NCBI GenBank assembly: GCA_013343275.1
Contig: CP046106.1
Coordinates: 256,001-320,000 of the forward strand
Source of the DNA: Candidatus Nanohaloarchaea archaeon
GTDB taxonomy: Archaea > Nanohalarchaeota > Nanosalinia > Nanosalinales > Nanosalinaceae
Length of the DNA stretch: 64,000 nt
Direction: 5' to 3'
Shown here: positions 1 to 64,000 of the stretch, in pieces
Layout: the number at the start of each line of letters is the position of its first letter
Numbering within the stretch: the first letter of the stretch is position 1
The notes under the pieces: generated by a model
What the model was told of the DNA's origin: nothing
Databases searched by the model: none
Seen by the model: only the letters and a program-made list of their open reading frames with translations
Translations under genes and position numbers: made by a program

Positions 1-2
1 AG

Positions 3-173
3 ATACTTCCGACCTGGAACGACTCCGCTCCCTTCAGAATATTGATGAATGATATCGATGAACAGGATCTGGCAACGGCCTATGAATATGTCTCAGGAGA
101 ACAGTATAACTTTCCAGAAGACGGACTGGTTGCGGAAAGAAATGTAGATGTTCCAGACTACCTCAGTTCATAA
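3..173 (+). CDS. partial hypothetical protein (3' end only)
   Basis: Open frame from the window edge (ILPTWNDSAPF...VPDYLSS*), acidic composition, stop at 171-173. Confidence 0.55.
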   Translation: MLPTWNDSAPFRILMNDIDEQDLATAYEYVSGEQYNFPEDGLVAERNVDVPDYLSS

Positions 174-440
174 ACTATTACGTTCTCTTATCTCCAGACC
201 GAGTTTCTGCCGTGCACCGTAGATTGCTCTCCTGCTTACATCGAGCTCCTCAGCTATAGTATCCAGATTACTGTCATATTCTTCTGTCTCATAGAGACCT
301 ACACCAACACATACCCGTGGATTGCCGCCTCTATCACTGTATTCTGCTGCGATCTCTAGACCTTTCTCATCGAGTTCTTCAACATAAACTTCACTGACAT
401 ACTCCGAAAACAGCTTTTCGTAGTCAATATCCAGGTCCAT
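168..440 (-). CDS. small hypothetical protein with C-terminal HTH-like segment
   Basis: 90 aa; LDTIAEELDVSRRAIY resembles a helix-turn-helix. Confidence 0.6.
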   Translation of the reverse strand: MDLDIDYEKLFSEYVSEVYVEELDEKGLEIAAEYSDRGGNPRVCVGVGLYETEEYDSNLDTIAEELDVSRRAIYGARQKLGLEIRERNSL

Positions 441-627
441 CGGAAAAATAGGTAGAAGAAAAAATGTAATAAGGCCTACATATGTTTCGCAGCGAACCTA
501 GGTCTTGTAACAGTCTACCTGGCTCTGGCATCCGCACTTTTCATGGGTGATGTCTTGAAAGATATAGAAGATGGCTACATCTCTGTAGAATAACCGATTT
601 AACATTTTACCGGTAAAAATTTACTGT

Positions 628-1185
628 ATGGCTCCGTGGGAAGATATGCTAGAGGACGAACAAGTTGAAGTAGATCGTGGAAAAGGCACTATCGATATTG
701 AGGCACCTCCCAGTTTTGGAAGAAGCGAATACGAACAAATGGTAGAGAACCTGTGGGACGGAGGCCGATATCAGAACCTGACAGTCCTCGATAGAACTCT
801 TGACGCTGTAAATGAGGCAGGAGCCCTTGTAGGAGAAAGCGCAGAAAAGATAGTTGAAACTACAGTTAACGGTAATCGGGATCGAGAACAGTACGGTCTT
901 GGAGCTTTAGGGATTCTTCTAGGAGGTGGCGGCCTTGCAGCGACACCGATGCTAGCATCCATGGAATGGGGCGGTAAAGCCCTAGAAAACACTCTTGCCG
1001 CACCAGGAAACACTAAATCAAACAATATCTACGACACAACGCCCAGCATAGAGGAAGAGGCAGGAAAGATATTCTACAGCGAATCCTCCGATGGGAGATA
1101 CATAAGGATTACAGGGCCTGAGATCGGAGAACTACCTGAAGAAGAAATAGCAGAACAGGGCCTCGACTATATCAAGAACTTCTAG
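628..1185 (+). CDS. hypothetical protein with Gly-rich hydrophobic segment
   Basis: 185-aa acidic ORF; GLGALGILLGGGGLAA segment. Confidence 0.65.
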   Translation: MAPWEDMLEDEQVEVDRGKGTIDIEAPPSFGRSEYEQMVENLWDGGRYQNLTVLDRTLDAVNEAGALVGESAEKIVETTVNGNRDREQYGLGALGILLGGGGLAATPMLASMEWGGKALENTLAAPGNTKSNNIYDTTPSIEEEAGKIFYSESSDGRYIRITGPEIGELPEEEIAEQGLDYIKNF

Positions 1186-1227
1186 AAGAGAGATCTAATT
1201 ACTGGAAGGAGGGGTTTTTCTCCCACT

Positions 1228-1794
1228 TTAATTTCCTTCCAGTGCATCGATTGTTACTGCTGCAGCGATGATAGTTTCCTTATTATCTACTCCTTCTTCC
1301 AGCTCTATCTCGTACTTATCTCTGAAGCTGAACTGGCCCTGAATTGTTCCGATCTGCTCTCCCTCCGCATTTTCAATTGTGTACCTGTGAGGGAATAGCT
1401 GGGCTATGTCGGAGAGCGATCTTAACAGGCCTACAAGTTTGCCTCTGCTCTCAATTTTTGCGATCAGGTTGCCTTCGGTGTCTTTAACCCTCCATTTGTG
1501 CACCAGGAAGCTGAAGTCCTGTGTAAGTACGGCTATCTTCTCGCCGGTACCGGAGTCGGTGATAGCATAGTCTCCGGCTATATCCATCAGGTTCTCGGCC
1601 TTTACAGTAAATACCTCGTTACCTTCCGGATCTGTGAAGGGGAACTCTTCTTTCATCTTGAACATTTTCTGCTTCGCACCGAGAACCTCCTCTCCACTTG
1701 AATCATACAGTTTATACGCATTTCTAACTGCTTTCTGCTTCAAAGTATACTTGTTATCCGAGAAATCGATCCTGCTCAATGCATCGCCTGGCAT
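1228..1794 (-). CDS. LURP-one/scramblase-like (tubby C-terminal fold) protein
   Basis: KQKMFKMKEEFPF, DIAGDYAITD, FSFRDKYEIE and AAAVTIDALE are typical of the LURP-one family. Confidence 0.85.
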   Translation of the reverse strand: MPGDALSRIDFSDNKYTLKQKAVRNAYKLYDSSGEEVLGAKQKMFKMKEEFPFTDPEGNEVFTVKAENLMDIAGDYAITDSGTGEKIAVLTQDFSFLVHKWRVKDTEGNLIAKIESRGKLVGLLRSLSDIAQLFPHRYTIENAEGEQIGTIQGQFSFRDKYEIELEEGVDNKETIIAAAVTIDALEGN

Positions 1795-1892
1795 AACCAG
1801 ATATTATGCCTCCAATGGTTTAAAACCAGAACAAAACTCAGAGCATTTGCTACCGAACAGATATAAAAATTTAGCCAGGTCTATCGTGTGGT

Positions 1893-2990
1893 ATGCCTCC
1901 AGAGCTCCCGATCAGCCCGGAAACTGACGACTCTCTCGAGGATGAACTGGTGAGGTGGGCGACAGAGTTCCAGGTAAGGCCGGGAAACTACAATCCTGAA
2001 TTCGATGGAGACGACTCAATTGCAATCGTAAGGTCTATAGCAGAAGAAGGAAGTCTTGAGGAAAACATAGATCTTGTAGAGGAAGTTGATGAGAGAATAC
2101 AGGAGATAAGAAGTCAAACACACGATACTGACAGACTGCCGATGCTTCACGTATCAAGAGAAAACATGTCCGAAGTAGAACGTATTGGAGGGCTACCCGA
2201 AGGATTCCTGGATGACCTCCATGAAGTCGCAGCAGAATACATCGACGGATTCATGCCAGGACAGAAGATCACACCGCCCTCCAGTACAGAGTTCACCGAT
2301 ACCGACAAGAACTACGCTGGTAGCCACAGCTTCAGAAGAGACAGATCAAGCCTCTACCACACATTCGGAGGAATAAGCGAAGGATCACCAGCAGCCGAAG
2401 CAGCAGCACACGAAACAATGCACAAAAACAACGTAGAGGCCCTCATAGGAGAAGTAGACAGAGTCAGAGATCTCGCAACAGTATACGAAAACGATGTACC
2501 CGAAGAGTACGAGGAACTAATTGAAAATACCGAGGTACCTAGCGTAAAACACGATCTCCTTGGAGGCCTCTCACTTCTAGTCCTCGATGAAATATACAAT
2601 GCTGGAATTCTTTCTGCATACCAGGAAAACAGTAGAGAGGACATAGATTTCACTCAGTATATAGAAGAGTTCGAGAATGCTGCTGAAGTTATGAACGAGA
2701 AGTTTGGTCTAGAAGAGTATGATACACGTGATGAAACGATCTGTCAGGCCGTCAGCTACTTCATGAAAGGCCAGTTTGAGGAAGGGTTCGAGAAAGAACT
2801 CGCCGACACACGTAGCTCATACAACAGCCTCGATCATTACGGAGAGAAAGCAGGAGACATCATCGCATCACACCTGAATGGATTCCGGAAAGAAATGGAG
2901 CAGGCAGAAGGCCTTCGAGGCCAGAGATTCAAACAGGTAATGCAGAACAGAATACCCTTCCTGAAAGGAGAATACGAATTCGGGAAGTAA
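1893..2990 (+). CDS. hypothetical protein with HExxH (zincin-like) motif
   Basis: 365 aa; AAAHETMH motif. Confidence 0.6.
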   Translation: MPPELPISPETDDSLEDELVRWATEFQVRPGNYNPEFDGDDSIAIVRSIAEEGSLEENIDLVEEVDERIQEIRSQTHDTDRLPMLHVSRENMSEVERIGGLPEGFLDDLHEVAAEYIDGFMPGQKITPPSSTEFTDTDKNYAGSHSFRRDRSSLYHTFGGISEGSPAAEAAAHETMHKNNVEALIGEVDRVRDLATVYENDVPEEYEELIENTEVPSVKHDLLGGLSLLVLDEIYNAGILSAYQENSREDIDFTQYIEEFENAAEVMNEKFGLEEYDTRDETICQAVSYFMKGQFEEGFEKELADTRSSYNSLDHYGEKAGDIIASHLNGFRKEMEQAEGLRGQRFKQVMQNRIPFLKGEYEFGK

Positions 2991-3063
2991 AGATCTCCAA
3001 AGCGGCAGATCCAGGGCCTGCAGTAATCTATTTATAGTTTCTTTTCCTACTGAATTAGTTGCC

Positions 3064-3657
3064 ATGAAAAAACTTGCAATAATTATGATGCTCGCACTGG
3101 CAATGAGCACTGCAGTCCTCGGGAATCCTGTTTTTACGGATCGAGGAGCTGAAGCCAGCAACCCACTGTACGAGGGAATCGGCGGTGGAGACTGTGACGA
3201 CACAGATCGATGTATAAAGCCTGGTCAGATCGCCCTGACTGTCCAGACATGGAATGATCCTGACAGCGACGGAGATGGGATCAGCGATCTAGCACTGGAA
3301 AGCACAGAGATGATTGGAACAAACAGAGGGCAGGTAATATCCGCAGTTAAGGCCAACAAAAACAAGTTCAAGGCTGGAGCAGAGCTCTCCAAAACAGTAA
3401 ACTCAATGGATGTAGGAGACCTTGACGGAGACGGATACCCTGACATAGTTGTCGGCATTGAAAGAAACGAAGAAACTGTAACAGTTACAGGAACAGGGGT
3501 CGACAAGAGATCAGCCAGAACAGGCCTCTACAAGGTTAACACGATGAACAAGGCCGAACTTATCGAGGCAATGGCCAGTGAAGCAGGCCTTTCCAAGGCC
3601 GACTCCAAGAAAGCTCTTGACGCAGTAGGAGAGATTATCCTGGGAGAGGACCGTTAA
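3064..3657 (+). CDS. secreted mosaic protein containing HU fragments and Ca/metal-binding motifs
   Basis: Signal peptide MKKLAIIMMLALAMSTAVLG; GDCDDTD, DSDGDGISD, GDLDGDGYPDIVVG; HU-like KFKAGAELSKTVN, KRSARTG and MNKAELIEAMASEAGLSKADSKKALDA. Confidence 0.75.
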   Translation: MKKLAIIMMLALAMSTAVLGNPVFTDRGAEASNPLYEGIGGGDCDDTDRCIKPGQIALTVQTWNDPDSDGDGISDLALESTEMIGTNRGQVISAVKANKNKFKAGAELSKTVNSMDVGDLDGDGYPDIVVGIERNEETVTVTGTGVDKRSARTGLYKVNTMNKAELIEAMASEAGLSKADSKKALDAVGEIILGEDR

Positions 3658-3713
3658 GACCTCTTTCTTTCTCTCAGTGGAACTTTTTACACTACCCAAC
3701 AAAATTCTCAATT

Positions 3714-4625
3714 ATGAAAGTAGAGAAAGCAGTCAAACAGGTACTCGGCAGAGAACCAGAAAAAGTTGAAGAGATTGCCGAGGGATTGAAACATGATACC
3801 TATTGGGCAACGGTAGAAGGCAAGGATTACATAGTGCAGTTCTCCGGCGACGACTACGATGACCATGCATCCCTCAGACACTGCCTGAAGATGTACGAAC
3901 TTCTCTCAGACACCGTCAAAGTTCCACACGCAGCGACCAGTGAAGTCCAGGAACTTGATGGAGAAAGATACATCATAGTAGAAAAACTGGAAGGACAATC
4001 AGGAGAAAAAAGTATCTCGAAGGAGAAAACACGGAAAGCAGGGAAAGAACTGGCCAAGATCCACAACCACACAACACTCGACAAAGCAGGCTGGATAGAG
4101 TTCAGAGATGAAGGTTACGAAATAGTGGAGTTCGAGGAAGGAGGCCTGAAAGAACATTTCCTCACACAGCTTGAAGAAAAACTACAGATACTCAGGGATG
4201 AGGGCCTGGAAGAGCTCGCTGACAAAGTAGACAGTTTCATCGAGGAAAGAGAAGAAGTCTGGCCCGAAAACTTTACACCTGTGATCTGTCACGACGACTT
4301 CACACCCGACAACACCATCTACCTCAACGGAGAAGTCAACGGAATAATCGACATAGACTACGCATTCTCAGGCCTCGACGCACGTAACCTAGTAAAGGCC
4401 GCCAACGCATTCTGGATGAATGATCCTGTCAAAGACTGGCCTCGCGACAAGTTTTACCAAGGCTATTCTGAGGAAAGGCCTCTGCCTGAGAATTTTGATG
4501 AGTTAGAGAAGTTCTTCCGTGTAGAAACACTGGTCCAAACAGTGGCCTCACTGATTGATATGGATGTTTTGACGGAAGATCAAATAGAATTTTATGAGGA
4601 AGAAATTATGGAAGAGCTAGAATAA
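3714..4625 (+). CDS. aminoglycoside phosphotransferase/choline kinase-like protein
   Basis: Brenner-type motif CHDDFTPDN plus IIDID; LAKIH helix. Confidence 0.85.
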   Translation: MKVEKAVKQVLGREPEKVEEIAEGLKHDTYWATVEGKDYIVQFSGDDYDDHASLRHCLKMYELLSDTVKVPHAATSEVQELDGERYIIVEKLEGQSGEKSISKEKTRKAGKELAKIHNHTTLDKAGWIEFRDEGYEIVEFEEGGLKEHFLTQLEEKLQILRDEGLEELADKVDSFIEEREEVWPENFTPVICHDDFTPDNTIYLNGEVNGIIDIDYAFSGLDARNLVKAANAFWMNDPVKDWPRDKFYQGYSEERPLPENFDELEKFFRVETLVQTVASLIDMDVLTEDQIEFYEEEIMEELE

Positions 4626-4654
4626 TTACCGCTAGACAGTAACCTCTTCTGTCT

Positions 4655-5155
4655 TTAGAAGTTTACTGATTTTGATATAGTCTCAACTCGTCTTACTATT
4701 GCCATTAGAAGTAGAGAATAATGAATTAGGGTAGAAAATAGTACAAAAGAAAGTACTGTACTTGAATTGGTTACTTTTATCATTAAAATTATTCCTAGGA
4801 GCATAATAACCAAGAAAATACTGGTTGTAGTATAATATCTAAGACTCCTAAAAAATTGTTCAAAATTGTTCTCAAATTCGGCCCTATTTTTGTCTTCAGG
4901 GACGTTAAGATCTTCTAAACAAACTTTGTTAGTTAAGGAAAAAATAGCGTTGATGGAGAACCCTGCTACTATAGCTAGTGTTGTGCCTAGATAATTCAGA
5001 ACCTCTGACTTTAATTCAATAAAATGAGTCATTATTGCTCCTAAAATAACAGGAAGAACTATAAACCAAGAGATCAGATATAGATAACTCTCTTCATTTA
5101 TTATTTCTTGGTACGTGTTCTTGATATTAGATTTAGGCGATATAAAGCTGCTCAT
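4655..5155 (-). CDS. 4-TM membrane protein (candidate defence effector)
   Basis: Four hydrophobic stretches, AT-rich, ATGA overlap with the upstream gene. Confidence 0.7.
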   Translation of the reverse strand: MSSFISPKSNIKNTYQEIINEESYLYLISWFIVLPVILGAIMTHFIELKSEVLNYLGTTLAIVAGFSINAIFSLTNKVCLEDLNVPEDKNRAEFENNFEQFFRSLRYYTTTSIFLVIMLLGIILMIKVTNSSTVLSFVLFSTLIHYSLLLMAIVRRVETISKSVNF

Positions 5156-6135
5156 TCTTTTGAACTCGGGAAATTGGTAATTTTTTCATCCTGGTAAGAA
5201 CTTATTAAGTCTTCAATTAGATTCTCAGAGAATTTAGATAAACTTCCATCCCTAACTCTTCCTTTTGTAATTCTAACTTCAGGGTCGCTAGGTTTGAGTA
5301 TATCTACCATTTTAACTGCATCACCCTCATCTAGTGAAACTGTTCTTTCTGATCCTGATTCATTAACTACTGCTCCAACATCCAGAATATTAAAATCATA
5401 TGCTCTCGAGAAACCAATTTTTTCATCGTTGCGAATCTTATCTATTAAATCACTACAGGAGAAAAAACCTCCTCCAGGATCGGGTTTTATCTCTATAGTT
5501 TGTCTGGTAATTTCGCTAGGCCCTCTTTCATCATTTATTCTTTCTTCATGATTAAGATTGAGATCGGGTCCTTTTTCCGTCTCTAGTTTAAATCTCAGTA
5601 ATTCATCGGCTTTTCTCAACTGCCTAACTATATCCTTGGTAAAAAGACGGTTTACTTCAACTTTTACTTTATTGCTGCCAATAAAAGCAGAAAGTTTTCT
5701 TTCAAACTCTGTCTTCGCCCCCATCCCCTTAAACTGTTCCATCACTAACACTGCAGATTCTTTGGGCAGATTGTTTGATCTTGTAACCTGGAAAAAGAAA
5801 TCAATCTCCATAGAATCCTTGACTCCAACTGCATTTTCTTCTCTATTTTCGTTATCTATATTGAATCTGTCTTGTTCGTAACCCCATTCTCCTGTCCTAA
5901 TTCTACCTATGACATTTTTGTTAGACTTATGGAAGTATTTTGCCGAGAACGTCTTTTTCCGATCTTTATCGGCATCAGAGGCTCCCTTATAGTTCTCTAG
6001 GAACTCTGCCATGAAATCCTCAAATGAGTCATAAGCATACAACTCAGGTATATTGTTGGTCCTCTGTAGGTTATAATACCAGCCATTAGGTTCATGCAGC
6101 TTTATCTCATAGGGGACTATTTTATGGGTAGACAA
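5152..6135 (-). CDS. hypothetical soluble protein (candidate defence sensor)
   Basis: 327 aa, TTG start preceded by GAGGAG, AT-rich, not acidic like the host proteome; GRIRTGEWG motif. Confidence 0.7.
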   Translation of the reverse strand: MSTHKIVPYEIKLHEPNGWYYNLQRTNNIPELYAYDSFEDFMAEFLENYKGASDADKDRKKTFSAKYFHKSNKNVIGRIRTGEWGYEQDRFNIDNENREENAVGVKDSMEIDFFFQVTRSNNLPKESAVLVMEQFKGMGAKTEFERKLSAFIGSNKVKVEVNRLFTKDIVRQLRKADELLRFKLETEKGPDLNLNHEERINDERGPSEITRQTIEIKPDPGGGFFSCSDLIDKIRNDEKIGFSRAYDFNILDVGAVVNESGSERTVSLDEGDAVKMVDILKPSDPEVRITKGRVRDGSLSKFSENLIEDLISSYQDEKITNFPSSKE

Positions 6136-6158
6136 GGATATCTCCTCATAGCAGCGGG

Positions 6159-6479
6159 CTAATCTGATGCCACTCCTACTTTTGTATCGTTATAGGCCGT
6201 GATTTCTACTTGCTGGGTTTCAGGTGTTACTCCTGTGTCTAGTTCTGTTTGTTGGAACTGGTCGTAGTCTGAGCCTTCTGTTTCTCCTAGGTATCTAACA
6301 TGCCTATCGTCGTATCCTAGTTCTGTGTCGTCTTCTACTAGTTTGGCCTGTGTGGTTCCTTGGGCCATTGGTGTGCCTGGTGTCAGCATTGTTTTTACTT
6401 CGTCTGCGCTTGGGATTTGTTCCATTTCTGTGAGGTGGAATAGTTTGTACTGTCCAAGGTCGAGTTGTTTGTCTTCCAT
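6159..6479 (-). CDS. small hypothetical protein
   Basis: 106 aa; strongly A/C-skewed coding strand. Confidence 0.6.
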   Translation of the reverse strand: MEDKQLDLGQYKLFHLTEMEQIPSADEVKTMLTPGTPMAQGTTQAKLVEDDTELGYDDRHVRYLGETEGSDYDQFQQTELDTGVTPETQQVEITAYNDTKVGVASD

Positions 6480-6615
6480 AGTTGATCGAAAGCATTTCCA
6501 ACCGGTTAGATTGAAGAAATGCTGAAAGTTGACAGGAAATTAAAGGCTCCTGTCAGGCCTTTTCGGGATCCATTCTGTGAATGGTTTATTGCGTCCGACT
6601 CTCAGCGTAACGAGG

Positions 6616-9558
6616 TCAACACTTGCTCCAGCCACAGTCTGGGCATTTCTTGCATCCTTCTTGGAGGACTAGCATTCCTCCGCAGTCTGGGCATTCTGGG
6701 TTGCCGCCGTCGCTGACGATGCTTGCTGCGTCTCCTTTGTCGGCCTGTTCTTCTGTCTCTGTCTTTGGCTGAGTCTGCCCTTTCTGCTGTGTTTTCTGGG
6801 CCTGTGTGTCGAACTGATCGACCGTTTGCTGGCTGCCTTCGTGGTTTTCCAGGTGGCGTTTCATGGCCTCTGCGATTGCGTCTGGTACTGAGTGAATCTG
6901 TGTTCCCTGGTCCCATGCGATCTGCGGTGAGCGGATGTCGTCAAGCTGTTTGATGACGTCCTCTCCTGATGCACCGCTTCTCAAGGCCAGCGAGGTCATT
7001 CTTCCGAGGGCCTGTGTGAAGGATTGTGTGTATCCTCCGGATTTGCCCAAGTTGGCGAATACCTCGAAAGGCCCGTTGTTTTCGCTATTGTTGATTGTGA
7101 CGAACAGGTCGCCGTAGGCTGTTTCTATTTCCTGTGTTGTTCCCTGTGCGACTTTCGGCCTTTCCTTAATTCCTTTCTTCTCGTCGCCCATGTGTGTGGA
7201 CTGGCCTGTGTCCTGTGTGTCGGCCTCGATACCTTCCTGAGTGACTTCCTGTGAAAGGTCTTCTGTGTCTTCTTCCTGTACTTTGAGGCCTGTGTCGCCG
7301 ACTACTTCCTGGAACTCGTTGGACTGGAGTAGGTCTTCTGCGCCTCCGAATTCATCGATGATCTCTGAGAGCATGTCGACTTTGTCCATGTCGGTGAGCT
7401 GGTTTTCCTTGTTGGTCTGCATGACTTGTGTTTCTCTTGTTCCATCTCTGTAGACTGTCATGCCTTTGACTCCTTTGTCGTAGGCTCTCATGTAGGCCTC
7501 TCTGACATCGTCCTTAGTTGCTTCGTTAGGGAAGTTGCAGGTCTTGCTGATTCCGGAGTGGTTGTGTTTCTGGAATGCTGCCTGGATATCGATGTGCTCT
7601 TTTGGTGAGACCTGATCTGCTGTTGCGAAAATCTCTTTGACGTCGGCCGGCAGAACATCATCAGGAATGGATTCTACTCCTTCCCATTCATTGTTCTCCA
7701 TCTTCTCCTGTGCAGCTCTCTTGACCTCCTCTACGTCGACGTCGTTGGCTTCCAGGGCTTTGATGAAGTAGTCGTCGAACTCGACGAGCATGTCTTCTCC
7801 CTGGATGTCCTTTGCGACGTTCTTGAAGTAGGCCAGTGAGTAGATTGGCTCGCATCCTCCACTGGTGTTTCCGATCATGGAGGTGGTTCCGGTTGGTGCG
7901 ATGGTTACCGTGTTGTGGTTTCTCATCTTGAGGCCGTCCTCGAACTCTTCTGGGTCGAGGCCTCCGGTGTACTGTCTGAACCATTCTTCGTACTCGGTTG
8001 GGTTGGCCCATTTGGATTTCTCCCATTCCGGGAATTCTCCACGGATTTCTGCCAGTCTGTTGGATTCTTCTATTGAGAACCTTGTGATCAGTCGCTGGAT
8101 TTCTTCTGCTGCGGCTACTGATTCGTCTGATCCGTATCTGATTCCTAGCTGGATCATCATCTGTGCGAATCCCATAAGTCCGAGACCGACTTTTCTGAGG
8201 TCTGTTACTGTTTCTTCGATCTCTTCGAGTGGGAAGTCGGACATGGTTACTACGTTGTCGAGGAATCGTAGGCCTGTCTTGGCTACGTACTCGAACTCCT
8301 CCATGTCTACTGCTTGCTGGATGTACTCCTGCATTGCGGCCTGTAGATCGGCCTCGTTCTCGAAATCGTAACGATCCTGATTCTGTTCCTTCCATTCAGG
8401 GAAGGATAGAGCTGTTCCATCACCCTGATCGTCTACAAGGAGCGATAGATTGATGTGGCCGAGGTTACAGGCCTCATAGTTCTCAAGCGGCTGCTCACCG
8501 CAAGGATTTGTCGCTTCGATTCGATGTTCTGGGTGTTTTTCGGTGTCGAAGCTGTGCATGTCGTTAGCTTCGTCATACATGAAGAGGCCTGGTTCTCCGT
8601 TTCTCCATGCTCCGTCGATCAAGGTTTCCCAGATGAATCTTGCTGGGAGTTTCATTTCTTCTCCTGGCTCTAGATGGATGTCGAACTCCTCTATTTCGTC
8701 GCCAAAGCTTGATGCGTGATCTCTCCAGAAGTTTTCGTCCTTACCCTGGTCTGATCCTTCTGCTTCAGGGTACCATTCTTCGTCTCTGTTGTAGAACTGC
8801 GCTGTCTCCTTTGCTACCTCGAAAGGTTCTCCGGTTCTCGGATTGGTTAAGGTGTATTCTTCGTCGTTCTTGACAGCCTCCATGAACTCTTCCGTCAGGC
8901 CGACTGAGATGTTGAAGTTGGAGAGGTTGCCTTCTTTTCTCTTTGATGTTATGAATCTGAGGACGTCAGGGTGGTCGATCTTCATGATTCCCATCTGTGC
9001 TCCTCTTCTCTTGCCTCCCTGCTTGATCGTTCCGCACATTGTGTCGAAGACCTGCTGGAAGCTTAGAGGGCCGGATGCGATTCCTCCTGTTGAGGAGACG
9101 ATATCTCCTTTCGGTCTCATGAGGTGGAATGGGTATCCCATGCCGCCTCCGGACTGGAAGATCTTTGCAGCGTCGTGAACTTTGTTAAAAATACTATCCA
9201 TGTCGTCTTCTGGATGTACGACGAAACATGCGGATAACTGCTGTAGATCTGCTCCAGCGTTCATCAGTGTCGGACTGTTCGGCATGAATTTCTGATGTGT
9301 CATCAGGTCGTAGAACTCTTCCCATGAGTCCTCGAAGTCTACATCATCGTAGTTTTTGTCTGGTTGTGCGACGTTCTTCGCTACCCGTTCAAACATGTCT
9401 TCAGGAGCCTCTACTACCTCGCCATCTTCATCTTTCAGAAGGTATCTGGCTGGTAGAATTCTCTCATAAGCGTTCTCTGTTAATCGCTCTTCGACGGTTT
9501 CTCCTTTGACTCTTTTGACAGGTAACGTGAAGTCTGACTTCTGTTCTAGTTTTGCCAT
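6616..9558 (-). CDS. nrdJ: adenosylcobalamin-dependent (class II) ribonucleotide reductase with TSCPD-like domain and C-terminal Zn ribbon
   Basis: [54 protein letters not shown] and terminal CPDCG...[12 protein letters not shown]. Confidence 0.97.
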
Positions 9559-9596
9559 GTTAACACCATAGTGGAATACAGGTTCGCAATCATGAT

Positions 9597-10037
9597 TTAG
9601 TCCTCTTTCAAGGCCTTAACTTCTTTCTGGAATGATTCAACGTCTTCGAATGAGTCGTATACCGAGGCAAATCTGATGTAGGCTACTTTGTCTCTTTTCT
9701 GGAGTTCTTCCTTGACTTTTTCTCCTATTTTCTCGGCCTCTATCTTTTTGCGGCCTCGCAGCATGCTTTTGACCTCTTCGACTATTTCTTCTACTTCTTC
9801 GTCGGTTATGGAGGTCTTGTTTGCTGCTCTTTCGACTCCGTTCCTTACTTTTTCTTCCTGGAATTTCTCGTTCTCTTTGTCTCTCTTGACTACCGTGAGT
9901 TCGAGTTTCTCGGCTGTTTCGTATGTTGTGAATCTTCTGCCGCAGTTTTTGCACTCTCGGCGTCTTCTTACTTTGTCTTCGGCTTCTCGTGTGTCGACTA
10001 CTCTTGTCGAGTTTTCCTCACAGTAGATGCATTTCAT
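9597..10037 (-). CDS. nrdR: transcriptional repressor NrdR
   Basis: MKCIYC...RRRREC..C..RFTTYE Zn ribbon, ATP cone, [10 protein letters not shown]. Confidence 0.97.
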
Positions 10038-10081
10038 TGGGTATAGTTGGGTCTAGCTTGTTGAAATCAGTTTTGGAAGCA

Positions 10082-10129
10082 ACGCAATATATAGGGAGAA
10101 TTCTCTCCCTCCCCCACGATATGTTGTGT
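10082..10129. promoter_or_regulatory. tandem NrdR boxes
   Basis: ACGCAATATATAGGGA (10082-10097) and CCACGATATGTTGTGT (10114-10129) fit the acaCwAtATaTwGtgt consensus, 32 bp apart, upstream of nrdR-nrdJ. Confidence 0.85.
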
Positions 10130-10264
10130 TTTGTCTGTCAGAGTTTTTCTGGTGCATTCCTTAAATACCTGTCCATGTGAAGGCCGTTCGCACACCGAGA
10201 ATAATTATCGGGCAGTCACAACAGGATCGATGTTTATTTAATACTGGTACTGCTTCGGTTATCT

Positions 10265-11188
10265 ATGAGGAACTCTGCTGACGACGCCCAGAGAGTAATC
10301 GACCAGGCAACCGCAAAACTTGGAAACTTTGATGTCGACATCGAGGCCGTTCGTGAGCAGAAACCCGAAGGCAGCATGCAGACCCTAGATTCTATGGACG
10401 AACTCATGGAGCTCGCAGAATCCAGTATGCCGGACTCCGATATCGATATATCACGTGATATAGACACGGAAATAATGGATGAAGTATATTCTGCCCTGAG
10501 AACCAACGCCGATAGAAGAAACGATGGCTACAACCAGTTCAGAGGCCTTGCCGCTGTGGAGAAGGGAATCAATCCGGCAATGATTACAGGAGCAAAGCCC
10601 GAGACTGTAGATTCCTGGTACGAAAAGTTCAGGGACGCAGGCCTGACATACACCGAGAATGGCGATGAAATGCTTACTACAGAAGGAGAAATCTTCATGG
10701 ACGAGGCCTACGGTTTCCTGGACGCCATAGGTAAAGACCAGGATACACGGGAGGTACAGGAGTACATTGCGGAGGCCTTCGGCAGCTTCAGCAGAAGGGC
10801 CTCGAACCAGGAGGTTCCATTGACAGGTTTCATATATGCTGCGGACGAAGAGCCTTCAACCAGTCGGATAGCGGAGGCCTCCGATGTCTCCAAGAGAACA
10901 GTGTACAACTGGATGGAGAAATGGAACGGTGGGGAAGGCCTGGGATTCATCCGCGGGGAGCCTCGGGACCGCAAGCTTACTGGCAGAGGCCTTCGTGCTT
11001 ATGAAATGGTGGAGAACCAGCACCGTGCACTTGACGTGGCCTCGGAGATGAAGGCCTCGATGATCGAGGAGTTAGAAGAAGATAGAACTGGTTCTGATTC
11101 TCTGCCGTTTATTCCAGGTAATCAGCAGCTTGTGGAGCGGTACCTTGACGATTCATCGCTTGCAGAGAAGTATATGGAGCGAAACTGA
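10265..11188 (+). CDS. hypothetical protein with duplicated winged-HTH modules
   Basis: Repeats ETVDSWYEKF..GL...LTTEG and RTVYNWMEKW..GL...LTGRG. Confidence 0.65.
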   Translation: MRNSADDAQRVIDQATAKLGNFDVDIEAVREQKPEGSMQTLDSMDELMELAESSMPDSDIDISRDIDTEIMDEVYSALRTNADRRNDGYNQFRGLAAVEKGINPAMITGAKPETVDSWYEKFRDAGLTYTENGDEMLTTEGEIFMDEAYGFLDAIGKDQDTREVQEYIAEAFGSFSRRASNQEVPLTGFIYAADEEPSTSRIAEASDVSKRTVYNWMEKWNGGEGLGFIRGEPRDRKLTGRGLRAYEMVENQHRALDVASEMKASMIEELEEDRTGSDSLPFIPGNQQLVERYLDDSSLAEKYMERN

Positions 11189-11239
11189 AAAACATCTTTT
11201 TGAAACTTGTAGACAAGTCTTGAGTAGAGTATACTAGCC

Positions 11240-13036
11240 ATGGCAAAGAAAATTATACCAGACACCTCTATCATAATCGACGGAAAACTCTCCTATCTTA
11301 TCGAAAAAGGAGATATAGAGGAAGACATAGTAATTCCGGAGTTTGTTGTAGACGAGCTCGAGAACCAGGCCAATGAAGGCAAAGAAACTGGTTACAAAGG
11401 TATCGAGGAGATCAAGGAGATCCGGATGCTCGCCGAGAGGGAAGATCTAGGCCTCGAGTTCAAGGGCAGGAAGCCTACATCCGAAGAGATAGAGATGGCT
11501 CACGCAGGAAGGATCGACGCACTGATCCGGGACATGGCAGAGGAAATGGATGCAACACTCTACACGGCCGATAAAGTCCAGGCGAAGGTTGCCAGGGCCA
11601 AAGGTATCGATGTCCGGCAGTTTGAACAGGAACGGAATGTAGAGTTTTCGCTGGAGGATTACTTTGACGATAAAACTATGAGTGTACACCTCAAGGAGGG
11701 AGCAACGCCGAAAGCGAAGAGAGGGCTTCCTGGCGAGTTCGAACTTGAGGAGATAGGTAAAGAAATACTTACACACGACGAAATGTACGACCTGATCAAC
11801 GAGACAATGGAGAAGGCCGAGATCTCCGATGAAGGTCTTGTCGAGATGGAGGAAGACGGTGCAACAGTTATCCAGCTTGGAGATTATAGAATCGCTATGA
11901 CACGGCCTCCTTTCTCGGAAGCAGCAGAGATTACAGCTGTAAGGCCTGTCGCAAAAGTTACGCTTGACGATTACGAAATGAGCGAGAAGCTATTGAACCG
12001 GTTGAAGACCGAGGCCGAGGGAATCCTGGTTGCAGGTGCGCCGGGACACGGTAAATCCACCTTCTCACAGGCCCTTGCAGAATACTACAGAGAGCAGGGA
12101 GAGGTCGTGAAGACCATGGAGAAGCCTAGAGACCTGGATGTCAGCGAGGATATTACTCAGTATACGGCTCTGGATGAGTCGATGGAGGATACCGGAGACT
12201 TCCTTCTGCTGGCTCGTCCTGACTACACAGTCTTCGACGAGGTAAGGAAAACGGACGACTTCGAGGTATTCTCCGACATGCGTATGGCAGGAGTGGGAAT
12301 GATCGGTGTTGTCCACGCTTCGGAAGCGGTCGATGCTGTTCAGAGACTGATCGGAAGGGTAGAGCTCGGAATGATTCCACAGGTCTGTGACACAGTAGTC
12401 TTCATTAGAGACGCCGAGATCGCAGAGGTCTACAAGATAGAGCTTACAGTTAAGGTACCGGAAGGAATGACGGAAGAAGACCTTGCAAGGCCTGTAATCC
12501 AGATCTCAAGGTTCGAAGACGATACACCTCAGTACGAGATCTACACATACGGAGAGGAAACAGTAGTAGTACCTGTATCCGACAGAGATGAAAGAGAGAC
12601 AGGAACACAGAAACTGGCAAAGGACCAGCTTAACCACTACTTCCAGCAGTACGCCGACAACCCCAGGATAGAGTTCCTGTCAGACAACCATGTACAGGTA
12701 GAGGTTGACGAAGACAATATCGCCCAGATCATCGGTAAAGGAGGCCAGAACATCGACAGGATAGAGGACGAGCTAGGCCTAGACATAACTGTCGAACCGA
12801 AGACAAACACCTTGAAGAGCGACACAGGTTTCAATGTCGAGGAAAGAGGCAACTCCGTAATAATCGGTGTCGGAGAGGAGATGTCGGGCGAAGAAGTGGA
12901 CATATATGACGAAGACGAGTTCCTCTTCGCAGCAACCGTCGGCAAGAACGGAGAAATCTCATTAACCAAGCAGTCCGACCTCGCAGGCCGTGTTCTTGGT
13001 GCAGCCGAGCAGGGCGATTTGAAGGTCCGGAGCTGA
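11240..13036 (+). CDS. PIN-domain P-loop ATPase with KH domain (PINA family)
   Basis: IIPDTS PIN start, GAPGHGKST Walker A, VFDEVR Walker B, IIGKGG KH motif. Confidence 0.93.
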   Translation: MAKKIIPDTSIIIDGKLSYLIEKGDIEEDIVIPEFVVDELENQANEGKETGYKGIEEIKEIRMLAEREDLGLEFKGRKPTSEEIEMAHAGRIDALIRDMAEEMDATLYTADKVQAKVARAKGIDVRQFEQERNVEFSLEDYFDDKTMSVHLKEGATPKAKRGLPGEFELEEIGKEILTHDEMYDLINETMEKAEISDEGLVEMEEDGATVIQLGDYRIAMTRPPFSEAAEITAVRPVAKVTLDDYEMSEKLLNRLKTEAEGILVAGAPGHGKSTFSQALAEYYREQGEVVKTMEKPRDLDVSEDITQYTALDESMEDTGDFLLLARPDYTVFDEVRKTDDFEVFSDMRMAGVGMIGVVHASEAVDAVQRLIGRVELGMIPQVCDTVVFIRDAEIAEVYKIELTVKVPEGMTEEDLARPVIQISRFEDDTPQYEIYTYGEETVVVPVSDRDERETGTQKLAKDQLNHYFQQYADNPRIEFLSDNHVQVEVDEDNIAQIIGKGGQNIDRIEDELGLDITVEPKTNTLKSDTGFNVEERGNSVIIGVGEEMSGEEVDIYDEDEFLFAATVGKNGEISLTKQSDLAGRVLGAAEQGDLKVRS

Positions 13037-13070
13037 ACAAATAAATACAGTATTCTCTCATTTTCTTTCT

Positions 13071-14237
13071 GTGAGACAGTTACAGGTAACAGTTCCCAAG
13101 GGATCCAAGGATATTACTAAGGAGGTACTGGAAGATTACTCTTCAGATATCTCTTCTTCAGAAGCCGAAAAGAATGAGGAAAAGGTTATAGAGTTCACGG
13201 CAACTGTCGACTCCGACGAAATCGACGAACTTACAGAAGACCTGAAGTCTCTAGATGATATCGATGTCGGCGAGCTCTCGATAAGAGTGCTGGAGCAGGA
13301 ATCTCTAATCCAGAAAGGCCAGAAAACAAAGGGTTCCAGCTCGGAGCTCTCGCAGGAGGAACTGTACAGCAAGGCCCAGGAGTTCTCAGGATTCTCCCGC
13401 CCACAGTGGGGTTTAATCGGTCTTTCCTCCGCAATTGCTGCATATGGCATCGCTCTGGACAACGTTATAGTTGTTATAGGTGCAATGATGCTGGCACCGA
13501 TGCTTTCACCTTTTGTCTCAGCAGCACTCTCACTGGCCGTCGGAGACAAACAATTACTGAAAGGCTCACTGCTTGCAGGCGTTGAAAGCATAGTAATCGC
13601 CGTAATTGTATCCACAGCAGCTCTTACAATCATACCTTTGAATAGAACAGCGGTTCTGGACATGATTATAGCTCCAGGCTTCCCTACTATAATGCTATCA
13701 TTACTTGTCGGAGCTGCCGCAGCACTAACATTTACCACAGGCCTGAGAGACCAGATAGCAGGAGTTGCCGTAGCCATCGCACTGGTACCTCCACTGGCAG
13801 CAGTAGGAGTAGGATTGAACCTACAGGACTACTACCTGGCCGCTCAATCAGCCTCTATAGCCCTTCAAAACGCTCTCTCGATTATAGTGGCAGGGTTCGC
13901 AGCATTCAAGATTCTAGGCGTAAAACCCAGCACATACTACAAGAAGAAGGAGGCGGAGAAGCTGAGGCCTGTCGTCACTGCAGCAATAGTGATCATGTTC
14001 GTGGTATCGGTACCTATCACATTTATCTCGTATCAGAGCCATGAACCGTACAGTATCCAGAAAGACGTTGAGAAGACTGCTGGAAACTTCTTCGGTGAAG
14101 ATCTTGTGTCAGTAAGCCTAGACAACTCAAAGGTCAGAGCTCTCGTAGTCGGAAACCACAGTGAACAAGAGTTCCGGCAGAGACTTCCAGAAGGCCTTGA
14201 AGTGAATATAGTCGAGCTACAGAGTTACAGAGAATAA
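13071..14237 (+). CDS. DUF389/TIGR00341 membrane protein
   Basis: VIGAMMLAP and GVAVAIALVPP motifs, multiple TMs. Confidence 0.9.
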   Translation: MRQLQVTVPKGSKDITKEVLEDYSSDISSSEAEKNEEKVIEFTATVDSDEIDELTEDLKSLDDIDVGELSIRVLEQESLIQKGQKTKGSSSELSQEELYSKAQEFSGFSRPQWGLIGLSSAIAAYGIALDNVIVVIGAMMLAPMLSPFVSAALSLAVGDKQLLKGSLLAGVESIVIAVIVSTAALTIIPLNRTAVLDMIIAPGFPTIMLSLLVGAAAALTFTTGLRDQIAGVAVAIALVPPLAAVGVGLNLQDYYLAAQSASIALQNALSIIVAGFAAFKILGVKPSTYYKKKEAEKLRPVVTAAIVIMFVVSVPITFISYQSHEPYSIQKDVEKTAGNFFGEDLVSVSLDNSKVRALVVGNHSEQEFRQRLPEGLEVNIVELQSYRE

Positions 14238-14275
14238 GAAACTAAAGAGAAGGAGTGGAGAAGGTAGAAAAGGCC

Positions 14276-15445
14276 TTATTTCCTGTGTTCTTCTCTCTTC
14301 TCTTTCTCCTTTCTGATCTGGGTGTTGATGTCGTTAAGTGCTGTGTCCAGCGTATCCATCATGTCCCAGCCTTCTTCCTGAGCGGTTACAACGCCGAACT
14401 CGCAGTCAAGCTTGACTGTGAACTCATATCGGTGCTGCTTGCCGTCTTTGTCGAACTTCCTTACTCTGACAGTGAAAGATTTAGGTTTCTCAACTTTTCT
14501 GCCAAGAGTTCCTCTCATCGTCTTCTCAATCTTCTCGTGGACGACAGCCTTCTCCTCATCTACATCAAGGCCTGTAATCTGTACCAGTAGCATGTCGCTT
14601 ACCTGGTAGCCAGCTACATGGTCGATGAAGTCCTTGACAGCCACAATACTGACAGGGTAGTCGTCGTCAGTTATGATTATCTGGCTGCTTTCGTGGTCGT
14701 TCATCAGTTCTACGGCTTCCCGTCCTTCCATATGGCCTTCATGTGTGAGAGGTGTTCTGTTCATGATCTCGCTGACATTGATATCCGTCATCTTCAGCTT
14801 CTTGTTGCCGCCAGCGATCTGTGTTTCCTTATCGGTAGGGCCTGATGTTCCTCCTGGCGAAGGGCTTTCCTTAGGGACGATTGTGGTGAGTATGTCCGTG
14901 CTGTCGACCATTCCTGTCAGGTTGCCGTTGTTGTCAAGTACTGGCAGTCGGGAGATGTTGTTGTCCAGCATCTTGTGACGTGCTTCTTCGATACTGTCTT
15001 CTTCAAATACTCGGATTACTTCGTTTGAACCTATGGTTCTGGTGTTGGTGTCGTCAATTTCCTCTGCTTCTGCAAAGGCCTCTCGGAACTCTGTATCGTC
15101 GATTTTTCCGACAAGCTTTCCTCCTTCCTCCAGTACAAGCATCTTGCGGCCGGAGTTGATCCTCAGTTCTGCGAGGTCAACGAGGGAGTCCTCTTCGTCG
15201 AATCTCGGAGGTTCGTGCATTACCTGGTCTGCCTTTGTTTTCTCTGGATTGAACTGGATGTGTCTGATTACATCTCTGTACCCTACAGCCCCTTTCAGAT
15301 TATCTTTTTCGTCTACTACGGGAACTGCTCTCAAGTCGTTCTCTTCCATTCTCGTCTTGATTTTGGATACCGCCATATCAGGTGAGACGGTTACTGGGTC
15401 TGCGTTCAGTACTTCTTCTGCCGTTATCTGGTTTACAGATTTCAT
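14276..15445 (-). CDS. CBS-domain protein with C-terminal HPF/RaiA-like domain (candidate hibernation factor)
   Basis: Four CBS repeats (AVPVVD, SRLPVLD) followed by VQITG...EGWD..DTLDTAL..I.TQI, as in HPF-like folds. Confidence 0.75.
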   Translation of the reverse strand: MKSVNQITAEEVLNADPVTVSPDMAVSKIKTRMEENDLRAVPVVDEKDNLKGAVGYRDVIRHIQFNPEKTKADQVMHEPPRFDEEDSLVDLAELRINSGRKMLVLEEGGKLVGKIDDTEFREAFAEAEEIDDTNTRTIGSNEVIRVFEEDSIEEARHKMLDNNISRLPVLDNNGNLTGMVDSTDILTTIVPKESPSPGGTSGPTDKETQIAGGNKKLKMTDINVSEIMNRTPLTHEGHMEGREAVELMNDHESSQIIITDDDYPVSIVAVKDFIDHVAGYQVSDMLLVQITGLDVDEEKAVVHEKIEKTMRGTLGRKVEKPKSFTVRVRKFDKDGKQHRYEFTVKLDCEFGVVTAQEEGWDMMDTLDTALNDINTQIRKEKEKREEHRK

Positions 15446-15459
15446 TTTGTTAATTCACC

Positions 15460-15960
15460 TTAATCTACGAGGAACTTGTCCGAGTTTTCATCCATGTCGA
15501 TGAAGTTGGTGGCTGATTCTCTGATTTCCTTTGCGGATGATTTACCGAAGCTCATTACTTCCACTCGGCAACCCATGGACTTGAGATGGTCGACGAGGAC
15601 TGCAAAGTCTCCATCTCCCGTAACAAGTACGATAGTATCAAGCTTTTTAGCCTGCTGGATCATATCGACAGTCATGCCGAGATCCCAGTCTCCCTTCTTT
15701 TCTCCGCCGTAGAACTCTTTCAGCTGTTTGATTTCAACTTCATAACCAATCTTGCGAAGTGCTTCGAAGAAGTTGCTTTCGTCAGGCGTATCAGCTTTTA
15801 TAACGTAAGCTGAGGCCCTTACAAGCTTCCTGTTCATCACTGCGGCATCAAGAAGCTTTTCAAAGTCTACTTTGGAGTTGTAAAGATTTTTCGCGCTGTA
15901 GTACATATTTTGAACGTCAACGAAGACGCCTACTCTCTGATCTTTATGAATATTTGACAT
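15460..15960 (-). CDS. NYN (LabA/DUF88) domain protein
   Basis: VFVDVQN, KGDWD, LVTGDGDF motifs. Confidence 0.92.
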   Translation of the reverse strand: MSNIHKDQRVGVFVDVQNMYYSAKNLYNSKVDFEKLLDAAVMNRKLVRASAYVIKADTPDESNFFEALRKIGYEVEIKQLKEFYGGEKKGDWDLGMTVDMIQQAKKLDTIVLVTGDGDFAVLVDHLKSMGCRVEVMSFGKSSAKEIRESATNFIDMDENSDKFLVD

Positions 15961-16052
15961 TAATTTAACCTCTAATTTCTAGAAAATCGATTCAAGAACG
16001 ATTTTCGGTACAAAGAACTAAAGTCGGACGAAGCTTAAAAGGACTTTGGTAC

Positions 16053-16610
16053 TCAATCCACCGAACGCCAGAGATAAAGACTGGCGATACTTCTGTACGG
16101 TTTCCACTCCTCAGCCTTTTCTCTCATCTCGCTCCTGGAGTCGAGGCCGTACAGTTTCTCCATAGCCTTCCTGATACCTAGGTCCTCAACAGGGAAAACG
16201 TCCTCACGGGCCAGTACAAAGATCATAAACATCTTCGCAGTCCATTCGCCTACCCCATGAATATCCGTCAACTCTTCAATCACTTCTTCATCCGGCATCT
16301 TCGAGAATTTCTCTGGAGAAAGATTGTCTTCCTGGAAATGCTTTGCTGCCGACCTGATGTAATCTATCTTCTGCCTTGAAAGCCCTACATCAGAAAGATT
16401 CTCTTCATTGGCATCCAGCAAGGCCTCCGGGGTTATCTCAAAGTTTTCGAAAAGTCTTTCTCTGATGGCCTCTGCTGACTGTGTGGATAGCTGCTGGTTG
16501 ACAATCGAGACAACCATTCTCTCGAAGGGTTTATTGGAGGCCTCCAGTTCCAGCTCTCCGTGTTCCTCGATCAGAGCTCTCAGTTTTTCGTCTTCTTTCA
16601 GCGGTTCCAT
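16053..16610 (-). CDS. alkA: DNA-3-methyladenine glycosylase II (HhH-GPD)
   Basis: SIVNQQLS, LTDIHGVGEWTA, DVFPVEDLG, WKPYRS. Confidence 0.92.
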   Translation of the reverse strand: MEPLKEDEKLRALIEEHGELELEASNKPFERMVVSIVNQQLSTQSAEAIRERLFENFEITPEALLDANEENLSDVGLSRQKIDYIRSAAKHFQEDNLSPEKFSKMPDEEVIEELTDIHGVGEWTAKMFMIFVLAREDVFPVEDLGIRKAMEKLYGLDSRSEMREKAEEWKPYRSIASLYLWRSVD

Positions 16611-17452
16611 TATTCTCTGAGTTCCAGAACCTTCTCCAGGTTCTCCTTGTATCCGTCTCTTTCGTCGCTCGGTGTTTCAAGGATCATAGGCAGGTCTTCA
16701 AACTCCTCTGCGTTGACGATGTTGGAGAAGCCTTCATCTCCGATCTTCCCGCACCCTATATCCTGGTGGTTGTCTTTTTCTGAACCTTTCTCGTCTTTTG
16801 AATCGTTAAGGTGTAGAACTTTGATCTTGTCCAGGCCTATGTCTTCCCTAATTTCCTGAAGAAAGTCCTCGAATCCTTCCTCGGTTTTCAGGTCGTATCC
16901 TGCGGCGTGTGCGTGGCATGTGTCGATGCAGACTCCGATCTTCTCGTCCGGCGTGTCCGCGTGTTTGATCATATCTCTGAGTTCGCCCATCGATCTTCCG
17001 AGGGTTGTGCCTTTTCCGGCCGTATTTTCAAGTAGTAAAGTTACGTTTTCCGGTATGTTCAGTTCGTCGATTCCTTCGGCAATCCTCTTTACTCCTGTAT
17101 CTCTTCCGCTCCCGGTATGTGCTCCTGGATGGAATACAACGTATTCGACTCCTAAAGTGCTCGCGGCATCAAGTTCGCTCTGGAGACAGTTCAACGATTT
17201 CTCGAATAGATCGTCTTTCGGCGTTGCAAGGTTTACCAGATAGGTGGAGTGAATCACGTACGGGTTCTGGCCTTTCTCATCTCTGAGGTCTTGGAATTCC
17301 TGTCCGTCCTCTTCGTCGTATTCTGATACGCTCCAGGTTCTTGGAGATCCTGCAAATATCTGACCGCAGTTACCTCCTATCTCTTCCTGGCGTTCGATCG
17401 CTTTGTCAAGGCCTCCCGAAATACTGACGTGTGCACCTATTCTGATGTTCAT
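16610..17452 (-). CDS. nfo: endonuclease IV
   Basis: IGAHVS, HSTYLVNL, FHPG, LLENTAG, CIDTCH, HLNDSK, ILETP; start placed at MNIRIG (17452). Confidence 0.95.
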   Translation of the reverse strand: MNIRIGAHVSISGGLDKAIERQEEIGGNCGQIFAGSPRTWSVSEYDEEDGQEFQDLRDEKGQNPYVIHSTYLVNLATPKDDLFEKSLNCLQSELDAASTLGVEYVVFHPGAHTGSGRDTGVKRIAEGIDELNIPENVTLLLENTAGKGTTLGRSMGELRDMIKHADTPDEKIGVCIDTCHAHAAGYDLKTEEGFEDFLQEIREDIGLDKIKVLHLNDSKDEKGSEKDNHQDIGCGKIGDEGFSNIVNAEEFEDLPMILETPSDERDGYKENLEKVLELRE

Positions 17453-17541
17453 ACTGAAACCTGGAAGGGAGAACTTGAAATAATCTTTCGAAACAGGTAG
17501 GCCTGCCATTAAAAAGAGTTTGTGTAATATAGTTGAACTAT

Positions 17542-18609
17542 ATGTCACAGAAAATCTTGGATAAACTGACGCACCTTCAGGAGAACCATGCTCTGGAAGT
17601 CGTGCTTTTCTTCCTGTTGTTGACGGTGGCAATGATTCCGGGTATGGGCCGTGTTGAGACGATTGTGGCTCTGGAGAATATGATGCCGTCAAGTTCTGAG
17701 CCGGTCAGAGAGTTCAACAATCTCAGGGCAGAAGGAATAGGCAAAGACTCTATTGCTGTACAGATCACAGCAGGCAAGGGCGCGGACGGCGTCGAATCCA
17801 TAGGCAGTGAAACGGCCCGCCAGTACATCGAACAGCTTGCCAAGGATATCGAAGACATATACGGAGTTACAGAGGTCTATACACCCTACGAGATGGAAGG
17901 CCTGATAGATGACAGGAACAGGACGGCTGTGATAATTGCATATACCTATATGGGTGATTCTGGAAGCTCTATGGATAGAATATTCAATGAAGTAAAGGAG
18001 GAAACACAGTATAACAGACCTGAAGGAATTAAGGCGTCTGTTTCGGGAGTTCCTGCAGTTCAGCAGAGACTTTCCTCCATGGTCCAGCGCGATAAAAATG
18101 TTACTACAGCTATTTCTCTTTTCCTGGTGTTTCTGATAACTTTAGGCCTGTTTGAAGGCTCTTTAACCTCTTCGATCATGCCACTTATTGTTGTAGGCCT
18201 GAGCGTGGTCTGGCTTTATGGAACAATGGGTTACCTAGGTATACCTCTTTCAACGCTTGCAGGATCGGTAGCTGCGCTGGTTATAGGTATAGGTATCGAT
18301 TACTCGGTGCACATCCTGAATACTTACAGATTCCATCGTAGAGACAATACTGTGGGAGAGGCGCTCTCTGAGGCGGTAGGCGAGACAGGAGTAGCTATTG
18401 TTGCTACCTCTGTCACAACTATCAGCGCCTTTATGGCCTTTCTCTCAGGTAAAATGCCAGAGATGCACAGGTTCGGAATTATAATGTCGATAGGAATTGG
18501 CTACTCGCTTATTTTCAGCTTCTTCCTCCTGCCATCTGTATTCGTTTTGGAGGAGAAGTTAATCAACAAAATCCATGAATCTGTCAAGTGGAGGCATGAT
18601 TTCCGATGA
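17542..18609 (+). CDS. MMPL/RND-family transporter (half-size)
   Basis: GIGIDYSVH motif, single RND repeat. Confidence 0.88.
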   Translation: MSQKILDKLTHLQENHALEVVLFFLLLTVAMIPGMGRVETIVALENMMPSSSEPVREFNNLRAEGIGKDSIAVQITAGKGADGVESIGSETARQYIEQLAKDIEDIYGVTEVYTPYEMEGLIDDRNRTAVIIAYTYMGDSGSSMDRIFNEVKEETQYNRPEGIKASVSGVPAVQQRLSSMVQRDKNVTTAISLFLVFLITLGLFEGSLTSSIMPLIVVGLSVVWLYGTMGYLGIPLSTLAGSVAALVIGIGIDYSVHILNTYRFHRRDNTVGEALSEAVGETGVAIVATSVTTISAFMAFLSGKMPEMHRFGIIMSIGIGYSLIFSFFLLPSVFVLEEKLINKIHESVKWRHDFR

Positions 18610-18661
18610 TTAGAAGGTTAACATCTTCTGCTAAATCAGGAGAAACCTGGAGGTTTTTCGG

Positions 18662-19723
18662 ATGATTATTGAGGAGTTGGCAGCCCGGACAGTTGAGATA
18701 CAGTCTGAAAGCCCTTACAAGGTACTTATGGTTCTGGGAGTACTGACTGCAATGATTCTGCCGGGCACCATGATGCTTGATATTAAGCCCAGTACTGAGG
18801 CCATACTTCCTGCAGATGATCCTGTAGTTGAATCTCTAGATACTTTGCGGGCCAAGTTTGCAGGAGATACAACCTATCTCGTGATTAACGCTGAGAATGA
18901 TATACGGAAGGCAGAGAACTTCGAGAGCATGTTAAGGATTCAGAAAAGGGTTGAACTATCATCAAATGTTCTCTCTACGAGTTCGCCTGCTTCGATGCTG
19001 GAGAGACGGTACGGTGAGATTCCTGAAGACGCTGATAGGCTGAAACAGTTCAACTACAGGAATATGGTTACGGAAGATTACAGAACTGCGGTAGTGGCTA
19101 TACGGGCAGATACACAGGCCAGTTCATCGGAGATCAGAAAACTGCATAACCGGATTCAACAGGTGGCTAACTCCGAGTTCCGTAGATCACAGTATCATCT
19201 GACAGGATACAATATGATTAATCTGGCGACATTCCAGGTTATAATCAGAGATTTCATGACTATAACAGCAGTCTCCTTTACTGCGGTTCTCGGCGTGCTT
19301 TACGCAGTTTTCAGAGATCCACGGAAGATGATGTATCCGATTGTACCTGTGATGTTCTCTCTGATCTGGATGCTGGGCCTCGGAGGATACCTCGGAGCAG
19401 ACCTTACAATAATCTCTATGGTATCTGCAGCCATGATAATGGGCCTCGGTATCGACTTTGGCATCCATGTGACGAAGAAGTATTTCTCCACAAAGAGAGG
19501 TACTGAAGGAATGAGCGAGACAATGATAGAGCTTTCCAGAGGCCTTCTTGGAGGGGCTGCAACGACAGGAGTTGGTTTTCTGGCCTTACTTGCAGCTAAT
19601 CTTACAGGAATGCACTCTCTTGGAATATTTCTGTTTACAGGTATAATTTCGGCCTATATTGGTGCTACCATCCTGCTTCCAACCCTTATACTGATTTCAG
19701 ACGGTAAAGAATCGATTGTATGA
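18662..19723 (+). CDS. MMPL/RND-family transporter (half-size)
   Basis: GLGIDFGIH motif, paralog of the upstream gene. Confidence 0.88.
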   Translation: MIIEELAARTVEIQSESPYKVLMVLGVLTAMILPGTMMLDIKPSTEAILPADDPVVESLDTLRAKFAGDTTYLVINAENDIRKAENFESMLRIQKRVELSSNVLSTSSPASMLERRYGEIPEDADRLKQFNYRNMVTEDYRTAVVAIRADTQASSSEIRKLHNRIQQVANSEFRRSQYHLTGYNMINLATFQVIIRDFMTITAVSFTAVLGVLYAVFRDPRKMMYPIVPVMFSLIWMLGLGGYLGADLTIISMVSAAMIMGLGIDFGIHVTKKYFSTKRGTEGMSETMIELSRGLLGGAATTGVGFLALLAANLTGMHSLGIFLFTGIISAYIGATILLPTLILISDGKESIV

Positions 19724-19733
19724 AAATGATACT

Positions 19734-20987
19734 ATGAAACGAACAACTACACATTCAACGGCTTTCAAGATTGGTCTAACCCTTACGATAATGATTATTG
19801 CTGCAGGACAGGGCCTTTCAGCGCCTCAACTGCAGGACGTCAGCTTTGATCCCGGAGTTATCTCTGCAGGAGACAGAGTCGACATTACGGCCTCGCTTCA
19901 TTACGATATCTACGATGGAGATGAGGAGGAGAAAAATGTGGCGGTATCGTTGAAGCCTGAGAACAGGCTCGCTGAGAGGTATGTAACTATTGAAGATGTT
20001 AACAGCGATAGTATCTTCATCTATCCTGGAGGAGGATGGAATCAGCAGTTCCAGGTCAAGGTTCACGGAGATGCTCCATCCGGAAACTACCGGTTCACAG
20101 TTGAAATTACAGAGACAGGTCAGAACTCAAGTACAACATATGAAGAGGAGTTCATCATGCCTGTTGAGAAAGAAGGCGTGGATCTGACGGCAGATGTTGT
20201 AAAGACCTCGCCAGATACACCTAGGGCAGGTGATAACGATGTTAGACTAGGCCTGAGAGTGTCCAATACTGGTAACAAGGATATCGAGGAGATAAAGGTA
20301 GTCCCGGAGTTTCCTGAAGGCGTTTCCTCTTCAAACGCTATGACAGAGAAGATACTGATCGACAGAATATCCAGGACCGGTTCCGCTAGAGAGCAACTTT
20401 CTGTAGACCTCAGAGACGATCTAAGGCCTGGAGTTTACTGGATTAACCTATCGGCAAGTTATGAGGACACAGAGAGCAACAGTTACAGCGAGAAACTTGA
20501 AATCCCTCTCAGAGTAGAAGGAAGGCCTGACCTCGAAGTCGTAAACTCCAGTATGGAGATGAAAGCAGGATCTACAGCCCAGCTGGAACTGACAGTTCTG
20601 AACACAGGAACTCAGGACGCAGAGGCTGTATCAGCCCGTGTTATCGCACAGAGATCTCAGCCTTTCTCACTGGCAGACAGATCAAACTATATCGGCGAGA
20701 TAAAGCCTGGAGAGAAAGGAAAAGCAGTACTCAGTATCTCCTCAGACAGGTCGGCATCACTGAAAGAGCATCAGCTAAAGATAGAGCTGAGAGCAAACGG
20801 AGACTCTGAAGAAGGCGACAACTCGGTCTATACCTTTACCGAAAACGTCGATGTGAGACTGGAGGATAGAGCCAGATCACCGCTCATCTATATTGGAACA
20901 GCAACAGCGCTTCTACTGCTGACGATAGGCCTTTTCAGGCACTTCCATGGAAGAAAAGATGACTCTGAAGGAGGTGAATCCCAGTGA
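19734..20987 (+). CDS. COG1361 S-layer-domain/Ig-fold membrane-anchored protein
   Basis: Signal peptide, repeated NTG..A Ig-like units, C-terminal TM. Confidence 0.8.
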   Translation: MKRTTTHSTAFKIGLTLTIMIIAAGQGLSAPQLQDVSFDPGVISAGDRVDITASLHYDIYDGDEEEKNVAVSLKPENRLAERYVTIEDVNSDSIFIYPGGGWNQQFQVKVHGDAPSGNYRFTVEITETGQNSSTTYEEEFIMPVEKEGVDLTADVVKTSPDTPRAGDNDVRLGLRVSNTGNKDIEEIKVVPEFPEGVSSSNAMTEKILIDRISRTGSAREQLSVDLRDDLRPGVYWINLSASYEDTESNSYSEKLEIPLRVEGRPDLEVVNSSMEMKAGSTAQLELTVLNTGTQDAEAVSARVIAQRSQPFSLADRSNYIGEIKPGEKGKAVLSISSDRSASLKEHQLKIELRANGDSEEGDNSVYTFTENVDVRLEDRARSPLIYIGTATALLLLTIGLFRHFHGRKDDSEGGESQ

Positions 20988-21172
20988 GAAGCAAGAAAAA
21001 ATTCATGAGAAGGCTCGCAGGCACAACGATCCTGACAGGATTCATCGGCGGATGGTTTGTCCACCCATACTTCTATCTAATCGATGCCTTTGTAGGCCTC
21101 AACATGTGGCAGAGCAGCTTTACAGATTTCTGCCCGCCTGAAATGTTCTACGAGGAATATATCGCGGAATAA
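20984..21172 (+). CDS. YgaP/DUF2892 small membrane protein
   Basis: R.LAG...FVGLN..QS.FT.FCP signature. Confidence 0.85.
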   Translation: MRSKKKFMRRLAGTTILTGFIGGWFVHPYFYLIDAFVGLNMWQSSFTDFCPPEMFYEEYIAE

Positions 21173-21202
21173 ATTTTTCTGTTCTCTTCTTTTTCATCTC
21201 CT

Positions 21203-21886
21203 TTATTTTTCCGGGAACTCTGAGAGCTCTCCGTCTTCCAGCCATATCACTCTATCAGCTTCTTTTCCGAGTTCTTTCTCGTGGTTGACAGTGATTACCG
21301 TCTGTCCCTGTTCAGCTAGATCTCTGTAGAGCTGCATCATCTTTTCTGAGACCTCTGTATCCAGCTGGGAAGTTGATTCATCCGCCAGCAATATTTCAGG
21401 TTCTCCAGCGAGAGCTCTGGCTACAGCCACTCTCTGCCTCTGTCCTCCCGAGAGTTCATCCGGGGAATGTTTCATCCTGTCGCTCAGGCCTACTTTTTCA
21501 AGAGCTTCTCTTGCTCTCTCTTTTGCCTCTGAGTCAGGTACGCCATCAAGTGTTAGAGGAAGGTATACCTGTTCCAGGCTGTTAAATCCTTTCAGCAGTG
21601 AGTAGAACTGGAATACGAAACCTATTTTCTCAAGCCTGAACTCTGATTTTTCATCCTCAGTCATACTTGATGTATTGGTGCCATCGACCGTGATTTCTCC
21701 ACTGGAAGGATCATCTAATAGGCCTATCAGATGCATTAAAGTGGACTTTCCAGAACCAGAAGGACCCATTATCGATACAAACTCCCCTTTCTCTATATCG
21801 ATACTTACGTCTTTCAAGGCCTCCACCTCTACTTCTCCCATGCTGTATATCTTCGACAGGTCTTCAGTTTTGATTGCGTAGTTCAT
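21203..21886 (-). CDS. ABC transporter ATP-binding protein (LolD/MacB type)
   Basis: GPSGSGKST, LSGGQRQRVA, LLADE. Confidence 0.95.
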   Translation of the reverse strand: MNYAIKTEDLSKIYSMGEVEVEALKDVSIDIEKGEFVSIMGPSGSGKSTLMHLIGLLDDPSSGEITVDGTNTSSMTEDEKSEFRLEKIGFVFQFYSLLKGFNSLEQVYLPLTLDGVPDSEAKERAREALEKVGLSDRMKHSPDELSGGQRQRVAVARALAGEPEILLADESTSQLDTEVSEKMMQLYRDLAEQGQTVITVNHEKELGKEADRVIWLEDGELSEFPEK

Positions 21887-23061
21887 CGGTTCTCGATCGT
21901 CTCGACTATCTCGGTTTTTGAAGCAAGATATGCAGGTACGAAGCCTGCTACCACGGAAGCTGCTACCATCCAGGCACTCCTTGTCAGCAGCAGGTTCGGT
22001 GAGATTCTCGTTGATATGGTCCCTACAGGCGAGTTTATCGGGTGGGAGGTGAGGAAAGAGTTTATCCCCAGCGTGAGCACGTTGCCGATCACTACTCCGG
22101 TCAGGCCGAAGATGAAGGCTTCCAGCACGAATATCTCCAGCACTCTCCTCTCCTTTGCTCCCACCGCCCTTACGATACCCATTTCCCTTACTCTCTTGCT
22201 GGTGTTGATGAATATGACGACGCCTATCGCCGCGAGAGCCACTATCAGGCCTACTATGGAAAGCACGTTGATCACTATAGCGAATGTTCCGGAGATTCCC
22301 TCCGCCATGTTTGACTGTTCTCTCCAGGTCTTGATCTCTCCCTGCGTGTTTAAGGCCTGGAGTCGCTTCTTGAAGTTGTCTGATGCTTCCCTGTCTTCAA
22401 GTATCACTTTGATCTTGCTGGCTCTGTTTTCGACTCCCAGCATCTGCTCTGCCTGTTCAAATGTTACGTATATCTTCTTGGACATGCCCGCTATCCCGCC
22501 TTTCGTGCCTATAACACCTCTAACCTTGAACTCGCGGCTGAAGTTCTCACCTTTTAGAGTGAGTATCTGACCGCGGTCGATTCCTAGGCCTTCGATTCCT
22601 CTTTTCTCGCTTTCAGCTGCGATAAATCTTCCTATAACTGTCTCATCGGAGTCCTCCTTCAGGAAGCTCCCGGATATCATCTTGGAGGTGTATCCTTCAA
22701 AATCTGGGGAGTCCGTACCTTTCACAGTTATGTGCGCTACTTCTCCACTGTAGACAGCGGAGGCCCTGAAGGTCAGGACTTTCTCCACATTCTCCACTCC
22801 AGCGAGCCTTGAAATCCTGTTCACCAGGGCCTCAGGGTTCTCAAGGTATCCTTCTTCCGCCTCAACTGCGGCGTGACCTGTCTGACCCTCTATCAGGCCT
22901 TCGGTGAAGGTATGGCTGAGGCCGGTGATGAATGCAGGGAAGAAGACCAGGTTCAGGAAGGCGAAGCTGAGCATCACCACAACTATCAAGGAAACTTTCT
23001 TGTCCTCGAATATGTCTCTCTTCGCCAGTTTCCAGACGAACTTCGCCTTGTGCAGCTTCAT
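21883..23061 (-). CDS. ABC transporter permease (FtsX/MacB type)
   Basis: REMGIVRAVGA, GFVPAY; 4 TM. Confidence 0.92.
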   Translation of the reverse strand: MKLHKAKFVWKLAKRDIFEDKKVSLIVVVMLSFAFLNLVFFPAFITGLSHTFTEGLIEGQTGHAAVEAEEGYLENPEALVNRISRLAGVENVEKVLTFRASAVYSGEVAHITVKGTDSPDFEGYTSKMISGSFLKEDSDETVIGRFIAAESEKRGIEGLGIDRGQILTLKGENFSREFKVRGVIGTKGGIAGMSKKIYVTFEQAEQMLGVENRASKIKVILEDREASDNFKKRLQALNTQGEIKTWREQSNMAEGISGTFAIVINVLSIVGLIVALAAIGVVIFINTSKRVREMGIVRAVGAKERRVLEIFVLEAFIFGLTGVVIGNVLTLGINSFLTSHPINSPVGTISTRISPNLLLTRSAWMVAASVVAGFVPAYLASKTEIVETIENR

Positions 23062-23065
23062 GGAA

Positions 23066-24166
23066 TCACTCCTGCTTTTTTCTCCAGTAATATGTTCCTC
23101 CGACCAGCAGGACAGCCAGAACCCCTAGAATCGGTATCTTATCAGTTCTCTTTCGGGAGGCACTGATTTCAAATGATTGAGTGGCTTGTTCTTCCTTTGA
23201 GTCGGTGTAGCTTATTTCTACAGTACAGTTAACTTCGCCAGAGTTCGGTATCACCTGGTAGACTGTCGGAACGCTTTCCCCGGAGTCCAGTGATCCTGCG
23301 AACGCCTTTGAGTCCTGTACTTTGGCGTTTTTGCATGAGAGTTTTGAGGAAAGTTTCTCGGCCTCGCCAGGCCCTGTGTTCTCGAGTTCAACCATTACCC
23401 GTGTGTCCGATCCCATGTATGCCTCTTCTGTTTGGATCTGTGAAACTGTTATCTCTGCGTTTTCCTGTATGTATACCGAGCTGGAGGCTTTTTCCACATC
23501 TTTTCTGCTCTCGTCTCTGTACTCGGAGGTTATCTGAATATCATGAGTGCCTGAAGAGATCGCATCTGATGTTCGGATGCTTATATTTTTTACCGCGGTT
23601 TCTTCAGGCCTTAATGATCCGAGGTACATCTTTGAAGGATCAAAACTGGTGCTGGGCATTGAAAATGTTACCGATATCTGGGAGGCGGTATCTGTTCCGG
23701 TGTTTCTTATCTTCAGTGATGCTTCAGAGTCTTTTCCCTGTACTATTCCGGTGGTGTTTATCGAGATAAACAGATTAGGTTCTCCATCCACTACAATCGA
23801 AAAGGTTTCTTCCTGGCCGAATCCTGTATTGTAGGACGAGTCAGGTTCCAGATCTATTTTGTAGGTTCCGGAAGCTGTTCCCTCTTCTACCTTGATCTTG
23901 AAGGTTCTTTCAACGCTACAGTCAGCGCAAAGCTCTGTAAGGCCTTCATCAGGCTGGTTTATTACCTTGAACCCTTCCGGAAGATTTAATGTCAGAGGCT
24001 TGTATGTTGCGGACTCGTATTCTGAATTATGTATGGTAGCCTGAACAGTAAAGGTGTTTCCCGGCTTTACTTTTGCCTTTGAGATGTCGCTGATAGTTGT
24101 TGAGGCCATTGCAGAGCTGGAGACTGCCAGAAGGAGGGATGTAATCAAGACGACTTTCGCATTCAT
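23066..24166 (-). CDS. COG1361 S-layer-domain protein
   Basis: Signal peptide, NTG repeats, C-terminal TM followed by a basic tail. Confidence 0.78.
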   Translation of the reverse strand: MNAKVVLITSLLLAVSSSAMASTTISDISKAKVKPGNTFTVQATIHNSEYESATYKPLTLNLPEGFKVINQPDEGLTELCADCSVERTFKIKVEEGTASGTYKIDLEPDSSYNTGFGQEETFSIVVDGEPNLFISINTTGIVQGKDSEASLKIRNTGTDTASQISVTFSMPSTSFDPSKMYLGSLRPEETAVKNISIRTSDAISSGTHDIQITSEYRDESRKDVEKASSSVYIQENAEITVSQIQTEEAYMGSDTRVMVELENTGPGEAEKLSSKLSCKNAKVQDSKAFAGSLDSGESVPTVYQVIPNSGEVNCTVEISYTDSKEEQATQSFEISASRKRTDKIPILGVLAVLLVGGTYYWRKKQE

Positions 24167-24185
24167 ATCTAACAGGTTCTTGATC

Positions 24186-24215
24186 CTAACTTATAAAGTT
24201 AGTGAGGACTAACTT
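24186..24215. promoter_or_regulatory. overlapping palindromes, probable TetR operator
   Basis: AAGTTAGT-GAGG-ACTAACTT (24196-24215) and CTAACTT-ATA-AAGTTAG (24186-24202) in the divergent intergenic region. Confidence 0.7.
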
Positions 24216-24221
24216 AGTGGT

Positions 24222-24809
24222 ATGGGTGAGAGAAAGACTTCCGAGGAACGCCGCGAACAGATACTTGAGACAGCACTTGAGATCCTTCATGAGGAAGGAA
24301 GATCCCGCCTGACTGTCGGAAGAATTGCTGAAAAAATCAGTATTTCCGAGGCCGCAGTGTACAGACACTTCGACTCCAAGGAGGAGATTATCAGAAAGAT
24401 GGCGGAGAAAGTTTTCTCGATAGAGCTAGTCGATCCTGAGGAGCTGAGCTTTGAGGCGCCTAAAGAGCTTCTTGAGGAGATAATTAGAGGGATTTTCGCT
24501 AAACTTGAAGAGGACAGAAAGATCGCCTCAGTACTGTTCCACGACGAACTATTTACAGAGTATCCAGAAGTGGAGGAAATATTCAGAGAACACAGAAAAG
24601 AGAAGAAGGAGAAGCTGAAGAACCTCGTGATCATGGGAAAGACATCAGGCCTGTTTAACGAAGAAGTTGATCCTGACACGTTCGCAAGAACTATGATGGG
24701 CAGCATCAGGATAACAGTGCTTGAATGGAGAGATGCTGAATTCTCTCACTCTCTGGAAGAAGAAGTAAGGCCTCTTGCACAGCATCTGGCAAAAATTCTC
24801 CAGAACTGA
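24222..24809 (+). CDS. TetR/AcrR family regulator
   Basis: ILETA...LTVGRIA..ISISEAAVYRHFDSKEEI. Confidence 0.95.
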   Translation: MGERKTSEERREQILETALEILHEEGRSRLTVGRIAEKISISEAAVYRHFDSKEEIIRKMAEKVFSIELVDPEELSFEAPKELLEEIIRGIFAKLEEDRKIASVLFHDELFTEYPEVEEIFREHRKEKKEKLKNLVIMGKTSGLFNEEVDPDTFARTMMGSIRITVLEWRDAEFSHSLEEEVRPLAQHLAKILQN

Positions 24810-24848
24810 GTTTATCTAGTATATTTATACAAAACTATTTAAATTTGC

Positions 24849-25169
24849 ATGCATGAGTGTGCACATATGCAAGTTTTCAAGGCGCTTTCGAGCGACACCC
24901 GGCTCCACGTGTTAGAGCTTATCATGGAGCATGAGCCGGTATGCATCTGTGAACTAGACGAGACGTGTCCACGCGATCGATCCGTGATCTCTCGCCACAT
25001 CAAGAAACTGGACGAGGCAGGAGTGATAGAGACTGAGAAAGACGGGAGAAAGCTTATCTCGACAATTCCGCAGAGAGAAGCAGTCGAAAATCTACTAGAA
25101 GCCAAGGAGGTGCTAGAAGATGAAGATTCAGATTCTGGGAAGAGGATGTCCAAAATGCAAGAAGCTTGA
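24849..25169 (+). CDS. ArsR/SmtB family regulator
   Basis: FKALSSDTRL, CICEL, SVISRHIKKL; true start may be 24867. Confidence 0.9.
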   Translation: MHECAHMQVFKALSSDTRLHVLELIMEHEPVCICELDETCPRDRSVISRHIKKLDEAGVIETEKDGRKLISTIPQREAVENLLEAKEVLEDEDSDSGKRMSKMQEA

Positions 25170-25389
25170 GAAAAACGCTGAAAACGCACTGGAGCAGATG
25201 AAGGAGAACGCTGAAGAAGCATCCGAAGGCCTCGAAAATGTTGAGATCGAGAAAGTATACGATCTGCAGGAAGCCAGCAAGATGGGCCTGATGTCTGCAC
25301 CAGGCCTTGCGATCGACGGCGAGCTCAAGAAGCAGGGCAGCGTCCTTAAACCCGATGAGATCAGGGAAGTCATACAGCAGGAAGCATGA
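25120..25389 (+). CDS. small redox-active disulfide protein (thioredoxin-like, MTH895 type)
   Basis: MKIQILG.GCPKC, MSAPGLAIDG. Confidence 0.9.
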   Translation: MKIQILGRGCPKCKKLEKNAENALEQMKENAEEASEGLENVEIEKVYDLQEASKMGLMSAPGLAIDGELKKQGSVLKPDEIREVIQQEA

Positions 25390-26291
25390 TCTCTTCACTC
25401 TCCTCTCTCCTTCTTTCGCTCGGAGTACCGCAGTCGATAGCCGGAGTCATATCCTTCTGGATCTTCGACTCCGTTAAGATACTGGCTTTGATGTCCGTAC
25501 TGTTCTTCGGCCTGAACTATCTGAGGACATACCTGACTCCGCAGAAGATCAGCGAGTACCTCGACAGGCACAAGTCTGTCCAGTACCCCTTGGCATCGGT
25601 TTTCGGAACGCTCTCGCCTTTTTGCTCCTGTTCCACGATACCACTCTTCATGGGTTTCCTGCGCGCAGGAGTCTCTATAGGCCCTACACTAACCTTCCTG
25701 CTGACCTCTCCGATAGTCAACCTTGTGGCGATACCGATACTCTGGACTGCCTTCGGCTGGAAGATAACACTGCTCTACACCGCGGTAGGCCTCACGATCA
25801 GCATGATAGCCGGTTACTCGCTCGAGAAACTTGGCTTCGAGAAAAACATCGAGAGAGGAGACGTCGCCGAGACAGAAGTAGACAACAGATGGAAGGAAGC
25901 GTACAGAGACACCTACGACCAGATGAAAAGATTCACTCCTTATGTCCTGGTAGGAACAGCTCTTGGAGCGTTGATCCACGGCTACCTGCCCACTGATTTG
26001 CTGAAGAGGTACGCCTCCACGGTCTGGGCGGTGCCTGTAGCGGTATTGCTGGCGGTACCGGTCTACACCAACATCTTCGCCGTCATACCGGTAGTTGAAT
26101 CACTGATGGAGAAAGGCCTTCCTGTCTCGGTAGCTGTCACCTTCATGATGGCGGCAGCAGGCCTTTCACTCCCCGAATTCATAATGCTGAAGGATGTCAT
26201 GGACAACAAGATGCTCGCGGCATTGATAGGAGTGGTTACGGCAGTCATAATTCTTACTGGATATCTGATCGCGGCAGTACCGAGTCTCTAG
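25386..26291 (+). CDS. ArsP/DUF318 family permease
   Basis: PFCSCSTIP, FLLTSP, LSLPE; in an operon with ArsR and a thioredoxin-like gene. Confidence 0.9.
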   Translation: MISSLSSLLLSLGVPQSIAGVISFWIFDSVKILALMSVLFFGLNYLRTYLTPQKISEYLDRHKSVQYPLASVFGTLSPFCSCSTIPLFMGFLRAGVSIGPTLTFLLTSPIVNLVAIPILWTAFGWKITLLYTAVGLTISMIAGYSLEKLGFEKNIERGDVAETEVDNRWKEAYRDTYDQMKRFTPYVLVGTALGALIHGYLPTDLLKRYASTVWAVPVAVLLAVPVYTNIFAVIPVVESLMEKGLPVSVAVTFMMAAAGLSLPEFIMLKDVMDNKMLAALIGVVTAVIILTGYLIAAVPSL

Positions 26292-26390
26292 AGACTAGCA
26301 AGGTGTCACATCTTCGCCAGTTTCTCTCTTTTTCTCGCTTTAACCAGGTCAATCTATTGCTTTATAACTCAGTTAGGCCAAAAGCTGCTT

Positions 26391-26618
26391 ATGGAAAAGA
26401 ACGTAGGTGACACGGACCGCAAGATAAGAATGGCTCTGGGGACTATCCTAGTTGCGCTGGGAGCAGCAGGGTATGCAGGAGTAATCCCTATAGCTAACGT
26501 TGCACCGCAGGCTCTGACCTCGGTGGCCTTAACGGTTGTAGGTATAGTGCTTCTGGTTACAGGTTACACCAGCAAGTGCGCGCTTTACTCCGCTCTGAGA
26601 ATCGATACCTCGGAGTAG
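26391..26618 (+). CDS. DUF2892 membrane protein
   Basis: MEKNVG.TDR.IR...C.LY..L.I.T. Confidence 0.88.
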   Translation: MEKNVGDTDRKIRMALGTILVALGAAGYAGVIPIANVAPQALTSVALTVVGIVLLVTGYTSKCALYSALRIDTSE

Positions 26619-26658
26619 ATTAGCCGATCTCTAGGTCTCCACTTTTTTGATCTTTGAG

Positions 26659-27024
26659 TCAGGTCACCCAGGCCTCTTCTTTTTCTCCTTCTCTGAGGTT
26701 GTCTCGGCCCCACTCTATCATGTCTTCGACAAGTGGCAGAAGCTTTTCGCCGAACTCTGTCAGTTCGTATGTGATCTTCACCGGTTTCTCATCCTCTACC
26801 TTCCTGTTGATTATGCCCTGTTCCTGCATTCTATCGAGGTTGTCGGAAAGAGTTTTGTTGGTGATACCTCCGATCTCATCCTTTAACTGGTTGAAACGTA
26901 CTTCTTCATTGTCTCCTACATGGAAGACAATTACCGGCACCCATTTGTGGCCCAGAATTTTTGAAGTAGATTTCAATGCACACCACTCTCCTCCTTTACA
27001 CCATACAGGAATTCTATCAGTCAT
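26659..27024 (-). CDS. HxlR-family winged-HTH regulator
   Basis: ILGHKW, RFNQL, ITNKTLS..L, YELTEFG; start at 27024 follows GAGGAGG. Confidence 0.9.
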   Translation of the reverse strand: MTDRIPVWCKGGEWCALKSTSKILGHKWVPVIVFHVGDNEEVRFNQLKDEIGGITNKTLSDNLDRMQEQGIINRKVEDEKPVKITYELTEFGEKLLPLVEDMIEWGRDNLREGEKEEAWVT

Positions 27025-27140
27025 CAGGTATCCTCCTCGAAACCTCGTGTAAAGGTACACACTCCGGCCTTTAATATCTTCTGTAAATCAGGTATAGATA
27101 TGAAACTAATTTTGAGAGTCGGAGACGGAGGTAGAGAAAT

Positions 27141-27950
27141 ATGAGCGAAAATGAAGGTATCAAACTGGAGTTCACTGCAAAACAGGCTACTATTCTGTCC
27201 CTTGCATTAGGCCTTTTGGTTGGTGGTTTCGGAGGTTTTGCTTTAGGGACTGTAAGTGCTTCTCCAGCCGAGAGAGCCACAGTGACAGATAATTCACAGA
27301 ATACTAACTCGGATAGCGGTAGCGGTGATTCTACCAGCCTGGTAAGCCTGGAAGGTATAGAGTTCAAGGGAGAACCTGATCTCGGTAATGAAAGTGCCCC
27401 GATCAAGGTAGTGGAGTACACCGAGTTCGGATGTCCGTTCTGCTCGGAATGGGAAGGCTATGATGCGTCTTCCAGGATTCCTATAGATCGGTGGAACGTC
27501 AAAAAGAACCTGGTACAGGAGTATGTGGAGACAGGAGAAGTAGAGTTTATTCAGAAGAACTGGCCACAACCAAGACTGCACCCTAACTCTATTAAAGGCC
27601 ACAAGATCGCAAACTGCGTCTACAGGAATGCTAACGAATCCAAGTACTGGGATTATCAGGGCCAGCTGTTTGACCGTAGAGCTCAGTGGATGAAAGGAGG
27701 ACAGGACAATCCAAAACAGACATTCAGGCAGATCTCCAACGATCTCGGCCTTGATACGGAAACTATCCTGAGCTGTTACAACTCCTCGAACGCAGAGGAG
27801 GCCAAGGAAGATCAGAATGCATTGACAAGACAGATCGGAAGGATAGGCACGCCGACATTCTTTATCGGAAACAGAGAGCAGGGATTCATCAAAATCTCGG
27901 GCGCTCAACCTCTTTCAAGATTTAGAGAAGCAATTCAGAGATTCCAGTAA
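27141..27950 (+). CDS. membrane-anchored DsbA-family oxidoreductase
   Basis: EYTEFGCPFC, GTPTFFI, GAQP. Confidence 0.9.
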   Translation: MSENEGIKLEFTAKQATILSLALGLLVGGFGGFALGTVSASPAERATVTDNSQNTNSDSGSGDSTSLVSLEGIEFKGEPDLGNESAPIKVVEYTEFGCPFCSEWEGYDASSRIPIDRWNVKKNLVQEYVETGEVEFIQKNWPQPRLHPNSIKGHKIANCVYRNANESKYWDYQGQLFDRRAQWMKGGQDNPKQTFRQISNDLGLDTETILSCYNSSNAEEAKEDQNALTRQIGRIGTPTFFIGNREQGFIKISGAQPLSRFREAIQRFQ

Positions 27951-28498
27951 TGACTATAGAAATCACTGTAAACCCAAAAATCACTGTAAACCCAAGGAGA
28001 TGGCCAGAAGGATTTAAGCAAGGTCTTGAAGGAGCCTCCCGTAACTGGAAGAGGGCTATAGGTGCCTCCTCTGTCGGCCTCTCTGCTTTCCTTCTTACTG
28101 TTTTCTCTTCGAGTCCCGAGTACTCAATGCAGATGCTTTCCTCAGGGATAAAGTACTGGAGCCTGGCCTTTTCAACACGGCTCTCAGGACTTCTAGCTAC
28201 CTCAGGTTATACAGGTCTTTCACTAACACTTCTGTTCTCGGCTCTTGTGGGCGTTACAATGACAAACACAGCAGTACAGCTGAGAAGAAACAGGCTAGAT
28301 TTCAGCAGTATAGGAGCTCTTCCAGGGTTTCTGGCCGGAGGATGTGCCTCCTGTGGTGTCGGAGTTCTCTCACTCCTTGGATTCGGAGGAGTACTTGCCT
28401 CCATGCCATATGAAGGAAATCTTCTCAGACTCGGAGGAGCACTCTTGCTGGCAGGACTGATCACAAGGACAGGAAATCCTGATACATGCAAAATCTAG
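27950..28498 (+). CDS. membrane protein with GCASCG motif (DsbA partner)
   Basis: Hydrophobic; CxxC motif; TAATG coupling to dsbA. Confidence 0.75.
   Translation: MTIEITVNPKITVNPRRWPEGFKQGLEGASRNWKRAIGASSVGLSAFLLTVFSSSPEYSMQMLSSGIKYWSLAFSTRLSGLLATSGYTGLSLTLLFSALVGVTMTNTAVQLRRNRLDFSSIGALPGFLAGGCASCGVGVLSLLGFGGVLASMPYEGNLLRLGGALLLAGLITRTGNPDTCKI
27960..27995 (+). repeat. 18-bp tandem duplication in frame
   Basis: AAATCACTGTAAACCCAA occurs twice, giving EITVNPKITVNP. Confidence 0.85.
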
Positions 28499-28633
28499 AT
28501 AGATAATTACTTACTTCGAACCATTAAGACCTTATCTAGGAGTTGTTTCAACGGTGCTGATTTGGTTCTTCGTCTACAGGGATTTCCTAAAGAAAGAATA
28601 AAAATTATCAAGAAAGGCGATGAAGGCTTGTAG

Positions 28634-29059
28634 TTATTCTAGTTTCAGTTTTACAGGTGTTTCATGGCTGATGTTATCTCTAACAGGGCATCTCTGCTCT
28701 ACTTTCTCGAACAGTTCTCTTTCAGTCTCTAGATCTGCATCTGTCTCTGCATCGATATTCATTTCTATCTGCTGGAACCCTGCTCTTTCATCGGTGTCCT
28801 CGCCCTGGAACTTAGCGGGGTTAAGCTCTCCTGAGGCCTTTATCTCCAGATTTTCAATCTCTACACCCATTTCATCTGCCACGACATGGGCCACTACATT
28901 GAAGCATCCTGTTAATGCCCCTAGTTCGTATTCTACTGGAGTAGGTGCTGAACCTGTGCCTCCGTGGGCCTCTGGCTCGTCTATTTCGAAGCTGTAACCT
29001 CTAACGTTTACCTCTACTTTTGTCGGATTCTTGCTCTCTGCATTTACATCAGATTTCAT
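28634..29059 (-). CDS. OsmC family protein
   Basis: DEP..GG...PTP.E..LGAL.GC...RCPV; start placed at MKSDVN. Confidence 0.92.
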   Translation of the reverse strand: MKSDVNAESKNPTKVEVNVRGYSFEIDEPEAHGGTGSAPTPVEYELGALTGCFNVVAHVVADEMGVEIENLEIKASGELNPAKFQGEDTDERAGFQQIEMNIDAETDADLETERELFEKVEQRCPVRDNISHETPVKLKLE

Positions 29060-29159
29060 TAATTGAAACTGGAGATAGGCTGTTTTTATCAGATCTGGTA
29101 ATAAATTCAAAGAAGTTGAAGAATGTGAATAAAAGAAAGGAAAAATACTGGAAATGCTG

Positions 29160-29405
29160 TTATTCTTCAAGGTTTTCTATTGCTTCCTCAATTTTATCCG
29201 GTCGGTAACCAATCACTGCTTCATCGCCGACGAATACCTGTGGAACTCCTTTCTGACCAGTCTTCTCGATCATTTCACGGGCCTTATCCCTGTCTTCAGC
29301 TACGTTATGTTCCTCAAACTCGTAGTCGTTCTCGTTAAGCCACTGTTTGACTTTTGTGCAGTAAGGACATGTCGGTGTCGAAAAGACTTGTATCTCTGCT
29401 GTCAT
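29160..29405 (-). CDS. glutaredoxin (NrdH/YruB-like)
   Basis: CPYC, GQKGVP. Confidence 0.93.
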   Translation of the reverse strand: MTAEIQVFSTPTCPYCTKVKQWLNENDYEFEEHNVAEDRDKAREMIEKTGQKGVPQVFVGDEAVIGYRPDKIEEAIENLEE

Positions 29406-29445
29406 AGTTTGTGTAAGAGTGTTGAACTTTTATACAGTTTGGGTT

Positions 29446-29775
29446 TCAGAGTTCTTCAAGAACCTCTATCTTTTCCTCTTCCCACTCTCTCATCCTTTCC
29501 TTAACCTTGCTCTTCATCTCATCTTTGTCAGGTACAGAGTAGATGTAGTATCGGCCTCTCTTACCTTCCTCTACCTTGCTCTCCCTCTCGACAAGGCCTG
29601 TGCTCTGAAGCTTGGAGAGGTATCTCTGAACAGTAGAACGATCCTTGCCTAGTTCCTCAGCTATATCCGATGCGCGGGCCTCATTATCGCATAAATAGTA
29701 GAGCACTTCTGTTTCCGAAGATGAAAGATTATACAGCACCTTCAGCAACTGCTTTATCTCGGTTGGACACTTCAT
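29446..29775 (-). CDS. HTH transcriptional regulator (TrmB-like)
   Basis: IAEELGKDRSTVQRYLSKL...GLVER; start placed at MKCPTE. Confidence 0.85.
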   Translation of the reverse strand: MKCPTEIKQLLKVLYNLSSSETEVLYYLCDNEARASDIAEELGKDRSTVQRYLSKLQSTGLVERESKVEEGKRGRYYIYSVPDKDEMKSKVKERMREWEEEKIEVLEEL

Positions 29776-29812
29776 GCAGAAAGTTTGTGCAACAAGATGT
29801 AAAACACTTTTT

Positions 29813-30025
29813 CTAGATTTTGCCTGTTGCAACGGCGTATCCTATTGCCGAGAAGAACAGGGCCTCCATCACAATTATTGTCGATACTAGAAGCCCACTG
29901 CCAGAGTCTAGGAAGCCTATATTGAAGATATCGCCGAGAAATGCTATTGCAACTACCAGACCTACAGCTCCTATAGCGGCAACTATGTGGAGGCCTAGAT
30001 CTTTAAGGAAATCAGGTATCTGCAT
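29813..30025 (-). CDS. small 2-TM membrane protein
   Basis: Two hydrophobic helices. Confidence 0.6.
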   Translation of the reverse strand: MQIPDFLKDLGLHIVAAIGAVGLVVAIAFLGDIFNIGFLDSGSGLLVSTIIVMEALFFSAIGYAVATGKI

Positions 30026-30080
30026 GTATCTAAGATTCCTTCAGTAAGAGATGTAAAACTCGGACCAGCAACGGTTTAAT

Positions 30081-30818
30081 GTGAGAATAGTTTCTCTAGC
30101 TCCCTCCAACACCGAGATCCTCTACCGGCTGGGCCTAGGGGATGAGATAGTTGCTACTACTTCTCTCTGCGGTACTCCTGTAGAGGCATTGGAGAAGCCA
30201 AGTATCGGTGGCTGGACTAATCCGGATATTGAGAAGGTTAGGAGCTTTGATCCTGATCTTGTAGTGGCTTCTGACGACCTTCAGGACAACGCAATCGACC
30301 TTTTCGAAGACGAGAGCTTTGAGATTCTGCAGGTCAGGCCCCATACTGTAGAGGAAGTTTTTGACAGCATCAGGAGGATTGGGAGGGCTGTCGACAGAGA
30401 GAAGGAAGCGGAGAAGCTTGTTGAAGAAATGAAGAATAACTTGGAAGGCCTTGAGTTCGATAGCTCGCCCAGGATTTACTGTGAGGAATGGATGGATCCG
30501 CCGATGGCCTCCGGTAACTGGATTCCAGGCCTTGTTGAGAGATCTGGTGGAGAGTACTTTATTGATGAAGGTGAACGCAGCAGAGAGTTCGATTTGGAGG
30601 AGTTGAAGGATTTCGATCCCGAATATATTTTTCTGAACGTATGCGGTGCTGGTGAGAATGTAGATAGATCAGAGATCCTGGAAAGGCCGGAGTGGCAGGA
30701 AATTACCGCTATCAAGAAGGAGAACGTTTTTGTGGTAGATGATTCGCTGTTGAACAGGCCCGGGCCTCGACTGGTTGACGGTATCGAAGAAATAGTAGAG
30801 AAAGTAAATGAGGAGTAA
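30081..30818 (+). CDS. BtuF-like cobalamin/metal-binding protein without signal peptide
   Basis: RIVSLAPSNTEIL, RPGPRL. Confidence 0.85.
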   Translation: MRIVSLAPSNTEILYRLGLGDEIVATTSLCGTPVEALEKPSIGGWTNPDIEKVRSFDPDLVVASDDLQDNAIDLFEDESFEILQVRPHTVEEVFDSIRRIGRAVDREKEAEKLVEEMKNNLEGLEFDSSPRIYCEEWMDPPMASGNWIPGLVERSGGEYFIDEGERSREFDLEELKDFDPEYIFLNVCGAGENVDRSEILERPEWQEITAIKKENVFVVDDSLLNRPGPRLVDGIEEIVEKVNEE

Positions 30819-30819
30819 G

Positions 30820-31380
30820 TTAGGTGTCGTGGTCCTGGTAAGGTTCTCCGTACTTCTCGCTTAGAAGGTTGGCTGCTGCTTTCGTGCCGTCGCCTATTGC
30901 GAAAGATGTCTGGTGCACCCAGTAACGGGCCAGTCCTGCTGCATATACATTTTCTGCGGCCTTATTGTCCTCATCTGTGTCTATGTGCTCATCCATCAGG
31001 TATGGGTCGTCACGGCCTTCGACGAAGTCGAGATCCAGTTCTTCTAGGTAGTCATGCATTCCTGCAGAGGCCACGATGACGTATTCTGTTTCGTATTCTT
31101 CTTCCGAAGTTGTTACTTTGAGGCCTTCATCGGTTCTCTCTACTTTTTCGACTTCTTCCTCTTTGAATTCTCCTCCGAATTCGTCGAGTTTTTCCTTTCC
31201 TTTTTTGAGTAGTTCGCTGCCGCTTATAGAGTCGTGGCCTATCAGGTTCTGAATGTTTGAAGTGTTTAGAACCAGGGACTCTCCTGAATCGAGTACAAGC
31301 ACGTCTTCGCCCGCCTTTGCGGTGAAAGAACCTGCCTGTAGGCCGGATACTCCGCCGCCGATTACGATTACGTCTTTCAT
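30820..31380 (-). CDS. short FAD-dependent (thioredoxin reductase-like) oxidoreductase
   Basis: DVIVIGGGVSGL, VYAAG, Q...AIGDG. Confidence 0.85.
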   Translation of the reverse strand: MKDVIVIGGGVSGLQAGSFTAKAGEDVLVLDSGESLVLNTSNIQNLIGHDSISGSELLKKGKEKLDEFGGEFKEEEVEKVERTDEGLKVTTSEEEYETEYVIVASAGMHDYLEELDLDFVEGRDDPYLMDEHIDTDEDNKAAENVYAAGLARYWVHQTSFAIGDGTKAAANLLSEKYGEPYQDHDT

Positions 31381-31487
31381 ACTTACTGGAAATCTGGATA
31401 AATCTGTAAATAACTTCCGGAGAGAAAAATTTCTCTCGCAGAGCAGGCTTTTTTATTGCGGTTGAGGTAAAATTTCTTTAGAATAAT

Positions 31488-32123
31488 ATGTTGACTAAGA
31501 GGCAGAAACTTCTAGCTGCAGTACTGTTTCTGCTAAGTATCTCTCTTGGAGTTGCTGCTTCTCTAGTTACTGAAAGCTACGCTCAGTCTGTCGCCCTGAT
31601 AAACATGATCTATCTGCCTATCTTTGCAGTTCTGATTGTTGCAACAGTTGTAGGCATGATTCCTCTAGTTAAGCTCTCCACAACTACTGTCTTTACAACC
31701 AGTAAAGATGGAGAAGAGATACTGGAGGATATCAATAAAGACGATTCGCTTCTGGCCCTTGATACAGAGAGAGGTTTCGAACTTGTCAATAGAGATGAGG
31801 GGAAGGTAGAGCTGGAGACATACCCTACACTGGTACATAAATGGCTGGATAGGGAAGTCAGAGTTGTAAAAGAGTTTGAACAGGTCTCAGATAACGAGCT
31901 AACAGTTGAGGAATACGTAAATGATGATGAAGAGTCTGTTTCAAAGTTAGAGATCGATGAGTCCGGAGATAACACCAAGTTAATAGACCGGACGGACTAC
32001 AGCGGAAGAATCAGGTTTCTTTCAGTTATCGGGCTACGGTACGTCATCCTGCCGAAGACCAAGAATTTAATGAGTCAGAGAGGTTACAAGCTCGAAGACA
32101 CTTCCTTCGATATCAGCCTGTAA
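31488..32123 (+). CDS. hypothetical membrane protein
   Basis: Two N-terminal TMs plus a soluble acidic domain. Confidence 0.65.
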   Translation: MLTKRQKLLAAVLFLLSISLGVAASLVTESYAQSVALINMIYLPIFAVLIVATVVGMIPLVKLSTTTVFTTSKDGEEILEDINKDDSLLALDTERGFELVNRDEGKVELETYPTLVHKWLDREVRVVKEFEQVSDNELTVEEYVNDDEESVSKLEIDESGDNTKLIDRTDYSGRIRFLSVIGLRYVILPKTKNLMSQRGYKLEDTSFDISL

Positions 32124-32124
32124 T

Positions 32125-33351
32125 CTACCGTTCCTTCACGGAGACTTCTGCTTCGAGGCCTTCATTCATTTCCTGCTCCAGCTGTTCCATCCTGTCATCT
32201 AGAGAACTTCCCAGTTCATCAATCCTATCTTCTATGCTCTCTATCTCTCTTTCCTTCCGTTCTATCTTATCTTTCACAGCTTTAAGATCTCTTTCTGCTT
32301 TCTCTACCTCTTCCTTGATGTCCATGTCCTCGATCTTCCGTTCAAGCACCTCTATCTCGGCCTCAAGTTCGTCCTCTTCCTCCACAAGTTCCTGAAAGTT
32401 GGAGAGGTTTTCCGCTGCCTCTGCAAAGTTCTGGACTTGACGTATATCCAGAAGGTCCTCTTCCTTGACTTTTTCCTGGGCCTCCTCCAGTTCTTCCTGT
32501 ATTTCACCTGCTTGTGCGTATTTCTCCTCTGTTATCTTATCTAGCTTGCTGATATCTCCTTCAAACTCGATTTCTCCGCTTTCAACCTGGTAGATTAGTT
32601 TTTTTAGGCCTCTGCGCATTGTGGAGATGTTTTTGGATATCTTGGCCTGTATTTCCTCTCTTCTATCTTCTTTTTCCTCGAGTTCCTGCTGCATCTCCTG
32701 CATTTCCTGCCATTCACTGCTGTCTTTAAGCTCCTGGATCTCCTGCTCTATTCTCTGTTTCTCGTCTTCCTCTGTCGCTGTAGATATCTCGGTTTTCTCC
32801 CTTCTTTTTTCCTCGAGCTCTTCCTCTAGCTCGCTGATCTCTTCTTTCAGAGATTTAATCTTCCTGTACCTTTTCAGAGAGCTGTATTTAGACTTCACAA
32901 AGCTTTCAGTGTTGTCCAGATGAGATTCTATGTCTTCCAGAACGCTCAAGAGCTTGGTTCTCTTGTTGATCCGTTTCATTACCTGTCCCTGCTTCTCGGA
33001 CACGTTGTTGAACTTCTCAAGGAACTCTCTCAAGTCCTCCAGGTGTTCATCCATTTTCTCGGACAGATCGGTCTCTTTGACCAGCATTTTCTGTGACTGA
33101 GCGAAATCCTCTGCTACATCGTCGACAACCTTCAGGCCTTCACTGTCCTGATAGTCCTTCATTTCTTCAAGGTCTTCCTGAAGGCTCTGCAGGTATTCCT
33201 CGGTTCTATCTCTCAGTTCTTCAGCTCTGTTCCTTGCTGACTCAATCTCGTTCAGATTTCGCTCCTTGAAAACTTCTGGAGCTTCCTTGTAGCTGGTCTC
33301 TAACTCTTCCTGGCTGAAGAATCTGTCTTTCAGTTTATCAGTAAGGCCCAT
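32125..33351 (-). CDS. coiled-coil protein
   Basis: 408 aa, E/K/L heptad-rich, no P-loop. Confidence 0.75.
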   Translation of the reverse strand: MGLTDKLKDRFFSQEELETSYKEAPEVFKERNLNEIESARNRAEELRDRTEEYLQSLQEDLEEMKDYQDSEGLKVVDDVAEDFAQSQKMLVKETDLSEKMDEHLEDLREFLEKFNNVSEKQGQVMKRINKRTKLLSVLEDIESHLDNTESFVKSKYSSLKRYRKIKSLKEEISELEEELEEKRREKTEISTATEEDEKQRIEQEIQELKDSSEWQEMQEMQQELEEKEDRREEIQAKISKNISTMRRGLKKLIYQVESGEIEFEGDISKLDKITEEKYAQAGEIQEELEEAQEKVKEEDLLDIRQVQNFAEAAENLSNFQELVEEEDELEAEIEVLERKIEDMDIKEEVEKAERDLKAVKDKIERKEREIESIEDRIDELGSSLDDRMEQLEQEMNEGLEAEVSVKER

Positions 33352-33431
33352 AACCAGTTAACCCAGTTGAACAGGTAAAAACCTGAGGTGGGGGAGAAGA
33401 AAAAAAAGGGAAATAGAGGGCGAAGGATTTT

Positions 33432-34034
33432 TTACTCGAATCTGCTGGAGAGGTCTTCAAACTTCTCCTGAGGATGCTCCCAGTCGACTACCTCGAAGAA
33501 GCTGTCGATGAATTCTCCTCTCTCAGGGCCGTAGTCGTGGTAATAAGAGTGTTCCCAGACATCGACTGCCAGGATAGGATGTGCTCCCCAGACTCCATGT
33601 CTGTCGTGCTTGTCAACTACTACATTATGTAGCTCGTCTTCTGCAGGGATGTAGACAAGCAAGGCCCATCCTCCGGCGCTTGATGCTGCGGCCTTGAACT
33701 CTTTCTTCCAGTTCTCGTAGCTTCCGAAGTCCTCTTCAATCTTCTCCAGTAGCTGGCCTTCTGGCCTTCCCCCGCCGTTAGGCCCCATGTTCTTCCAGAA
33801 AAGGTTGTGCAGTACTGTTCCTGCATAGTTGTGAGTGAAGTCTTTCAAGATCGAGGCCGTGGAGCTGTAATCATCGTTTTCTCTCTGCTCGTCCAGTCTT
33901 TCCTCTGCGGAGTTCCAGCCGTTGACGTAGCCCTGATGGTGTACGTCGTGGTGCCACTCCATAACCTGTTTGGAGATATGAGGGGTTAGAGCGTCGTATT
34001 CGTAAGGTAGTTTCATTAAACCGTGTTCTGCCAT
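33432..34034 (-). CDS. sod: Fe/Mn superoxide dismutase
   Basis: LPY.YDAL.P, HHDVHHQGYV, HNLFW, DVWEHSYY. Confidence 0.97.
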   Translation of the reverse strand: MAEHGLMKLPYEYDALTPHISKQVMEWHHDVHHQGYVNGWNSAEERLDEQRENDDYSSTASILKDFTHNYAGTVLHNLFWKNMGPNGGGRPEGQLLEKIEEDFGSYENWKKEFKAAASSAGGWALLVYIPAEDELHNVVVDKHDRHGVWGAHPILAVDVWEHSYYHDYGPERGEFIDSFFEVVDWEHPQEKFEDLSSRFE

Positions 34035-34161
34035 AGAAAGTTCACCTATAACATGTTATCTTGGCTGGAGGTATAAGCAGGTTTTGGCCAAATCAAGACT
34101 AGGAAAGTTAAGTCGGCGAAAAATAATGAGGAAAGAAGAAAGAGGGAAAAGGTGTCCGGCC

Positions 34162-34818
34162 TTACTGTGTGGTGTTGCCGGATGTCTGGTTGTCAGGCTG
34201 CTGGTTCTGCTGCTGAGCAGCTTTGATGGCCTGACTGACATCGATGATCATGGACTGTCCTGTAAGAGGGGACTGCTTTGGAATAATCTGTGCGCCGTCC
34301 ATGGTCATGTAGAAACTCTGTGTCTGAGAGACAGTGGTTCCATTACGCTGTCCTGTAGTCGTAATGTTGAACTCGTAGAGGCCGTGCTGTGTCTGGAATT
34401 CAGAAACGTTGACACTTGGCCCTACAATCTGTGTAACCTTGTCCTGTGCAGCGGCAGGTGAGATCTGGCCACTACCTCCTGCTCCTGAGAGGCCCATTGC
34501 AACCAGGCCTACAAGTAGTCCTAGAAGAAGCCCTCCTGCGAATACGCTGTTTCGGGAGTAGCTTCCCAGGATTCCTCCTGCGGTCTCTTCTTCGATCTCC
34601 TCAAGTACATCGTCCTCTGTAACTTCATCGGATTCGGAATGCATTTCTTCGTCTACTTCTTCCCCGATCTTCTGCTCGATATACTCCTTGACGGTTTTAC
34701 GGTCCTTACCTTCCTCCTCTGACTGGAGGAGGGATTTGTAATCTAGATCCACTGCGTTGTCGATCTTCTCTTTGACCTCATCGACAGTGCCATCTAGTAA
34801 ATCATCATTTTTTGACAT
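34162..34818 (-). CDS. hypothetical single-TM protein
   Basis: Acidic N-terminal domain, one TM, Q/T-rich exterior. Confidence 0.7.
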   Translation of the reverse strand: MSKNDDLLDGTVDEVKEKIDNAVDLDYKSLLQSEEEGKDRKTVKEYIEQKIGEEVDEEMHSESDEVTEDDVLEEIEEETAGGILGSYSRNSVFAGGLLLGLLVGLVAMGLSGAGGSGQISPAAAQDKVTQIVGPSVNVSEFQTQHGLYEFNITTTGQRNGTTVSQTQSFYMTMDGAQIIPKQSPLTGQSMIIDVSQAIKAAQQQNQQPDNQTSGNTTQ

Positions 34819-34909
34819 ACCAAAGAATTATCTTGACATCCTTTTAAAAATTAGCAGAAAGCCGCTGTAACTCACATTTACGACAGAAATTTTACAGGAA
34901 GAAATTTGT

Positions 34910-35140
34910 TGGGGCCGGCAGGACTTGAACTTGCAACCTTCCGCTATCTCCGGAACTTCTGGAAGTTCCATCACCACGGAGCATTCCAAGGAATGCACCT
35001 CAAGATTTAATCATCGGCCATAAGGCCTCATTCCTCCAGATCCGTAACAGAACAGAGATGGTTCAGTGATCCATCAGGTACTGTCGACCTGCTACGGGAG
35101 TCGCTGGAGGCGGACGCTCTGCCAATTGAGCTACGACCCC
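34910..35140 (-). tRNA. tRNA-Trp(CCA) with 158-nt intron at 37/38
   Basis: 5' exon GGGGTCGTAGCTCAATTGGCAGAGCGTCCGCCTCCAG (35140-35104); 3' exon AGCGGAAGGTTGCAAGTTCAAGTCCTGCCGGCCCCA (34945-34910); anticodon stem TCCGC/GCGGA. Confidence 0.93.
34946..35103 (-). ncRNA. intron-encoded box C/D guide RNA (Cm34 of tRNA-Trp)
   Basis: TCTGGAGG-A-ATGA: guide complementary to CCUCCAGA with the fifth nt upstream of the D-like box on C34; then a GGCC hairpin and C'-like GATGAT. Confidence 0.75.
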
Positions 35141-35258
35141 AACCTGTCTGTATTGTTGATTTAGAGGTTGAAACTTTAAAACAGGTAGTGAACTGTCCAG
35201 GTTCTGACTCTACGCTTAAAGATTTTTGACTACAACAAATTTCTACAGTAAAAGGAAA

Positions 35259-36218
35259 ATGATTAGAGAGAAAGATGGGATCCATTTCGATCTTGAGGAT
35301 AAGGTTGTAGCTGACTCCCGTAAGGCCCGTGGAGATGTGAACTTTGTCTCCCACGCTCATATGGATCACGTTCACCGTGGAGAGAATCCTGTTATAGCCT
35401 CGGAGGTAACTAGAAAGCTTGCAGAGGCCCGTACAGAGAAAAATATAGCGGCAGCAAGCTCGGAGAGCTTCGAACTTATTCCTTCGGGACACATAATAGG
35501 TTCTACAGCAGCAAAGTTCGGAGAGGAGAAGGAGTATCTCTACACTGGAGATGTATCTCTGCGGGATAGGGCCTATCTTGAAGGTTTTGAACCTGTTTCT
35601 GCCGATGTTCTCGTGGTTGAGTCGACTTACGGGATTCCTGCCTACAGATTTCCGGATCAGAAGGGGATTGAATCATCTATCCAAGACTGGGTGCAGGACA
35701 ACGACAGGCCGCTGTTCCTGTTCGGTTACTCGCTGGGTAAGGCCCAGAAGATCCAGCATATCATGCAGGAGGCGACTGAGAGACCTATCGTGGCTCATGG
35801 ATCCGTGAAGAATATGAACAATGTTGTAGAAGAGGTTACAGATCTGAATTTCAGGGCGAAGCCTTACGGCGAGAACAAGGAGTTGCTGGAGGACAATGCG
35901 ATCTTTATCGGGCCTTCAAGTTTTGCACGTAACGATGGCCTGAACAAGTTTGTGGATAAGGTAGATGGTTTGAAGGCTGGTTTCTCTGGCTGGGCAGCTC
36001 AGGAGGCTTTCAAGCATCGTGGAGGGTACGACAAGACTTTTCCTTTCTCCGATCACTGCGACTTCGATGAACTGGTTGAACTAGTTGAGAAAGTAGGTCC
36101 TGAAGAGGTTTACACTCACCACGGTTTCGATGAGGCCTTTGCATCCTACCTGAAAAAGGAGAAAGGGATTAATGCCCGTGCATTAAAGCAGAATCAGAGC
36201 TCTCTTACAGATTTCTAG
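35259..36218 (+). CDS. MBL/beta-CASP exonuclease
   Basis: SHAHMDH, GHIIGS, YTGD, ESTYG, FSDHCDF; C-terminal QSSLTDF. Confidence 0.9.
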   Translation: MIREKDGIHFDLEDKVVADSRKARGDVNFVSHAHMDHVHRGENPVIASEVTRKLAEARTEKNIAAASSESFELIPSGHIIGSTAAKFGEEKEYLYTGDVSLRDRAYLEGFEPVSADVLVVESTYGIPAYRFPDQKGIESSIQDWVQDNDRPLFLFGYSLGKAQKIQHIMQEATERPIVAHGSVKNMNNVVEEVTDLNFRAKPYGENKELLEDNAIFIGPSSFARNDGLNKFVDKVDGLKAGFSGWAAQEAFKHRGGYDKTFPFSDHCDFDELVELVEKVGPEEVYTHHGFDEAFASYLKKEKGINARALKQNQSSLTDF

Positions 36219-36553
36219 TTTTCAAGTATGCCCTGTTCTTTTGCTGGTCTGAAAGCTCTTTCTTCCAGGTATTTCTCGAGTTCCTTCAGTTCTTCAACTG
36301 TTTCCCTGTCTCTGGTCTCGTTCATTACTGTTCTCTGAATGTTTTCCATCATGTTGAGACCTTCAATTGTTTCTACCATCTCCTCTTCGCTGTATGTACC
36401 ATCCCTGTTCACTGCGTATGGAAGGCTTTCAACCTTCTGAATTGCTTCCTCCACCAGTTCCTGGTATTCTTCCATGTTTTCAGCGAAGCTGTATGCCTCA
36501 TCTATAGCTTCTTCTACCTGGATAGGGTCGTAACCTGTTTCACTTACACTCAT
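36215..36553 (-). CDS. hypothetical protein
   Basis: 112-aa acidic helical ORF. Confidence 0.6.
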   Translation of the reverse strand: MSVSETGYDPIQVEEAIDEAYSFAENMEEYQELVEEAIQKVESLPYAVNRDGTYSEEEMVETIEGLNMMENIQRTVMNETRDRETVEELKELEKYLEERAFRPAKEQGILEN

Positions 36554-36586
36554 AGAAAGACTGATCGCTGACTAAACTTTTAATCA

Positions 36587-37012
36587 TCATCCCTCGAAGT
36601 AAAGGCCTGAGAGCTGGGCCTCAACAAACTTCTCGTCAGGGTCCTCAAACAGGGGTAGTGTGTCCTCAATGGTTCTCCTTCCTGTACTGGTCAGCTGAGC
36701 TCCGAAGTCTTTCCTGAGGGTATTGATGACATCTATCTCTTTGTCCAGCTCCCGGGAGATCTTCTTGTTCTGTTCTTTGCCATGTTCATCGAAATCGGTT
36801 AAAACTACGACTCTTTCTGCTCCACGGGCTACGTCCTCCACCAGGTCTTCAATAGTTCTCTCTGCTGACAGAAAGATCTTGGACTGGAAGCCCAGTTTCT
36901 GAAGGGCGATCTTATCGGAGAATCCTTCAACAATGGCGGCGTCAACATCCCTCTCAAGTTTCTCAACTTCTGCCTCCAGAAGGTTTTTCTCCCTGAATTT
37001 TTCCGTTTCCAT
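36587..37012 (-). CDS. small TOPRIM-domain protein
   Basis: IVEG..D, VLTDFDEHG. Confidence 0.88.
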   Translation of the reverse strand: METEKFREKNLLEAEVEKLERDVDAAIVEGFSDKIALQKLGFQSKIFLSAERTIEDLVEDVARGAERVVVLTDFDEHGKEQNKKISRELDKEIDVINTLRKDFGAQLTSTGRRTIEDTLPLFEDPDEKFVEAQLSGLYFEG

Positions 37013-37066
37013 GTTCTTCTACGGGTAAGATAAACTTTTTATCCATGAAAAATATTTCGGAACGGT

Positions 37067-38290
37067 TTAGACCATCTTCTTTACCTGTTTGCTGAGAACA
37101 GGGTTCAAGGCCGAGGAATAGATGCTTCTGACAGTATCCTTGTAGCTCTGCCATCCCTCGGTTCTCTCATCGTAGGAAATGCTCAGGTCTTCCTGAACTG
37201 AGAAACTGTGATGGAACTTCCTGCCCTCCATCTCGCCGAGTTCTTTACGGGCGTTGATAGAGTTATCCTTGATCCGGGAAACAGAGTTCTCAGGCAGTCG
37301 GGCAGAGATAGAGTAGTCAATATCGTTACCTGTTTCAACCTGCAGTATGAAGTCAAGGCCCTGCTTCCCACGCACTACGATACCTGAGTCGGTGTACTCT
37401 TTTTCGACAGGTATCTTCGGTGAGAAAATATCGACCACGTCCTCAGGCGAAACAATTGCGGCGGTCTCCTGCACCTCGCTCTCAAGTTCATCAAGACTGT
37501 AGATAAATCTACCATCCTTCTCTCTGGAAGTATCGATAGCTGCGTAGTACAGATCCTTGTCGAGGCCTTCCTCCATTCTCTTTTTGACCTCTTCCACCTT
37601 TTCTTCGACGTTTTCCAGGCCTTTACCTGTGTAAGGGATGTCGAACAGGAAGGCTTTCTCCCTGTCCTCGTGTACCAGGACGGCGTCGACAGGTACCTGG
37701 AAGTCAAAGCTGTCTAGAGGAGGTTTTTTCAATTTGAGGCCTACGTATTTTCTCTCTATTCTTTCCAGTTCCTTCATTGCTTTCTCGATGTTTTTCTCGA
37801 AAGGTTTCATCGATCTGAACAGTAGCCGGGCCTGGCTGTGGCTGAGCTGTTCTCTTTCAGCCATTTTTGCGATATCCCTGATAACTTTCTCGGTATCTGT
37901 GTATATTAGTTCTTTCTGGAGGAACTGGTGGAGCTGTGAGAACTTGAGTTGCTCGTATTCATCTAGCTGGATGCTTCCTCTGTTGGTAACGAATATTCCC
38001 CGGAACCTGTATTCTGATAGTTCTGATAGTTCCAGGCCTATATCGATCGGGTCGTTCTTCGCCATTTCCACGTACTTGTCCATGCGGGAAAGGTCCTCTT
38101 CGTCTATCTCGGCTTTGTTTTTGGCGTCGATCACCCAGACCTCTTTCTTGTCTTCCCTTGATATTCTGGCGAATGCGTCGGGTCTTGAGTTATCTCTCAG
38201 GCTGCCGATTCTCTCGAAGAAGTCGAAGAATCCTTCGTACTGTCTGAGGAGGTCCAGAACGTCTGTCTGGAATACTTCCCAGTTGCTCAT
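37067..38290 (-). CDS. PD-(D/E)XK nuclease-like protein
   Basis: RPDAF...VIDAK in the N-terminal domain. Confidence 0.6.
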   Translation of the reverse strand: MSNWEVFQTDVLDLLRQYEGFFDFFERIGSLRDNSRPDAFARISREDKKEVWVIDAKNKAEIDEEDLSRMDKYVEMAKNDPIDIGLELSELSEYRFRGIFVTNRGSIQLDEYEQLKFSQLHQFLQKELIYTDTEKVIRDIAKMAEREQLSHSQARLLFRSMKPFEKNIEKAMKELERIERKYVGLKLKKPPLDSFDFQVPVDAVLVHEDREKAFLFDIPYTGKGLENVEEKVEEVKKRMEEGLDKDLYYAAIDTSREKDGRFIYSLDELESEVQETAAIVSPEDVVDIFSPKIPVEKEYTDSGIVVRGKQGLDFILQVETGNDIDYSISARLPENSVSRIKDNSINARKELGEMEGRKFHHSFSVQEDLSISYDERTEGWQSYKDTVRSIYSSALNPVLSKQVKKMV

Positions 38291-38319
38291 GGAGAGTTAC
38301 CTCTAGAATGTGTGGGCCT

Positions 38320-39225
38320 TCATTCTACCACTTCGTAGCTGTCTACTTCGCCGTCTCCGTCCATGTCAAGGCCTCTGACAATTTTATAGTATTCTCCCCC
38401 GCTGTACTGTTCAGTTATGTCTTCCAGGTTTTTGAAGGCTCTGACTGCTGCCTCTGTCCCCTGATTCCTGATACCGGCTATCAGGAAGAGTGATTTGCTG
38501 GAGTCTTCCGGGTGGTTGGTTCTGGCTATTACCCCGATATCTGGTTCGCTGTACGTTGCGTTCTCAGTAGAAAGCTCTCTGTACGGGAATTCTTCTCCCG
38601 AGAAGTGTGCCGGGAAATTCCCGTTGAATTTTTTGGTGACGGTGTTGGTCAGTACTCCGCCTACGAGTATCATGTTCTGGTTGAAGTTCTCGCTGCGGAA
38701 GATCTCCGTATCCAGCGAAATGTTTCTCTTGTCTGTGTTGCAGTATCGTCCGATTTCCAGCCCGATCTCTCCTGCAAGGTGGCCGTCTCTTGCCCTCACC
38801 TGGTCAGGTCCGTGCTGGTCCGGAGATCCTACCACTATGTTTCCATTCAGTTCTCCGTTCTGTACGAGGGGCGATAGAAAGTCCGCGGTGGTTTCGGAAA
38901 TGTTCTGTGCTGGTAGTCCTTCGCTGATCTCTGAGAGCAGTAGGTAGTAGGCCTTCGACTTGAGTCTGTAGTATGTTGCGGTGCCTCCGGATTTTTCCTC
39001 GCTTCTGGATTTTTCTATTATTCCTGCGTCTTCCAGTTTGTTGAAGTGGTAGTAGGCTTTCTGTTTGCTGAGATCTAGGGCCTTGGCTACTTCCGAGGTA
39101 TAGGCCTCTCCATCGCCTATTTCTTTCACTATTTCTCTCCGTGTTTCGTCGCTGAGTGCTTTGATTATTTCCGGTGATATTTCCTCTGCTTCTACTGCTT
39201 TTCCGTTTTCGACTACTCGGCCCAT
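38320..39225 (-). CDS. ArsR-like HTH regulator with C-terminal alpha/beta domain
   Basis: KALSDETR..I, YYHFNKLEDAG; IVVGSPD.HG. Confidence 0.8.
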   Translation of the reverse strand: MGRVVENGKAVEAEEISPEIIKALSDETRREIVKEIGDGEAYTSEVAKALDLSKQKAYYHFNKLEDAGIIEKSRSEEKSGGTATYYRLKSKAYYLLLSEISEGLPAQNISETTADFLSPLVQNGELNGNIVVGSPDQHGPDQVRARDGHLAGEIGLEIGRYCNTDKRNISLDTEIFRSENFNQNMILVGGVLTNTVTKKFNGNFPAHFSGEEFPYRELSTENATYSEPDIGVIARTNHPEDSSKSLFLIAGIRNQGTEAAVRAFKNLEDITEQYSGGEYYKIVRGLDMDGDGEVDSYEVVE

Positions 39226-39409
39226 TGTTGAACATGTTTTACTGGTACAATTTCTTTTTTACTGCTTTCGGTTGGAAACACCGGTGCTCTTTAAAAGGGT
39301 TCGAGCTGTGAACTGTTTTCCACTGTTCAAGTTAAAACCTCTCTTTTACCGGTTTTCGGGCAGTAGAGAAAGTATTTATAAACTCAGGGCTGCAATGTTA
39401 GGTTGTACT

Positions 39410-41152
39410 ATGTGCGGAATAGTTGGATACAGCGGCGAAGATGAAGCAGCCGAGAAAATCTACCGGGGACTGAAGAAACTGGAATACAGAGGCTACGACT
39501 CAGCAGGAATAGCAACAGCTGGCAACCCCACAGTCAAGGTAGAGAAAGGCACAGGAACAATTGACGAAGCAATCGACAGCATCTCAGAGGCCGAAATCGA
39601 CGGCAACGTCGGGATCGGACACACAAGATGGGCCACACATGGCGGAGTAACTGATGAGAACGCACATCCGCACAGAAGCTCCTCTGGAGCTATCGCAGTA
39701 GTACACAACGGAATAATAAACAATTACGAAGAACTGAAAGAAAAGCATCTCTCAGGCCACGACTTCAGATCGGAGACAGATACAGAGGTGATTCCAAGAC
39801 TGATCGAGGAGAAACACGACGAACTGGAAGACTTCCACAGGGCTGTTGAAGCAGTTGTGGAGATGCTTGAAGGTTCGTATGCAGTTGTCGCCGTGAAAGA
39901 CTCCGGCGAAATGGCTGCGTTCAAGGAGAGTTCTCCATTAGCCCTCGGGATCTCGGATGGAGAGCTCTTCCTTGCCTCCGACGTCACACCTTTCCTGGAG
40001 CACACCGACAAAGCAGTATTCCTGGAAGATGGAGACGTGGTCAGGATCGAAAACGGGGATTATACTATCAAGAATAGCGGCGAGGAAATCGAGCGGGAAG
40101 TCAAGCATATCGACTGGGATGCAGAGGAGGCCTCTAAGGAAGGCCACGACCACTTCATGCAGAAGGAGATCAAGGAACAGCCTGACACAGTGAAGAGAGC
40201 AGTATTCCAGGACAGAAGCGATGTAGAAGAGGCCATCGATATGATTGAGGAGGCCGACACAGTGTATCTTTCTGGCTGCGGTACCTCCAGTTACGCTGCG
40301 GATCTCGGGGCCAAGTACCTGCGAGAAGCTGGTTACGATGTTATTTCGGAGCAGAGCCACGAGATGGAGTACTGGAACGATCACGTAACTGAAGACGATC
40401 TCGTGATTGCGATCAGCCAGTCAGGTGAGACTGCAGACCTTCTTTCAATGCTTGGAGACGTTGATGCACCTGTCCTATCTATCGTTAATGTCGTCGGTTC
40501 GACACTCGCACGTAAAGCGGACCACACCATGTACATTAACGCAGGTCCAGAGATAGGGGTTGCCTCTACGAAGGCCTTCACAGCTCAGATAGCAGTCCTC
40601 AAACTAATTGCGGAAACAGCCGAGGCATCACTGAAGGAGGCCCGTAACTCATTGATCGATACAGCAGGGAAGATAGAGCAGACACTTGAAGACAACGAGG
40701 AGACGGTTGAGGAGGTCAGCGACTACCTGCAGGACCAGGATCACGTCTACTTTATCGGCCGTGGGAAAGGCTTCGAGGTAGCAAAGGAATCCTCGCTGAA
40801 ACTGAAGGAACTATCATACATCCACTCGGAATCGTTCCCCGGTGGAGAGTTCAAACACGGAACGATCGCACTGGTGGAGGACGGTACTCCTGTCGTCGCA
40901 TTCATGCGTGATGAAGGCCTTGAAGATATTTTCTCGAACGCTAAGGAGGCCGAATCCCGTGGAGCAGATATCATAGGCGTTGGCAAGGAGAATGTCGGCG
41001 ATTTCAAGTATTTCTTCGATATTCCGGAGGACGAGAACTCCGAGATACTTGAGGTAGCGGTCTTCCAGATGCTTTCCTACCGTACAGCGGTAAAGAGAGG
41101 TCACAACCCGGACAAGCCGAGGAACCTGGCAAAAAGCGTGACTGTGAAATAG
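39410..41152 (+). CDS. glmS: glutamine-fructose-6-phosphate aminotransferase
   Basis: MCGIVG, EYRGYDSAG, GHTRWATHG, SQSGET, ASTKAF, PRNLAKSVTV. Confidence 0.98.
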   Translation: MCGIVGYSGEDEAAEKIYRGLKKLEYRGYDSAGIATAGNPTVKVEKGTGTIDEAIDSISEAEIDGNVGIGHTRWATHGGVTDENAHPHRSSSGAIAVVHNGIINNYEELKEKHLSGHDFRSETDTEVIPRLIEEKHDELEDFHRAVEAVVEMLEGSYAVVAVKDSGEMAAFKESSPLALGISDGELFLASDVTPFLEHTDKAVFLEDGDVVRIENGDYTIKNSGEEIEREVKHIDWDAEEASKEGHDHFMQKEIKEQPDTVKRAVFQDRSDVEEAIDMIEEADTVYLSGCGTSSYAADLGAKYLREAGYDVISEQSHEMEYWNDHVTEDDLVIAISQSGETADLLSMLGDVDAPVLSIVNVVGSTLARKADHTMYINAGPEIGVASTKAFTAQIAVLKLIAETAEASLKEARNSLIDTAGKIEQTLEDNEETVEEVSDYLQDQDHVYFIGRGKGFEVAKESSLKLKELSYIHSESFPGGEFKHGTIALVEDGTPVVAFMRDEGLEDIFSNAKEAESRGADIIGVGKENVGDFKYFFDIPEDENSEILEVAVFQMLSYRTAVKRGHNPDKPRNLAKSVTVK

Positions 41153-41188
41153 CCAAAGGATAAATATCTGCAGAGTTAATCTTGCTGC

Positions 41189-41650
41189 ATGAAATGGAAA
41201 CTTGCACTTGCTGGACTACTGCTGGCAGCCCTTATGACAGGGACTGCGTCAGCACAGTCGAACTCTACAGATCTTAACCTTCAGAAATACAATCTCTCGG
41301 AGTACGAGAGCACGATCAACAAGCACACAGATGAGCTTCCAGGATGGATCAAGGACCTGGTAGGCGACCAGGACCTGAACATCTACATCGATCAGGGTCA
41401 GAACGACTCCTACACAGTCAGTATCAAGATGAATGGCCTGAAAGTTCAGAACATCAGCGACTCCGCTCTGGAGAACCCTGATATAGAAGTATGGACTTCC
41501 TCAGAAGTAATTCAGAAGATTATCGAGTCGAAGAACCCTGTCGAGGATATGAAACAGGCAATAAATAATGGAGAAATAGAGTACCAGGCGAACGATGCCT
41601 GGACAAAGATCAAGCTCTTCTTCGCCGACCTTCTAATGGGGCTTCTCTAG
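41189..41650 (+). CDS. secreted hypothetical protein (SCP2-like)
   Basis: Signal peptide ending TASA; C-terminal half resembles the SCP2 fold. Confidence 0.6.
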   Translation: MKWKLALAGLLLAALMTGTASAQSNSTDLNLQKYNLSEYESTINKHTDELPGWIKDLVGDQDLNIYIDQGQNDSYTVSIKMNGLKVQNISDSALENPDIEVWTSSEVIQKIIESKNPVEDMKQAINNGEIEYQANDAWTKIKLFFADLLMGLL

Positions 41651-42327
41651 GATTCCAGCACGACAACCTCGCTGCTGGTCTCCTCCTCTACATCTTCTTT
41701 AAACCTTTCAGTGTCCGCAGTAGTCTGCTCTACAGTACCGAAGTGGATCGGAACAACCTTTTTCGGATGGAACTTCTTAACGGCCTCGACAGCTTCATCC
41801 TGATCCATAGTGTAGTGCCCTCCGACAGGAAGGAACGCCACATCTATATCGCTAGGTAAGTCCTCCATCTCATCTATCGGATCGGTATCCGAGGCATGGT
41901 AGAACTTTGTACCATCCATCTCGAAGATCACACCGGTACAGAAGCCTTCAGGGTGGAAAGGCTGGCCTGGCTCCCTGAACTTGTCAACGTTGTAAGCAGG
42001 AACACCTCTAACTCTGAGGCCTTTCGCCTTCACTGATGAACCTGGCTGAAGCACTTTGTAGCTCAGGTCTTCAGGAACCTCTTCCTCCGACTCCTCGGTA
42101 CACACCAGCACAGTATCTCTCTTCTTGAGACTCTGTATCATCTTCTTGTCGAAGTGATCGAAGTGGTCATGCGTCGAGATAATCACGTCAGCTTCCTCGT
42201 GCTCGCCGCTCATGACATCGCTCCAGGGATCGATGTACACGGTTTTACCATCGGAGTCAGTAAGTTTTACAGAGGCATGTCCCAGCCATTCAACGTCGAC
42301 AGAGCCGAAGCTTGTAGAATTATTCAT
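41647..42327 (-). CDS. MBL-fold metallo-hydrolase
   Basis: WLGHAS, IDPW, THDHFDH, YHASDT, PIHFG. Confidence 0.92.
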   Translation of the reverse strand: MNNSTSFGSVDVEWLGHASVKLTDSDGKTVYIDPWSDVMSGEHEEADVIISTHDHFDHFDKKMIQSLKKRDTVLVCTEESEEEVPEDLSYKVLQPGSSVKAKGLRVRGVPAYNVDKFREPGQPFHPEGFCTGVIFEMDGTKFYHASDTDPIDEMEDLPSDIDVAFLPVGGHYTMDQDEAVEAVKKFHPKKVVPIHFGTVEQTTADTERFKEDVEEETSSEVVVLES

Positions 42328-42369
42328 TACAGTTTCACCAGTAGAACATTAGGTCTCAAAAGACTTCAA

Positions 42370-43011
42370 TCATTCGGTATCCATAATCCTGCATTCCAGA
42401 TTCCTTCTCTCCAGCTCTGCCTTAAACCCACGCAGGTCGATATCCTTGTCGTCGAAGAAAGGCTCGCCGTAATGGTAAGGAACTGTAACCTTTGGCTTGA
42501 TCTTCACCGCCATACTGGAGGCCTCATCAATATCCATAGTGTACTCTCCCTCAACCGGAAGGAAAGCATAGTCAACACGGCCTTCAAGATCCATAACCTC
42601 GTCGAAAAGCCCTGTGTCACCTGCAACGTAGAAACTGGTGTCAGCCATTACAAAACGGTAGCCAAGACCCTGACCTCTCTCGTGGTACTCGTTACACATA
42701 GGAACTCCCTCGATCTCGACATTGTAGATATCGATTCTCTCGCCGACACCCAGGTACTCAACATCGTTGACAGGTACTTCAACATCCTTCATAGCATCCG
42801 GCAACAGTAGAACAGTGCGTGAAGTGGAGATCTCATCGATAATATCTGGGTCGAAATGGCCTGAATCCTGATGAGTTACAAGAATGATATCAGCCTCGAA
42901 ATCAGGGGATACACGTGAATAAGGATCGACAGCAACAGTAAAGCCGTTATCAGCTACACGGACAGAAGCATGTCCATCCCAGAAAATCTCCAGGCCATCG
43001 TCCTCTATCAA
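42370..43011 (-). CDS. MBL-fold metallo-hydrolase (paralog with degenerate metal motif)
   Basis: WDGHAS, VDPY, THQDSGH, AGDT, PYHYG; TTG start. Confidence 0.88.
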   Translation of the reverse strand: MIEDDGLEIFWDGHASVRVADNGFTVAVDPYSRVSPDFEADIILVTHQDSGHFDPDIIDEISTSRTVLLLPDAMKDVEVPVNDVEYLGVGERIDIYNVEIEGVPMCNEYHERGQGLGYRFVMADTSFYVAGDTGLFDEVMDLEGRVDYAFLPVEGEYTMDIDEASSMAVKIKPKVTVPYHYGEPFFDDKDIDLRGFKAELERRNLECRIMDTE

Positions 43012-43142
43012 AGATTTATACCCCTCAAAAAACTCTGCCGGGCCCGACGTTTAAATCCATTCCGCCGACACAAGGCCCGTAGACAATTCCTATTAAAAGA
43101 CTTAACCATCAGTAATTCTTTACACAGGTTACCAATTCTCAT

Positions 43143-43225
43143 GCGGGGGTAACCAAGTGGCCAAAGGTGCAGGATTTAGGCTCCTGTCCGTTAGCGGTTC
43201 GCAGGTTCAAATCCTGTCCCCCGCA
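43143..43225 (+). tRNA. tRNA-Leu(TAG)
   Basis: GCGGGGG/CCCCCGC acceptor stem, CAGGA-TTTAGGC-TCCTG anticodon arm, long variable arm, GGTTCAAATCC. Confidence 0.96.
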
Positions 43226-43331
43226 TACTTTCCAAGTATGCTTTGAGAAGATTGTACTGATAATAGCCAGTTCTTGAGAGTACAGCACAAACTAGATTTG
43301 AGAAAAAAGAATAGGAGAAATTAGATTAAAT

Positions 43332-43427
43332 TTACTTGTGTTCTTCTTCAGCATGTTCCTCTAGTTCTTCTTCGGTGTCGAAGCTTGAACCGCAGGCCTT
43401 GCATACTTTGTCATCGTCGTCTCCCAT
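43332..43427 (-). CDS. 31-aa C2H2 zinc-finger microprotein (not in ORF track)
   Basis: MGDDDDKVCKACGSSFDTEEELEEHAEEEHK*, preceded by GGAGGTGA. Confidence 0.85.
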   Translation of the reverse strand: MGDDDDKVCKACGSSFDTEEELEEHAEEEHK

Positions 43428-43475
43428 AGTTTAATTCACCTCCTTTAGCTATTCTCTGATTTTCTATACCGGCAT

Positions 43476-43745
43476 CTAGTTTACTTCGCTGCCTTCTGCC
43501 CATGTCTTCAGTTTTTCGAAGTCAGCTTCGCCACAGATCCATTCTTCAGATTCTGTGTTGTAGAAGAAAGGTACTCCACCGCACTTTCCGTTGTCAAATT
43601 CTTGCTGTTTTTCAGCATTTTCCTTGTTGTTCCAGACTTCCAGCTGTTCGACTTCAACATCTTCTTCGTCCTCTAGTTTCTCAACTTTTGGCGCCATTTT
43701 CTCACAGTGTGGGCAGCCGTCGCCGTAGAACTCGTATAACGTCAT
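43476..43745 (-). CDS. thioredoxin-like protein
   Basis: EFYGDGCPHC, CGGVPFFYN; start placed at MTLYEF. Confidence 0.88.
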   Translation of the reverse strand: MTLYEFYGDGCPHCEKMAPKVEKLEDEEDVEVEQLEVWNNKENAEKQQEFDNGKCGGVPFFYNTESEEWICGEADFEKLKTWAEGSEVN

Positions 43746-43800
43746 AGGTATTATACAGAATTTTTTGGTTATTAAACAGGTGCTTACTTCAGCGAAAGCT

Positions 43801-44148
43801 CTACAGCTTCGAGGCGTTTTCCTGCCCCCATTCAAACATTGGGTTGATAACTTCGTGAAGCGATCGCCCAACTTCTGTCAATGAGTACTCGACCTCTTTC
43901 GGCCTCTTGCTTATAACCTCCTTCTGCACAACACCTTTGTCGCAAAGATCTTCCAGACTGTCGGACAGTACTTTATCAGAGATGTGATGTACTTCTCTCT
44001 GAAGTTCATTGAACCCCATCGGTTCCTGCAGAAGCCTGTGGATTATAACAGGATGCCATTTCCGGCTCAGTAGCTCCGCTGTAACTGTTACAGGACACCA
44101 TTCCTGTGTCTCACACCATTCAGGCATATCTTGTTTACTCATGTTCAT
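43801..44148 (-). CDS. HxlR-family regulator
   Basis: WCPV...LLSRKW, FNEL, ISDKVLS, VEYSLT. Confidence 0.92.
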   Translation of the reverse strand: MNMSKQDMPEWCETQEWCPVTVTAELLSRKWHPVIIHRLLQEPMGFNELQREVHHISDKVLSDSLEDLCDKGVVQKEVISKRPKEVEYSLTEVGRSLHEVINPMFEWGQENASKL

Positions 44149-44309
44149 CCACTTCGTTCCATAGACTTCCTGGTTATCTCAGAGTTGCACATTCCTTCTT
44201 CCCTGCAGTATTTCTCACATCTTTCAGCCAGTTCCTCTTTTCTGTAGTGCATACCGCATTCTTCGCACATGTAGGCCTTCTCGCCGTCGTACTCTGTTGT
44301 AGTTGTCAT
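44145..44309 (-). CDS. 54-aa Cys-rich zinc-finger microprotein (not in ORF track)
   Basis: MTTTTEYDGEKAYMCEECGMHYRKEELAERCEKYCREEGMCNSEITRKSMERSG*; ATGA overlap with the HxlR gene. Confidence 0.8.
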   Translation of the reverse strand: MTTTTEYDGEKAYMCEECGMHYRKEELAERCEKYCREEGMCNSEITRKSMERSG

Positions 44310-44344
44310 ATTATGGAAACCTCGATTCTTTCTGTACCATGATT

Positions 44345-45709
44345 CTAGAGCTGGTTGAAAGCTCTCTGCACAACCTCATTCAAAGCCGGGTGGATGTGGA
44401 TAGTGTCTTTGATATCATCCACGGTTCCGGTTCCTGCCTTCATAGCTACAAGAACTTCGTGGATCTGCTGTGAGGCGTGAGGCCCGATGATGTGGCAGCC
44501 CAGGATTTCTCCGTCTTCAGATGCGAGCACTTTCACGAATCCGTCTTCCTCCTTCAGTGCCATACCCATACCTGTGTCAGCGTAATCGTAGGTGGCAGAA
44601 ACGTACTCCACATCCTCTTCTTCCAGCTCCTGTTCCGTCTTCCCGACTCCTGCTATCTGTGGAGAGGTGAATACTGCGTGAGGCATTCCCGGATAGTCTA
44701 CATCGTACTGGTCTCCGGTCACGATGTTCTTGAAGACAATCTCTGCTTCATGGTTTGCGGAGTGTTTGAACATCCAGTTATCGGCGATGTCTCCCAGAGC
44801 ATAGATTCCATCGATACTTGTCCGCATCTTTTCATCTGTTTTGACGAAGCCTCGCTCTGTGGTTTCTATACCTGCTTCCTCGACTTTAAGCGAGTCTGTG
44901 TTCGGTACTCTTCCCGTGGCGAAAAGTATTTCGTCTCCGGCGAACTCTACTTTTTCTCCTTCGCTGTCCTCGGCTATAACCTTTTTCCGGCCTCCTTCCT
45001 CTCTTATCTCGGTTGCCGAGACTTCCAGTTCCACGTTGTATCTATTCTTTGCGATCTCCGTGATCTTCTCAGATATCTCTCTGTCCTCTCTTTCCAGAAC
45101 CTTCTCTCCCATCTCCAGTACTGTGACCTCTGTCCCCATGGCGTCGTAGAAGTGGGCCAGTTCAAGCGAGATATAGCCTCCTCCAACCATGATCAGTTCA
45201 TCAGGCTGGTAATCCGGGTTCAGTGCGTCGGTGGAGACCCAGTAATCGACTTCATCGGTGCCATCGATAGGAGGTACGAAAGGCCTTGAACCTGCTGCAA
45301 CAACTATAGTATCGGAGATTATCTTTTCCCCACTCTCCTTCAGCTCGATAATTTTCTCATCGACAAACCGGGCCTCTTGCCTGTAGAGAGTGTGTCTGCT
45401 GGAGTTTCTCAGGCCTTCTTCAATGTTTTCGGAGTCGCTGTGGACTTCGTGGTTTACCTCTTCGATTATATCATTGAAATCTACTTCCTCAAGTTCTGCG
45501 TGGAGGCCGAACTTCTCCGAGTCCCTGATGTCTTCCGCCAGGTCCGCTCGGTGTATCAGCATTTTGGAGGGTATGCAGCCTCTGTTCAGGCAGGTGCCTC
45601 CCAGCCTTCCCGGCTCTACTACTGCTACGTCCTTCCCCTTGTTTGCGATCCCTGAGGCTATATCCAGCCCGGAACCTGAACCAATTACGATCAGGTCGAA
45701 TTCTTTCAT
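44345..45709 (-). CDS. pyridine nucleotide-disulfide oxidoreductase (dihydrolipoamide dehydrogenase/mycothione reductase family)
   Basis: GSGSG, GGTCLNRGCIPSK, GGGYI, GRVPN, HIHPALNE. Confidence 0.92.
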   Translation of the reverse strand: MKEFDLIVIGSGSGLDIASGIANKGKDVAVVEPGRLGGTCLNRGCIPSKMLIHRADLAEDIRDSEKFGLHAELEEVDFNDIIEEVNHEVHSDSENIEEGLRNSSRHTLYRQEARFVDEKIIELKESGEKIISDTIVVAAGSRPFVPPIDGTDEVDYWVSTDALNPDYQPDELIMVGGGYISLELAHFYDAMGTEVTVLEMGEKVLEREDREISEKITEIAKNRYNVELEVSATEIREEGGRKKVIAEDSEGEKVEFAGDEILFATGRVPNTDSLKVEEAGIETTERGFVKTDEKMRTSIDGIYALGDIADNWMFKHSANHEAEIVFKNIVTGDQYDVDYPGMPHAVFTSPQIAGVGKTEQELEEEDVEYVSATYDYADTGMGMALKEEDGFVKVLASEDGEILGCHIIGPHASQQIHEVLVAMKAGTGTVDDIKDTIHIHPALNEVVQRAFNQL

Positions 45710-45748
45710 AGTATTAATTAGATAATTTTTCTTCGTTAAATTTTTCGT

Positions 45749-48538
45749 CTAGGAATTACCGATGAACGGATTTTCTATACTGAATATGCGGCCTTCGTTG
45801 TCAGAAACACCGTAGAACTGGTAGTATCCTTGCATCTTCTCGGTATCTGCCTTCAGAATATTTTCTAAGGTTCTTCCAAGATCTCTGTGGCTCCAGTAGA
45901 GGCCGGAATAGTAGGGCTCCCCCTCAAGTTCTTTCTTGTCATCTGGATTTACTCCTCCGATCCTGATGCTGACTCCGATATCGAAGTCTCCGTTTTCAAC
46001 TGACTCTCTGGTCCTGTGTTCGGTTTCTACCTTTGATTCTCCGTAAGGACTGTCTGGTTCTTCCGAACGAGGGTCAAGAAGCTTCCCAGGATCCTGTTTT
46101 CTCATTTCATAACCGTCTTCAGGATCGATACTGCTTCTGTAAGGTTCTGGAGTATCTTCCAGACTTGCTTCTGCAGTGTAGGCAGGAATATTTCCTGTTC
46201 CTGCATGAATTGAAGACCCGTTGATGAATATCGGTACTCCTGCTTCTTTTGAAGCTTCTAGTGTATTCTCGAACATCTCCATGTTGCCTTCCCATTTCTT
46301 GCCGGTGTCGAAGTTCTCCTGCTGCGTATTCCAGGCCAGATGGAAAACTGCATCTACATCACCCATTAAGTCCCGGAGCTTGTCAATATTCTCATCATCT
46401 GTCAAGTCCAGCATGTGTATCTTGGTGTAGCATGCTTCATCGCACTGCTGTAATCCAACACCTATTACCTCGTATCCGTGGTTCACTAGGTATCTGCCTG
46501 CGGCCTCGCCTACAGTGCCTTCAGCACCTGTGATCAAGATTCTCTTTGTCTCACTACCGGTTACTTCCTCCTTTTTCTCCGAGTACTTCAGAGCAGTCTC
46601 GATGAATGTAGTGTGTGACCAGGTTAGAGGACTGACAGACTTGCCATCCCCCGTGAAAGGATCGACCTGCTCTGGCAGCAGGCCTGTCTCCAGCGAATTC
46701 TCGCAAGTCCAGTGCATGTACTCCTTCGCCTCCTTCAGGTCTTTCACATTCTCTGCCGTCTCTATCAGGTGCTGCGCAACCCAGAGAGTGCAGATAATCC
46801 ACGGGTTTCCAGGAACCCGGTCAAAGTCGTCAGTGACATTATGATAGTAGTCGCCCTTGTATCGGGCGATACCGCCTATCCCTGTATCCGGCGACAAGTC
46901 GTGCTGGATCGCATTCATCGTGTTCCGGAAATACTCATCGTCTTCATCTACAAGGCCGAATCTTTCAAGGAAGAAAAGTGGTGCTGAAACCTCGTCCAGC
47001 TTTTCTCCGTCCGCAGCATTCTCTCCGAGACTGCTGCTTTGAGCAGCTTCCTCTTCAGAGGAAGATGCGTCCTCTATTCCTCTGACATATCTCTTGGTTT
47101 CCTCCGACTTCAGGTTTTCAAGCCCATCTTTCTTGATCTCTTCAGCTCTATCTAAGTATTTCTGTCCGTCTTCTCCAACTTCATCGGCTATCTCTCCAGC
47201 AGCTTTCAAACCCGCGTAAACCCCTGCTACAGTAAATGTCGAGATATAGTGTTTTTCCTCCCACAGATCGTAGCTTGGTCTCGGAAGAGAAAGTTCCTCA
47301 TCGAAGTACTCATGCATGAACTCAGCCGCTGGTTCTACCAGCGAACTCCATTTTTCCTCAAGTATTTCTTTGTTGTCTGTTTCTTCGTAGTATCTTTTGA
47401 GCGCCCAGATTACAAGCGCGGTCTCGTCCTCCTGTATCGGCAGCCGCTTGTTTCCTTCTTCATCTATCCATGAATGCCAGGAGCTTCCAAGAGACTTGTC
47501 GGGATTGTACTTGTGCATCATGTAGCCGTCGGAATGGATCACATCCTCGCAGAAGTCGAAGAACGGCTTCACTAAGTCAGGATAGCCTGCTTCTGTCATG
47601 ACCTCTGCGACTAGAGCCCCGTCACGCGGCCACATATAACCGTATTTATCCTGATTGTACTCCAGGTTCGATGAGTCGTTAGCCGCTGTGATAGCTCCGT
47701 TATCGTTTGTCTGTCCTCTTACAACCAGGACTGAACGCTTGAACTGTTCTGTGATATGGTGATCCAGTTTATCTATCCCTGCAGCTGTCTCTCCGATAAA
47801 TCCTCTCCAGCACATCTCTGTCTGCTCGAAGAAGTCCTCGATTCTTTCATCAACTTCTTCGTTAAGCTGCAACACCGAGTCAAGGTCTTTGCCTGTGTTG
47901 AGCCAGTAGTATATCTTCTCCGAGCTGTTCGCCCCAATCTGAACTTTGATGCTGATAGCTGACTGAACATTTCCCTGGGCTATTGAGTTACCGTTCAAGT
48001 TTCCTGACTCGATTTCTCCTGAAGGACTGTCTCTGTAGATTCCGTACTGCTCCAGATCGCCGCACTGGCCGTTCTGATGCTTGACTTCTGCCATCACATA
48101 CCGGTTTTTCTTGTAATGGATCATGCCAGAATGATCCGGATGGTAGAAACAGGTGTCCGCCATTCCTGTGCCGTAGAGGTCGAAGTCTTGATGGAAGAAT
48201 ATCTCGACTTCTCTACCATAGTCCTCCTCGTTCCTGACCTCGATTTCCCGGAGGAAGACGTTTTTCTCGCACTCTACTGTGTCTCTGAATGTCATTTCCA
48301 GGCCTTCCATCTCGTTTCTGGCTTTTGATTCTCCCAGAATTGTATCCTGTTTATACTCTGGGTTGGTGTCCCAGTTCTCAATCCATGAGAAGCCGTTGGC
48401 CTGTACACCTATCCGGTGTTTTCTCCCCTGGACGTGATTCTCCTGTCCTGCATACGGAAAATAGAGGTCTCGCAACCTGAGCGAGTCATCCAGGTTCACC
48501 AGCAGGGAACCGTTTCCCAGGGAAAGATGTCTTACCAT
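45749..48538 (-). CDS. GH15 glucoamylase-like hydrolase fused to an NAD-dependent epimerase/SDR domain
   Basis: YMWPRDG, QEDET, YDLWEE, LLPEQV, PLTWSH; then ILITGAEGTVG, HLA, SSIHA, YGESK. Confidence 0.88.
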   Translation of the reverse strand: MVRHLSLGNGSLLVNLDDSLRLRDLYFPYAGQENHVQGRKHRIGVQANGFSWIENWDTNPEYKQDTILGESKARNEMEGLEMTFRDTVECEKNVFLREIEVRNEEDYGREVEIFFHQDFDLYGTGMADTCFYHPDHSGMIHYKKNRYVMAEVKHQNGQCGDLEQYGIYRDSPSGEIESGNLNGNSIAQGNVQSAISIKVQIGANSSEKIYYWLNTGKDLDSVLQLNEEVDERIEDFFEQTEMCWRGFIGETAAGIDKLDHHITEQFKRSVLVVRGQTNDNGAITAANDSSNLEYNQDKYGYMWPRDGALVAEVMTEAGYPDLVKPFFDFCEDVIHSDGYMMHKYNPDKSLGSSWHSWIDEEGNKRLPIQEDETALVIWALKRYYEETDNKEILEEKWSSLVEPAAEFMHEYFDEELSLPRPSYDLWEEKHYISTFTVAGVYAGLKAAGEIADEVGEDGQKYLDRAEEIKKDGLENLKSEETKRYVRGIEDASSSEEEAAQSSSLGENAADGEKLDEVSAPLFFLERFGLVDEDDEYFRNTMNAIQHDLSPDTGIGGIARYKGDYYHNVTDDFDRVPGNPWIICTLWVAQHLIETAENVKDLKEAKEYMHWTCENSLETGLLPEQVDPFTGDGKSVSPLTWSHTTFIETALKYSEKKEEVTGSETKRILITGAEGTVGEAAGRYLVNHGYEVIGVGLQQCDEACYTKIHMLDLTDDENIDKLRDLMGDVDAVFHLAWNTQQENFDTGKKWEGNMEMFENTLEASKEAGVPIFINGSSIHAGTGNIPAYTAEASLEDTPEPYRSSIDPEDGYEMRKQDPGKLLDPRSEEPDSPYGESKVETEHRTRESVENGDFDIGVSIRIGGVNPDDKKELEGEPYYSGLYWSHRDLGRTLENILKADTEKMQGYYQFYGVSDNEGRIFSIENPFIGNS

Positions 48539-48630
48539 GTTGGAATCTTAAGTTTCTCTGGCTTTTATTGGGGTTGCTTACTTCAAGCTCAGTTAACCCT
48601 TTTTTATCGAATCAGTTCAAAACACAGGTT

Positions 48631-48978
48631 ATGCCAGAAGAACTTTCTTCAAAGGTCTGCAGTGCTTGCAGCGGCGACGAGGATCCTCTAAAAGCAACTG
48701 AATCTGTCGAGAAGATGGAAGAACTGGATGACAGGTGGGAGCTTGAAGACAACCATCATATACAGAGGAAGTTCAAGTTCGAAGACTTCCAGGAAGCACT
48801 GGACTTCGTGAACAAAGTCGGAGAAATTGCTGAAGAACAGGGACACCACCCGGTAATCAACGACTTCACATGGGGAAGGGCCACAGTCAAGTTGTACACC
48901 CACAAGATCGACGGACTGCACGAAAACGACTTCATAATGGCAGCAAAGATAGATGAAATGCACGAAGAATACTTCTAG
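48631..48978 (+). CDS. pterin-4-alpha-carbinolamine dehydratase
   Basis: AEEQGHHP, THKIDGLHENDFIMAAKID. Confidence 0.93.
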   Translation: MPEELSSKVCSACSGDEDPLKATESVEKMEELDDRWELEDNHHIQRKFKFEDFQEALDFVNKVGEIAEEQGHHPVINDFTWGRATVKLYTHKIDGLHENDFIMAAKIDEMHEEYF

Positions 48979-49011
48979 GAGGCCTTAATAGTTCAAAGCT
49001 CCGATACAGGG

Positions 49012-49545
49012 TCAGAAATCTGTACGGTCAGGGATATCTATATTCAGGTCATCGGGCAGGGTATCAGGAGAGGGCGAAGGCTCCTCCAGAGAAGGGGCGG
49101 AAACTGTAGAGGTATCGGATCTCATGGTTGGTCGGCTGAAAGGGATCTCAAACCGGATATTATCGGTCTGGATATCTGATGGCTCGGCCTCAACTTCAGG
49201 CTGATTTATCTTAAGCAGTGTATGATCGATATCAGGTACGAGCACATCTCCATGGTAGGCCCGGAAGTCTTCCCTGTACATCCCTGCGGCATATCTCTCG
49301 AAATCTCCTGCTACAGCAAGGACCACCTGATCGCCTTGAGCAATTTCCGTATTCATAAGCAGTGAGTCCAGTGTCTCATCGGTAGGATAGACCTGAGGTT
49401 CCTCGTAGACTTCTTCGAAGAGATCGTCAACCCTTTGAACTCTTTCCTCAAAGTAGTCTCTGCCACTGCCGTAGTTCGGTACAGAGTCCTTCTCCTCGAA
49501 GAGACTTATGTCATCCAGGTTTTCATAATGGTCTTTCATAGTCAT
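49012..49545 (-). CDS. hypothetical protein
   Basis: 177-aa acidic ORF. Confidence 0.6.
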   Translation of the reverse strand: MTMKDHYENLDDISLFEEKDSVPNYGSGRDYFEERVQRVDDLFEEVYEEPQVYPTDETLDSLLMNTEIAQGDQVVLAVAGDFERYAAGMYREDFRAYHGDVLVPDIDHTLLKINQPEVEAEPSDIQTDNIRFEIPFSRPTMRSDTSTVSAPSLEEPSPSPDTLPDDLNIDIPDRTDF

Positions 49546-49577
49546 TGATTATCCCTCAAATATTAAGAATGAATATT

Positions 49578-50441
49578 CTAGAAATCTTCAGGCCTGTAAA
49601 CAACCTCTGAGCCGCTTTCAGCGACATCTATTTCATCCACAGGATCTATACCGTACTTGAGAAGGCCGTAAGCCCTGAACCTGTCTCTGGCCTTCTTGAA
49701 GTCGGCAACAACATCCTTGCCCTTGGCACCGCCAGAGGTAACGTTCTTCTCCTTGCTGGCCTCGTACTTGTTGTCCTTATTATTCAACGTAATCTCTCTC
49801 ATTACCTTGTCAAAACGGGACTTCAGGACATCTCTCTTGCCTTTATCGGCCTCAGAGTAGTTCCAGTCCTCCACCTGATCAGCTGCCCTGTTAAGAGCCC
49901 ATAGCTGCTGCTGGAAGTCAACTACCTTGTCAAACTTGGCCTTGTGCCTGGCAGGGTCAACGTCCACCCAGCCGTCCGTATCAGAGGAGTTCCTGTACTG
50001 AAGTTCGTCCTCAACAGTGTCGTACATCCATATAATGCCGTTACCGTCCTTTATGGCGGCCTGTCCCTGGTAGACACCGGCCAGGAAGTAGGTTAGCTCG
50101 TTGCCATCGTTCGACTCCAGGGTGACGCTGCCGTCCTGGTCAACACCAACCCTGTCAATACCGTGATAGCTATCGGTCATAACCGAGAAATCGTTCTCCA
50201 CCGAATCAAGGCCTGGCAGATTATCGAGCTCGAACTCGTCAGCGTTAACAAGTTCATATGCTGCTCCGTCATCGTCTTCCTCGCTGAACTCGTATACAAA
50301 ATCGCTGTCATCAACAGTTCTCTCCTCGACATCGCCCTCAAGGAGATCTTTGACCTCTGCCTCAAAATCTTCACGACTGTCCGGACGTTCATCTCCTTCC
50401 AGACGCGGTACAATAGATCTTTCAGCTCGTGCCGACATCAA
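49578..50441 (-). CDS. hypothetical protein
   Basis: 287-aa acidic ORF preceded by GGAGG. Confidence 0.65.
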   Translation of the reverse strand: MMSARAERSIVPRLEGDERPDSREDFEAEVKDLLEGDVEERTVDDSDFVYEFSEEDDDGAAYELVNADEFELDNLPGLDSVENDFSVMTDSYHGIDRVGVDQDGSVTLESNDGNELTYFLAGVYQGQAAIKDGNGIIWMYDTVEDELQYRNSSDTDGWVDVDPARHKAKFDKVVDFQQQLWALNRAADQVEDWNYSEADKGKRDVLKSRFDKVMREITLNNKDNKYEASKEKNVTSGGAKGKDVVADFKKARDRFRAYGLLKYGIDPVDEIDVAESGSEVVYRPEDF

Positions 50442-50647
50442 AACCCAGACCTCCTGATATGTTGTTACTCATCGATGATTAAATACTTTGTGATAGAGTA
50501 CATCGAAAATTAGTAAACCCTGTATTTAACAGTTAAGCAAGCTATACCCGTAGCCGAAAGGCGAAAAGCAAACACATATCTAAGGAGAAACAACTTATAC
50601 CGCCTTTTTAACTGTTCTACGTCAATAAATGTTGAGCAGCACGGATA

Positions 50648-50968
50648 ATGGATACAGAAACAGTAATTTTCGGGAAATGGGACAACCACGGCAACAGCAA
50701 GAACCTCAGGCTTTCAGCACAGAACAGCCAGAAAGTAGACGAAGAAGTAGAACTGGTCTTCAAACACGGCAACAAACACGTACGCACAGTAGACGACATC
50801 GCCACACTCAAGAAAGTAATACAGTTCACAGCTAACCAGAAAGTAGAAGGCCTCACAATCGAAAAAGCCCACAAAGCAGTCAAACTATACAACAGCTACC
50901 ACAGAATAGACATGAACCCGGAAGAAGCCATCAAAGGCTGGAAACTAGCTGATAAGATAAAAGACTAG
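50648..50968 (+). CDS. small hypothetical protein
   Basis: 106 aa, A/C-skewed coding strand, basic, unlike host proteins. Confidence 0.6.
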   Translation: MDTETVIFGKWDNHGNSKNLRLSAQNSQKVDEEVELVFKHGNKHVRTVDDIATLKKVIQFTANQKVEGLTIEKAHKAVKLYNSYHRIDMNPEEAIKGWKLADKIKD

Positions 50969-52317
50969 ATAGAGATTTTCTCAGAAATCAAATCCTCAAT
51001 ACTATCCTCTAACTTGGAGGCCTCCACAATTCTGATAGGGCCGTTCTGCTCTTCCAAGTTCTGAGTATCTCTGCCTTCTTCAAAGTCCTGGACCACGAGA
51101 AGGCCTGATTTCTCTCCGCCGAATACTTCCGGCTTATTCAGGAACTCATCTTCATCCCTCAGGAACGCCAGATATTCCAGGGCCTCTTTGATGCCTCTCT
51201 TGATGGTTTTCTCGTTGGTGGAGTTCTTGACCTCTGCGATGAAGTACTCTCTGTCCTCTGAATCTTTATCGATAATTTCGACCAGTATGACATCAGGCCT
51301 TCCTGTGACTTCTCTTGTATCTTTGTCAAAGTAGTCACTGATGATTTCACGGGACTTTAACTCTACTTCTTCAGGCCTTGAGTAAGGTTCATCGCTGTCT
51401 TTTTCAGGATCGAATTTGAACTCTATATCGAGATCTCGGGCGGAGCTGTCGTGGTATACTGCAATCTCTTTTTCCTCGCTTTCCATTGTGGCGATTCTCT
51501 GTGATCCGCTCTCGATGGTTGCCAGGTTGAAGTCCTCGGATTCTATATTATCTATAGTAGATATGAACCTGAACAGGACGAAGAGTTCGAGAAGGGTTTC
51601 CTCATCATCCGGTGTTATAGCAGTGTCATTGAGTAGTTCTGTGAGTTCATCCTCGTTGCCGTCAAATATCCTGTTTCGCTTGTTCAGTAAGCCGGCCGCT
51701 TCCCTGTAGATCTGCTGCCGGGAATTTTCCGCAGTGTTAAGCATTCTATTGGTTGGTTCGTACTGTTCTGGTTTGCTGATTCTCTTCACGTGGACGTCTC
51801 GCTCGAAAATTCTTTCCATTTCCTCCACGAGATCTTCCTCTTCCTTCCATCTATCGTTCACCCAGGCATAATCCCTCTCAAAGTATTCACGGGCCTCCTG
51901 CAAAGTCTCGTAAATTACCGAGAGCAATCTCTTTAGAACAATATTTTCATCTATGTCGTAATGCTCTGTCCTGTTATCTGTAACAAAAAGAGAGTTATCG
52001 CCGGGATTCCCGGAGTACCTCTCCTTGATGGTTGAAGACCAGTTAATCCTGCCCTCAACCGTCCCTCTCCTGGTCTTGGAGACGTTTTCCGTCTGTGTCT
52101 TGATGCTGCGAATCCTTTCCGGAAGTCTCTGGACAAATTCGACAACCTCAGGTTTCAGGATAAAATGCAGATCCATGAGAAGCTCGTAATCCTCGAATCT
52201 CTCATCGAGGCCTTCATGTTTCAGATCTGCCGCTAACTGATCCTCCGGAAACTCTCCATGCATCACATAGGATACAATATCATCCGTCAGGCCGTCAATC
52301 AGTTCAGTTTTCTTCAT
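50965..52317 (-). CDS. mcrC: McrC-like PD-(D/E)XK nuclease subunit
   Basis: GRINWSSTI, YDIDENIVLK, GRPDVIL...IAEVK; overlaps the mcrB-like gene. Confidence 0.8.
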   Translation of the reverse strand: MKKTELIDGLTDDIVSYVMHGEFPEDQLAADLKHEGLDERFEDYELLMDLHFILKPEVVEFVQRLPERIRSIKTQTENVSKTRRGTVEGRINWSSTIKERYSGNPGDNSLFVTDNRTEHYDIDENIVLKRLLSVIYETLQEAREYFERDYAWVNDRWKEEEDLVEEMERIFERDVHVKRISKPEQYEPTNRMLNTAENSRQQIYREAAGLLNKRNRIFDGNEDELTELLNDTAITPDDEETLLELFVLFRFISTIDNIESEDFNLATIESGSQRIATMESEEKEIAVYHDSSARDLDIEFKFDPEKDSDEPYSRPEEVELKSREIISDYFDKDTREVTGRPDVILVEIIDKDSEDREYFIAEVKNSTNEKTIKRGIKEALEYLAFLRDEDEFLNKPEVFGGEKSGLLVVQDFEEGRDTQNLEEQNGPIRIVEASKLEDSIEDLISEKISI

Positions 52318-54802
52318 CGAACTTTACCTGCAGCATGTCTCGAGCGACATTTCTCAACCTCGTCTCCTCAACGTGTTCGGATTTGGCAATCTCCTTCACG
52401 ATATCTCCATTATTCCTGACTCCCTCCAGCTGCGGGAATACAAAGTTCAACACTGCTTCTGTGCCAGAGGAGCCTTGAGCAACAAAGCTGAGCATATCCT
52501 CTGCGATTGCCGGGCCAATCTTTCTACCTTCAACTGCATTGTTGGTTCTCTCCCAGATATCGGCGACAGTATCAATATCCTCTCCATCTGCATTAATTTC
52601 CCATTTTTCATCGTAGCTGCGAAGTAGCTCATTATCGATATCTTCCGGAGCTTCTACACGAATAAAGGCAAATCTTCTCATGAAGGCATAACTCATCTCG
52701 TAGAGGGAAGTTTTGTCGTACGAGTTCATCGTCGCCAGAATCTTCCAGGACTCGGGAACAACGTACTGATTTTCATCAGGCCGCTCTGAAGCATCTTCAT
52801 GCTTACCTGGAATAACCTCGATCTCCTCACCGTTATCAGCTGTGTAAGGCAGCTGGACCTTCTGACCGGAAAGAACCGTGAAAAGCTGTCCAAAGGCCTT
52901 GTCGATATCTGAACGATTGATCTCATCAACCACAAGCAACTCGTTTTTCAGAGCTCTCTCATCATCCTTGAACCTCTTCAGAATCTGACCAGAGTTAAAC
53001 TCGAGATCGCCATCACCTTCCTTCTCAGGCATAAAACCTCCAACAGTATCAAAAGTCGACCAGTCAGCAGTAGCAGTAGTCAACTGATGACCTGTGAAGA
53101 AATCCGTACCCTCTAGTTCCTCGGCAACAGCCTCGGCAATCTCGGTCTTGCCTGTGCCCGGAGGCCCTGTAAAGATAATATGCTTACCCGAGTTAAGCGC
53201 AGCCTCAACCTGCGAAACAATACTCTCTCCCTGCCCATCAGGATAGTAAAGGCCTCTCTCCTCGAGAATGTTTTCTGGGAGATCGATGTCAAGCTTATCT
53301 TCTATCTCAATATCAGTGCTGTGAATCCTGTCAGCGCTCTTACCACTGATAGCTTTAATCTGAGAATCATCTTCTGAACTGTAATCCAGGAAATCTGTCT
53401 CAGGACTTGCAGGCCCTGTCTTTTTCTCCTGCAGGAATTTTCTGACGCTGCCATACCTGTCTCTGATGCTACTAATCCCCTGATCATTCAGGGACTGGAA
53501 ACCCATGAGATTGTAGTTATCGGAGTAGTCTGCCAGATCATTGATTTCGTCCTGTGACAGATCCATCTTGAACGGTTCCTTCAGGTAGATAATATACTTC
53601 CACGGATCACCGTCATCGTCTGGCCATAGCTCTTTTGCAAGTTCAGTATTTGTCTCAGTATCAATAATTTCAGCACCGTAGATGTACTCTCCCTGCCTGT
53701 AGAAGAGCAGGAAATCTCCTGCTTCAATCTTCTTCCAGCTGGACTTGGTTCCCTCACGGTTACCCCATACAGAAACCACGTCATGATCAAAACTCCGATC
53801 AGAGGACTCATTAACCTTTTCAGTCGGAACACGCCGTATAACAGTATCTCTCAAATGTGCGTATGCATCATCATTGCTGCATGGAGCAAGGAAAAGCTGA
53901 GGTTCGTCTTTTTCTGAATAATTTACCTCGTTTTTCACGGAATCACCTGCATTATCTAGAAATAGACTTGATATCTCAGCTATATCTCTTTCCAGCTCGT
54001 CCTCATCCATAGAGCCTGCCTGATATTCTTTGTAATAAACTGTCGCAGGACCGTATTTTTCACCTATTCCACTAGCATCTAATTTGATTGGACCAGGCTT
54101 GAAATCCTCGAGATCATATTTTTCTCTTAACTCTGCACCTTTTTCTTTGAGATCAGAATTATTTCTATTTCCCTGAGCATTTTCTCTTTTGACTCTCTGA
54201 TTTAGAGTGAGATATACTTTATCCTCTTGAGGATCAATTAGAAAAACTGGATTTGTGCCATGTTCTAGGGTCTCGCCATCTCTATTTCTTATACTGATCC
54301 ATGGTATACTCGACCAATTACCTTGACCAGCCGACCCTTCAGTTTCAACGTCGAAACTATTGTAATCAGATGAAACTCTGTTAGCGATATGTTTTAGTAG
54401 TGCAGGACCTTTTTCCTCTATAAGTTTGTAAACTTCTTTCTCGCTATTTAATTTTCCTAAATCTTGGACATCATATTTACTAAGGATTTCTTCTAAGGTG
54501 TCTACGAAAAGCGATGTTGAATAATCTCGTACGTTAAAAAGCTGTATATCCAGATTTTTCAGAAATCTCTCAGCGTCATTTGTCGTGAAATCGCTTTTGG
54601 AGAAGCCTTCACTCTCTATCTTCTCAATATTCTCGAAAACGTCCTTTACAGGTTTCCTTTCTCCATTTAATTCGATGTAATGCCATGGAGAATAATTATA
54701 TTCACTAAATTCGGCCTTGGTTTCGTTAAAAGCATTTTCGACATCTTCAACTGTTATCGTTAACTCGACACCATTAATAGAGCTAGTAAACTCATCCGCC
54801 AT
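52304..54802 (-). CDS. mcrB: McrB-like AAA+ NTPase with three N-terminal reader domains
   Basis: GPPGTGKT, VVDEINR, MNSYD signature, AFMRRF; DUF3578-like GSAGQGNW..PWI; EVE-like WG...GD.LLFY. Confidence 0.88.
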   Translation of the reverse strand: MADEFTSSINGVELTITVEDVENAFNETKAEFSEYNYSPWHYIELNGERKPVKDVFENIEKIESEGFSKSDFTTNDAERFLKNLDIQLFNVRDYSTSLFVDTLEEILSKYDVQDLGKLNSEKEVYKLIEEKGPALLKHIANRVSSDYNSFDVETEGSAGQGNWSSIPWISIRNRDGETLEHGTNPVFLIDPQEDKVYLTLNQRVKRENAQGNRNNSDLKEKGAELREKYDLEDFKPGPIKLDASGIGEKYGPATVYYKEYQAGSMDEDELERDIAEISSLFLDNAGDSVKNEVNYSEKDEPQLFLAPCSNDDAYAHLRDTVIRRVPTEKVNESSDRSFDHDVVSVWGNREGTKSSWKKIEAGDFLLFYRQGEYIYGAEIIDTETNTELAKELWPDDDGDPWKYIIYLKEPFKMDLSQDEINDLADYSDNYNLMGFQSLNDQGISSIRDRYGSVRKFLQEKKTGPASPETDFLDYSSEDDSQIKAISGKSADRIHSTDIEIEDKLDIDLPENILEERGLYYPDGQGESIVSQVEAALNSGKHIIFTGPPGTGKTEIAEAVAEELEGTDFFTGHQLTTATADWSTFDTVGGFMPEKEGDGDLEFNSGQILKRFKDDERALKNELLVVDEINRSDIDKAFGQLFTVLSGQKVQLPYTADNGEEIEVIPGKHEDASERPDENQYVVPESWKILATMNSYDKTSLYEMSYAFMRRFAFIRVEAPEDIDNELLRSYDEKWEINADGEDIDTVADIWERTNNAVEGRKIGPAIAEDMLSFVAQGSSGTEAVLNFVFPQLEGVRNNGDIVKEIAKSEHVEETRLRNVARDMLQVKFDEEN

Positions 54803-54844
54803 AGGATCGTATTGATTACCACAGTTAAGAATTTGTTGAAACGT

Positions 54845-55201
54845 TTAGGATCTCCATTCCTCAAGGCCTTCAGTTATTTCCTCTGCTGTTTCTTCATCAA
54901 ATCTTTCCCTGTTTTCGTCCAGCTTCTCCAGAACTGCCTCTTCAATATCTATGTCCAGTCGCTGGGCCATGCTCAGGGAGTACAGGATTACATCTGCCAG
55001 CTCCTCTCTAACTCCAGCCATTAATTCCTCGTCCTGTTTGATTTTCTTGACAGGTACATTGTCTTTCCACTGGAAGTGCTCCATCAGTTCTGAGGCCTCT
55101 ATGGAAATCGACATGGCGATGTTCTTCGGTTCATGGAACTTCTCCCAGTCACGTTTCTCCTTGAACTCTGCGTATTCCTCCTGAAGTCTGTCAATTCCCA
55201 T
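54845..55201 (-). CDS. MazG-like nucleotide pyrophosphohydrolase (dCTPase type)
   Basis: RDWEKFH.PKN...EASELME.FQW, EELADV. Confidence 0.93.
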   Translation of the reverse strand: MGIDRLQEEYAEFKEKRDWEKFHEPKNIAMSISIEASELMEHFQWKDNVPVKKIKQDEELMAGVREELADVILYSLSMAQRLDIDIEEAVLEKLDENRERFDEETAEEITEGLEEWRS

Positions 55202-55351
55202 ATCTCATTCTTGGTTTCAACTCTTTACTGTTTTACGGAAATCTGGCCAAGATCTGAAAAACTTTCCGAAGTTGTTTGATATGTAGGGATCGAGGTGCAA
55301 GAAGGATTACTGGATGATAGGGTAGAAAGCGGAGAGTATCTAATACTATTT

Positions 55352-56152
55352 TTATGAGAATCTGTCGATGCTTTTCTGCTTTTTAGGGAGCTTGTCTCCC
55401 TTTACGAATCTGTATGCTCTTTCCAGCCAGTAGAGATCTTCTGAAAACTCAAGGTTATCTTCTTTTCTTTGCAGATATTTCACTCTGACACTGAAGGATA
55501 GATATGGCATCAGCATTCCCTGGCTGGGGTTTATCTGCAGCATGACCTCGATATCTACAGGATATCCAGAATGTCTATCTGAATAGTCTAGTTTCAGAAG
55601 TTGTTGTTCTACATCGTAGTTTTTGTCAATGTCTTCTCTTATGTTCTCCATCACACTCGAGTAGGATAGCTTGTCAATCTCTACAGAGCCATTGTTTTTG
55701 TTGTCCTGTAGGCGGACAATTTGCGTTTGTATTCCTTGTTCTTCTGCAAGTTCTTCTCTGTTTGATAGTTTATTCTCTGAGAATCGGAATATGTCATAGT
55801 CGAAAGGTGTTTCATCTTCAAACAGTTCTGTGAATAAGTCTTGGACGGATTTTATTTTGAAAGTTCTATCTCTGGCTATTAGTATTACATTATCCTCAGG
55901 CACTGGCTTGAATAGAAATGTGCTCTTAGTCTTTCTTTCCGTCTCTGAGTCTTCATCTACTCCTAGCATTCTGTTGTATCGTGAAGTTGGTCTAGTTGTT
56001 TTCTTTATCCATGTTAGCGTGAAGCAGTCGTCTTCTTTCTCATTCAAATAGAAGTTATCCTCTTTTTCTTCTGCCTCTCTCTTTATTGAGGACAGCATAC
56101 TATCTATTTCTTCAGTCTTTACTGGAACGGAGTATACATTCAAGCGTTTCAT
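55352..56152 (-). CDS. hypothetical protein with C-terminal PIP-box-like motif
   Basis: 266 aa, AT-rich, ends QKSIDRFS, ATGA-coupled to the upstream gene. Confidence 0.7.
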   Translation of the reverse strand: MKRLNVYSVPVKTEEIDSMLSSIKREAEEKEDNFYLNEKEDDCFTLTWIKKTTRPTSRYNRMLGVDEDSETERKTKSTFLFKPVPEDNVILIARDRTFKIKSVQDLFTELFEDETPFDYDIFRFSENKLSNREELAEEQGIQTQIVRLQDNKNNGSVEIDKLSYSSVMENIREDIDKNYDVEQQLLKLDYSDRHSGYPVDIEVMLQINPSQGMLMPYLSFSVRVKYLQRKEDNLEFSEDLYWLERAYRFVKGDKLPKKQKSIDRFS

Positions 56153-57090
56153 TGGGTTGAGAACAAGTATGATTCTACTAACAGTTTTTGGAACGGATTT
56201 TGTAGCCTGTATTTCACTTTTCTGCCCTCTTGTTTTTTACTTATCAGTTCTAAATCTCTTAATTTTGATAAATGTGTCGAGACTGTAGATCTTTTGAGCT
56301 CACTATTGTAGGTAGAATTAATCATTTCTGATATAGTTGGCGCATCAAAGCTTGTTACTCTGTATCTACCAAAATTATTCCTCCACCCTGATGTTAACAC
56401 TTCTAAGATGTTTTCTCTGGTTTCAGATACCTCATCTAAGTCTACTAGGTTATATTCCTTGAAAAATTCTTCTGGCGTATAAATTGATTCCTTTATGATT
56501 TTCTTCAACAGCGGATTATAGTAAAAATGTTTATCTTCCAAGGTTTTTGGCGAGCTAATTACCTCTTCGGCATATTTTTCTAAGTAGAATTGGTGCCCAA
56601 ATTTCAGTCCTAAAAATTCCGAGTAATTCCAGGACTGTAGAATTTTATTTTCCTTGCCGGAGAAATTTTCTATGAGATCTAATACCTTGGTTAGTTCCTC
56701 TTTCCTGAGCAATGAGCAATTCATAATTACGAAGAAGTCGAATTCCTCTTCTCTTTCGAGAATGTTTTCTGGATAGATGATGAAATCTGAGTCTTTAGGC
56801 AAGTTATCGCTACCCTCTTCATTGCGTTTAATTAGTTTCAAGTCGATAAATCCTGCTTTCTCGCCTTCAAGCGCTTCAGAGATTGCTTTATTTTTTCCAA
56901 AACCTTCTGGAGCTGTTATGATGCTCTTTCTGCCACTTTCCAGAGAAGCAATCATCTTTTTTCTGAAAAGCTCTATTTCTTCCTCGTGAAAGTCAGCAGT
57001 GTAGCTATTGTCATAGAATTTCTCCGCATTTTGAGGCACACCATCACTGATCTTGGTATCCAATGCCTCGTAGTCTGTACCGGGTGGCAT
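56149..57090 (-). CDS. degenerate P-loop domain fused to a winged-HTH (putative regulator)
   Basis: SIITAPEGFGKN Walker-A-like; RSTVSTHLSKLRDLELISKKQEGRKVKYRL ArsR-type wHTH. Confidence 0.7.
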   Translation of the reverse strand: MPPGTDYEALDTKISDGVPQNAEKFYDNSYTADFHEEEIELFRKKMIASLESGRKSIITAPEGFGKNKAISEALEGEKAGFIDLKLIKRNEEGSDNLPKDSDFIIYPENILEREEEFDFFVIMNCSLLRKEELTKVLDLIENFSGKENKILQSWNYSEFLGLKFGHQFYLEKYAEEVISSPKTLEDKHFYYNPLLKKIIKESIYTPEEFFKEYNLVDLDEVSETRENILEVLTSGWRNNFGRYRVTSFDAPTISEMINSTYNSELKRSTVSTHLSKLRDLELISKKQEGRKVKYRLQNPFQKLLVESYLFSTQ

Positions 57091-57125
57091 CTGAAATTAA
57101 TTTATCCCCTCTAGTTTAAAATCTT

Positions 57126-57161
57126 TTAGTCAGATTAGCCAACTTAGTCAGATAAATCTGA
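57126..57161. promoter_or_regulatory. candidate operator in the divergent promoter
   Basis: TTAGTCAGAT direct repeat (57126 and 57144) and palindrome TCAGAT-AA-ATCTGA (57148-57161). Confidence 0.55.
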
Positions 57162-57218
57162 TTTCCAAAAAGTTTTTAAATAGAAAGGAGTAGTTAGTTG
57201 GTAGGGGCGGAGGAGAAG

Positions 57219-58043
57219 ATGAAATCACGAGACAAAAAAGTTGAAGGAGTTGTCCGTAGAGTACAACCTCAAACTAAGCATGAGGAGTTCATGAGGCACG
57301 GAAACAATCAAGATACAGTCATGATGAAGATTCCTGATGTTGAAACTTTATTGAATGCTAGAGGTCAAACCAGAAAGAGGTATTTCCCTGGTAAATATAC
57401 TGTGATAAGCAGCGGCATAATCAACGATGAGGATCTATCAAAGCTGAGATGGACTCGAGAACTTCTAGCTGTGAAATGTTTCGGCCCTGAGTACCATATT
57501 CCGATAGATTATCCATACTATGGAGACATGCCTGAGAAGGAGAGAAAAGCTAATCTTCGAAAGATGATGAGCGGCGCCAAGTGGATGGCACAACAACTTA
57601 GTAATACAGAAACGGAAATCATCCCTCTGATTAAAGGATACTCCCCTGAAGAGCGTTCGATCTGCTATGAAGCTATTCGTAAAATCAAACCAGAGTACTG
57701 TGCAATATATGGTTCTCAGTACTTCGGGGGTTCGATGGGTAATGGCATCAATAAGCTAAACCGGCACATTAGAGAGATTATATCAGAAGTAGGTATAGAA
57801 AACATCTTACTTATCGGTCCACAGTACAAGAATGGCGTGGAAAAACTCCCTCCAGAAGTGAAAGCGACTGCCGGCCAAAGAAGCTGGATAAAAAAGTCAA
57901 AATTAAGGGAAGTTCCGATTCCTGTAGCTCACAGCAGGTATCTAGACTGGAGGTCTGAAATAGAATCAGCTTTAGGTCAAGGACAGGCAACGATAAAATC
58001 AGCAATTAGACAGAGTAGCAAGGTGGCCGCCCCTGGGAGCTAG
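57219..58043 (+). CDS. TGT-like TIM-barrel protein (Cap10-like CBASS ancillary candidate)
   Basis: IPIDYP, IIPLIKG and ILLIG echo the TGT strands (xxLDxP, xxPVxQG, xHxLG); ATG follows GGAGGAG; first gene of the CD-NTase operon. Confidence 0.55.
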   Translation: MKSRDKKVEGVVRRVQPQTKHEEFMRHGNNQDTVMMKIPDVETLLNARGQTRKRYFPGKYTVISSGIINDEDLSKLRWTRELLAVKCFGPEYHIPIDYPYYGDMPEKERKANLRKMMSGAKWMAQQLSNTETEIIPLIKGYSPEERSICYEAIRKIKPEYCAIYGSQYFGGSMGNGINKLNRHIREIISEVGIENILLIGPQYKNGVEKLPPEVKATAGQRSWIKKSKLREVPIPVAHSRYLDWRSEIESALGQGQATIKSAIRQSSKVAAPGS

Positions 58044-58065
58044 AAGCAGTGAACCTGATGATAAT

Positions 58066-59103
58066 GTGAGACCTAGTAGTGGAGGTAGGCCTCCAGTTGA
58101 TCAGTCACAAACTAGTGTACCAGATCACCAGGATGAAGAAAGAGAACTGGACGAGTCGCATCGCGACTACACAGAAGACGCACAGATTACAGATAGGCAG
58201 AAAAAGGAAATGCATGAAAGACGTGAAAGAGTGGTACAGCATCTTAAGGAAGGAGGCCTACAGATTGAAGATGATCATATTTTTGGTTCTGTAATGCAAG
58301 GGACTATGACAGGACCTCTAGATCAAGATTCTGATGTTGATGTGATGATCGTTCTTGACGCAGATGAACATCGAGAATGGGCTGAAAGCGAAAACGGTCC
58401 TAGAAATGCTTTGAAAGCTGTAAAGAGGCGTCTTGAAAAGAAATATCCTAATCAAGAAGTAAATGTAGACAGAAATGTTGTGGCTGTGAAGTTCAGCGAT
58501 TTTACTGTAGAAGTAGCTCCAGCATTCAGGTATAGTGATGTTCGTGATCCAGAGCATCCATCAGATCCTGTAACGTTGGGAGGTATGGAATTTCCTGCGA
58601 GACCAATAGATGCTGATGATCCTGAGAAAGATGGTTATGTCATTCCCGATACCTATGGAGAAACTAAATGGACGGGGACAAACCCCAGGAAATTTCAGAG
58701 TATGTATAATGCTGTTAATAGAAACCACGGCGGCGATTTACAGAGAGTTGCAGTAGCAGCAAAGAAAGTTAACGAGCAGAACGGCAACCACATCAGCTCC
58801 TACCACGCAGTAATGATGGCTTACAAGTATTTCGAAAAAGATGCTCCTCCCAATGCATCAACGCAGCAGCATATGAACAATTTCTTTAGGAATCTACCCC
58901 GTTATTTGGATGAAGAAACACGAGAACCAGTATATCAGGAAAGACTGGATAAGGGTTTAGATGAAGAGGAGAGAAGAAAAGCGATAAAGATGGCTTACCA
59001 AAAGAGCAGTAAAATTGAAGAAGCTGAGCGATTACAGAAGGAAGGTAAATATGAGAAGGCAAAAGAAAAGTATGAAGAGGTCTATGGAAATGAATTCAAC
59101 TAG
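58066..59103 (+). CDS. CD-NTase (cGAS/DncV-like, SMODS) nucleotidyltransferase
   Basis: FGS...GT...SDVDV, VEVAPAF, YVIPD, W..TNP, ISSY; possible upstream CTG start at 58033. Confidence 0.9.
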   Translation: MRPSSGGRPPVDQSQTSVPDHQDEERELDESHRDYTEDAQITDRQKKEMHERRERVVQHLKEGGLQIEDDHIFGSVMQGTMTGPLDQDSDVDVMIVLDADEHREWAESENGPRNALKAVKRRLEKKYPNQEVNVDRNVVAVKFSDFTVEVAPAFRYSDVRDPEHPSDPVTLGGMEFPARPIDADDPEKDGYVIPDTYGETKWTGTNPRKFQSMYNAVNRNHGGDLQRVAVAAKKVNEQNGNHISSYHAVMMAYKYFEKDAPPNASTQQHMNNFFRNLPRYLDEETREPVYQERLDKGLDEEERRKAIKMAYQKSSKIEEAERLQKEGKYEKAKEKYEEVYGNEFN

Positions 59104-59105
59104 AG

Positions 59106-59687
59106 GTGTTCTTAGTGTCAGAAGATGATTTTGATTACGAAGCTCATGAAAGACTTCGTGAAAGAGTTGCGAATAAAGCTGATAGTGCACTATGGGCTTA
59201 CAAATCACATTACGAAGCAGCTGATTGGTACAGCAGTTTTAGTAAGAAAATTAGCTGGATTACTACAGCTACAGCTGGAATACTAACTGTATCTCTTATT
59301 TGGAGGGTTCTTCCAGACTATGCGCTAGTGCTCTTAGCTATTGCAACAGCTGCACTATCAGGCTACAAAACAGCAGCAAAACCTGAGAAAAAATCCTACG
59401 AACACTACAATGCTGGAGATGCCTATCATCGGCTCTTTATTGACTTCAATGATTTCACCAAATTACAATTAGCAGATGAAAGTTATGGCCTCGAGAACAT
59501 GAAAGAGAGATTTTGGGAATTATCTGATCGCCATCAGAACCTAAACGAAGAAATGCCGAATATTGCAAGCAAATGGTACGAAAGACTTCATGAAGAAGAG
59601 ATAAGATCACAGACACAAACAACTGAAGAAACTAAAAAAGCTTTAACAGGCTGTGCTCGGCTGAAAAATACTGAGGATCAAAAGTGA
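59106..59687 (+). CDS. SLATT-domain 2-TM effector
   Basis: YKSHYEAA..Y, two TMs, P.....EH..AG..Y; directly after the CD-NTase; likely start GTG at 59115. Confidence 0.85.
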   Translation: MFLVSEDDFDYEAHERLRERVANKADSALWAYKSHYEAADWYSSFSKKISWITTATAGILTVSLIWRVLPDYALVLLAIATAALSGYKTAAKPEKKSYEHYNAGDAYHRLFIDFNDFTKLQLADESYGLENMKERFWELSDRHQNLNEEMPNIASKWYERLHEEEIRSQTQTTEETKKALTGCARLKNTEDQK

Positions 59688-59852
59688 ATAAAGCAGCGAG
59701 AGTTGAAACCAGAGTAACCACAATTAAGTCGCTTATGCCAGATAAGCTCCTGGAAAGATATTTAAGGAAAAGGCCTGCGGTCTGGGGTAAAAATAGTAGT
59801 TTTTGTTGAGCAATTTTCCACAGATAAAAATCTCTCTTTCCATAATTCAAGC

Positions 59853-60416
59853 ATGATTCCTTTTGAGGAGGAGGCCTCTCTTAATGAGACTGAGGAGTAT
59901 GTGGAGAGGCTTCTTCAGGCCCGGTGGGATAATGTGGTTCGTTCGACTCCTGGTGTGAAGAGTGATTTAGAGGGCCGTTTTCCGGAGCTGTCGGAGACTA
60001 TCAGCAGAAGGATCAGGGAGGATTCGGGTGGCGAGTTTTCGAATGTTTTCCGGCCTGGTGTGCCTGATTTCCTGGTTTTTGATGACAGCGGAGAGTATCT
60101 CTTTGTCGAGGTTAAGTCGAGCGATGACGGCCTGAGGAGTACGCAGTTGCGCTGGCTGCGGGATTTCCAGGGTGTTAACATGGAGATCTGGTTCGCTGAC
60201 AGCAAAGATATCGAGAAGCTGGATGCGGATGATTTCGGTTCCTACGGTTTCAGCGATGTAAAGAAGAATAATTCAAGCTACGAGTTAGAGGAGAGAAACA
60301 GTAATCTGTGGGCCCAGATTCCTGATGAGCTAGCCGCAATACTCGGCCTCGATGAAGAGAGCAGTGTTGAGTGGCGTTTGAAGAGCGGTGATGAGTTGAT
60401 ACTGGATAACAGGTAA
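59853..60416 (+). CDS. VRR-NUC domain nuclease with AbrB-like tail
   Basis: PGVPDFL, FVEVKS..D.L...Q..W. Confidence 0.85.
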   Translation: MIPFEEEASLNETEEYVERLLQARWDNVVRSTPGVKSDLEGRFPELSETISRRIREDSGGEFSNVFRPGVPDFLVFDDSGEYLFVEVKSSDDGLRSTQLRWLRDFQGVNMEIWFADSKDIEKLDADDFGSYGFSDVKKNNSSYELEERNSNLWAQIPDELAAILGLDEESSVEWRLKSGDELILDNR

Positions 60417-60419
60417 ATT

Positions 60420-61094
60420 CTAGAACTCTCTTTCTACGTCGACGTGCTGGAATCCGTTTTCCTCCAGTCTCTGCTCTACTTCCTGTGCCAGGGCCTCTGG
60501 TTCTTCTGCGTCGTCGTTGATGTAGACTGCTGTGGTGTATGAGAAAGGTACTTCTCCAGGTATGTCGCTGTCGTGCCGTGAGTTCTCAGGTACGAGCAGT
60601 TCGAATGTTACGTCGGAGCCGAAGTTGGACTGGCTCTTGGTGAAATGTCTGTCGCTGCCGACATGTACGCTGTTGGTTCTTCTGGCGCCCATAGTGGATT
60701 TCCGGACATCGAGGTCTGCAAGGCCGTAGTCCTGGAGGAATCCTCCGATCTCTTCTGCACCTTTCTCTTCAAGGCCTTCCTGTACTGCGTCAGGGCCGTG
60801 CTCTCTGAGCTCGTCCTCGTTCTCTATTATGTACTCTCCGAGATTGATCTTCCCTTCGTCTACAGCTTCGATGTCCCGTAATGCGTATGTCTTGAGTTCG
60901 TCGAGGAGGTCGTCCTCCATAGGGTTGTAGGCCTCTTCCTCCATGATGCCGAGTGCGCTGTCTGCTGTTGTCGAGTGGTAGACTTTCTCGTTGCCGAATT
61001 CGTTGTATTCGCTGTCAGGCCAGTGCACTGCCTCACGGCTCAGATCTGCAAGTCTATCGGATGAATGCAGGTTTGGGTCGGGTTCGAAGCTCAT
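60420..61094 (-). CDS. hypothetical protein, ADP-ribosyltransferase-like motifs
   Basis: VYHSTT....GI, VHVG, VTFEL, GEVP. Confidence 0.5.
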   Translation of the reverse strand: MSFEPDPNLHSSDRLADLSREAVHWPDSEYNEFGNEKVYHSTTADSALGIMEEEAYNPMEDDLLDELKTYALRDIEAVDEGKINLGEYIIENEDELREHGPDAVQEGLEEKGAEEIGGFLQDYGLADLDVRKSTMGARRTNSVHVGSDRHFTKSQSNFGSDVTFELLVPENSRHDSDIPGEVPFSYTTAVYINDDAEEPEALAQEVEQRLEENGFQHVDVEREF

Positions 61095-61108
61095 AGTTCA
61101 TCACTCTC

Positions 61109-61996
61109 CTAGATCGGTTGCTGTAGGCCTTCTATCTCATCGCCTTCGTATGATCCTCCTACTACGTCTCCTTCTTTGCCTATCAGGCCGTTGCTGGAGA
61201 CCGTGTAGCTTCCTCCGGTTTCCTGGACTACTTCTGCGTCGGGGCCGAAGCTTCCGTAACGGAAATGTATTCTGCTGTCGCCGTACTGTTTTTCCTCTCC
61301 GTTGTGGCCGTCAAGGGAAGGCCCTCCGTTAAGTTCGACGTCTGAAGCTCTCAGAAGCCCCTCCAGGTCTGATACTACTTCTGATGCGTTTTCGAGGTTG
61401 GCGTGGATTGAGGCTGTGTTGAAGTTTTCTGCTCCGGCTCTGAACTGCTGTCGGCCGTGCTGCATGATGTTGTCTTTCTTGTAGTCGTCGACTTCCGGGT
61501 AGATGGTAATGAATTTTCCTTCCTGGCCGTCGCTCATTCCGGAGAGTTTCTCTGCGTCCTCAACTACTTTGTGGGCTACTCCTTCGTCCTGTAGGTAAGG
61601 TAGAACTGTTTCGGCTACGTCTCTTGCCTCTTCGGGATCTGCTGATACTCTTAGCTTCCAGCCCTGGTGTGGCAGATCGTTCTGGTGTACTGTTTTGTGG
61701 TCCTGGAAGACTCTGTCGGCGAAGTATTCCTCGTCTCCGGTCGTCAGGTCGTACCATTCCTGGTCTACGAGGTCTCTCATCCAGTGGTTTCCTTCCCTGT
61801 CCTCTACTCTTGGTACAGGTCTTCCTCCAGGCATGTCGCTTGGATAGACGCCTTCCTCTTTCATCATATCTATTTCCTGCTGTACTCTCTGCTCTATTTC
61901 GTCTCCGGAGTATTTTGTGCCTGATCCGGCGCTTACGAATACTTCGTCGCCGTCCAGGTTTTCCACCAGATCCTGCCAGTCATCAATCATACTCAT
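61109..61996 (-). CDS. stand-alone LanKC-N/OspF-like phosphoSer/Thr lyase domain protein
   Basis: QGWKLRVSA, HKVV, QEGKFITIYP, FRYGSF. Confidence 0.75.
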   Translation of the reverse strand: MSMIDDWQDLVENLDGDEVFVSAGSGTKYSGDEIEQRVQQEIDMMKEEGVYPSDMPGGRPVPRVEDREGNHWMRDLVDQEWYDLTTGDEEYFADRVFQDHKTVHQNDLPHQGWKLRVSADPEEARDVAETVLPYLQDEGVAHKVVEDAEKLSGMSDGQEGKFITIYPEVDDYKKDNIMQHGRQQFRAGAENFNTASIHANLENASEVVSDLEGLLRASDVELNGGPSLDGHNGEEKQYGDSRIHFRYGSFGPDAEVVQETGGSYTVSSNGLIGKEGDVVGGSYEGDEIEGLQQPI

Positions 61997-62048
61997 TATA
62001 TACCACTCCAACCTTTTATTCTTTTTGTTATCTACCAGTAACAAACAA

Positions 62049-62239
62049 TAGAGTGTCTGGTTTCAAAACCCATAGCGTGTTAACTGTTCGCCACTCATTA
62101 ACCACTGGCCCGGTAAATCTGGGCCACCAACCAATAGTCCTGCTGTTCATGCAGGGCGGGTCGGGCTTGGAAGACTCCCTGTTACAGGGTTTGAACAGTC
62201 ATTTTCTTGACTGTGACTCGCTCTTCGGCCCACCCTCTA
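62049..62239 (+). ncRNA. candidate structured RNA of unknown family
   Basis: At least seven stems in 190 nt of intergenic DNA; G-U pairs favour the + strand. Confidence 0.5.
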
Positions 62240-62281
62240 CTTTTCTACACTTGAGAAAGCCAGTGAAGAAGAAAAAAGGAT

Positions 62282-63013
62282 TTAACGTGCTGCTCTCCCG
62301 GAACTCGCTCTCTCATCTCCTATCTTTCCTGCTGAATGATGCCTTTCTGCAGCTTCAAAGAAGTTCTCGAAGATCTTCAGAACCCTCTTTGCTCTATGGA
62401 AGTTAGCATCGTTAACCTCTCTCATCAACCGCTTTTTCTTCTCCTCGGGCATGTCCTTCGTCCTGATCGCTTTCTCCTTTATCGGCGGCGTCAGCTCAGG
62501 ATGGAACTGTACCCCGTAGACCGGTTTCTCAGTGTGTCGAATTCCCTGATTACATACTTCTGTCTCGGCTATTGACTCCAGCTCTTCCGGCATGTTGACG
62601 ACTTTGTCCTGGTGAGTGTTGAACGGGTACTCCACAGAGTCAAGGCCCTCGAAGATCTCGCTGTCCTCGAACTCTACAGGCCTGTAACCTACCTCGTAGT
62701 TATCCATCTGCACCACGTCAGCACCCATTGCTTTCGCTATTATCTGGTGTCCAAAGCAGAGGCCTAGCACCGGCACATCGTTCTCTATGTACTCCTCTGT
62801 CTTCCGTACAAGTTCGTCTATCCATTCTTCATCCTCGTAGATCCCGGAGGTTGAGCCAGAGATAACCACTACTTCCGGATCCGCTGGGAACTCATGTTTC
62901 ATGGCCTTGTACTTCTTGATATCGTCGCCGAGAAGTTCGTTGAACCGGTTGCTGTATCTGGGCCATTCCAGGGTCGCATCTATAACTGCAACTTCCCTAT
63001 TGGATTCAAACAC
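62282..63013 (-). CDS. type 1 glutamine amidotransferase (GMP-synthase-like)
   Basis: ISGS, LGLCFGHQ, HQDKV, GVQFHPE; start placed at GTG 63013. Confidence 0.9.
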   Translation of the reverse strand: MFESNREVAVIDATLEWPRYSNRFNELLGDDIKKYKAMKHEFPADPEVVVISGSTSGIYEDEEWIDELVRKTEEYIENDVPVLGLCFGHQIIAKAMGADVVQMDNYEVGYRPVEFEDSEIFEGLDSVEYPFNTHQDKVVNMPEELESIAETEVCNQGIRHTEKPVYGVQFHPELTPPIKEKAIRTKDMPEEKKKRLMREVNDANFHRAKRVLKIFENFFEAAERHHSAGKIGDERASSGRAAR

Positions 63014-63280
63014 GAGAGAACACCGGAGAGCTGAAATGTTGAGAGGTTTTAGAAACTTTAGAACTGGTACTGTCAGGACTACTTGAATCTGTGTACCAGA
63101 ACGCATCCACCCTGTGCTACAGGATCACAACTGTATTTCATCTGTACCTCAAAATAAGGTGAAAATGCTTTAAGACTTTAATGGAGAGGGCTTCATACGT
63201 CATCTAGGCTTACTGTGTCGAGCTCTCCATTCTTCGCCTTCCGAGCCTTCGAAGCCACCTGGTTCTTCATAGACTTAATA

Positions 63281-63355
63281 TGCGGCCATCGGGATTTGAA
63301 CCCGAGTCTCGAGCTCGAGAAGCTCGAATGATTGGCCAGACTACACTATGGCCGC
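63281..63355 (-). tRNA. tRNA-Glu(CTC)
   Basis: GCGGCCA/TGGCCGC acceptor stem, CGAGC-TTCTCGA-GCTCG anticodon arm, GGTTCAAATCC. Confidence 0.96.
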
Positions 63356-63396
63356 ATGTGTAGAGAAATGTTTGTAGGGTAATTTTCAAATACTGT

Positions 63397-63579
63397 TCAG
63401 TTTCTTCTCTTCTTCATTGCGTAGTTGATGATGGCATAGAGAACTATTACCCCGAAGGCAGTTTTGACTGCGCTGAAACCGTAAATTTTCTGTACCAGCG
63501 GCGGTACCACGAGAAGTCCTGCGAGTACTGCTGCGATCCCGAGCACTGTCAGGGCCTTTTCTCTGTCTAACTCCTGCAT
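63397..63579 (-). CDS. small 2-TM membrane protein
   Basis: Two hydrophobic helices and a basic tail. Confidence 0.65.
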   Translation of the reverse strand: MQELDREKALTVLGIAAVLAGLLVVPPLVQKIYGFSAVKTAFGVIVLYAIINYAMKKRRN

Positions 63580-63677
63580 GTAGAACTTTTGGCCAGATGA
63601 GAGTTAAAAACACAGCACCAGACAGTAACAGTTTTTGTTACCGAATCGTTAAAAAATTGGTATGTGGCTGAGTGTAT

Positions 63678-64000
63678 ATGTTGACGGAAGCTGAAAGAGC
63701 AAAGTACGAGGAGCTCGAGGAAGGAAAATGGACCATGTCCGGCTACGGTCCAGGATCCGACCAAGTAGAGAGACTGACAGATCTACGGACAAAGATGTGG
63801 AAAGACCTGAGCATGGAAGAACTATTCCAGGAAGGAGACGTGGAAGTCGGAAAGTTCAACCGAAAAGATACTTACGCAGATGCAGGATATCAGGGCCACT
63901 TCAACGTAGAAATCAACCAGAACAACTGGGAGCAGTCCATGACATACAGACCTTCATTCAACCTCGACTACGAAGAACAGGTGCTCGAACTCGAAGCCAG
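63678..64000 (+). CDS. partial hypothetical protein (5' end)
   Basis: MLTEAERAKYEELEEG... is open to the window end; acidic. Confidence 0.65.
   Translation, partial: MLTEAERAKYEELEEGKWTMSGYGPGSDQVERLTDLRTKMWKDLSMEELFQEGDVEVGKFNRKDTYADAGYQGHFNVEINQNNWEQSMTYRPSFNLDYEEQVLELEA

What the first reader, a model, noticed from the sequence alone, without database searches (positions are those of the whole stretch)
3064..3657. Secreted patchwork protein assembled from short motifs of unrelated families, including scrambled bacterial HU
Seen, in order after a signal peptide: NPVF...SNPLYEG; GDCDDTD..IKPG (MopE-like metal-binding repeat); DPDSDGDGISD (TSP3-like Ca loop); KFKAGAELSKTVN at 3364 (HU C-terminal helix); GDLDGDGYPDIVVG (FG-GAP); EETVTVTG (TonB-box-like); KRSARTG (HU arm); MNKAELIEAMASEAGLSKADSKKALDA at 3544 (HU N-terminal helices). 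The three HU pieces are in reverse order and separated by foreign motifs, so this is neither a normal HU nor a simple circular permutation. Short hydrophobic strands (QIALTVQ, QVISAV, LYKVN) lie between the motifs. Inference: a small scaffold whose loops are filled from a library of 7-30-aa cassettes. That would imply an unrecognised micro-cassette shuffling or diversification mechanism, or a mimicry/decoy surface protein. Intact bacterial-type motifs in an exported archaeal protein are hard to explain by ordinary divergence.
Basis: partly seen in the sequence, partly recalled or inferred. Interest (0 to 1): 0.9.

Follow-up and report, generated by a model that had tools for sequence, protein, structure and literature searches.

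The report
Secreted mosaic protein with HU fragments
A tiny salt-loving symbiotic archaeon exports a small calcium-loop protein into which short, almost letter-perfect pieces of the DNA-packaging protein HU and of elongation factor Tu are spliced out of their normal order, an old and conserved patchwork rather than an active shuffling machine.

Summary
The ORF 3064..3657 (+, 197 aa) is real and lies in a 916-kb nanohaloarchaeal genome. Three HU pieces in reversed order are confirmed. They match haloarchaeal exported tandem-HU proteins at 45 of 49 residues. The last ten residues prove to be a remnant of an EF-Tu domain-3 piece. The middle of the protein is one genuine FG-GAP repeat with two calcium-type loops.

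- All 24 full-length homologs keep the same motif order.
- The borrowed pieces are the most conserved parts, not variable loops. Many synonymous and few replacement changes point to selection on the protein.
- No cassette copy exists elsewhere in the genome.
- The only reverse transcriptase is a DGR 49 kb away with its own target.

However, the same cassettes do recur in other orders. They occur in a ~500-aa nanohaloarchaeal family and in Izemoplasmataceae lipoproteins. Family members also differ by cassette swaps, and one member (P0018) is a clear recombinant.

Best reading: an old, vertically kept, exported mosaic protein. A role as an adhesin or as a mimic of the host's exported HU is inferred, not shown. 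The database name "HU family DNA-binding protein" is not justified.

The parts
3030..3039 (+). A/T-rich TATA-like box about 28 bp upstream of the start codon
   Evidence: Read directly (atttatagtt). The archaeal TATA consensus is recalled, not tested. The sigma-70 scan does not apply to archaea.
3064..3657 (+). ORF of 197 aa plus stop: exported mosaic protein
   Evidence: 24 full-length homologs at 52-73% identity. Single copy in the genome.
3064..3123 (+). aa 1-20, Sec-type signal peptide (inferred)
   Evidence: Sequence features read. Mean column conservation 0.78. AF2 helix at 2-19. No predictor was run.
3124..3225 (+). aa 21-54, conserved mature N-terminus (NPVF..NPLYEG) followed by a Cys/Asp-rich MopE-like motif
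   Evidence: Alignment A1. MopE Pfam match in 3 of 25 members. Weak likeness of aa 23-61 to cryptophyte phycobiliprotein alpha: 4lms_A E 0.31; PF02972 E 0.017 in P0013, below the cut-off.
3262..3453 (+). aa 67-130, one complete FG-GAP/VCBS-type repeat bounded by two DxDxDG calcium-type loops (aa 63-75 and 117-127)
   Evidence: Pfam FG-GAP_3 positions 1-61 of 61, E 6.5e-6, and FG-GAP E 7.5e-8. HMMER: 4613 proteins at E<=1e-3; many of the 150 listed are giant multi-repeat proteins whose best stretch starts near query 47 and ends near 110-121.
3328..3402 (+). aa 89-113, HU piece C (end of beta3 plus alpha3; the core KFKAGAELSKTVN is aa 101-113 and ends where HU ends)
   Evidence: 15/25 to P0026 residues 223-247, E 7e-5. 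12/13 to the last 13 residues of a 90-aa HU. 13/13 in P0056, P0048 and P0027. Most conserved segment of the family, 0.85. AF2 pLDDT below 50 here.
3478..3525 (+). aa 139-154, HU piece B (beta1-beta2 up to the base of the arm, three residues shorter than in HU)
   Evidence: 11/19 to P0026 residues 82-100, E 0.018. P0005 carries ISKRSARTGR, 9/10 to HU, E 7e-4. Replaced by another sequence in a clade of 4 of 25 members.
3544..3627 (+). aa 161-188, HU piece A (alpha1-alpha2, starting at the Met that begins HU)
   Evidence: Pfam PF00216 positions 1-33 of 90, E 6.2e-6. 26/27 to P0026. hhalign probability 98.4 over 33 columns. PDB profile hits to HU residues 1-37, best E 1.9e-6.
3625..3654 (+). aa 188-197, stump of an EF-Tu domain-3 piece (VGEIILGEDR), cut off by the stop codon
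   Evidence: Longer versions occur in homologs. The P0010 tail gives 52 of 54 PDB hits to EF-Tu, best E 8.3e-4, aligned to EF-Tu 332-356. The P0021 tail gives 5 of 5 hits to EF-Tu. Across four genomes: 3 replacement against 29 synonymous codon differences.

Best explanation
This is a real, Sec-exported small protein of one nanohaloarchaeal family. It is built on a calcium-loop (FG-GAP/VCBS-type) repeat. Short in-frame fragments of foreign, highly conserved proteins have been spliced into it. There are three pieces of a Bacteroidota/haloarchaeal-type HU, in the order C-terminal third, middle third, N-terminal third. A piece of bacterial EF-Tu domain 3 forms the tail.

Shown:
- The patchwork was assembled before at least four genera split.
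- The gene sits at a fixed place near the ribonucleotide reductase gene.
- It is single-copy.
- It changes only slowly, by occasional replacement, gain or loss of whole cassettes and by recombination between family members.
- Selection acts on the protein sequence of the borrowed pieces.

Inferred:
- The pieces serve as binding surfaces of an extracellular adhesin at the symbiont-host interface. They may imitate the host lineage's own exported tandem HU, or exploit the general stickiness known for surface-exposed HU and EF-Tu fragments.
- The protein is not an HU-type DNA-bending protein.
- No cassette-shuffling machinery operates in this genome.
For: Real and conserved:
- 24 full-length collinear homologs at 52-73% identity.
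- Found in 6 of 70 genomes of the phylum, all in one family. Four copies are intact, one carries an in-frame TGA at a contig end, and one is a fragment.
- The intact copies lie within a few kb of the class II ribonucleotide reductase gene in G000, G046, G053 and G058. In G053 both flanking genes are also kept.

HU pieces:
- Three separate BLASTP alignments in reversed order.
- 45 of 49 residues identical to P0026. 74 of 99 HU hits have C at 11/13 or better, and 74 of 99 have A at 22/27 or better.
- The best of 80 Bacteroidota single-domain HUs scores 41/49, median 33.
- 0 of 146 giant FG-GAP proteins carry the HU-C motif, so it is not ordinary FG-GAP sequence.

EF-Tu pieces:
- 52 of 54, 27 of 27 and 5 of 5 PDB hits are EF-Tu for three different family segments.

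Selection on the protein (codon pairs across four genomes):
- HU-A: 77 identical, 59 synonymous, 32 replacement.
- HU-C: 65, 43, 39.
- Tail: 22, 29, 3.

The pieces are the conserved islands: HU-C 0.85 and HU-A 0.76, against spacers at 0.41-0.45.

No active system:
- Single copy, and no cassette elsewhere in the genome.
- No flanking repeats.
- Host-unlike GC of 0.47-0.52 in the pieces.
- Nearest integrase-like match is 13.6 kb away and below the family cut-off.
- The only RT is a DGR 49 kb away with its own VR.

Slow cassette turnover:
- P0018 is a recombinant: N-part 20/20 and 36/42 to P0010, middle 41/51 to P0012, tail 16/21 to P0006.
- The tube+MopE insert occurs in the non-sister members P0015 and P0023.

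Adhesin reading (a lead only):
- FG-GAP and TSP3-type loops.
- The EF-Tu piece aligns to M. pneumoniae EF-Tu 336-360. This overlaps the fibronectin-binding region 340-358 listed in Table 2 of PMC4130151 (passage seen).
- The abstract of PMC5593925 says EF-Tu fragments keep binding ability.
Against: - No experiment or expression data exist for this protein. No sequencing run could be listed.
- The function is inferred from the kinds of motifs only.
- The AF2 model is mediocre (mean pLDDT 67; HU-C region below 50) and matches no solved fold (0 of 728 Foldseek matches at E<=0.001). So the pieces are not shown to be surface-exposed.
- The fibronectin parallel comes from bacterial pathogens of animals and may be irrelevant in brine.
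- HU piece B is dispensable: it is replaced in 4 of 25 members. That weakens a strict three-piece mimicry model.
- An alternative BLASTP alignment places aa 87-154 collinear with HU 2-60 (E 3e-4). So aa 87-97 may be a decayed alpha1, and the 'reversed order' may partly reflect decayed tandem HU copies.
- The backbone of the family tree is weak (10 of 22 forks open). The number of independent tail replacements is therefore uncertain.
Confidence: 0.6

Rival explanations
1. Scrambled but working HU. The three pieces come from decayed tandem HU copies, each keeping a different third. They pack together in space into an armless HU-like body, so the protein is an exported nucleic-acid-binding protein, for example for extracellular DNA.
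For: - The piece boundaries coincide with HU's natural module borders: HU start, alpha2/beta1 turn, arm, HU end.
- The nearest HU relatives are themselves exported ~240-aa tandem HUs in which the first unit lacks its C-terminal third, giving the order B-linker-A.
- The pieces hold most of the basic residues.
- They are under purifying selection.
Against: - Piece B lacks the GFGSF core letters of HU.
- The RNPQTG arm tip is absent.
- B is replaced in 4 of 25 members.
- AF2 makes aa 88-96 a helix and gives pLDDT below 50 for aa 99-112.
- hhalign aligns only piece A to the tandem-HU profile.
- Piece A resembles the first rather than the second helix pair of the tandem HU: E 1e-13 against 1e-5.
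Confidence: 0.15
2. Active micro-cassette diversification. A dedicated mechanism fills or swaps 7-30-aa cassettes from a library.
For: - The same cassettes occur at different positions in other families and members.
- One member is a recombinant.
- A reverse transcriptase exists in the genome.
Against: - Motif order is fixed in 25 of 25 family members.
- The cassettes are the conserved parts.
- There is no second copy of any cassette in the genome.
- There are no flanking repeats.
- The RT is a DGR with Avd, TR and its own VR 49 kb away. 17 of 18 TR-VR mismatches fall at TR adenines.
- The four genomic copies differ by ordinary substitutions.
Confidence: 0.05
3. Neutral wreckage. The gene is a fused relic of broken genes, and the pieces have no role of their own.
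For: - Patchy distribution, 6 of 70 genomes.
- One fragmentary and one interrupted copy.
- Tails of varying length that look truncated.
Against: - The excess of synonymous over replacement changes falls exactly in the pieces.
- Residues F102-S109 are invariant across 25 sequences that share only 52-73% identity overall.
- The gene has kept its place across genera.
Confidence: 0.1
4. Chance resemblance or assembly chimera.
For:
- My own Hcp guess for another cassette failed.
Against: - The pairwise E-values of 1e-13, 7e-5 and 2e-5.
- The gene is present in three single-contig genomes of about 0.9-1.05 Mb.
Confidence: 0.02

Closest known systems
Haloarchaeal exported tandem-HU proteins (~240 aa; Pfam PF00216 twice, PF18291 HU-HIG, TAT_signal; e.g. 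P0026, P0115)
   Same: Both are N-terminal export or anchor signal plus about 200 aa holding several HU-derived segments. The three window pieces are identical at 45 of 49 residues. In these proteins the first HU unit also lacks its C-terminal third.
   Different: They have a twin-arginine signal and two recognisable HU units in normal order, with the full arm and no calcium loops. Only piece A aligns at profile level. Burroughs et al. 2017 (PMC5499826, passages seen) read their N-terminus as a membrane helix that tethers the nucleoid.
Bacteroidota housekeeping HU (90 aa; 80 loci)
   Same: The letters of all three pieces are the same: best 41 of 49, with piece C at 12/13 in L023.
   Different: It is a complete cytoplasmic DNA-bending protein, with the pieces contiguous and in order.
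Small MopE-motif plus FG-GAP secreted proteins (ESM Atlas clusters, about 225-250 aa)
   Same: They are the nearest clusters by language-model features. The top cluster (score 0.85, a lead only) carries PF01839 in 96% and PF11617 in 91% of its members. The window protein has the same front half: a Cys/Asp motif followed by an FG-GAP calcium loop.
   Different: Those cluster entries list no HU family. The window protein holds only one full repeat, so it cannot form a propeller on its own.
~500-aa nanohaloarchaeal mosaic family (A2; L102) and Izemoplasmataceae lipoproteins (P0121-P0123)
   Same: They share cassettes: HU-B with the full arm, HU-A, GDCDD, DPDSDGDG, CCFDY and VRKKPGR in A2. P0121-P0123 repeat KFKAGAELSK plus a calcium loop 2-3 times (22/37 identical to the window protein, E 1e-8).
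   Different: The order, number and surroundings of the cassettes differ. A2 adds a coiled coil and a C-terminal RRPGF...GSIFG tag. The lipoproteins are bacterial.
Moonlighting surface EF-Tu and its adhesive fragments (Widjaja et al. 2017, PMC5593925, abstract seen)
   Same: The grafted EF-Tu piece aligns to M. pneumoniae EF-Tu 336-360. This overlaps the fibronectin-binding region 340-358 (PMC4130151, Table 2).
   Different: Those are whole cytoplasmic proteins that reach the surface and are cleaved there. Here a 10-25-aa piece is encoded inside another exported protein, in an archaeon.
DGRs, shufflons and mycoplasma-type cassette recombination
   Same: All generate variable exported proteins. 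A DGR is present in this genome.
   Different: Their defining parts were looked for near this gene and not found: a TR/VR pair, recombinase sites, or silent cassette copies.

Membership tests
HU/IHF (Pfam PF00216), the name given by NCBI and JGI to the homologs | One contiguous ~90-aa unit: alpha1-alpha2-beta1-beta2-beta3-alpha3, in that order | tested here: not met
   Only profile positions 1-33 of 90 match. The other two pieces lie upstream, in reversed order.
HU/IHF (Pfam PF00216) | DNA-embracing arm with the R-N-P tip | tested here: not met
   Piece B stops at ARTG. A pattern search for the arm tip finds 0 hits in the genome. The tip is present in the ~500-aa family.
FG-GAP / VCBS beta-propeller proteins | FG-GAP repeat with a DxDxDG calcium loop | tested here: met
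   PF01839 E 7.5e-8 and PF13517 positions 1-61 of 61, E 6.5e-6. 25 of 25 members match PF01839. 4613 HMMER hits at E<=1e-3.
FG-GAP / VCBS beta-propeller proteins | About seven repeats closing a propeller | tested here: not met
   One full repeat unit only. The AF2 model shows no propeller and Foldseek finds none. Assembly from several chains was not settled.
MopE-type metal-binding motif (PF11617) | Profile match to the Cys/Asp motif | tested here: inconclusive
   Not listed for the window protein at E<=10. 3 of 25 members match at E<=1, best 0.001, below the 27-bit cut-off.
Haloarchaeal exported tandem HU | Twin-arginine signal and two HU units in order | tested here: not met
   The signal has no RR. 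hhalign aligns 33 columns only.
DGR target protein | A variable repeat matching a template repeat with adenine-specific differences | tested here: not met
   The genome's TR matches only one other place, 208419-208534, 50 kb from the gene.
Cassette-recombination antigenic variation (shufflon, silent-copy systems) | Extra cassette copies and/or a nearby recombinase with repeats at cassette borders | tested here: not met
   No other copies. No border repeats. Integrase-like matches lie only at 123.9 kb and, weakly, at 245.4 kb of the genome.
   No call bears on it. That archaea have no outer membrane or TonB is recalled knowledge.

The most novel reading that the evidence does not exclude
There may be an unrecognised class of exported 'collage' proteins in small-genome inhabitants of brines: Nanohaloarchaeota in two families, and Izemoplasmataceae lipoproteins. 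They would be put together from 9-45-aa in-frame fragments of very abundant, very conserved foreign proteins (HU, EF-Tu, contractile-tail tube), set among calcium loops. The fragments are kept almost letter-perfect by selection and are traded between families by recombination. They would display conserved foreign or host peptides as mimics, decoys or universal sticky patches. The bias towards highly expressed donors would hint at an unknown way of capturing gene fragments.
Probability: 0.25. Interest if true: 0.8.

Novelty: new variant of a known kind. Interest (0 to 1): 0.6.

Why it matters
Proteins are normally thought to be built from whole domains. Here pieces of a third of a domain or less, from unrelated housekeeping proteins, have been re-used out of order. 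Selection has kept them nearly unchanged in an exported protein of an obligate symbiont.

The closest source of the HU pieces is an exported protein of the host lineage. If the pieces work as binding epitopes, this gives a concrete, testable candidate for how nanohaloarchaea touch their hosts. It would also be a natural example of peptide grafting.

There is a practical point too. The current database name, 'HU family DNA-binding protein' or 'nucleoid DNA-binding protein', is misleading. It could wrongly suggest that these archaea package DNA with HU.

Tried and rejected
- Foldseek of the AF2 model against the PDB gave 728 matches at E<=10 and none at E<=0.001. The best was E 0.071 with TM 0.19. 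No fold was assigned.
- Complex prediction with two copies of aa 21-197: 'no answer', score 0.00 in both runs, controls not folded. This is no evidence either way.
- The look-up of sequencing runs for window 2600-4100: none was listed and no RNA holder was listed. Read mapping for cassette variation and expression therefore could not be done, and read laying was not used.
- Viral contigs: 166 pattern matches, none a relative.
- First metagenome scan with P0135 found nothing. The allowed second scan, with alignment A2, found L102 and L103.
- My guess that the P0010 insert and the IDKASPK cassette come from the T6SS tube protein Hcp was wrong or unsupported. The first is EF-Tu 271-313 (27 of 27 hits). 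The second gave no Hcp hit (3 unrelated hits).
- I at first dismissed the Pfam 'Phycoerythr_ab' match as spurious. It lies in the mature N-terminus (aa 23-61 of P0013), E 0.017, below the cut-off, and 4lms_A scores E 0.31. It is left as an unexplained lead.
- The idea that the family is a collinear, diverged copy of the haloarchaeal tandem HU found no support: hhalign aligns only 33 columns.
- The idea of recent transfer from a GC-rich host found no support. The pieces have GC 0.47-0.52, against 0.49 for the gene and 0.47 for the window.
- The weaker PF00216 matches elsewhere in the genome (E 0.0077 and 0.158) fall in two unrelated ORFs. By my reading these are an OB-fold protein and a ribosomal protein.
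- Literature: searches found no paper on this family. Only PMC5499826 mentions haloarchaeal HUs (passages seen). Supplements were not opened, and that paper's supplement on archaeal HUs may bear on the tandem-HU comparison.
Full report
WHAT IS THERE

The window lies in a single-contig genome of 915,886 bp, at C1:256001-320000. The homologs of the gene carry names from Candidatus Nanohaloarchaea, Ca. Nanohalovita haloferacivicina and Ca. Nanosalina. The organism is therefore a nanohaloarchaeon, a small-genome symbiont of haloarchaea.

The ORF 3064..3657 (+) encodes 197 aa. It begins with a basic-hydrophobic-small N-terminus that I read as a Sec signal. No predictor was available. An A/T-rich box (atttatagtt, 3030-3039) sits about 28 bp before the ATG.

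Pfam finds three things:
- FG-GAP at aa 113-131, E 7.5e-8.
- A whole FG-GAP_3 unit at aa 67-130, E 6.5e-6.
- The first 33 of 90 positions of the HU profile at aa 161-193, E 6.2e-6.

An exhaustive HMMER search with aa 21-160 returns 4613 proteins at E<=1e-3. Many of the 150 listed are giant proteins with 10-40 repeats whose best stretch starts near query 47 and ends near 110-121, which is protein 67 to about 130-141. The middle of the protein is therefore one genuine FG-GAP/VCBS repeat bounded by two DxDxDG loops.

THE HU PIECES

BLASTP against a haloarchaeal HU (P0026) gives three independent alignments:
- aa 154-188 to HU 34-68: 28/35, E 1e-13.
- aa 89-113 to HU 223-247: 15/25, E 7e-5.
- aa 139-154 to HU 82-100: 11/19, E 0.018.

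Against a plain 90-aa Flavobacteriales HU, piece A starts at HU residue 1. Piece C (KFKAGAELSKTVN, 12/13) ends at HU residue 90.

Taken together, the pieces match P0026 at 45 of 49 residues. 74 of 99 HU hits have C at 11/13 or better. The best of 80 Bacteroidota HUs reaches 41 of 49, with a median of 33. None of 146 giant FG-GAP proteins carries the HU-C motif, so it is not ordinary FG-GAP sequence.

The closest HU relatives are about 240 aa long. They have a TAT_signal match (E 5.9e-4) and two HU units, the first without its last third. Burroughs et al. 2017 noted haloarchaeal HUs with N-terminal membrane helices (PMC5499826, passages).

One caveat: BLASTP also offers a collinear alignment of aa 87-154 to HU 2-60 (E 3e-4). 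Residues 87-97 may thus be a decayed alpha1, and part of the 'reversal' may stem from decayed tandem copies. At profile level, however, only piece A aligns to the tandem HUs (33 columns, probability 98.4).

MORE BORROWED PIECES

The family alignment shows tails longer than the window's VGEIILGEDR.
- The tail of P0010 hits EF-Tu in 52 of 54 PDB matches. The best is E 8.3e-4, aligned to EF-Tu 332-356.
- The tail of P0021 hits EF-Tu in 5 of 5 matches, in three pieces, one of them out of order.
- An N-terminal insert of P0010 and P0018 hits EF-Tu 271-313 in 27 of 27 matches.
- An insert of P0015 and P0023 resembles a contractile-tail tube protein: Pfam Phage_T4_gp19 E 0.0046, below the cut-off, and 7aeb_Y over 47 residues, E 1.2.

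The window's last ten residues are therefore the stump of an EF-Tu piece joined to HU alpha2.

IS IT A SHUFFLING SYSTEM?

All 24 full-length homologs (52-73% identity) keep the same order.

Conservation is highest in the borrowed pieces: HU-C 0.85, the calcium loops 0.74-0.78, and HU-A 0.76. It is lowest in the spacers, at 0.41-0.45. This is the opposite of a fixed scaffold with variable loops.

Codon comparison of four genomic copies gives these counts of identical / synonymous / replacement codon pairs:
- HU-A: 77 / 59 / 32.
- HU-C: 65 / 43 / 39.
- Tail: 22 / 29 / 3.

These counts indicate selection on the protein rather than on the DNA.

The gene is single-copy. No cassette motif recurs in any of the six frames of the genome. 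No repeats flank the pieces. Their GC (0.47-0.52) is that of the genome, not of a haloarchaeal host.

The only reverse transcriptase belongs to a complete DGR at about 208.4-210.7 kb, 49 kb away. It has an Avd-like gene (E 2.2e-22), a TR and a VR. 17 of the 18 TR-VR differences fall at TR adenines. Integrase-like matches lie at 123.9 kb and, weakly, at 245.4 kb.

The gene occurs in 6 of 70 genomes of the phylum and 5 of 32 genera, all in one family. Four copies are intact, one has an in-frame TGA at a contig end, and one is a fragment. In G000, G046, G053 and G058 it lies a few kb from the class II ribonucleotide reductase gene. It is therefore old and mostly vertically inherited, with losses.

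BUT THE CASSETTES DO TRAVEL

A search among longer proteins (19 hits among 4134 candidates) found two other architectures using the same vocabulary.

The first is a ~500-aa family (A2, 9 sequences). Its order is NP(L/I/M)(Y/F)E, then HU-B with the full arm, GDCDD, DPDSDGDG, HU-A, either LDKSSPY or CCFDY, a coiled coil, VRKKPGR, DSDGDG, and RRPGF...GSIFG. It is nanohaloarchaeal, because the neighbours of L102 are 58-66% identical to G000 proteins. No full-length copy was found in the 70 reference genomes.

The second is a set of bacterial lipoproteins (P0121, named Izemoplasmataceae, plus P0122 and P0123). They hold 2-3 repeats that contain KFKAGAELSK next to a DPDSDGDG-type loop.

Within the 197-aa family, the stretch before the first calcium loop exists in several alternative forms: Cys/Asp motif, CCFDY, EF-Tu piece, or tube piece. 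The tails alternate between a continued HU alpha2 and the EF-Tu piece.

On a tree of the conserved core:
- The CCFDY form is one clade (7 rows, support 99/94).
- The form without piece B is another clade (4 rows, 100/100).
- The tube+MopE insert sits in the non-sister members P0015 and P0023.

P0018 is a clear recombinant: 20/20 and 36/42 to P0010 in front, 41/51 to P0012 in the middle, and 16/21 to P0006 at the end. The tree backbone is weak (10 of 22 forks open).

STRUCTURE AND FUNCTION

AF2 with the 25-row alignment gives mean pLDDT 67 and pTM 0.61. Block means of pLDDT are 74-90 for aa 111-190 but below 50 for aa 99-112. Foldseek finds nothing significant.

The language-model search places the protein nearest to small MopE-plus-FG-GAP proteins (score 0.85, a lead only).

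The function is therefore inferred from the parts. Calcium-loop repeats are typical of adhesins. The basic pieces come from HU and EF-Tu, both known to act as sticky surface proteins in bacteria. The EF-Tu piece overlaps the fibronectin-binding region 340-358 of M. pneumoniae EF-Tu (PMC4130151 Table 2). The abstract of PMC5593925 reports that EF-Tu fragments keep binding.

Because the HU letters are closest to an exported protein of the host lineage, imitation of that protein is the most specific version of this idea.

VERDICT

- The proposed active mechanism is not supported in this genome.
- The idea that short cassettes are re-used in different orders is supported on an evolutionary scale.
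- The protein fails the membership test for HU, and the database name should not be trusted.
- I found no paper describing the family. Supplements were closed.

Noticed in passing
G000:C1:208419-210690 (outside the window, about 49 kb upstream of the finding; locus L002): A complete diversity-generating retroelement. It comprises a VR at 208419-208534, a bAvd-like gene (L002:608-949, Pfam E 2.2e-22), a TR at 209373-209488, and a 331-aa reverse transcriptase (L002:1288-2283, E 6.2e-25). 17 of the 18 TR-VR mismatches fall at TR adenines.
   Followed up: partly
window 4500-6100: A low-GC island (0.33, against 0.47 for the window). It holds two ORFs on the minus strand (4655..5155 and 5152..6135). 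One has no Pfam family at E<=0.01 and the other only a below-cut-off DUF4064 match. This may be a recent insertion between the kinase gene and the ribonucleotide reductase gene.
   Followed up: no
L019:478-1743 (G029) and the C-termini of alignment A2: A shared C-terminal tag of the form RR-(P/R)-G-(F/I)...GSI(F/L)G ends both the ~500-aa mosaic family and an unrelated 421-aa secreted coiled-coil protein of another nanohaloarchaeon. It may be a lineage-specific anchor or sorting signal.
   Followed up: no
window 3130-3246 (aa 23-61) and P0013 aa 23-61: The mature N-terminus weakly resembles cryptophyte phycobiliprotein alpha chains: 4lms_A E 0.31, and Pfam PF02972 E 0.017, below the cut-off. 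It is unexplained and may be chance.
   Followed up: partly
P0121, P0122, P0123 (bacterial lipoproteins, 613-841 aa): Izemoplasmataceae-type lipoproteins contain 2-3 copies of a roughly 115-aa repeat. Each repeat combines DDDCDG, KFKAGAELSK, a DPDSDGDG loop and GHVTVLK. The HU C-terminal motif is thus re-used as a repeat element in bacteria as well.
   Followed up: partly
L015:4777-5138 (G034): A decayed copy of the gene. A 54-aa ORF carries the GDLDGDG loop, and the HU-A piece lies in a different frame 66 bp downstream. No signal peptide or front half is present.
   Followed up: partly
window 6616-10037 (minus strand): A class II ribonucleotide reductase (979 aa, with a TSCPD domain) next to an NrdR-like repressor. 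It is 84-93% identical in relatives and serves as the anchor of the conserved neighbourhood.
   Followed up: yes

Follow-up and report, generated by a model that had tools for sequence, protein, structure and literature searches.

Type IV CBASS is composed of a QueC-like protein (Cap9), a TGT-like protein (Cap10), the CD-NTase CdnD and an effector, with or without Cap11, and has been studied in a Rhizobiales system (Wassarman et al. 2025, bioRxiv 10.1101/2025.04.06.647259). The extension of the type IV CD-NTase begins with M(G/S)G(G/S)GG, in which Gly2 is the conjugation site, and the N-terminus of the cyclase carries NDG (+176 Da). When Cap9 was deleted in the Rhizobiales system, defence was abolished and the Cap10-CdnD complex was weakened. 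These features are said to be conserved throughout the type, and the deazaguanylation made by Cap9 to be essential (Wassarman et al. 2025). The genome of a Candidatus Nanohaloarchaea archaeon, a single contig of 0.92 Mb, contains a CD-NTase that is preceded by a TGT-like protein and followed by a SLATT membrane effector, and it has no Cap9. Because of the effects of the Cap9 deletion, a Cap9-less system of this kind contradicts the sole experimental model. The question raised by the locus is whether it is a type IV-like CBASS at all and, if so, what its TGT-like partner does. The answer favored here, with moderate confidence, is an intact type IV-like CBASS that is horizontally mobile and does without Cap9, from a lineage common in haloarchaea.

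Organization of the cassette

The window is the whole stretch of DNA that was analyzed, 64,000 nucleotides of contig CP046106.1 (positions 256,001 to 320,000, forward strand), and all coordinates refer to it. The features of the locus are as follows.

55352..56152, minus strand: 266-aa protein, cassette member; the gene overlaps the 313-aa gene by 4 nt
56149..57090, minus strand: 313-aa protein, ArsR-type winged helix at its C-terminus (HTH_5, PADLOC Csa3), cassette member
57126..57153, no strand assigned: two TTAGTCAGAT copies with 18-nt spacing in the divergent intergenic region
57219..58043, plus strand: Cap10-like gene, 274 aa (PADLOC TGT, AF2 model, Foldseek, Atlas)
58021..58026, plus strand: Shine-Dalgarno-like AGGTGG inside the 3' end of the Cap10-like gene
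58033..59103, plus strand: CD-NTase, 356 codons from the putative start CTG 58033 (SMODS, NF041117, Gly2 conservation)
59106..59687, plus strand: SLATT two-transmembrane effector, 193 aa (PADLOC 2TM, NCBIfam SLATT_4)

An earlier reading of the sequence alone described a three-gene operon at 57219-59687. All three open reading frames were found, but the unit is larger, a five-gene cassette of 4.3 kb. Its borders were given by comparison with locus L061, to which 4,338 bp (about 55352-59673) are 89% identical at the DNA level while the flanks are unrelated. The cassette is intact in L061 and in a further locus, L062. The 266-aa protein is 98.9% identical to its L061 copy, the 313-aa protein 92.7% and the SLATT effector 87%.

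The divergently transcribed 313-aa protein is probably the regulator of the cassette. It matches HTH_5 (2e-4), PADLOC Csa3 (2.2e-8, residues 165-305) and, under the cut-off, NCBIfam HTH_metalloreg (8e-9). The paired TTAGTCAGAT copies upstream of it may be operator sites. The 266-aa protein has no family in Pfam, PADLOC or NCBIfam and no BLAST likeness to the ~245-aa proteins of the L005/L048 type; the Atlas gave only unnamed look-alikes and, as weak leads from structure, the clusters GAPS4b_N and DUF4747. The effector matches PADLOC 2TM PDLC00712 (4.2e-16), NCBIfam SLATT_4 (69.4 bits, cut-off 55) and, slightly under the cut-off of 27, Pfam SLATT_4 (25.3 bits), and two hydrophobic stretches are seen by eye in its translation. 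Viral relatives were found neither by tblastn against GenBank phages nor in a scan of IMG/VR.

The Cap10-like protein

The open reading frame of the Cap10-like protein (57198/57219-58043, plus strand) most likely starts at ATG 57219, which is preceded by GGAGGAG. The protein matches PADLOC TGT PDLC00912 over model positions 16-272 of 280 (E 3.1e-75). The best PDB matches to its AF2 model (pLDDT 82.7) in Foldseek are to Z. mobilis TGT (E ~1e-6, TMq 0.62-0.65), and the best 50 PDB rows consist mostly of TGT mutants, with no Cap10 entry among them. In the Atlas the likenesses are to TGT PF01702 (TM 0.75), DUF4417 (0.74) and DpdA (0.84 by features). The TGT-like character proposed from the sequence alone is thus borne out. 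The description of the protein as very divergent holds with respect to classical TGT, but within the PADLOC TGT family, whose scores reach 463 bits in haloarchaea, it is an ordinary member.

The protein is a TIM barrel of the TGT superfamily that lacks the Zn subdomain, and its likeness to TGT is at the level of the fold only. It has the (beta/alpha)8 barrel in common with the TGT family. It is, however, about 100 residues shorter and has a single invariant Cys (C149), which together indicate that the Zn subdomain is missing. A nucleophile Asp is not conserved in the Cap10-like family, and Lys stands where TGT has the Gln of its 'VQG' motif, according to a low-confidence hhalign pairing. When the family was aligned by hhalign with five haloarchaeal archaeosine TGTs, the probability was 0.8%, and the residue mapping is a lead only.

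Conservation was examined in 145 members of the family, where D70 (99%), D97 (94%), K139 (94%), Y164 (97%), Q167 (83%), G200 (98%) and G219 (94%) stand out. The protein of this locus has the family-conserved D70, E81, D97, Y101, K139, Y164, Y168, G200, G219 and W223. In the AF2 model the conserved pocket residues lie at the C-terminal ends of all barrel strands. Bacterial Cap10 has the catalytic pair D248/H226 and reads the base with D73, S74, D122 and K154 (Wassarman et al. 2025). D70, D97 and K139 of the Cap10-like family resemble D73, D122 and K154, a hint that the family still binds a guanine-like base. In contrast, the region tentatively matched to the essential H226 and D248 contains no conserved Asp or His; past residue 145 neither is conserved at 80% or above in the 145 members. 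Orthology with bacterial Cap10 is unproven by sequence, since the family profile (A1) found no TGT or Cap10 among PDB sequences at E up to 10, only 7 chance matches (E 0.11-1.2), although entries 9ntn and 9nto, with a chain named CdnD, are part of that set.

These residues bear on an alternative in which some enzyme unlike QueC still attaches a nucleobase or a different group to the tail of the cyclase, and the Cap10-like protein reads the modified N-terminus as Cap10 does in known type IV systems. The modifier could be the Cap10-like protein itself, a gene of the cassette such as that of the 266-aa protein, or a housekeeping enzyme. The conservation of the pocket (at least 83% in the 145 members) and the order of its residues, which recalls the base-reading residues of Cap10, argue for it; the absence of conserved counterparts of H226 and D248 argues against it.

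At E up to 0.1 the barrel matches nothing in Pfam, PF01702 included, it has no NCBIfam family either, and generic TIM barrels such as PdxJ nearly equal TGT in Foldseek. Both facts would suit a plain type I CBASS, consisting of the cyclase and the SLATT protein, in which the upstream barrel is an unrelated neighbor.

Linkage in relatives

The arrangement of the genes in relatives decides against the latter reading. Of 401 sampled Halobacteria, 60 carry the PADLOC TGT family, as do 2 of 70 genomes from the host's phylum; the arrangement is therefore widespread among Halobacteria and not special to this archaeon. At 30 of 34 distinct genome loci, spanning many genera, the next gene begins with a Met-Gly type of N-terminus (MG in 28, MMG in 1 and MKMG in 1) and starts -14 to +3 nt from the stop of the Cap10-like gene. 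In metagenome loci with a readable junction, a start codon followed by GGN was found in 12 of 12 (10 ATG, 2 TTG). Of these partners 25, each at a further distinct locus, are CD-NTases by BLAST to the cyclase of this locus; the partner is thus usually a CD-NTase, and sometimes a TIR protein. At locus L010, in a genome of the host's phylum, a Cap10-like gene is followed by a TIR protein that starts with MGGG and then by a membrane protein. The tight linkage of a TGT-superfamily partner to the CD-NTase, which had been proposed from this one locus, thus recurs in the coupled junctions of relatives and agrees with the PADLOC and fold matches.

Overlapping or abutting stop and start codons at so many loci, and the presence of the same barrel family ahead of TIR proteins with an MGGG tail, are not what an unrelated neighbor would give, and the complex model described below passes its controls. 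A conserved ancillary gene directly upstream of the cyclase also sets the locus apart from type I CBASS. Because of this synteny the type I reading is refuted, and almost no credence is left to it.

Apart from the three genes of the operon, no gene is common to all loci. A common upstream gene was considered as a stand-in for Cap9 and rejected, since the upstream neighbors are of at least three unrelated types. The restriction of the common set to three genes also counts against a modified tail.

The CD-NTase and its start codon

The CD-NTase matches SMODS PF18144 (6e-19), the PADLOC cyclase PDLC00805 (1.3e-106) and NCBIfam NF041117 (220.6 bits, cut-off 200), and no other SMODS match occurs in the whole genome. 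The catalytic residues G85-S86, D101, D103 and D156 are all there. The enzyme is closer to PDB 6p82 (7e-23) than to CdnD of 9ntn (7e-8). A phmmer search against the PDB returned coiled-coil-like designed repeats only, which were set aside. The long N-terminal extension and the Pro/Asp-rich insert noticed earlier are both seen in the alignment of relatives (A2), where the insert is complete in the 15-row clade of this enzyme, shortened in 10 rows and missing in 8.

From a canonical start codon the open reading frame would extend from 58066 to 59103 (plus strand). The sequence-only reading had pointed instead to an in-frame CTG 6 nt past AGGTGG, and both elements are where it placed them (CTG 58033-58035, AGGTGG 58021-58026). 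The CTG is in frame with GTG 58066, and the frame reads ...PPLGARSSEPDDNVRPSSGG. An in-frame stop lies upstream at 57994-57996, and there is no ATG, GTG or TTG from there to 58066. CTG is a poor start codon. The homologous codon of the relatives is ATG or TTG, with a Gly codon after it and a GAGGTG element at equal distance before it. All 33 aligned CD-NTase rows (A2) have Gly2. In L061 and L062 (82% identical) the homologous codons read TTG-GGG, and GAGGTGG with its 6-nt spacer is kept; L061 has a further in-frame ATG 15 nt upstream, from which a start gives no N-terminal Gly. Relatives of ~92% identity, whose contigs cover the whole operon, are also informative: in the contigs of runs X1 and X4, 58068 G>A turns GTG 58066 into GTA. 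This comparison holds the best-supported differences only (there are 325 more), so that a C at 58033 in those relatives is unproven. Protein P0001 (92% identical) also ends in APGS, and therefore its overlapping codon cannot be ATG.

These findings suggest that the CD-NTase is translated from CTG 58033, and with such a start the mature cyclase would begin with Gly. The proposed N-terminal Gly thus agrees with the junctions of relatives and with the conservation of Gly2, which also speaks for a modified tail. The predicted tail is (CTG)-G-A-R-S-S and has no Gly run; among the relatives some tails read MGGGY and others MGNTR or MGTDI.

The unusual codon might instead mark a decaying remnant, in which the ATG start was lost by way of TTG to CTG, so that little or no cyclase is produced and the operon has ceased to give defence. 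All relatives with a readable junction and an intact partner have ATG or TTG where CTG stands here, and broken copies do occur elsewhere: the cyclase is split in L006/L042, and stops lie within the matches in G153, G437, G295 and G072. Against decay, the three open reading frames of this locus are full-length and have every family-invariant residue, and the Shine-Dalgarno element and its spacing are preserved. The relatives of ~92% identity keep the operon in their contigs and lose the downstream GTG, and the cassette is intact in L061 and L062 as well. A weak start may even be selected, keeping the cyclase below its inhibitor. The remnant is judged improbable, and less probable than a modified tail.

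The predicted complex

A model of the complex between the Cap10-like protein and the CD-NTase gave a median ipSAE of 0.66, and the best of three controls gave 0.00. Of 80 solved complexes, 58 reach the mark used, and of 110 mismatched pairs, 2 do. Contact agreement across runs was at least 75%, and the pLDDT of the partners was at least 82. In the predicted interface, residues 286-333, 19 and 21-22 of the cyclase face helices 42-54 and 73-89 of the Cap10-like protein; the Gly tail has no confident placement. The model thus suggests that the Cap10-like protein binds the CD-NTase, although the pass may stem from resemblance to the solved Cap10-CdnD complex.

Absence of Cap9 and of 7-deazaguanine genes

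The absence of a QueC or glycosylase gene, noted earlier for the window, extends to the genome, and the QueC HMM has no match in the window's open reading frames. In a whole-genome search with Pfam QueC PF06508 and PADLOC QueC, the sole match was a PP-loop at 16-17 bits, 220 kb away; it lies in a 652-aa GATase / Asn-synthase / diphthamide-synthase-like protein and was rejected as Cap9. PADLOC OGG gave nothing in the whole genome, neither TGT PF01702 nor QueD had a significant match there, and no Cap11 is present at the locus. With QueC, QueD and TGT missing, the genome shows no sign of 7-deazaguanine metabolism and has no evident source of the base, which is a further point against a modified tail.

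The loci of relatives were examined as well. Among 3,558 open reading frames of the window and 55 loci, the QueC HMM matched nothing beyond the seed QueC at L048 and a pair of fragments at L049. Of the 60 haloarchaeal genomes with the Cap10-like family, 10 are without any QueC match, and in only 2 does one lie within 10 kb. One of the nearby genes, in G086, lies 3.7 kb from the best-scoring haloarchaeal operon and belongs to a housekeeping Vut_1-queD-queE-queC operon, so it is not Cap9; the matches near a weak family member in G346 are C-terminal fragments among unrelated genes. Short QueC-like open reading frames of 218-247 aa occur in G385 (~30 kb away), G467 (~200 kb away) and G422 (on another contig). 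The loss of defence on deletion of Cap9 in the studied system still speaks for a modification of some kind, which, with the evidence on both sides, is regarded as unlikely.

Proposed mode of action

In the Cap9-independent system favored here, the TGT-like barrel would bind the cyclase through its C-terminal helices and its free-glycine N-terminal tail, and would thereby silence it until infection. Synthesis of the cyclase would begin at CTG 58033, a codon that the conserved Shine-Dalgarno element would couple to the 3' end of the Cap10-like gene. Once released or activated, the cyclase would make a cyclic nucleotide, which would open the SLATT membrane effector, and the infection would be aborted. 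In a genome without QueC, QueD and TGT, the 7-amido-7-deazaguanine modification is most likely not made, and the tail is presumably left without any modification. The pocket of the barrel would then read the unmodified tail or another ligand. That the ligand sensed is one such as viral 7-deazaguanine is speculation.

Relation to other systems

As in type IV CBASS, a TGT-fold partner adjoins a clade-D-like CD-NTase whose N-terminal extension has a predicted Met-Gly beginning, and the effector is of the 2TM/SLATT kind. The predicted contact, formed by the C-terminal helices of the cyclase and helices of the Cap10-like protein, is like that of the solved Cap10-CdnD complex. Unlike type IV CBASS, the locus has no Cap11, Cap9 is absent from both the locus and the genome, the predicted tail GARSS is without the (G/S)G(G/S)GG run, and CTG is the probable start codon of the cyclase.

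Thoeris operons with Cap9, Cap10 and Cap11 have been published (bioRxiv 10.64898/2025.12.03.692087). There and at L010, a TIR protein appears to be served by a tail and partner cassette like that of the CD-NTase, but the operons of that report include cap9, whereas no QueC match was found at L010 or in its genome (G052). In type II CBASS, Cap2/Cap3 conjugate the C-terminus of the CD-NTase, and in QatABCD, QatC acts on the N-terminus of QatB. These systems are similar in that an ancillary protein engages a terminal tail and so controls a signaling or partner protein; they differ in folds and chemistry, and no E1/E2-like or QueC-like enzyme is present here.

Implications

A large archaeal lineage keeps the TGT-like partner and the Gly tail without Cap9, including two genomes of a phylum with genomes of roughly 1 Mb. 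In such a lineage the role of Cap10 can be separated from the purpose of the modification, the two being inseparable in the bacterial system, and haloarchaea are genetically tractable hosts for testing both questions. No description of Cap9-less type IV-like systems was found in the literature searched; beyond it, Millman et al. 2020 and the tables that supplement Wassarman et al. may bear on the point.

A broader reading, advanced tentatively, is that the TGT-like barrel together with the Met-Gly tail makes up a control cassette that is old, portable and independent of deazaguanylation, with the barrel as a pseudo-enzyme receptor that binds either the unmodified Gly tail or a small guanine-like ligand competing with the tail, and that bacterial type IV was elaborated from it. 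If this joint reading is true, archaea attached the cassette to CD-NTases, TIRs and other proteins, and bacterial type IV CBASS, with NDG made by Cap9, is an elaboration of a simpler design.

Since PADLOC TGT, a widely used annotation model, recognizes what is essentially an archaeal Cap9-less family, an archaeal locus called 'type IV' may not work by the published mechanism. The putative CTG start, at a site where the second residue matters, offers a small case in which near-cognate initiation can be tested in a DPANN-like archaeon.

The operon and its class

The genome is a single contig of 915,886 bp (completeness 96.5%), of which the window is bases 256001-320000. The operon consists of three co-directional ORFs:

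57198/57219-58043, + strand: Cap10-like (TGT-like) ORF; PADLOC TGT PDLC00912, E 3.1e-75, model positions 16-272 of 280
58066-59103, + strand: CD-NTase (cyclase) ORF; SMODS 6e-19, PADLOC cyclase 1.3e-106, NCBIfam CBASS_cyclase_b 220.6 bits (cut-off 200)
59106-59687, + strand: SLATT 2TM ORF; PADLOC and NCBIfam matches

Pfam and NCBIfam scans assigned no family to the first ORF. The layout described in the sequence-only reading is confirmed by the TGT, SMODS and SLATT matches; the interpretation attached to it is supported in part only.

Type IV CBASS is defined by the QueC-like Cap9 and the TGT-like Cap10. In the system studied in Rhizobiales, Gly2 of the cyclase CdnD receives 7-amido-7-deazaguanine in a ligation by Cap9, and Cap10 binds the tail so modified. 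There is no defence without Cap9 or without Cap10; according to the authors, the conjugation features are conserved throughout 49 operons, some archaeal (bioRxiv 10.1101/2025.04.06.647259). On the basis of Millman et al. 2020, a review (PMC10249747) places clusters of type IV in several euryarchaea, and another report describes Thoeris operons that carry cap9, cap10 and cap11 (bioRxiv 10.64898/2025.12.03.692087). The window locus is like type IV CBASS in layout but has no Cap9, and is therefore classed as a variant of it, outside strict membership. A literature search, with Millman et al. 2020 and all supplements outside its reach, returned no account of TGT-like-gene operons without Cap9. To that extent the variant is new, as had been proposed, but the same design occurs elsewhere: in the class of Halobaculum, 60 of 401 sampled genomes match the PADLOC TGT model, the best at 463 bits, so that the model is built essentially on this archaeal family. 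In the window's phylum it matches 2 genomes out of 70. Among 1.84 billion proteins the family forms 191 clusters (50% identity) at E up to 1e-3 and 131 at E up to 1e-30, and all 13 plasmid records matched by tblastn are haloarchaeal, with the annotation 'hypothetical protein'.

Absence of QueC

In the window's own genome, Pfam QueC and the PADLOC QueC (Cap9) model gave a single candidate at ~36.6 kb, which was rejected as the PP-loop of a 652-aa GATase/Asn-synthase/diphthamide-synthase-like protein scoring only 16-17 bits. PADLOC OGG, Pfam TGT and QueD (PTPS) had no match in this genome; as positive controls they were found in 2, 14 and 10 of 14 known genomes, respectively. The earlier statement that the window holds no QueC or glycosylase gene is thus extended to the genome. 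Across the phylum, Pfam QueC at E up to 1e-5 is present in 15 of 70 genomes, strongly in two (191.7 and 196.4 bits) and at no more than 28 bits in the other 13; it is absent from the window's genome and from G052, the genome that carries the related locus L010.

The preferred reading, held with moderate confidence, is that the Cap10-like barrel would act as a receptor of the cyclase tail without modification. That the tail is still modified, by another modifying enzyme, is rather unlikely. A QueC match occurs somewhere in 50 of the 60 haloarchaeal genomes with the Cap10-like family and in none of the other 10; by comparison of positions, such a match lies within 10 kb of the family only in G086 and G346. 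Neither case was accepted as Cap9, the QueC of G086 being part of a canonical Vut_1-queD-queE-queC cluster and that of G346 consisting of two C-terminal fragments amid unrelated genes. Beyond these, an HMM made from four haloarchaeal QueCs had no match among the 3,558 ORFs taken from the window and from 55 loci; the HMM is assumed to be sensitive to Cap9 because Cap9 is reported to conserve the QueC motifs (PMC13329287). The top-scoring haloarchaeal operon (L048, 4853-12220, in G086) lies 2.5 kb from its genome's only QueC with a Schlafen AlbA_2 gene between, a proximity that may be fortuitous or functional.

Short QueC-like ORFs (218-247 aa) covering nearly the full PADLOC Cap9 model occur in three genomes that also carry the family (G385:C11:1461700-1462269, G467:C1:388234-388803 and G422:C69:16370-16915), at least 30 kb from the Cap10-like gene or on another contig.

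The start of the cyclase

The in-frame CTG at 58033, previously proposed as a start giving (M)G, lies where it had been placed, 6 nt after AGGTGG (58021-58026). After the stop at 57994-57996 the cyclase frame has no ATG, GTG or TTG before GTG 58066. At the homologous codon, relatives from haloarchaea and metagenomes have ATG and then GGN, this codon overlapping or abutting the Cap10-like stop; L061 and L062, relative contigs of 82% identity, have TTG-GGG there, after GAGGTGG and the same 6-nt spacer. A protein of 92% identity (P0001) ends in APGS as the window's does, so that ATG is impossible at the overlapping codon. A start downstream of CTG would lose the family-invariant T53, Q56 and R63 (cyclase alignment A2). 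Translation therefore appears, as far as these comparisons go, to begin at CTG 58033 with Met-Gly, and such a weak start may hold the cyclase level below that of its partner.

It is quite improbable that the system is decaying in the window's genome. In contigs of two runs, ~92-93% identical to the window, 58068 is changed from G to A, and GTG 58066 is therefore not kept; the remaining changes, among the differences listed, give no net shift of the CTG frame, and these differences do not establish C at 58033.

L061 sets a caveat on this start: 15 nt before its TTG-GGG (8797-8814) stands an ATG in the same frame, within the Shine-Dalgarno-like stretch, and a cyclase begun there would have no N-terminal Gly.

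Partners of the Cap10-like gene

The 37 rows studied represent 34 distinct loci (L039 = L004, L037 = L005, L042 = L006). In 30 of the 34 a downstream gene opens between -14 and +3 nt from the Cap10-like stop, its product beginning with MG (28), MMG (1) or MKMG (1); four loci have no such gene, namely the window, L034, L046 and L006, which is broken. Start codon plus GGN was found at all 12 readable junctions of 15 metagenome loci. BLAST identified CD-NTase partners at 25 distinct loci (27 rows). In L010 (7579-9523), from the window's phylum, a TIR protein (ThsB_TIR 9e-13) starting MGGGRNSTG comes after the Cap10-like gene, and after it an 8xMP membrane protein; the arrangement is the cassette's Thoeris-like counterpart, and the L047 partner resembles this TIR by appearance. 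In some haloarchaea (L008, 9147-11424; L044; L045) the partners are very acidic proteins starting MGGGD or MGGRF; that of L008, the one scanned, has no Pfam family, and two tandem Cap10-like paralogues precede it. The partners of the tail cassette therefore seem not to be limited to CD-NTases and TIRs.

The Cap10-like barrel

The AlphaFold2 model is an eight-stranded barrel (pLDDT 82.7). As the sequence-only reading had led one to expect, Foldseek placed a TGT, that of Zymomonas, first in the PDB (E ~1e-6, TMq 0.62-0.65), generic barrels such as PdxJ (TMq 0.60) being nearly equal; the ESM Atlas gave a TGT cluster (TM 0.75) and DUF4417 (TM 0.74). Because of the modelled barrel and these TGT matches, the protein is named a TGT-superfamily barrel, 'Cap10-like'. 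Its supposed strong divergence holds relative to classical TGT, a profile of 21 members having no match among PDB chains even at an E limit of 10, but not relative to the PADLOC TGT model.

At least 94% conserved in 145 members are D70, E81, D97, Y101, P136, K139, G140, Y164, G200, P211, G219 and W223, most of which lie in the model at the C-terminal ends of strands. These ends are the usual pocket site of barrels. The order D70, D97, K139 recalls the base-reading D73, D122 and K154 of Cap10. Cap10 also has the essential H226 and D248 in its last third (bioRxiv 10.1101/2025.04.06.647259), whereas no Asp or His beyond residue 145 is conserved at 80% or more in the 145 members. Both comparisons with Cap10, made from residue positions in sequence, are leads.

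An unnamed viral protein, BFVD Q2XUY8, matches the model far better than any PDB TGT (E 1.7e-18, TMq 0.78, 23% identity). No viral relatives were found by tblastn on GenBank phages or an IMG/VR scan.

The predicted complex

The cyclase from Gly2 (A2, 33 rows) was modelled with the Cap10-like protein (family alignment A1). The pair reached a median score of 0.66, a mark attained by 58 of 80 solved complexes but by 2 of 110 mismatched pairs; the best of the three controls scored 0.00. At least 75% of contacts agree between runs, with partner pLDDT of at least 82. In the predicted interface, the Cap10-like protein uses its helices 42-54 and 73-89 to contact the C-terminal helices of the cyclase (286-333) and tail residues 19 and 21-22, similar in kind to the Cap10-CdnD helix clamp. 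Resemblance to a complex already solved (PDB 9ntn includes a chain named CdnD) may account for part of this score. The model leaves the Gly end of the tail unplaced. In the solved 2:2 assembly the tail reaches the opposite Cap10 protomer (bioRxiv 10.1101/2025.04.06.647259), a contact that a 1:1 model cannot show.

The mobile cassette and its surroundings

The window and L061 pair in the cyclase tree (all 33 rows, arbitrary root; support 100/100), nested in a clade of 15 rows that come from haloarchaea and hypersaline metagenomes (100/100). DNA likeness to L061 covers exactly 55352-59673 (L061:6134-10455; 89% over 4,338 bp), with unrelated flanks. These borders define the mobile unit as a 4.3-kb cassette in which a divergent pair joins the operon, five genes in all. 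Its G+C is 39.8% against 46.6% for the window (0.39-0.42 between 54 and 60 kb), and it lies among other defence-type genes. The divergent pair and these neighbours are:

50965-52317: 450-aa partner overlapping the McrB-like gene, no family
52304-54802: McrB-like protein, MrcB_N + AAA_5
54845-55201: MazG-like protein
55352-57090, - strand: divergent two-gene unit, 313-aa ArsR-type winged helix with a weak Csa3 match and 266-aa protein
59853-60416: VRR-NUC nuclease

The divergent unit may act as a pair of regulators or form a small defence module of its own; the ESM Atlas gave weak structural leads to GAPS4b_N and DUF4747. The intergenic region 57115-57180 contains TTAGTCAGAT twice exactly (57126-57135 and 57144-57153, spaced 18 nt) and a 13-nt inverted repeat (57115-57127 and 57168-57180), which are candidate operator and promoter elements. 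Runs with parts of the cassette are labelled hypersaline lake and brine metagenomes.
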